A stretch of 20,000 nucleotides of DNA. Source: an uncultured virus (IMG/VR IMGVR_UViG_3300037847_005438) (taxonomy: Duplodnaviria > Heunggongvirae > Uroviricota > Caudoviricetes). This document shows positions 1 through 20,000 of this stretch, one piece after another. How positions within the stretch are numbered: the stretch's first letter is position 1; each line of letters begins with the position of its first letter. The stretch covers positions 46,933-66,932 of IMG/VR virus record IMGVR_UViG_3300037847_005438, one strand, 5' to 3'. The notes below the pieces were generated by a model. That model was given only the letters and a program-made list of their open reading frames with translations, was not told the origin of the DNA and did no database searches. Both the position numbers and the translations under genes were made by a program.

Positions 1-2001
1 AAAGCTACCATCTTGATTCATACCTACGTGATCTTGTATATACATTTCAATAGCTGCTGCATGTGCTTGCTTTATATCTTCACTTGTGTTTGGTATACCA
101 CCTATTTCTTTTTCTGCAACAGATAGTTTATTCCAAACTTTATCAGGTCTATTCATACTAAAACCTCTATAACCTCTACGTCTTAAATAGTACAAAAGTC
201 GAGGTTTATTATTCTCTGCTAGTATTGGCATTCCGTAAAAAACTAAAGCCATTAAAACATCTTCAAAGAATATCTCCGCCGTAGGTGGTCTTGATAGGTA
301 TTCTAAAAAGAAGCTATTAGCAGGAGCGTCCTCCATGCTGAACTTAGTTAGTCCGTGAAGTGCTCCTTTAGAACCTTCACCATCTACGGTCCCTGATATA
401 TCATAAGAGTCACAACCAAATGCGCCCATATGTTCATTACCAGGGTATCTCACACCATTTTTTAATATAACTCTGTTTTGTAATTGTTGAGATGGTACCC
501 AACTAACTTTAAATCTACCTTTTGGATCTGGGTAAAATATTACTTGTGTATCTTTAATACCATTCACCCATTGAAAATTACCTGTTGTAATTCCTAAAGT
601 TCTAGACATTTCTTCGTTATAATCTATCTGCTCGTATATTTTAACTAAGTTAAATATACTATTTTTTGTTTCATCTCTAAACGCGTGCTCTTCAGTTCTT
701 GGAAACTGGCGGTAAAATTCATTTAAAGCATCTTGATCATTTTTTAAACCATCAGCTTCATTTTGCCAGTGATCTATTACACCAACGTCTATTAATTCAC
801 CGTCTGGGGCGAGCACATCGACGTCAGGTGTATTAAATACTGGAACTCCGAACTCATCAATAAATCCTTCGTAGTTCCATTCCATTGGGATAAACAAAGA
901 ATAGAGGCCAGACTTAGTTTGACCATTTCTATTTCTTTTAGTGACATCTGATGCGTTGTATAGTTTTTTAAAATTTTCTCCACCTTTATCTAATGCGTTT
1001 GAAGTTGAGCCCATCATACATTTACCTATAATTCTACTACCTAATCGTAAACATGTTTTAGTTACTCTCCAGTTATTTAATATATTATCAGGTCTTTCCC
1101 ATTTACCGCTTTCATCATGTACTAATAAGTTTAGCTTTTCACCATCATAACTATTGTCACCAGTATTTTTCCAGTCAATAGTAGTATCTAATCCTTCTAG
1201 TTCTTCTATTTTTTCGTTAGCTGTTATTTTTTTACGAGTAAATTTACTAGCTGGTACTCTATATGCTAATTCTGTTTTAGGTCGATCCATACCATCTTGA
1301 ATCGGTTTAAAGAAAAACGGGTAGTTAATACTAATAGGTACTACTTTATCGGTAAACATTTTCTTAGCGTCTGCACCTGTTTTAGATAGTATCCCATATC
1401 TACTATCACTTGCAAGAGTGGCTAAATTAACTGTTTCAGCAGATGACATAAACGAAAACCCTGATCTTCTGTTCTTTAGGTAGCACATACCGTAACATCT
1501 TTTATCAGCTTTACAAGCTTGCCAAAATATATAGAACAATCTATTTGCCTCTCTAAAATCTGGAGCACCTACATCTATCTTACTCCATTGTAAGTACATA
1601 TAGTGTGTACCTGTTATATATGTTGGTTTACCATTATTATTAAACCAAAAACCTTCTTCTCTACGTTTAAACTCTTCGTCTATATAATCAAACCATTGTT
1701 CTTTTGATTCTTCTGGATAATTTCTCCAATCAAATATATTTTTAAGACGTGATAATTCTTTTGGTTGTTCTATTCTTGACCACTTATTCCCTTGCAGTTT
1801 ATGTACTTGCACGGGCACAGATGGTAAAGCAATTTTAAGATTTTGTATTTCATATATTTCACCTATTTTACCTGTTTTAGATATAACAATTATATCGTGT
1901 TCTTTGTTATAACCATACTCCCATTTTTTACCACGATTTAATCTTGTTATCGTAGTCTTTTTAATAGGCTCTATAACCTTAACTAAACTTTGCTCGTACA
2001 T
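1..2001 (-). CDS. terL: Terminase large subunit (3' end runs off the window)
   Basis: Not in the ORF track because it has no stop in the window. Manual translation from ATG at 2001 (MYEQSLVKVIEP...) stays open to base 1. It shows a Walker A-like YLKNRRSGFS, Walker B LLVHDESGK, coupling-like MMGSTSN and nuclease motif GAFGCDSYD. The start overlaps the upstream stop (TAATG). Confidence 0.9.
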   Translation of the reverse strand, partial: MYEQSLVKVIEPIKKTTITRLNRGKKWEYGYNKEHDIIVISKTGKIGEIYEIQNLKIALPSVPVQVHKLQGNKWSRIEQPKELSRLKNIFDWRNYPEESKEQWFDYIDEEFKRREEGFWFNNNGKPTYITGTHYMYLQWSKIDVGAPDFREANRLFYIFWQACKADKRCYGMCYLKNRRSGFSFMSSAETVNLATLASDSRYGILSKTGADAKKMFTDKVVPISINYPFFFKPIQDGMDRPKTELAYRVPASKFTRKKITANEKIEELEGLDTTIDWKNTGDNSYDGEKLNLLVHDESGKWERPDNILNNWRVTKTCLRLGSRIIGKCMMGSTSNALDKGGENFKKLYNASDVTKRNRNGQTKSGLYSLFIPMEWNYEGFIDEFGVPVFNTPDVDVLAPDGELIDVGVIDHWQNEADGLKNDQDALNEFYRQFPRTEEHAFRDETKNSIFNLVKIYEQIDYNEEMSRTLGITTGNFQWVNGIKDTQVIFYPDPKGRFKVSWVPSQQLQNRVILKNGVRYPGNEHMGAFGCDSYDISGTVDGEGSKGALHGLTKFSMEDAPANSFFLEYLSRPPTAEIFFEDVLMALVFYGMPILAENNKPRLLYYLRRRGYRGFSMNRPDKVWNKLSVAEKEIGGIPNTSEDIKQAHAAAIEMYIQDHVGMNQDGSF

Positions 2002-2279
2002 TACTTAGATCTGCCTTCCGCGAATCCTTTAAAGACTTTTTCCTTTCTCTCTTCAGGTGTTTTTCCCTCAAGCAAGTTTTTTTCTTCTTGGATTCTGTTA
2101 AGTATTTCAAACGCGTCAAATATAGCTAGTTTTTTAGTAGCTGCAGCATTTTTTAATCTATCAGCACTAACGTCATCTTCGGTGTTAGTAATAATCTTTT
2201 CTTTAGCAACGTTAATAAGTTCTTCAACTGCTTTTTGCCCAGCTTGGATTATAAGTTTCTTCGTTTCCTTGATATTCAT
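2001..2279 (-). CDS. Helical protein, candidate terminase small subunit (likely start MNIKETKK at 2279)
   Basis: 92-aa helical/coiled-coil protein translationally coupled to terL. Function inferred from position and size only. Confidence 0.5.
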   Translation of the reverse strand: MNIKETKKLIIQAGQKAVEELINVAKEKIITNTEDDVSADRLKNAAATKKLAIFDAFEILNRIQEEKNLLEGKTPEERKEKVFKGFAEGRSK

Positions 2280-2814
2280 ATTTAATTGTAATAAATTTAG
2301 ATAAAACTCTATATAGTTTTTCGCCGTCAACTATAAATTCGTACTCACTATTTGGTGTAAAGCCTATTAGATCATTAACGTTTACTGTACCATCTGAGTA
2401 TTTAACAACGCCTTGTAAAGGCTTTTCTTTTTCAATGTTAAATTTATCTACAGCTTTTAAAGGTTTTACAAAACAATAACCTTTTGGTGCTAACCATTTA
2501 TTTTTTCTTTTATATAAATATATTTGATCGTTAGCTATAAAATATGTAGATTCGTTAAAATAACTTCTACTATTTTTTTCTACACCGTACTGATTATGCC
2601 ATCTACGAAAAACGTTATGGTGCACTATAACTGTATCACCTGGCTTAATATCTGTATTACCAATAATAGGTGTTGATATAACAATCGCTTCTCTATTTAT
2701 ATATTGATGGTTAAAAATTTCAGTATTAAGTATCAACTCTGAATCACCAACTTTTTTAGTATTGTTATATCTTTCTCCTTTTGGTTTTACAACAAAGTTG
2801 TAAACACTTTTCAT
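2224..2814 (-). CDS. Tandem two-domain GroES/Cpn10-like protein
   Basis: Both halves resemble GroES: NFVVKP...REAIVIS...IKPGDTVIVH and YCFVKP...EKPLQGVV...VNVNDLIGF...EFIVDGEKLYRV. Confidence 0.6.
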   Translation of the reverse strand: MKSVYNFVVKPKGERYNNTKKVGDSELILNTEIFNHQYINREAIVISTPIIGNTDIKPGDTVIVHHNVFRRWHNQYGVEKNSRSYFNESTYFIANDQIYLYKRKNKWLAPKGYCFVKPLKAVDKFNIEKEKPLQGVVKYSDGTVNVNDLIGFTPNSEYEFIVDGEKLYRVLSKFITIKYEYQGNEETYNPSWAKSS

Positions 2815-3035
2815 TAGTACTCTAGATTATATTCTACAGATACAGCCATGTTTTTGTTAAAGTCTTTCCACGGTAATACATCTTTATTTTTTTTAATATA
2901 AATAGAATACTTGTCTTCTTCTTCTAATATATCACAAATAGTATGTCCACCGTAAACTTCTTGACCAACAGCATAATGCATAGCATCGTTTTTATAGTCT
3001 TTACCTACACTAATCTTTCTTATTAACTTCGCCAT
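2814..3035 (-). CDS. Hypothetical protein
   Basis: 73-aa ORF that overlaps its neighbours in a tightly packed operon. Confidence 0.8.
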   Translation of the reverse strand: MAKLIRKISVGKDYKNDAMHYAVGQEVYGGHTICDILEEEDKYSIYIKKNKDVLPWKDFNKNMAVSVEYNLEY

Positions 3036-3312
3036 TTTCTTTTGGATAATTTATTGTACCATCTTGTATGTTAATATCTGAAGTACCATATTCTGATTCA
3101 AACTTTATTTGCATTTCACCAATTTTTTCTTGCAATAAAGATATTTGATGTAAAAGATTATGTTTTCTAGTTTCCATACTACCTATTTCCAATTGAGACT
3201 TGTTAATGTCGTTAATTGTAGTTTGTACTTCTTTTAATTGCTCTTCTGTAATTTTTTTAGGTTTACTAAGATCAATTATTTCTTCTTTCTTTTTTGTTTT
3301 TGCTTTTGCCAT
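3010..3312 (-). CDS. Hypothetical coiled-coil protein
   Basis: 100-aa ORF with heptad pattern and an A/T-rich leader. Confidence 0.8.
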   Translation of the reverse strand: MAKAKTKKKEEIIDLSKPKKITEEQLKEVQTTINDINKSQLEIGSMETRKHNLLHQISLLQEKIGEMQIKFESEYGTSDINIQDGTINYPKENGEVNKKD

Positions 3313-3340
3313 TTTATTTAATTTAAGTTAATTTAATTTG

Positions 3341-4066
3341 TTAAGTTGTAGCAGATAATATAAACTGTACAGGGTGTATATTGTATAAATCTTTATTTAC
3401 AGCACTAACACTAGCACAGTTTTCTGCTAATACAAGATTTGTATCATCCGTAACGCTTTTAACAGTACCGATAACTAAATCGTTTTCATCGTGAAGAACG
3501 TCTCCAGGTGCAAAATTTACCAAAGCACCTGTAGTTTTAACTACTACCGCCGTAGTGTTAGTAGCTGTTTCAGTAGCAACTTGAACTGTTGATCTAAAAT
3601 CAAGAGCGCCTTTTACTATAGCGGCCATATATAAATCTTGTCCTACAGGTATATTTAATCCTGAAGCCGTTGCTATATTTAAAACATCTAAATCTCCATC
3701 GTTAAAAGCGAATGCAGCTTCAGATACATCAAAAAGCACGTGACCTGTTAAATTGTTTTTCCATTGATATGTACTTACACCAGCGTTAACAGTACCTAAG
3801 CTAGGTGGAGCAATATCAACGCTTATGCCTCTAGTATCTTCTTTAATTCCACTAGTAGCGAATAGTAATTCAAAATCAACCATAGTTTGATCGGCACCGT
3901 TCGTACCTCTAATTATAGCTGTTATACCATTTATTTCGACGCCTTTAAAGCCATCGACCTTATGCCAATCAAATAGTATATCTTCATCTTGAAAAGCCGC
4001 TCCAGCTTGTATACTAGCAGCTATTGTTGGTATTACTTTTGTAGTTGTTTTATTATATAATGCCAT
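3341..4066 (-). CDS. Hypothetical protein, possibly virion structural (beta-rich, A/T/G/D/V-rich)
   Basis: 241-aa ORF; composition typical of phage structural proteins; no family recognised. Confidence 0.6.
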   Translation of the reverse strand: MALYNKTTTKVIPTIAASIQAGAAFQDEDILFDWHKVDGFKGVEINGITAIIRGTNGADQTMVDFELLFATSGIKEDTRGISVDIAPPSLGTVNAGVSTYQWKNNLTGHVLFDVSEAAFAFNDGDLDVLNIATASGLNIPVGQDLYMAAIVKGALDFRSTVQVATETATNTTAVVVKTTGALVNFAPGDVLHDENDLVIGTVKSVTDDTNLVLAENCASVSAVNKDLYNIHPVQFILSATT

Positions 4067-4067
4067 T

Positions 4068-4454
4068 TTATTTTTTTACTTTTTCAAATGATCGACCACC
4101 AAAATAAGCGCCGATCACAGTTATTAATACTAATTGAAGTAAATCAACCCAACTAGATTTAACTTCAAACTTTAATGCACCTGCGTCTATAAATATTAAT
4201 AGCATGGTGCATACTATTAAAAATATTAAAGTCATAGGCCTAACATTTTTACTAAGCCATGAATCGCTTTTTAAATCTGCTTCCCAACGTGCTGTAATGT
4301 TTTTTTCCATTTCAACTTCGTAGTTAGCAATTAATTCTTTTATTTTTCTTTCTGCTTCAAACTTTTCTTCTTTAGACGTGTGTAAGCTATCTATAACTCC
4401 ACCTACATTTTTTACTAAATCAGCAGCTCCACCAGATAATAATTTTCCCAACAT
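4068..4454 (-). CDS. Holin, GTA-type 3TM holin family-like
   Basis: SDSWLSKNVRP followed by hydrophobic helices and C-terminal GAYFGGRSFEK, characteristic of this family. Confidence 0.75.
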   Translation of the reverse strand: MLGKLLSGGAADLVKNVGGVIDSLHTSKEEKFEAERKIKELIANYEVEMEKNITARWEADLKSDSWLSKNVRPMTLIFLIVCTMLLIFIDAGALKFEVKSSWVDLLQLVLITVIGAYFGGRSFEKVKK

Positions 4455-4463
4455 AATTTAATT

Positions 4464-4682
4464 TTATTTTTTTGCAAATTTTTCTAAACCACTTATACCA
4501 AAGCAACCAAGCACTACAAGTACAAATGAATCATATACAAATTCATTTATTATTAAATCTTTACCTACATAACCGGTTACAAGGTCTGCTATCATAATCA
4601 CACACATTATTGCAAATGCAATAAATCCTACAATAGATTTTTCATTCCAGTCGTTATTATCTTTAAATACTTCCATGCTCAT
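4464..4682 (-). CDS. Small two-TM membrane protein (holin/antiholin-like)
   Basis: Two hydrophobic segments, basic C-terminus (GLEKFAKK), adjacent to the holin. Confidence 0.6.
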   Translation of the reverse strand: MSMEVFKDNNDWNEKSIVGFIAFAIMCVIMIADLVTGYVGKDLIINEFVYDSFVLVVLGCFGISGLEKFAKK

Positions 4683-5097
4683 TACCGTTATTTGCTTCTT
4701 TTTCCCAAGGAAAACCTTCGCTACCAGCTTCTTTTGCTACTCCATCTACTATAATCATATCTTTACCATTAATAGTTTTTCTTGGATAAGTTACACCGTT
4801 ATACTTTACAAAATCATCACCATAAGCTAATTTCCCTAATCTCATATCTGTAGAGTGACGCATTTCATGATTTATTACTTGTCTTTCTTCTTCACTACCT
4901 GGTACTATTTTATCGCTAATATATATACTACCATCCATATTAGCTTCACCAAGTATTCCTTCTGCTAATGGTTTTCTAATAACAGGTGTACCAGGTACAG
5001 ACGCGTCACCTCCAGCCTCTTGACCAAAACGTAATTTGTTTTTTATTATACCACCTGAGGCATAATTACTTTTACCTGTACCTAATTTAAAACCCAT
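4663..5097 (-). CDS. Putative zincin-type metallopeptidase
   Basis: GSIYIS...VINHEMRH (HExxH) and a downstream PWEKEA with a candidate third ligand Glu. Confidence 0.6.
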   Translation of the reverse strand: MGFKLGTGKSNYASGGIIKNKLRFGQEAGGDASVPGTPVIRKPLAEGILGEANMDGSIYISDKIVPGSEEERQVINHEMRHSTDMRLGKLAYGDDFVKYNGVTYPRKTINGKDMIIVDGVAKEAGSEGFPWEKEANNGNEHGSI

Positions 5098-5099
5098 AT

Positions 5100-5357
5100 T
5101 TATTTTTTAAATCTTTCTAAACCTTTTAAAGCTTCTTCTTCAGGTGTTGATTTTTTAGTTTCTTCTTTCTTTTTAGTTTCAGTTTTCTTATTATCTTCAT
5201 TCATGCCAAAAAGATCTCTTATTACATTTACAGCGCCATATTTAGTTAAAGGATGACTAAATATACCTGTGCCTTTTATTGCGTCTTTTAAACCCATGAA
5301 TTTAGCTATTGAAGGTTTATTACCTGATCTTAATTTAAAGCCACTATTTTTTTTCAT
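5100..5357 (-). CDS. Basic hypothetical protein with N-terminal FKLRSGNKPSIAK motif
   Basis: 85-aa ORF; motif shared with the ORFs at 8454-9053 and 9080-9430. Confidence 0.75.
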   Translation of the reverse strand: MKKNSGFKLRSGNKPSIAKFMGLKDAIKGTGIFSHPLTKYGAVNVIRDLFGMNEDNKKTETKKKEETKKSTPEEEALKGLERFKK

Positions 5358-5794
5358 CTGTCTTTGTCTTTAATCATATCATCTATAGCTTTATTATAAA
5401 CTTTATCTGTATATGATTTGTTATTATAAAAAATACTTCTTTCTGATGTAGGTAAATCTTCTTCACCCAAAAGTATTCTGTAAATTCTACTTATCATTTG
5501 AGAGCATTTAAAAGATGTTTTAAACACGGAGTACATTATGGTAGTTCTATTACGATGTCTCCAAGTATCTATCCAACCATTTCTTCTTAATCTCTCCCAT
5601 CTGTTTTTATCCCATGAATAAGTGTAAACTCCATCCATAAAATCTTTTCGTGTAAATCTTCCTTTACAATCTAAATAAATTAATAATTCTAAATCTGCAT
5701 CTTTTAACCCGTAAGTTTTACAGACCCACTTCCTAGTGAGCCTGTAATACTTAAGGATATTCATTTCACGCAGATCCTGCGCGGTTAATCTCAA
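5354..5794 (-). CDS. Putative winged-helix (MarR-like) DNA-binding protein
   Basis: YGLKDADLELLIYL...FTRKDF...WERLRRNGWI pattern resembles a wHTH; by eye only. Confidence 0.5.
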   Translation of the reverse strand: MRLTAQDLREMNILKYYRLTRKWVCKTYGLKDADLELLIYLDCKGRFTRKDFMDGVYTYSWDKNRWERLRRNGWIDTWRHRNRTTIMYSVFKTSFKCSQMISRIYRILLGEEDLPTSERSIFYNNKSYTDKVYNKAIDDMIKDKDR

Positions 5795-5800
5795 TTGTTA

Positions 5801-6211
5801 TTACGAGTTATCGTAAACAGCGTTGATTGTAATTGTACCACAAGACGTAATATCAGAAGATATATACTGAGTACCTCCAGCAGCGTCAGCAGCATCATCA
5901 GCAACTACAATAAAACCAGAGTTTAATCCAGCGTTCATAGCTCCAACAATAGCTTCTAATACTTCTTTACCTTTATTAGCGTTGATATTAAGAACTACAG
6001 TATCACATAAAGGTAAGTTGTCAGCGTTATCTACAACTAAGCTGTTACCGTGATGATCTGGTCTTTTCAAGTTTTGAAAAAACAAAGTCATACTAGTATC
6101 ACTAGTCATCTCACCACCTCTAAAGTGATCTGCTGGAAAGCAAGCTGAGTTTCCTGAGCCATCATCATCTGCGACAGCAGCTTCTGTTCTAAAATACAAA
6201 TAATTTTTCAT
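5801..6211 (-). CDS. Acidic hypothetical protein, possibly structural
   Basis: 136-aa ORF with a long A-rich leader. Confidence 0.7.
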   Translation of the reverse strand: MKNYLYFRTEAAVADDDGSGNSACFPADHFRGGEMTSDTSMTLFFQNLKRPDHHGNSLVVDNADNLPLCDTVVLNINANKGKEVLEAIVGAMNAGLNSGFIVVADDAADAAGGTQYISSDITSCGTITINAVYDNS

Positions 6212-6279
6212 TTTTTTAGTTTTTTAATTAATAATTTGTTTTCGTTTTTCCGTTTAAGGTTTTTGGATTATGGTTTTGG

Positions 6280-6537
6280 TTAATCTACTAAAACAACGTC
6301 ACCATCACGAATAACTCTATAAAGAGTGTCTTTCCATGACATGTCGTGTCCAGCATGTTTATCGTAGTATATCGTGTCACCATCTTTTAATCCTTCGACT
6401 AAATTACCACACGATATTATTTTTGCTTTTATATAACGATTGTCTACATCTGTATCATCCGTCATTATAAGACCAGCAACCTTTTTAGGCTCTGTCTTTA
6501 TTTTATCTACTATTATATATCTATTAATTGCCTTCAT
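6280..6537 (-). CDS. groES: Co-chaperonin GroES (Cpn10)
   Basis: MKAINRYIIV, mobile loop KKVAGLIMT, AKIISCG, LKDGDTIYY, VIRDGDVVLV; overlaps the groEL stop. Confidence 0.85.
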   Translation of the reverse strand: MKAINRYIIVDKIKTEPKKVAGLIMTDDTDVDNRYIKAKIISCGNLVEGLKDGDTIYYDKHAGHDMSWKDTLYRVIRDGDVVLVD

Positions 6538-8086
6538 TCATCCTCATATTTGAAATTACACAATCTGCAGATATAATTGTTGAAACTACACTTACTGCGT
6601 TTTTAAGTGCAGACTTAGTTACAAGTACAGGGTCAATAATACCAGCTTCAATCATATCAGCTTCTTCACCTGTTACAACGTCTACACCTAAACCTTTTTT
6701 TGGTCTTGGTTCTACTTGCTCTAAACCAGCATTTTCAAGTACAGTGTGAAAAGGTGCTGTAATAGCTTTAAATAGTATTTTTTCACCTACCGCGTCAGCG
6801 GTTAAATTTTGTGAAGCATTTAATAGTGCTACACCACCACCTGGCACTATACCTTCTTTAAGTGCAGCTTTAGTAGCATATATTGCATCTTCAACTCTAT
6901 CTTTCTTTTCTTTCATCTCAACTTTAGAGTTAGCCCCTACTTTTACAATACCAACACTACCTGATAACATGGCTAATCTTTGTCGATGTTTCTTTTGTAT
7001 AAACGGGTTTTTATCCCATTTGTCTATAGTTTTCTTAATACTCTCAATTCGCTCTTCCATTTGCTCTTCTGGAGTATCTATAGTTAACACAGTGTTTTTA
7101 TCATCTGTAATAGCCGTATGCGCTTCACCTAAACAATCTATAGTTATAAGATCTAAATCATCACCTAATTGTTCATTTATAACTTTAGCACCAACAAGAA
7201 AAGCTAAGTCTTCAACTGTATCTTGTTTAGTGGGACCAAAGCCTGGTAAGTCAACTATATTAACTTTTATATTACCTTTTACTTTATTCATAAGAAGCGC
7301 AGCTTTAACCTGCTGTTCAACTGGAGCAACAATCAGTAATGATCTTTTGTTTTTTATTACATGCTCTAATATTGTTTGTATTCTTCTTATGTTTGGTATT
7401 TCTGAACTAACGATTAATACTAACGGATTATCAAGTTCACAAACTTGTTTATCTTTATCAGTAACGAAATGTGGTGATGTAAGTCCTGAATCTATTTGTA
7501 CACCATCTACAACTTCAACATATGTCTCTTCAGTTGGTGACTCTTCCATTAATACCACACCATCTTTACCTACTTTAGTATAAGCTTCTGCTATAATCTT
7601 TCCTAGCTCTGCATCATTATTACAACTAATTGAACTAACAGATTCCAGCATATCGCCCTCGATCTTGACAGAAATCTTATTTAGGTAATCATTTACCTTT
7701 TTAAGACCGGAGTTTATCCCATCTTTTATTGTTCTAATAGCTTCATTGCTATTATTTACTTCTTTTAACAAAGATTCAGCAAGGACGGTAGCTGTAGTAG
7801 TACCGTCACCTGCTTCTCTTACTGTATTTCTTGCAGCTTCTTTAATAAGGGTAGCCCCCATATTTTCAACCGGGTCAAATAAGACAACAGATTCTGCTAC
7901 TGTTACACCGTCTTTAGTTATGACCGGGAGTCCTCTGGCGTCTTCGTAAATCACGCACTTTCCAGATGCTCCTAAGGTTGATTTTACTGCTTTTGCGAGC
8001 TTTTCTACGCCCGTAATTACCTTTTTTTTAGCAAAATCGCCAAAATTCACGTCTTTGACAATCTCGCTAGGCTGATTGTATTCCAT
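6524..8086 (-). CDS. groEL: Chaperonin GroEL (Cpn60)
   Basis: AVKSTLG, ITKDGVTVA, AGDGTTTATVLA, EKKDRVEDA, EGIVPGGGVAL, GIIDP; 520 aa, no GGM tail. Confidence 0.97.
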   Translation of the reverse strand: MEYNQPSEIVKDVNFGDFAKKKVITGVEKLAKAVKSTLGASGKCVIYEDARGLPVITKDGVTVAESVVLFDPVENMGATLIKEAARNTVREAGDGTTTATVLAESLLKEVNNSNEAIRTIKDGINSGLKKVNDYLNKISVKIEGDMLESVSSISCNNDAELGKIIAEAYTKVGKDGVVLMEESPTEETYVEVVDGVQIDSGLTSPHFVTDKDKQVCELDNPLVLIVSSEIPNIRRIQTILEHVIKNKRSLLIVAPVEQQVKAALLMNKVKGNIKVNIVDLPGFGPTKQDTVEDLAFLVGAKVINEQLGDDLDLITIDCLGEAHTAITDDKNTVLTIDTPEEQMEERIESIKKTIDKWDKNPFIQKKHRQRLAMLSGSVGIVKVGANSKVEMKEKKDRVEDAIYATKAALKEGIVPGGGVALLNASQNLTADAVGEKILFKAITAPFHTVLENAGLEQVEPRPKKGLGVDVVTGEEADMIEAGIIDPVLVTKSALKNAVSVVSTIISADCVISNMRMNEGN

Positions 8087-8115
8087 ATTTGATTAAATTT
8101 AATTAAATTGTACTT

Positions 8116-8409
8116 CTATTTGAATGTTTTTACTACTTTTGGCCCTTTTGTAGCCTCTAATTTCTTTGAGAAATGGTCGATGCTTCCGTCAATTGCTGCT
8201 TCGGCACCTTCTATGGTCTCTCTACGTGTAACATCGTGCCAATTTTTATCATTATCTGGATCATTTACTTCAGTTTGATAAAAACCGTTAGGTAACTGTG
8301 TAATTCTCCAGTTACTTTTGTCAGCTAGATGCGTCCATTGGTTAATAGTTTTTTCATTCGGTTTAACATTGCTAGTCATTGTACTAGTCTTGTAGTATAA
8401 ATAAGTCAT
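8116..8409 (-). CDS. Hypothetical protein
   Basis: 97-aa ORF with A-rich leader, in operon context. Confidence 0.8.
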   Translation of the reverse strand: MTYLYYKTSTMTSNVKPNEKTINQWTHLADKSNWRITQLPNGFYQTEVNDPDNDKNWHDVTRRETIEGAEAAIDGSIDHFSKKLEATKGPKVVKTFK

Positions 8410-8453
8410 TTTGGTTTTATTTTTGGTTAATAACTTGGTTGCAGGGTCTTTCC

Positions 8454-9053
8454 CTATTTTTTCTTTTTATATTTTCTTTTTGTAATTGGGGTCATATCTA
8501 AGTTTTTACCTTTATAATCACTAATAAATAAATTATGAATTGCTCGTTTTCCAGCTTCAGTTTTTGGTGTTTCCCAATCATCACTTCCAGGTCTTTGGAA
8601 TTGGTAGCCTTCAAGGGCCCCAGCAGCAACAGTCCTGTCTCTATACTTAAACTTATCACCTTTTTTACCTGAAAAAGTGTAGTAATAACCTTTTGATTTT
8701 TGTTTAGAAGCGTCTGTAGACTTTTTAACTTCAGGCGTCTTTATTTTTGTTTCTTTAATTTCAGAAGGTTTTTTAACATCTTTGTTCTTTCTTTTAAACT
8801 TGTTAAACTCTTTCCTCATTCGAGTTCTTTCTTGAAACTTAGATTCACCTCTTCTAGTTCTAGCGATCTTATCCTCCATATCTTGCTTTATATTGATCCT
8901 GCTTTCACTTTGTCTTTTTTCTTTAAAGTCTTTAGCTTTTTGACCAATGTCTTGTAATTTTCCAAATAAATCTTTAAGACCTGCTAATTTAGCAATAGAA
9001 GGTTTATTTCCAGATTTTAGTTTAAATGCTGATTTTTTATTTCCTGGTTCCAT
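8454..9053 (-). CDS. Lys-rich hypothetical protein with N-terminal FKLKSGNKPSIAK motif
   Basis: 199-aa basic ORF carrying the shared motif. Confidence 0.8.
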   Translation of the reverse strand: MEPGNKKSAFKLKSGNKPSIAKLAGLKDLFGKLQDIGQKAKDFKEKRQSESRINIKQDMEDKIARTRRGESKFQERTRMRKEFNKFKRKNKDVKKPSEIKETKIKTPEVKKSTDASKQKSKGYYYTFSGKKGDKFKYRDRTVAAGALEGYQFQRPGSDDWETPKTEAGKRAIHNLFISDYKGKNLDMTPITKRKYKKKK

Positions 9054-9079
9054 ATTATTTTTTTATTAGGATAATTTTT

Positions 9080-9430
9080 TTATCTTAATGGAAAATTTCT
9101 AAACTCATACTTTCCTCTTTCTTCATTCCATCTAACTTCTAGCGTTTTATCGTTAATTCTGTCTAAAATACGATTTCGCTCTTTTTTACTCATTTTATGT
9201 AGACCAAGATCTTCTTTTTGCAGCATATCTCTTGTTGGTCCTGGTGGTGGCTGACTTTTTCCTTTATAATTTCTTCTATTCTTATCTTTAGTTGCAATAA
9301 TATTTGCTTGATCAACTCTTGTTTTGTCTTGAGCTGCAGGAATAGGGTCTATTTTCATAGGAGATACACCTGATAGCTTTGCTATAGAAGGTTTGTTTCC
9401 TGATTTTAATTTAAACGGTCCTTTTTTCAT
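9080..9430 (-). CDS. Basic hypothetical protein with N-terminal FKLKSGNKPSIAK motif (likely start MKKGPF at 9430)
   Basis: ATG at 9430 directly follows the upstream stop at 9432 and puts the motif near the N-terminus, as in the other two proteins. Confidence 0.8.
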   Translation of the reverse strand: MKKGPFKLKSGNKPSIAKLSGVSPMKIDPIPAAQDKTRVDQANIIATKDKNRRNYKGKSQPPPGPTRDMLQKEDLGLHKMSKKERNRILDRINDKTLEVRWNEERGKYEFRNFPLR

Positions 9431-9431
9431 G

Positions 9432-9668
9432 TTATTTTTCTTTTTTAGTACCTTTACCGTCATTGCCTCGGTTAGCTTTAACCGACTTGAACTTACGGTC
9501 TTTATGGTCGTAGTCTTTATTTTTTATGTTTTTACCTGCTTTTTTGGCAGCACGCCTCTTACGCTGGTTCTCTGCTTTTTTCTTACGTCTATCCTCTGTC
9601 ATAGCCGCACGTTTATCACGAGCCGCCTTCATTCGCTTTGCAGTGGGTGTAAGTTTTTGTTTTGCCAT
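9432..9668 (-). CDS. Highly basic small protein with a degenerate HNH-like segment (KDYDHK...KANRG)
   Basis: 78-aa R/K-rich ORF, first gene of the leftward arm; HNH resemblance is weak. Confidence 0.6.
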   Translation of the reverse strand: MAKQKLTPTAKRMKAARDKRAAMTEDRRKKKAENQRKRRAAKKAGKNIKNKDYDHKDRKFKSVKANRGNDGKGTKKEK

Positions 9669-9673
9669 ATCTC

Positions 9674-9703
9674 TATTATTACATAGTAATAAAGTAATTT
9701 ACA
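9674..9703 (-). promoter_or_regulatory. Putative class II (phage sigma-dependent) promoter TGTAAAT-N12-ATGTAATAATA
   Basis: Both boxes and the 12-nt spacing are identical to the plus-strand site at 17685-17714; heads the leftward arm. Confidence 0.65.
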
Positions 9704-9740
9704 CTTGTTTTTAGGATATTATAAATATTGGGGTATAGTG

Positions 9741-9854
9741 CTGCGCCCCCCTCCCGGGGACCCGGCTCCCCCCAAAAATGATTTGCGAAAGCCCCACGGG
9801 CCCCTACGGCCAGTGATTTGCCGTAAACTTTTTACGTTTTGCTGGCTAGCCCCT
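9741..9854. other. GC-rich non-coding island at the strand switch; G-quadruplex-type motif on the minus strand (9746-9773)
   Basis: C runs of 6, 3, 3 and 6 on the plus strand; TGATTTGC twice (9779, 9814); hairpin TACGGC...GCCGTA; sharply unlike the AT-rich flanks. Confidence 0.6.
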
Positions 9855-9874
9855 ATATACTAAATGTTTTTTTA

Positions 9875-9906
9875 CACAAACTAGTTTAGTGTACAGTTAG
9901 ATAATA
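9875..9906 (+). promoter_or_regulatory. Class I repeated motif CACAAA-N18-AGATAATA, copy 1 (putative early promoter)
   Basis: Exact boxes and spacing recur nine times in the same orientation, mostly just upstream of ORFs. Confidence 0.75.
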
Positions 9907-9951
9907 TATATGTAACTAAAATAAAATATTAACTAACTAAATAATTAAATT

Positions 9952-10170
9952 ATGGAAACTAAAAGATTCGTTATCAGAAAAACATTAATCGGAAAGAATA
10001 CAATAATAACTTTCGTTAATAAGAAAAAAGAAACAGTGAAGTATAATCATGATGAAGTATACAATGCTCACAAAGAAAGATTCGACAACATGAACTGTTT
10101 CGCAAAGTATAAAAGTTATACTAATAGTAATGCGATGCCAGCATTCTGCCGCGACTTACAAATAAAGTAA
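9952..10170 (+). CDS. Hypothetical protein, paralog of 10820-11050
   Basis: KRFVIRKTLIGKN...YNHD.VY...KYKSYT shared with the paralog. Confidence 0.85.
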   Translation: METKRFVIRKTLIGKNTIITFVNKKKETVKYNHDEVYNAHKERFDNMNCFAKYKSYTNSNAMPAFCRDLQIK

Positions 10171-10234
10171 GTCAAGGCAACGCACTTGAAAAAGCAAGTG
10201 TGTATAGCACTTGTGTATAGCAACGTCACTCGTA

Positions 10235-10266
10235 CACAAACTTAATTAGACCACCATCAGATAATA
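10235..10266 (+). promoter_or_regulatory. Class I motif copy 2
   Basis: CACAAA cttaattagaccaccatc AGATAATA. Confidence 0.75.
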
Positions 10267-10280
10267 TATGTGAATATAAA

Positions 10281-10454
10281 ATGAAAACTATGAAGATAGA
10301 ATTATACAATCATCAGAATGAATTAATTGGAATATTACTAGAATTTCCATTTGAAGAAACTAATCAAGAACTTGAAGAATTAATAGTAGATTATATTAAT
10401 GAAAATACTGATGTTGAAGAAAATGAAATTGATTACTATAAAATTGTAGAGTAA
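10281..10454 (+). CDS. Very acidic 57-aa protein
   Basis: Manual translation MKTMKIELYNHQNELIGILLEFPFEETNQELEELIVDYINENTDVEENEIDYYKIVE; fills the space between two motif copies. Confidence 0.75.
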   Translation: MKTMKIELYNHQNELIGILLEFPFEETNQELEELIVDYINENTDVEENEIDYYKIVE

Positions 10455-10455
10455 T

Positions 10456-10487
10456 CACAAACTAAATAAGTCACTCGTCAGATAATA
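10456..10487 (+). promoter_or_regulatory. Class I motif copy 3
   Basis: CACAAA ctaaataagtcactcgtc AGATAATA. Confidence 0.75.
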
Positions 10488-10511
10488 TATATGAACTTAA
10501 AATAATAAATT

Positions 10512-10700
10512 ATGTCGAGAAATAAAATAATAGAAGAAACAGTAGAAACTATAATAGATAATATAGAAGAGAAATTAGTAGAATATATGTTTGACCTTGG
10601 TGACTACTCAGAAACTAATAATAAATTTTATAAAGATAAAGAAGAATTAACTAACTTAGTAATAAAAGAATTATACAATAGAGTAAGAGAAGTAGAATAG
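10512..10700 (+). CDS. Acidic helical hypothetical protein
   Basis: 62-aa ORF downstream of motif copy 3. Confidence 0.75.
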   Translation: MSRNKIIEETVETIIDNIEEKLVEYMFDLGDYSETNNKFYKDKEELTNLVIKELYNRVREVE

Positions 10701-10744
10701 TACCTCTATACTAAAAATATCAAGTAAACAAAGTATATACTTTT

Positions 10745-10776
10745 CACAAACTAAAATCGATGTAAGTAAGATAATA
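10745..10776 (+). promoter_or_regulatory. Class I motif copy 4
   Basis: CACAAA ctaaaatcgatgtaagta AGATAATA. Confidence 0.75.
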
Positions 10777-10819
10777 TAAATGTAAAAACAAATAACTAAC
10801 TAAATAAAATTAAGAAATT

Positions 10820-11050
10820 ATGGAAAATGTATTAAAAAGTAAAAGATTCGTAGTAAGAAAGTCATTAATTGGTAAAAATCAAGTAATAGTATTTACTAAC
10901 AAAAAAGGTGATGAAGTAACCTATAACCATGATAAAGTATATGAAATCATGAAAGAAAAATTAACTACTCTACCATGTTGGGAAAAATATAAGTCATACA
11001 CAGCGACTAATAACATACCAACTATATGTAGAAACAAAGAACTAATTTAG
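10820..11050 (+). CDS. Hypothetical protein, paralog of 9952-10170
   Basis: KRFVVRKSLIGKN...YNHDKVY...KYKSYT. Confidence 0.85.
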   Translation: MENVLKSKRFVVRKSLIGKNQVIVFTNKKGDEVTYNHDKVYEIMKEKLTTLPCWEKYKSYTATNNIPTICRNKELI

Positions 11051-11061
11051 TTAGTTAGACT

Positions 11062-11137
11062 AGTCGAGGTGTGCACTTACGGTACTAATAATAGTATCTT
11101 GGACGGAAACGGTAATTAGTGTACACCTCTACTTTTT
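11062..11137 (+). ncRNA. Putative structured RNA element (three-way junction) followed by a U-tract
   Basis: 12-bp stem GAGGTGTGCACT/AGTGTACACCTC with one G-U, enclosing a GGTACTA/TAGTATC hairpin and CG-GAAA-CG. Confidence 0.45.
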
Positions 11138-11143
11138 ACAAAG

Positions 11144-11191
11144 TGTGACATTAGGTAGTTAATATAACTAGAGTAACAGGCAATTGTCACA
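11144..11191. repeat. TGTGACA...TGTCACA inverted-repeat element, copy 1
   Basis: 7-bp arms 34 nt apart; 25/28 nt identical to 16278-16305. Confidence 0.75.
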
Positions 11192-11219
11192 AATTAAATT
11201 AAACAATAGTAAGATAATA
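11188..11219 (+). promoter_or_regulatory. Class I motif copy 5
   Basis: CACAAA ttaaattaaacaatagta AGATAATA; overlaps the right arm of the inverted-repeat element. Confidence 0.75.
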
Positions 11220-11231
11220 TAAATAAAAATT

Positions 11232-11420
11232 ATGAAATATATAACAGTGTTAGATTTTGAAGATGGTAGAATATACCAATATGATATAGGTTTTCAAGTA
11301 AACAAACTTGGTTGGAATCCTGATAGTGAATCGTGTGAAGGTTATTTAGTAAATAAAGGTCATAATTTAAGTAACTGTGAGTGGATGGTTCATAAAGATA
11401 GACAAGTAATAACAAAGTAA
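11232..11420 (+). CDS. Hypothetical protein
   Basis: 62-aa ORF after motif copy 5. Confidence 0.75.
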   Translation: MKYITVLDFEDGRIYQYDIGFQVNKLGWNPDSESCEGYLVNKGHNLSNCEWMVHKDRQVITK

Positions 11421-11421
11421 T

Positions 11422-11616
11422 ATGAAGATAGATTTTGATAAAGTAGAGGTATTAGAAGTAAGTAATATAAATCAATGTGACTACCCAGAGTATTGTGACG
11501 CTTACATATCAGAGGCGAACTACAATGGTAAAACAATGAGTGATGAGATGTTAGATGAGATAAATGATAACTATCCTGACTTTGTATACATACAAGTAAT
11601 GGAACAAATAAACTAA
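11422..11616 (+). CDS. Acidic hypothetical protein
   Basis: 64 aa, 15 D/E versus 3 K; tight operon spacing. Confidence 0.8.
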   Translation: MKIDFDKVEVLEVSNINQCDYPEYCDAYISEANYNGKTMSDEMLDEINDNYPDFVYIQVMEQIN

Positions 11617-11619
11617 ACT

Positions 11620-11871
11620 ATGAAAAAAAGAAATTATATACTAACCTTAGTTGACTATGGTTATAAAGTTGAAGCGTGGGATGATTATGGTAAATATGTG
11701 TGTGTCTATGAAAAAACTCGTGAAGCAGCAAGTGAATTTATAATGAACTGGTGGGAAATGTCAAAGCAAAACAAAAAAAGTGATGACAACTGGAATAAAG
11801 CAATGCTAAAAATGATAGAGTTAGACAAAAAGTATGGTATTAATAAAGATAATAGAGACGGACTAGATTAA
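11620..11871 (+). CDS. Hypothetical protein
   Basis: 83-aa ORF, tight operon spacing. Confidence 0.75.
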   Translation: MKKRNYILTLVDYGYKVEAWDDYGKYVCVYEKTREAASEFIMNWWEMSKQNKKSDDNWNKAMLKMIELDKKYGINKDNRDGLD

Positions 11872-11872
11872 A

Positions 11873-12097
11873 GTGTTAAACAAAATAATAAATAAAATGG
11901 TAAAAATAGTAGAAAAAAACGTAGCAGAATTAATAATAGTTTCATTAATATTACTAGTGTTTCTAACAAGTTGTGGAACCGCTAAACAAATACAAGAAGA
12001 ACCAATGAAAGAGTGTTGTAAGAAAACTGCACAAGCGGTATATGAATATGAAGGATGGGTGGTAAGTGATTGTGAAAACTGTGACGAAATAGACTAA
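11873..12097 (+). CDS. Putative small lipoprotein
   Basis: Hydrophobic stretch LIIVSLILLVF followed by lipobox LTSC; Cys-rich C-terminus; start codon uncertain. Confidence 0.65.
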   Translation: MLNKIINKMVKIVEKNVAELIIVSLILLVFLTSCGTAKQIQEEPMKECCKKTAQAVYEYEGWVVSDCENCDEID

Positions 12098-12168
12098 TGG
12101 GAGCGTGGATAATATTAATAATACTATCGGCAATGGTTTTAAGCTATTTTGGTAGTGAGTACGAGTAA
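12097..12168 (+). CDS. Putative 23-aa single-TM peptide
   Basis: MGAWIILIILSAMVLSYFGSEYE; TAATG-coupled to the upstream gene and ends just before motif copy 6. Confidence 0.5.
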   Translation: MGAWIILIILSAMVLSYFGSEYE

Positions 12169-12170
12169 AA

Positions 12171-12202
12171 CACAAATTAAATTTGACAACAGTAAGATAA
12201 TA
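12171..12202 (+). promoter_or_regulatory. Class I motif copy 6
   Basis: CACAAA ttaaatttgacaacagta AGATAATA. Confidence 0.75.
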
Positions 12203-12229
12203 AATGTGTAACAAATAAAATAACTAACT

Positions 12230-12400
12230 ATGAACAAAATTAAATTTTTAAAGCAAGACAAAATTAGATTAAATGGTATAACTTACAAGCCTTATACTAT
12301 ATGCCAACTACCTGAAAGATTTGGCTTAGTAGATAATGATGGCTACTCATACTTTACTGAGTGGTTCAATTACAAAGGTTTTACTTACATAGCAGAATAA
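12230..12400 (+). CDS. Hypothetical 56-aa protein
   Basis: Manual translation MNKIKFLKQDKIRLNGITYKPYTICQLPERFGLVDNDGYSYFTEWFNYKGFTYIAE. Confidence 0.7.
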   Translation: MNKIKFLKQDKIRLNGITYKPYTICQLPERFGLVDNDGYSYFTEWFNYKGFTYIAE

Positions 12401-12401
12401 T

Positions 12402-12611
12402 ATGAAGTGTAAGTGTAATAATATAATACCTCAAGGCCGAGTTAATCTTGGATTCAAAGTATGCGTAGACTGCTCTACGACCGAAGCATATGGTTGTGCT
12501 CCAATTATAAACCATAAAACCGGTAATTCCATACAGATTATGTCAAGCAGTGACGCTGCTCGCATATCCAAGATAACTCAGCGTAGAGGTTATGGTACAA
12601 TGTTAGGTTAA
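12402..12611 (+). CDS. Zinc-finger protein resembling the DksA/TraR C4 finger
   Basis: CKC..IIPQGR.....VCVDC pattern. Confidence 0.55.
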   Translation: MKCKCNNIIPQGRVNLGFKVCVDCSTTEAYGCAPIINHKTGNSIQIMSSSDAARISKITQRRGYGTMLG

Positions 12612-12643
12612 CACAAATTAAATTAAATTAGTAACAGATAATA
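12612..12643 (+). promoter_or_regulatory. Class I motif copy 7
   Basis: CACAAA ttaaattaaattagtaac AGATAATA; starts immediately after the upstream stop codon. Confidence 0.75.
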
Positions 12644-12657
12644 TAATAAAATCAAAT

Positions 12658-12945
12658 ATGAAAAAACTAACTAAACAAAAAGTAAAACAGTATTTCTCTT
12701 ACAGGTCAGATGATAAATTACTACATTGTCCTGAAGCAATTGCCAACGCTTGTAATAGTATGGCTGATGATTTTAGTAATCACGAGTTTGCTGATGTTGA
12801 TGCACTAGATCTTATGAGGTTATTACTACTTAACACAGCGTTAAATGGTAAAGGTATACCAACACATAGTTATGGTTTTCATACAGCAACAGGTCGAGCA
12901 ATTATTAATAAACTACAAATGAAATATTATGAGTATAAAAAATAA
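12658..12945 (+). CDS. Hypothetical protein
   Basis: 95-aa ORF after motif copy 7. Confidence 0.75.
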   Translation: MKKLTKQKVKQYFSYRSDDKLLHCPEAIANACNSMADDFSNHEFADVDALDLMRLLLLNTALNGKGIPTHSYGFHTATGRAIINKLQMKYYEYKK

Positions 12946-13417
12946 ATTACAACTACTTGGTATACAAGAGGTTACAACTAAAAGACAAGAGAAAAATGGT
13001 ACACGTGAATTTAAGTTACCAATAAACGATCCTTATGGTGATGCTATACACGTCGCATCTTTCGCCACTGGCTACGTTAGACGTACTAGAACTACTGGTC
13101 GTAGTGATTGGCAACTAAATAAAACAAAGCAAGAAAAGCGCTACGTAGAAATGAAAGATTATGATACAGGTAGACCGGTAATTAGAACATTTAAAGATAC
13201 TGTTAGAATATTAATAGAAGATGAGCAAGAAAGGTTAGAGTATTTAATAAGCTATTGTCTCAAAAACTATTACATCGGTCAAGCAAATATGTTATCAAAT
13301 GGTAAATATATACCTAAATGGAAGTATGATAACAAGTGTAATGAGTGTGATAGAGATGATGGCGCTTTACAAAACTTATCAGTAATAGTAAATAACGAAA
13401 GATATAGAATAATATAA
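12929..13417 (+). CDS. Hypothetical protein
   Basis: 162-aa ORF overlapping the upstream gene. Confidence 0.8.
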   Translation: MSIKNKLQLLGIQEVTTKRQEKNGTREFKLPINDPYGDAIHVASFATGYVRRTRTTGRSDWQLNKTKQEKRYVEMKDYDTGRPVIRTFKDTVRILIEDEQERLEYLISYCLKNYYIGQANMLSNGKYIPKWKYDNKCNECDRDDGALQNLSVIVNNERYRII

Positions 13418-13418
13418 T

Positions 13419-13559
13419 ATGGGAAAACAAAACGAAAAACTACTAAAAAATATAGAATTATATGAGCAAAAAAAGAAAGCTGAACAGCAAAAATCCAAAA
13501 TACTGGGACAAAAGCCAGATAACCGAAAAACCAATAGCAAAGAAAAAGCTAATGTGTGA
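13419..13559 (+). CDS. Possible 46-aa Lys-rich peptide
   Basis: ATG directly after the upstream stop; overlaps 13462-13599 in another frame, so one of the two may be spurious. Confidence 0.35.
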   Translation: MGKQNEKLLKNIELYEQKKKAEQQKSKILGQKPDNRKTNSKEKANV

Positions 13560-13599
13560 AACTAAAGGTGTTAAAATATATGGAATATGGTACGCTTAG
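13462..13599 (+). CDS. Basic 45-aa hypothetical protein
   Basis: Manual translation MSKKRKLNSKNPKYWDKSQITEKPIAKKKLMCETKGVKIYGIWYA. Confidence 0.55.
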   Translation: MSKKRKLNSKNPKYWDKSQITEKPIAKKKLMCETKGVKIYGIWYA

Positions 13600-13620
13600 T
13601 AGTCATATGGCCTAGTTAAT

Positions 13621-13836
13621 ACGAGGTGAGGGTGGTAGCGCGTGAGACGTGTAGCAGAGGAACGTGGGTTGAAATTACCTGGTGCACAAAATAATACGTT
13701 CTAATAATATCTGCATCTTACTCACTTGGCAGAACGGCAGGATAAAGCAAATATAAGGAAGAACAAAGATCGAGCAGGTACAATTTAAAATACCAAGGAG
13801 TCGAGCCTTATAAGAACCACACCTGCCCGACCTCGT
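13621..13836 (+). ncRNA. Putative ~216-nt multi-helix structured ncRNA with a possible pseudoknot, family not recognised
   Basis: Nine mutually compatible nested helices plus one crossing helix in a GC-enriched intergenic gap (detailed under findings). Confidence 0.6.
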
Positions 13837-13841
13837 TTTAT

Positions 13842-13873
13842 CACAAATTAAAATAGAAGTAAAATAGATAATA
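13842..13873 (+). promoter_or_regulatory. Class I motif copy 8
   Basis: CACAAA ttaaaatagaagtaaaat AGATAATA. Confidence 0.75.
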
Positions 13874-13890
13874 TAATAAAATTAAATACA

Positions 13891-14292
13891 ATGACAGAAA
13901 ACGAATTATTACTAAAAATTGAAGGCTTAGAAAAAGCTATCAAAGAACATCAAGACTTTGTTAATACGTATGGTAATACGTTAACAACTACTAAACAAGA
14001 ACTAGTTGACTTACACAAACCAGAGTTAACTACATCTCAAATGGAAGCTATTGAACGTGCTGTGGAACAAGCTGTTAATGAGTTTGATTTTACAGATACA
14101 GATAACTATGAAATAGATTATAGTCTTGACTATGATAATAGAGTACAATGTGAATCACATGAGTTTATTAATGAAAGTGATTTAGTTGAAATGATAGTTA
14201 ACAGAGTGTGTAAATTATTCAAAGAAGTTGAAGAGTTAGACACAACAGAACCTGACCATCATAAAGTTACTCACGTAGAAAAAATTATATAA
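13891..14292 (+). CDS. Acidic hypothetical protein with N-terminal coiled coil
   Basis: 133-aa D/E-rich ORF. Confidence 0.8.
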   Translation: MTENELLLKIEGLEKAIKEHQDFVNTYGNTLTTTKQELVDLHKPELTTSQMEAIERAVEQAVNEFDFTDTDNYEIDYSLDYDNRVQCESHEFINESDLVEMIVNRVCKLFKEVEELDTTEPDHHKVTHVEKII

Positions 14293-14293
14293 T

Positions 14294-14902
14294 ATGAATC
14301 TATTAACACAAAATAGTAAACTAAAACGTACATCTAAAGAATTAGGCTTAAGAGTATTTAACTTTGGTATACCTGCATACAGGTCTGCTAGTGGTAAATT
14401 AACATGTCCATTTGCTGATGAGTGTGTTAAGTTTTGTTATGCTAAAAAAGGTGCATACATATGGAGTAATGTACAGCCTGCGTTTGAAAAGCGTTATCAA
14501 CTTAGTAAAACAGATAAATTTATACCAGCGATGATGGACGAGATAGTTAACAAGCGTCCTGATTATATCAGAGTACACGATAGCGGTGATTATTATTCAC
14601 CTGCATACTTAGAAAAATGGTTACGTATAGCTAGAACATTTCCTGAAGTTAAATTCTACAGTTATACTAATTGTGTAAATATGCTTAAAAATGTAGATTT
14701 ACCTGATAACTATGATATTATATTCTCAGACAGTGGTAAACAAAAACATATGATAGATCAAACTATAGATCGTCATACTAAAATATTTGACAGTCAAGAT
14801 GAATTAATGTCTAACGGTTACATAGATGCATCTAAGATTGATTTATATGCAACGAAATGGTTTAACAAAGATAATATTAACGTAGGGCTTATAGCTCATT
14901 AA
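14294..14902 (+). CDS. Phage gp88-family protein (Cys-triad, radical-SAM-like)
   Basis: NSKL, TCPFADECVKFCYAKKG, IRVHDSGDYY, FYSYT motifs. Confidence 0.75.
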   Translation: MNLLTQNSKLKRTSKELGLRVFNFGIPAYRSASGKLTCPFADECVKFCYAKKGAYIWSNVQPAFEKRYQLSKTDKFIPAMMDEIVNKRPDYIRVHDSGDYYSPAYLEKWLRIARTFPEVKFYSYTNCVNMLKNVDLPDNYDIIFSDSGKQKHMIDQTIDRHTKIFDSQDELMSNGYIDASKIDLYATKWFNKDNINVGLIAH

Positions 14903-14912
14903 AAATTAAATT

Positions 14913-15296
14913 ATGTCAACAAGAGCACAAATACGATTTGCTACGCGTGAAGCAGGTCAATCATTTAACAAGCATCCAAATGCTATACACGCACAATTTT
15001 ACAAGCACAGCGATGGTTATCCTGAAGGTTTAGGTATAGATATAGCTAATTCTATTATGAATAATGTAGGATTAAATGGTATTGAAATAGAACCATTAAC
15101 ACATAAGCATAGTGATTTAGAATATATATATTATATTTGGCAAGCACCAGGTAAAGAAACATTTATAAGTATATTTGAAGTAAATATGATACCAGCTTAC
15201 TGCGAAACTTGTGGTCAAGACGTACAACTTGAAGATGCTTGTGTATTTGTAGGATTACCAACAGAATTAATAAATAAGTATTCACAAACTAAATAA
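14913..15296 (+). CDS. Conserved phage hypothetical protein (MSTR...YxHxDGYP type)
   Basis: MSTRAQI...FYKHSDGYPEGLG...DLEYIYYI; CxxC near the C-terminus. Confidence 0.75.
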   Translation: MSTRAQIRFATREAGQSFNKHPNAIHAQFYKHSDGYPEGLGIDIANSIMNNVGLNGIEIEPLTHKHSDLEYIYYIWQAPGKETFISIFEVNMIPAYCETCGQDVQLEDACVFVGLPTELINKYSQTK

Positions 15297-15314
15297 GAAA
15301 TATGACAGATAATA
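15283..15314 (+). promoter_or_regulatory. Class I motif copy 9 (spans a gene junction)
   Basis: CACAAA ctaaataagaaatatgac AGATAATA; contains the stop at 15296 and the ATG at 15302. Confidence 0.6.
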
Positions 15315-15646
15315 AAAGAGTTACAAATAAACAAATATTAGATAAAATCGACTCGTTAAAAGTAGGTGACGAAGGACTTAACATATTGGCTACCAAAATA
15401 GTAAGTCGTATGGTAAAACTCAAGTCAATGGAGGACTGGTTTCATCATGTTGCTAAGTCTGATAAAGCTTGGTCATCGACTTACAAAGATCTTAATTTAT
15501 CAGAAGAAGTTGAGGCTTTGGGTGAAGCTGCAAAGCTTATGACATTAATGAATATATGTCAAGAAGATGAAGAGTATGAAAAATGCGCCTTAATTAAAAA
15601 TCGTATGGACGAGGTTAATAAAATACTTAAAAAATATAAAAAATGA
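15302..15646 (+). CDS. Hypothetical protein with C-terminal UVR (UvrB/UvrC)-like motif
   Basis: EDEEYEKCALIKNRMDEV resembles the E(D/E)(Y/F)ExAAxxRD consensus. Confidence 0.6.
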   Translation: MTDNKRVTNKQILDKIDSLKVGDEGLNILATKIVSRMVKLKSMEDWFHHVAKSDKAWSSTYKDLNLSEEVEALGEAAKLMTLMNICQEDEEYEKCALIKNRMDEVNKILKKYKK

Positions 15647-15744
15647 CACGAAATGAACAGCAAATGTATAGAGACATTAGCAACTTAACTAAAGCATTAG
15701 AAAAATTAGTAAAAGTATTAACTAAATTAGCAAAAGAACAATGA
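15643..15744 (+). CDS. 33-aa helical peptide
   Basis: MTRNEQQMYRDISNLTKALEKLVKVLTKLAKEQ; ATGA overlaps at both ends. Confidence 0.65.
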   Translation: MTRNEQQMYRDISNLTKALEKLVKVLTKLAKEQ

Positions 15745-16226
15745 ATATATTTTATTTAGATAAATGCCCTGAAAAAGCGGCTAGACTACAGTATAATAAA
15801 CATGTAGTTAAAATGATACTTGAGTCAGCTCAAATGTTATGTACAGCTCATCATTGTATTATGGGTGCTGATGCTAATGTACCTTATAAAGCAGCACATA
15901 GAAATCATCCATCAACTAAATGGGCTAGACAATCTGGTGAAAATTATACTTGGCTGTATAGACACATGATGGAACTAGGTAGAGAGTACGAAAAACGTTA
16001 TGGTAAAAAACATCTATCTATAATTAAATGTGAAGATCCATTGTCTATATTGCCAGGTGGTATATTAGAAACAGGATTAACTGAAATGCCTCAGTGTATG
16101 CCAGATGAATATAAAGATAAATGTAGTATACAAGCTTATTGGAATTATTACATAGGCGAAAAACACGTAGTAGCAAACCCTAAAACTGAAAAATTATATG
16201 AGCGAAGACCTCAAGAAACGTATTAA
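15741..16226 (+). CDS. Pyrimidine-dimer DNA glycosylase / endonuclease V-like protein
   Basis: MNIFYLD...NKHVVKMILESAQML...YKAAHRNHPSTKW...EYEKRYGKKH. Confidence 0.75.
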   Translation: MNIFYLDKCPEKAARLQYNKHVVKMILESAQMLCTAHHCIMGADANVPYKAAHRNHPSTKWARQSGENYTWLYRHMMELGREYEKRYGKKHLSIIKCEDPLSILPGGILETGLTEMPQCMPDEYKDKCSIQAYWNYYIGEKHVVANPKTEKLYERRPQETY

Positions 16227-16259
16227 AAAAGTTTTAATTACATTAAAACCACAAGGGAC

Positions 16260-16305
16260 TGTGACAACAGCCCCTAAATAACTAGAGTAATAGGCTAATG
16301 TCACA
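16260..16305. repeat. TGTGACA...TGTCACA inverted-repeat element, copy 2
   Basis: Arms 32 nt apart; the right arm overlaps the ATG of the HTH gene at 16298. Confidence 0.75.
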
Positions 16306-16918
16306 CGAAAGAAAATTAAAGTATTTAAATCAAAACCAAATTGTATACCGTAGACAACCAATAAAAGATATACCAGACATTGATAATGAAGTATATATGT
16401 TTTATGTTAACGGCACACATGAGTGTTACGAACTGTTTAGATCATCAGCTAAAATAACTACATACAAATCTCTTAAATGGCATTTGTTAGTATTATGGTA
16501 TTTAAACCCTGATTTAGATCAAGATAAGTTTATGCAACTAGCAGAAGTTATATGCCACAAACCAAATGGCTTTGTAAGTTTTGCTATACACATTGATTTA
16601 TTACGTAAAATAGTATATGAAGTTAGCATGCTAGATTTAGATGAGCCACCTAAAAACAAGCTGCGTAAAGTTATATTTAAACCATTTACTAGAGTTAGTA
16701 AAGAAGAAAAATTACGTATTGTAGGTGAGTTAATAGGTAGAACAAAACGTATAACTCAAGATGATATTTACGACTGCATGTTAGAAATAAATAATAATAA
16801 AGAAAAAATAACTATAGCTAAACTAGCTAAGTTATTAAGCTGTACAAGTAGAACAATACACAGGAACATAGGTGTAGAATTAAAACGAGAAAAAGAATTA
16901 TTAAATAAACAAATATGA
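16298..16918 (+). CDS. DNA-binding protein with C-terminal helix-turn-helix
   Basis: ITIAKLAKLLSCTSRTIHRNI is a typical HTH. Confidence 0.7.
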   Translation: MSHERKLKYLNQNQIVYRRQPIKDIPDIDNEVYMFYVNGTHECYELFRSSAKITTYKSLKWHLLVLWYLNPDLDQDKFMQLAEVICHKPNGFVSFAIHIDLLRKIVYEVSMLDLDEPPKNKLRKVIFKPFTRVSKEEKLRIVGELIGRTKRITQDDIYDCMLEINNNKEKITIAKLAKLLSCTSRTIHRNIGVELKREKELLNKQI

Positions 16919-17676
16919 AAAGTTATAATATACAGAACTATATTAGATATAAAAAAGATTTAGAAAAAACAATAGCAAGAATAAAAATAAAAGAACATTA
17001 TTCTTTATATGATAGAGATACATTAGTAACTTTATTTATGCCACTTGTAGAAAATATAGCTAGAAAATTTGCAACATCACAACAGGCTAGCGGTGTAATG
17101 AGTATAAATGATCTTATACAAGAAGGTAATTTAAACTTAATAAAAGCAGTTGATCGTATAGATTGGGATAAAATGTCAGAGTCTGAAGATCAAGAAAAAA
17201 CTATGAAATCATTTTTATCTAAACGTATTAAAGGTGGTATACGTAGGGCAATAGATATTAACAGAGGTCAAATGCGTTTACCAGAACATATAACAAACGA
17301 AATACGTAAAAACTTTGGTAAAGATAAAAAAATGGTTGCTATGTTTTTTAACTCTATATTTTTAAGTATAGATGCGGGTTCAAGAGATGATGAAGATATG
17401 TTGTATCAAATAGAAGATCAGTCAGAGCCTTATAATCAAGAATTTTTAAATATGTATCTTACAAGCTTATTAAAACAACATCTTGATGACAAAGAGTTTC
17501 ATGTATTAAGATTAAGTTATGGTCTTGATTGTGACAAGCACTCAGCTAAAGAAATTGCTAAGTATTTAGGCATTGAAGGCAGTGGTGCTTATGTACGTGT
17601 TTCGCAGTTAAAAAAGCAAGCAGTTAATAAATTAATAGAAAATGTAGATCACTCGCAAGTGATTGATTATCTGTAA
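16915..17676 (+). CDS. Phage-encoded RNA polymerase sigma-70 family factor
   Basis: Region 2 PLVENIARKF...DLIQEGNLNLIKAVDRID...MRLP; region 4 LDDKEFHVLRLSYGLD...KEIAKYLGI...RVSQLKKQAVNKL. Confidence 0.9.
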   Translation: MKSYNIQNYIRYKKDLEKTIARIKIKEHYSLYDRDTLVTLFMPLVENIARKFATSQQASGVMSINDLIQEGNLNLIKAVDRIDWDKMSESEDQEKTMKSFLSKRIKGGIRRAIDINRGQMRLPEHITNEIRKNFGKDKKMVAMFFNSIFLSIDAGSRDDEDMLYQIEDQSEPYNQEFLNMYLTSLLKQHLDDKEFHVLRLSYGLDCDKHSAKEIAKYLGIEGSGAYVRVSQLKKQAVNKLIENVDHSQVIDYL

Positions 17677-17684
17677 GTTACTAT

Positions 17685-17714
17685 TGTAAATATGAACAAA
17701 AACATGTAATAATA
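17685..17714 (+). promoter_or_regulatory. Putative class II promoter TGTAAAT-N12-ATGTAATAATA
   Basis: Intergenic between the sigma gene and the ERF gene; identical boxes and spacing to 9674-9703 (minus strand). Confidence 0.65.
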
Positions 17715-17737
17715 TATATACACCAAATACCAAAAAT

Positions 17738-18343
17738 ATGAAAGAATTAAACCAAAAACTAGCTCAAATACAAACTGAGCTAAAAGCAAAAAAATCGAGT
17801 TACAACTCATTCGGTAAATACTATTTTAGAAAAGCCGAAGACATTTTAGAGGCTACAAAGCCTTTTCTTTTAAAACATGGCGTTACAGTTACTCTTAATG
17901 AAGAGCTAATCATGGTGGTAAATGATGATACAACTGACCCTGTTCCAACGATCAAATCAACAGCAACAATAACAGATGGCGAAAATGCTATACACGCGAC
18001 CGCTATAGTAGGTGTAGACCTTAATCAAAAAGGTATGCAAACCGCTCAACAATTCGGTGCCGCATCTTCTTATGGAAAGAAATATGCATTAGGTAATTTA
18101 TTTTTAATTGATGATACTCAAGATGCCGACGCTAGTAATGATCATGGTAAATCTAAAGCTGTGTCTAAAATTAAACAAGCTGCAAAACCAGCTATAACTA
18201 AAGAGCAATTGAAGAAAGCTGAGGAGTATGTATTAGCAGGTGGAGAAGTTAAAGCTATTGAAACAAAATACAAACTAACAGTTGAACAAATAAATAAATT
18301 AAATGACCTTAGAAAAGAAAAGTCAGATCTTACAAAGGCTTAA
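17738..18343 (+). CDS. erf: ERF-family single-strand annealing protein
   Basis: IQTELKAKK..YNSFGKYYFR..EDIL...AQQFGAASSYGKKYALGNLFLIDD..DAD. Confidence 0.88.
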   Translation: MKELNQKLAQIQTELKAKKSSYNSFGKYYFRKAEDILEATKPFLLKHGVTVTLNEELIMVVNDDTTDPVPTIKSTATITDGENAIHATAIVGVDLNQKGMQTAQQFGAASSYGKKYALGNLFLIDDTQDADASNDHGKSKAVSKIKQAAKPAITKEQLKKAEEYVLAGGEVKAIETKYKLTVEQINKLNDLRKEKSDLTKA

Positions 18344-19043
18344 AAACGACGAAGACTACTACGGTGAGTTTGGTAATCAGTTTATATCTAACTCACACGT
18401 TGGTAGATTATTAAAAGATCCATTAAGAGCCTTTGAACCAAGCAAACCATCTCCAGCATTTTTAGTTGGTGGGTATTTTCATACTTGTATATTAGAACCT
18501 GATAAAATAGATAAGTATAAAGTTGTTAAATCAACTACTAGAAATACTAAAGCTTACAAAGATGTTGCTGGTGGCGAGCTGTGTCTATTGCAACACGAAG
18601 TAGATACAATTGAATTAATGAGAGATAAAGTTATGCAAAACGATATATGTAAAGATCTTATACAAGGTCCACAAATTGAATACGAACAACCACAGATAAT
18701 AAATATGTTCGACAACGACTGGAAAGGTAAAGCAGATATTGTTAACCATAACGAAAAACTAGTTATTGATTTAAAAACAACAGCAGACATTGATAAGTTT
18801 CAATGGTCAGCGACTAAGTATAACTATGACTCACAAGCTTATATCTATAGTAAGTTATTTGGATATGAGATGTTATTTATAGTTATCGATAAAGCCACTC
18901 ATAAAATAGGTATGTTTGATTGTTCGCCTGAGTTTTATGAACGTGGGGAAGACAAGGTGCGTAGAGCAAGTGAAGCTTATGACTTGTTTTACAAGACCAA
19001 GGACTTTGATCCTAAACAATATTTCATAAGCAAAACCTTATAA
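18303..19043 (+). CDS. PD-(D/E)XK exonuclease (RecE/exonuclease VIII-like, DUF3799-type)
   Basis: ISNS, GGYFHTCILEP, WKGKADI, IDLKTT, YDSQAYIY motifs; adjacent to ERF. Confidence 0.85.
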   Translation: MTLEKKSQILQRLKNDEDYYGEFGNQFISNSHVGRLLKDPLRAFEPSKPSPAFLVGGYFHTCILEPDKIDKYKVVKSTTRNTKAYKDVAGGELCLLQHEVDTIELMRDKVMQNDICKDLIQGPQIEYEQPQIINMFDNDWKGKADIVNHNEKLVIDLKTTADIDKFQWSATKYNYDSQAYIYSKLFGYEMLFIVIDKATHKIGMFDCSPEFYERGEDKVRRASEAYDLFYKTKDFDPKQYFISKTL

Positions 19044-19053
19044 ACCTAAAATT

Positions 19054-19221
19054 ATGCCAAGAACTAAATCAAAAGTATGTAGCGTTAGTGGAATTAAAAC
19101 ATCTGAAAAAAACTTTTATAAAGGTCACAACCATGTAAAAGCTGTAGATAATTTAAGAAGAAACAGTGGTGCTACTAAAGAGCAAATAATGAGAATGTTT
19201 AACCAATTAAATAATTATTAA
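19054..19221 (+). CDS. Hypothetical 55-aa protein
   Basis: Manual translation MPRTKSKVCSVSGIKTSEKNFYKGHNHVKAVDNLRRNSGATKEQIMRMFNQLNNY; fills the gap between genes. Confidence 0.7.
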   Translation: MPRTKSKVCSVSGIKTSEKNFYKGHNHVKAVDNLRRNSGATKEQIMRMFNQLNNY

Positions 19222-19530
19222 ATGGCGAGTATTATTAAAACAAGTATTAACCTAAATGAAATACCGAAAGACAAAATCTATGTAGGTAAAAAAGGTAAAT
19301 ACTTACCAATTACAATTACTTTGAATGATGAGCTAGATCAGTTCGGTAATCAAGGTCCTGTAGTTGTAGAACAAACTAAGGAGGAAAGAGATGCTAAAGC
19401 ACCTAAGACTTACCTTGGTAATGTAAAAGTGGTTTGGACTAATGGTTCTAATGTAGAGCCAGCTCCAAGAGATAACAACTCAGCACCGGCACCTGCTCCT
19501 GCCGAGGCTGAAGAAGATCTACCATTTTAA
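19222..19530 (+). CDS. Putative single-stranded DNA-binding protein
   Basis: Small beta-rich core, Pro/Ala linker, acidic EEDLPF tail; replication-module context. Confidence 0.7.
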   Translation: MASIIKTSINLNEIPKDKIYVGKKGKYLPITITLNDELDQFGNQGPVVVEQTKEERDAKAPKTYLGNVKVVWTNGSNVEPAPRDNNSAPAPAPAEAEEDLPF

Positions 19531-20000
19531 TGAATAAAGAAGAGATCAATGGATTTGTGATTGACGAGTTCAATCAATATGGCCTAAAAGAAAATGCAAC
19601 ACAGGGGATTTGTCCCTTGTGTTCGCATACTAGGAAACCTAAGAATCAAAAAGCACAATGTGCTAGTTATGATTGGGAACGTGGTCTCGGTACATGTCAC
19701 AACTGTAATACTACATTTCAACTTCATACTTACCAACGCAAGGGCAATAGCGAACGCGTCTATGTTAGACCAGATACGCCAGCCAACTTTAACGAGGTGA
19801 GTACGAATGTTGAAACGTGGTTTGGTACAAGAGGTATATCAAAACAAACACTCAAAGATCTTCATGTAACTGAAGGTCCTGAGTTTATGCCTCAAACTGG
19901 TAAGCAAGAAAACACAATACAGTTTAATTACTTTATGGGTGATCAGCTTATTAATGTTAAGTACCGTGACGGTAGAAAAAACTTTAAGCTTTATAAAGGT
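19530..20000 (+). CDS. Primase-helicase (T7 gp4/Twinkle-like), N-terminal part
   Basis: Not in the ORF track (no stop in window). MNKEEING...CPLCSHTRK...CHNC zinc-binding domain, WFGTRGIS, LINVKYRD; TAATG-coupled to the SSB gene. Confidence 0.85.
   Translation, partial: MNKEEINGFVIDEFNQYGLKENATQGICPLCSHTRKPKNQKAQCASYDWERGLGTCHNCNTTFQLHTYQRKGNSERVYVRPDTPANFNEVSTNVETWFGTRGISKQTLKDLHVTEGPEFMPQTGKQENTIQFNYFMGDQLINVKYRDGRKNFKLYKG

What the first reader, a model, noticed from the sequence alone, without database searches (positions are those of the whole stretch)
13621..13836. Large multi-helix, pseudoknotted ncRNA candidate in the early region
Seen: a GC-enriched intergenic gap that can be paired extensively by hand. 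Closing helix ACGAGGT(13621-27)/ACCTCGT(13830-36); second helix GTGGT(13632-36)/ACCAC(13816-20). Arm 1 nests GTGAG/CTCAC, GCAGA/TCTGC and GGAACGT/ACGTTCT, capped by GGGT-TGAAATT-ACCT (T-loop/GNRA-like). Arm 2 nests TATAAGG/CCTTATA, TCGA/TCGA and GGTA/TACC. GGCAGG(13736-41) can pair with CCTGCC(13822-27), crossing the second helix as a pseudoknot. Inference: the order P1-P2-long hairpin-pseudoknot strand-domain-P2'-pseudoknot'-P1' echoes the RNase P catalytic-domain topology, but the RNase P conserved sequences are absent. It could be an undescribed phage ribozyme, decoy or scaffold RNA. It ends in a T-run directly before class I motif copy 8.
Basis: partly seen in the sequence, partly recalled or inferred. 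Interest (0 to 1): 0.78.

Follow-up and report, generated by a model that had tools for sequence, protein, structure and literature searches.

The report
Conserved pseudoknot RNA in marine phages
The flagged stretch is a real, previously uncatalogued structured RNA shared by many uncultured marine phages, with an almost unchanging pseudoknotted core and swappable side arms, whose job is still unknown.

Summary
Folding energy alone is no better than shuffled sequence (z about 0). Comparison settles it. I recovered 134 distinct full copies from viral and marine metagenome contigs.

All copies share:
- a closing helix P1 that varies by compensatory changes;
- an almost invariant core of GGGTGGT, AACGGCAGGATAAAGC and ACCAC-R-CCTGCC-C;
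- two optional, highly variable arms inserted at fixed points.

The pseudoknot helix GGCAGG/CCTGCC has two compensatory pairs in one lineage and otherwise only G.U-preserving changes. GTGGT/ACCAC never varies, so it is untested.

The element sits 5-20 nt after the stop codon of small early genes. It ends in a T-run in 95 of 134 copies. In the rest it is followed on the same strand by more stem-closed RNA modules or tRNA genes. It is single-copy in 5 of 5 complete genomes and absent from close relatives.

It has no Rfam 15, ARAGORN, GenBank-phage or bacterial-genome match.

Best reading: a terminator-embedded pseudoknot RNA at the 3' end of an early transcript, whose invariant core is a specific recognition site. 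Whether it acts as a binder or decoy, a ligand sensor, a ribozyme or a 3'-end protector is open. The RNase P resemblance is topological only.

The parts
13462..13599 (+). Small basic early ORF (45 aa, ends ..KIYGIWYA) whose 3' untranslated end carries the RNA
   Evidence: An ORF with the same ..KVY.VWY tail ends a median 11 nt before GGGTGGT in 55 of 124 copies with enough flank. No Pfam or PHROG family.
13621..13627 (+). P1 5' strand ACGAGGT, then linker GA 13628-13629 and GG 13630-13631
   Evidence: 5 of 7 P1 pairs change on both sides.
13632..13636 (+). P2 5' strand GTGGT, part of the invariant GGGTGGT at 13630-13636
   Evidence: GGGTGGT in 131 of 134 copies. Of the other 3, one is a real GCGTGGT and two are mis-anchored or chimeric. 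The helix never varies, so covariation gives no information.
13637..13732 (+). Arm 1, optional. Base helix GTGAG 13642-13646 / CTCAC 13721-13725, a conserved internal loop, then window-specific inner helices
   Evidence: Arm 1 is replaced by 2-3 nt in 47 of 134 copies. GTAAG/CTTAC in L194 is a compensatory variant. Folded alone.
13733..13751 (+). Invariant strand: AAC, the pseudoknot 5' strand GGCAGG (13736-13741), then ATAAAGCAAA
   Evidence: This strand was partly fixed by my search patterns. L381 carries AGTAGG with CCTACT opposite.
13752..13812 (+). Arm 2, variable. Closing helix TATAAGG 13752-13758 / CCTTATA 13806-13812
   Evidence: The register 'AAAA | helix | AGA' holds in 63 of 97 distinct arms. 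The closing helix averages 5.56 bp against 3.23 bp for swapped partners.
13813..13829 (+). AGA, P2 3' strand ACCAC (13816-13820), A, pseudoknot 3' strand CCTGCC (13822-13827), CG
   Evidence: This 3' strand was free in the 17- and 19-mer scans. Beyond A/G at the spacer, the only changes are C-to-T giving G.U (9 copies) and the compensated CCTACT.
13830..13840 (+). P1 3' strand ACCTCGT and T-run TTTT
   Evidence: A T-run of 3 or more follows P1 in 95 of 134 copies.
13842..13888 (+). Repeated promoter-like motif for the next gene (13891-14292). Not part of the RNA
   Evidence: Copies elsewhere in the genome. 15 matches against 4.5 expected. Best sigma-70-like site TTAAAA-18-TATAAT lies at 13848-13877.

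Best explanation
The stretch encodes a phage-specific structured RNA that forms the 3' end of an early transcript.

Shown:
- A closing helix P1 encloses an almost invariant core that pairs as a pseudoknot (GTGGT with ACCAC, GGCAGG with CCTGCC).
- Two dispensable, mosaic arms are inserted at fixed points in that core.
- The element lies a few nucleotides after the stop codon of a small early gene, on the coding strand.
- It usually ends in a T-run just before the next promoter-like motif.

Inferred:
- The last 25 nt (ACCAC, A, CCTGCC, CG, ACCTCGT) zip onto three upstream segments as they emerge from the polymerase.
- This closes the domain just ahead of the T-run. P1 plus the T-run then terminates the transcript and leaves a compact, sealed RNA.
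- The invariant junction and helix nucleotides form a sequence-specific recognition surface for a partner, either a host or phage protein or a small molecule.
- The RNA therefore acts early in infection as an accessory, trans-acting binder or decoy, and the arms are exchangeable add-on modules.

The partner is unknown.
For: Reality and strand:
- 134 distinct copies.
- P1 occurs in 61 classes with many compensatory variants.
- Pair counts beat shuffles and slid registers.
- G.U pairs occur only as read on the + strand.
- All 21 neighbouring tRNA genes lie downstream on the same strand. 11 of them start 12-15 nt after CCTGCC.

Position at a 3' end:
- Directly after three different early ORFs.
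- T-run in 95 of 134 copies.
- A promoter-like motif follows.
- The closest relative has a plain 69-nt hairpin with the same stem and T-run at this site.
- A second plain GAGGTG..CACCTC hairpin with a T-run lies at window 11066-11135.

Sequence-specific function:
- The core is identical between phages whose flanking proteins are only 68-83% identical, while P1 and the arms vary freely.
- GTGGT/ACCAC is unchanged in all correctly anchored copies, although those segments were not fixed by the 17- and 19-mer scans.

Accessory nature:
- One copy in each of 5 of 5 complete genomes.
- No match in 4 of 5 related complete genomes, and one weak 17.9-bit hit in the fifth.
- None in 78 related neighbourhoods at E up to 0.01; one 13.9-bit match at E 0.83.
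- Absent from 185,579 bacterial and archaeal species genomes by two exact patterns.

Modularity:
- 124 of 214 arms fall into one similarity cluster that mixes arm-1 and arm-2 positions.
- The same modules occur alone inside their own stems.
Against: - No partner or activity is shown.
- Folding energy is not better than shuffles.
- GTGGT/ACCAC has no covariation.
- The pseudoknot covariation comes from one lineage only (L381/L555).
- My search patterns fixed part of the core, so its invariance is partly by ascertainment.
- The crude closing-helix test for arm 1 is weak: 5.0 bp against 4.0 bp for swapped partners.
- The terminator scan did not call this site, because its loop limit is 8 nt.
- 39 of 134 copies lack a T-run.
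- Transcription is not demonstrated. Contigs of one RNA library cover the core segments at the highest summed depth of the stretch, but such libraries can hold DNA, and depths sum over relatives.
Confidence: 0.42

Rival explanations
1. It is a cis-acting, terminator-embedded aptamer (a riboswitch-like attenuator). A ligand or factor stabilises or blocks the pseudoknot core. That decides whether P1 closes before the T-run, and so whether transcription stops or reads through into the next gene, RNA module or tRNA.
For: - A conserved interior lies inside a stem followed by a T-run in 95 of 134 copies.
- The three 3' strands are contiguous and come last.
- There is a precedent: an aptamer almost wholly embedded in an intrinsic terminator, the HMP-PP riboswitch (PMC6478431; abstract and passages read).
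- tRNAs or further modules lie 3-6 nt behind P1 in some copies and need read-through.
Against: - There is no constant downstream gene class; the next feature may be an ORF, a tRNA or an RNA module.
- The next gene has its own promoter-like motif.
- I found no alternative pairing that would exclude P1.
- 39 of 134 copies have no T-run.
Confidence: 0.2
2. It is a 3'-end protective knot or an elaborate terminator. The threaded three-helix stack blocks 3'-to-5' exonucleases and stabilises early mRNAs. The conserved nucleotides serve the fold only.
For: - It lies at the 3' ends of three different early genes.
- It is interchangeable with a plain hairpin in relatives.
- The continuous 3' strand pairs with three segments.
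- A-rich strands are available to line the grooves.
Against: - A plain hairpin evidently suffices in relatives and elsewhere in this genome.
- A fold-only constraint should let GTGGT/ACCAC and GGCAGG/CCTGCC covary as freely as P1, yet they are nearly invariant.
- Internal copies of tandem arrays are not at a 3' end.
Confidence: 0.15
3. It is a new small self-cleaving or processing ribozyme that cuts early transcripts or RNA-tRNA arrays into units.
For: - A compact pseudoknot core with invariant junction nucleotides and optional peripheral stems is the usual look of small ribozymes.
- Copies occur in tandem arrays and next to tRNA genes.
- Phage ribozymes beside tRNAs are known: the theta ribozymes (PMC10879173; abstract read).
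Against: - No known ribozyme model matches.
- Other modules in the same arrays lack the core.
- RNase P would already free the tRNA 5' ends.
- No read ends could be examined, because only contigs were available.
Confidence: 0.12
4. It is a reduced RNase P-like catalytic RNA acting on the neighbouring tRNA precursors.
For: - The helix order is the same as I recall for the RNase P catalytic domain.
- tRNA genes lie directly downstream in 17 of 134 loci.
Against: - No RNase P family matches at E up to 10.
- The core is about 42 nt with no specificity domain.
- This window and its whole genome have no tRNA-like T-loop motif, and ARAGORN finds no tRNA in the window.
Confidence: 0.02
5. It is not an RNA. 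It is a chance set of helices, a DNA-level site or an unrecognised coding region.
For: Folding z-scores are about 0.
Against: - Compensatory and G.U changes are specific to the + strand.
- There is no ORF.
- Arms differ by large insertions and deletions and can be absent.
Confidence: 0.02

Closest known systems
RNase P RNA catalytic domain
   Same: The order of strands is the same: closing helix, second helix, hairpin, long-range helix strand, further domain, then the three 3' strands in a row. The RNase P order is from my recall. The RNA also sometimes sits next to tRNA genes.
   Different: No match to any RNase P model. The core is about 42 nt. No specificity domain. The conserved nucleotides are unrelated.
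HMP-PP (thiS motif) riboswitch, a terminator-embedded aptamer (PMC6478431)
   Same: A conserved, pseudoknot-capable interior lies inside a stem that is followed by a run of U.
   Different: No Rfam match. Not tied to one gene class. Lies behind rather than ahead of a gene. No competing structure found. Much larger optional arms. Found in phages only.
Theta (minimal HDV-like) ribozymes beside phage tRNAs (PMC10879173)
   Same: Small pseudoknotted phage RNAs placed next to tRNA genes.
   Different: This element lies upstream of the tRNA. Only one nucleotide separates the two 3' strands, which leaves no room for the joining strand and extra helices that I recall for HDV-like ribozymes. No HDV-family model matches.
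GOLLD and ROOL large phage-borne RNAs
   Same: Orphan structured RNAs of phages, often near tRNA genes (my recall; title and abstract of bioRxiv 10.1101/2024.12.08.627333 seen in the listing).
   Different: Those are several-fold larger. No Rfam match here.
Candidate structured RNAs of IMG/VR (Fremin et al. 2023, PMC10690425)
   Same: Same data source and the same kind of object. That catalogue holds 8495 unnamed candidates of 29-151 nt from viral contigs.
   Different: I could not tell whether this motif is among them. The alignment files could not be read. The readable tables hold none of four core strings, and supplementary file 4 holds none of six contig names.

Membership tests
RNase P RNA | Match to an RNase P covariance model (conserved P4 region and core) | tested here: not met
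   0 Rfam matches at gathering score and at E up to 10 in the window. 0 to the element at E up to 1 in seven other loci.
RNase P RNA | Strand order P1, P2, P3 hairpin, P4, ..., P2', P4', P1' | tested here: met
   The order is seen in the window and kept in all 134 copies. The RNase P order itself is recalled, not taken from a call.
RNase P RNA | Cleaves pre-tRNA 5' leaders | not testable with these tools
   Needs an in vitro assay.
Known small self-cleaving ribozymes (hammerhead, twister, twister-sister, pistol, hatchet, HDV-like) | Match to the family's covariance model | tested here: not met
   no match.
Known small self-cleaving ribozymes | Site-specific self-cleavage | not testable with these tools
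   Only contigs were available, so no read ends.
Riboswitch with terminator-embedded aptamer | Conserved interior within a stem followed by a U-run | tested here: met
   95 of 134 copies have a T-run of 3 or more after P1. The core is invariant.
Riboswitch with terminator-embedded aptamer | Constant association with one class of regulated gene | tested here: not met
   The downstream feature is an ORF with its own promoter-like motif, another RNA module or a tRNA.
Riboswitch with terminator-embedded aptamer | Mutually exclusive alternative structure; ligand binding | tested here: inconclusive
   I saw no alternative pairing that excludes P1 by inspection. Ligand binding is not testable here.
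Intrinsic (rho-independent) terminator | G+C-rich stem directly followed by a T-run | tested here: inconclusive
   P1 is 7 bp followed by TTTT, and upstream A's often extend the pairing into the T-run. The scan tool does not call it because the 'loop' is about 200 nt. Plain hairpins with the same stem type exist.
tRNA / tmRNA | Cloverleaf or tmRNA features | tested here: not met
   ARAGORN finds 0 genes in the window.

The most novel reading that the evidence does not exclude
The invariant 42-nt pseudoknot is a new functional RNA class used by lytic marine phages early in infection. It would be either a new small ribozyme, or a high-affinity aptamer or decoy that captures a host factor such as a defence protein or a signalling nucleotide. 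In this reading it is delivered on a terminator-sealed scaffold whose arms are exchangeable RNA modules drawn from a shared phage 'RNA island' toolkit.
Probability: 0.25. Interest if true: 0.9.

Novelty: categorically new. Interest (0 to 1): 0.72.

Why it matters
A roughly 42-nt RNA core stays letter-for-letter the same while the surrounding genes diverge to 68-83% protein identity. That marks it as under very strong selection, yet it matches none of 4227 Rfam families.

That is the profile of host-takeover or counter-defence factors, which so far are almost all proteins.

Its small size, with natural minimal forms of about 60-80 nt, makes it directly testable for ligand binding, self-cleavage, termination control or protein capture.

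The modular arms, and the neighbouring stem-closed modules and tRNA-like elements, point to an unexplored RNA toolkit in these phages.

Tried and rejected
Searches that gave nothing:
- Rfam at gathering score and at permissive E-values: nothing for the element.
- ARAGORN: nothing in the window.
- GenBank phage collection: blastn with 601 nt and megablast with 20 kb gave no match. A 62-nt minimal form gave only two 23-nt matches at E = 5.
- Earlier findings of this scan, looked up by sequence: nothing.
- Bacterial and archaeal genomes: 0 matches for the two-part pattern. The 19-mer gave 3 matches, none with the other core segments.

Errors and wasted scans:
- My first metagenome pattern was wrong by one base, so its zero means nothing.

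Attempts to find core variants:
- A scan that freed the pseudoknot 5' strand found one true variant, L381.
- A scan that freed both pseudoknot strands and the P2 5' strand (61 stretches) found no further variant; the rest were chance matches.

Readings considered and dropped:
- An HDV-like fold: only one nucleotide lies between the two 3' strands.
- A hammerhead reading of the neighbouring T-arm elements: I did not find the second conserved core element that I recall for hammerheads.
- Pairing of GGG with the final CCC: the compensated change in L381 favours the pseudoknot.
- Stop-codon read-through or frameshift stimulation: the arms and the spacing vary too much.

Weak or unusable results:
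- RNA-library contigs cover the core at high summed depth, but this cannot show transcription or ends. Runs X17, X18 and X20 covered only the upstream ORF.
- The Fremin et al. catalogue could not be checked.

Full report
**Setting.**

The window is the last 20 kb of a 66.9-kb viral record that CheckV rates as complete. It encodes:
- a large terminase, GroEL- and GroES-like proteins and a holin on the - strand;
- a block of short + strand genes followed by a sigma-factor-like protein, Erf, an exonuclease and a primase/helicase.

No cultured phage is close. The best GroEL match is 42% identical, and there is no DNA match. The candidate lies between a 45-aa basic ORF (13462-13599) and the ORF at 13891-14292. 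GC there is 0.41 against about 0.30 in the surroundings.

**The observation.**

The arm helices are recovered when each arm is folded alone.

Thermodynamics gives no support:
- the 251-nt stretch folds no better than dinucleotide shuffles on either strand (z = 0.02 and -0.21);
- the arms reach only z = -0.4 to -1.9.

The comparative test does not.

**Relatives.**

Loci around relatives of the flanking proteins showed partial matches. These revealed three conserved blocks separated by unrelated sequence.

The scans that collected relatives were:
- exact-word scans of viral contigs;

These gave 134 distinct full elements of 42-261 nt between the first and last core block. A further 26 incomplete ones were dropped. 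One false positive, L238, was dropped earlier. Two of the 134 are mis-anchored or chimeric (L409, L446).

**Anatomy.**

In order, the element consists of:
1. P1, 5' strand;
2. a 1-4 nt linker;
3. GGGTGGT;
4. either 2-3 nt (47 copies) or arm 1 (87 copies);
5. AACGGCAGGATAAAGC, usually followed by AAAA;
6. arm 2, reduced to 4-5 nt in 4 copies;
7. AGA;
8. ACCAC, then A or G, then CCTGCC, then C;
9. a 0-2 nt linker;
10. P1, 3' strand.

The smallest natural form has neither arm (L103).

**Helix evidence.**

P1:
- 130 of 134 copies have 5 or more contiguous pairs, mostly 7-8.
- They fall into 61 sequence/linker classes, among them ACGAGGT/ACCTCGT, GAGGCT/AGCCTC, ACGAAGTT/AACTTCGT, GAGAGAG/CTCTCTT, AGAGACT/AGTCTCT and GCAAGGT/ACCTTGT.
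- G.U pairs are seen only as read on the + strand.

Pair counts on 31 arm-1-less copies aligned to a model (31 of the 134, 30 distinct rows; the alignment is fitted to the model, which favours the structure):
- 97.6% of cells pair.
- 5 of 7 P1 pairs and 2 of 6 pseudoknot pairs change on both sides.
- 0 of 500 shuffles reach the observed percent paired, pairs changed on both sides, cells so changed, or covariation score; 3 of 500 reach the count of further pair types.
- Slid registers give 31-53% paired.

Pseudoknot helix GGCAGG/CCTGCC:
- Both compensated pairs come from one lineage, AGTAGG with CCTACT (L381/L555).
- In the other copies the free 3' strand changes only C to T, which keeps G.U (9 copies).

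P2 (GTGGT/ACCAC):
- It never varies, so it is supported only by invariant complementarity.
- A stand-alone paralogous module has AGTGT/ACACT at the equivalent place. That is suggestive only.

Arm 2:
- The closing helix keeps one register in 63 of 97 distinct arms, with dozens of different sequences.
- 86% have 5 bp or more, against 19% for swapped partners.

Arm 1:
- The same crude test is weak: 47% against 32%.
- Its base helix does have compensated variants (GTAAG/CTTAC in L194).

**Context.**

- Upstream: the element follows the stop codon of the small basic ORF in 55 of 124 copies with enough flank. It follows two other early ORFs in 19 and 8 copies, and something else in 42.
- Downstream: a T-run of 3 or more follows P1 in 95 of 134 copies. 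Most of the other 39 are followed within a few bases by another stem-closed RNA module.
- tRNAs: tRNA genes are found in 17 of 134 loci. All 21 lie downstream on the same strand, mostly tRNA-Asp, and 11 start 12-15 nt after CCTGCC.
- Promoter: in the window the T-run is followed by the repeated motif, which holds the best sigma-70-like site of the region.
- Plain hairpins: the closest relative, whose neighbouring protein is 97% identical, has a plain 69-nt hairpin with the same stem ends and T-run at this site. The window has another plain GAGGTG..CACCTC hairpin plus T-run at 11066-11135.

P1 plus the T-run therefore looks like this phage group's ordinary early terminator, with the pseudoknot domain carried inside it.

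**Distribution.**

- One copy in this genome and one in each of four other complete viral genomes.
- No match in 4 of 5 related complete genomes, including the closest; one weak hit at E = 0.007 in the fifth.
- No match at E up to 0.01 in 78 related 6-kb neighbourhoods; one 13.9-bit match at E 0.83.
- None in representative genomes of 185,579 prokaryote species by two exact patterns.
- None in GenBank phages.

**Arms as modules.**

124 of 214 arms of 25 nt or more form one similarity cluster that mixes arm-1 and arm-2 positions. The same modules also occur alone within their own stems.

**Expression.**

One metatranscriptomic library holds contigs over the core segments, including a relative with a different arm 2. 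These have the highest summed depth in the 800-nt stretch. DNA carry-over and summing over relatives cannot be excluded, and contigs show no ends.

**Interpretation.**

Shown: a conserved, + strand, pseudoknotted RNA domain at the end of early transcription units, phage-restricted and accessory.

Inferred: the three contiguous 3' strands close the domain just before the T-run, giving a sealed RNA. The near-total invariance of both helices and junctions, beside freely covarying P1 and arms and flanking proteins only 68-83% identical, argues for base-specific recognition of a partner rather than a fold-only role.

I therefore favour a trans-acting binder or decoy (0.42). The rivals are a terminator-embedded sensor (0.20; precedent PMC6478431), a 3'-end protective knot (0.15) and a new ribozyme (0.12; compare PMC10879173). 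None of these can be told apart with the tools at hand.

**Known families.**

- No Rfam 15 family matches the window or the minimal forms.
- The RNase P likeness is one of strand order only.
- My paper searches turned up no description of this motif.
- The one catalogue that might list it, PMC10690425, could not be checked. Its alignment files were unreadable, and the readable tables held none of the strings or contig names I searched for.

Noticed in passing
Related loci, e.g. L388:900-1010, L395:1330-1410, L418:1600-1700 (coordinates in element-oriented sequence): A second uncatalogued RNA type sits in the same islands. 46 elements in 43 of 134 loci carry a canonical T-arm motif (GGTTCGAWTCC) and an acceptor-like stem but a non-tRNA interior. 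ARAGORN does not call them, and Rfam's tRNA model does not match them in the loci tested. This genome has none.
   Followed up: partly
Related loci, e.g. L388, L414, L324 downstream of the element: A stand-alone stem-closed module (AGTGT, GC, GCGAG, a conserved internal loop, variable stem, CTCGC, ATGA, CACT) is a paralogue of the base of arm 1. 12 distinct examples were found. Arrays of such modules are separated by about 6 nt.
   Followed up: partly
window 11066-11135 (+): A 70-nt hairpin, GAGGTGTGCAC...GTGTACACCTC, followed by a T-run (-26.5 kcal/mol). It lies after another early ORF and uses the same stem type as P1.
   Followed up: partly
window 9715-9860: A strikingly G+C-rich, C-run-rich stretch lies in the divergent gap between the - strand late genes and the + strand early genes of a 30% GC genome. 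Fold z = -1.2 and no Rfam match. It could be an origin, a packaging site or another RNA.
   Followed up: partly
window 13419-13559 and 13462-13599 (+): Two overlapping small ORFs lie in different frames. The frame conserved in relatives is the second, a basic protein ending ..KVY.VWY. Neither has a Pfam or PHROG family.
   Followed up: partly
window 10235-18685, 15 sites: The repeated motif CACAAAYTAAAWAYGA occurs 15 times against 4.5 expected. 13 of the 15 sites lie on the + strand, and where I read the sequence (9400-11700 and 13200-14300) they sit ahead of early genes and are followed by a TATAAT-like box. It is probably the early promoter.
   Followed up: partly
L410 (1445-nt metagenome contig): Two copies of the element lie in opposite orientation on one short contig. 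This may be an assembly artefact.
   Followed up: no
window 14294-14902 (+): A protein of Pfam family GP88 (E = 2.6e-38) is widespread among related marine viral contigs, with 142 confirmed relatives.
   Followed up: no
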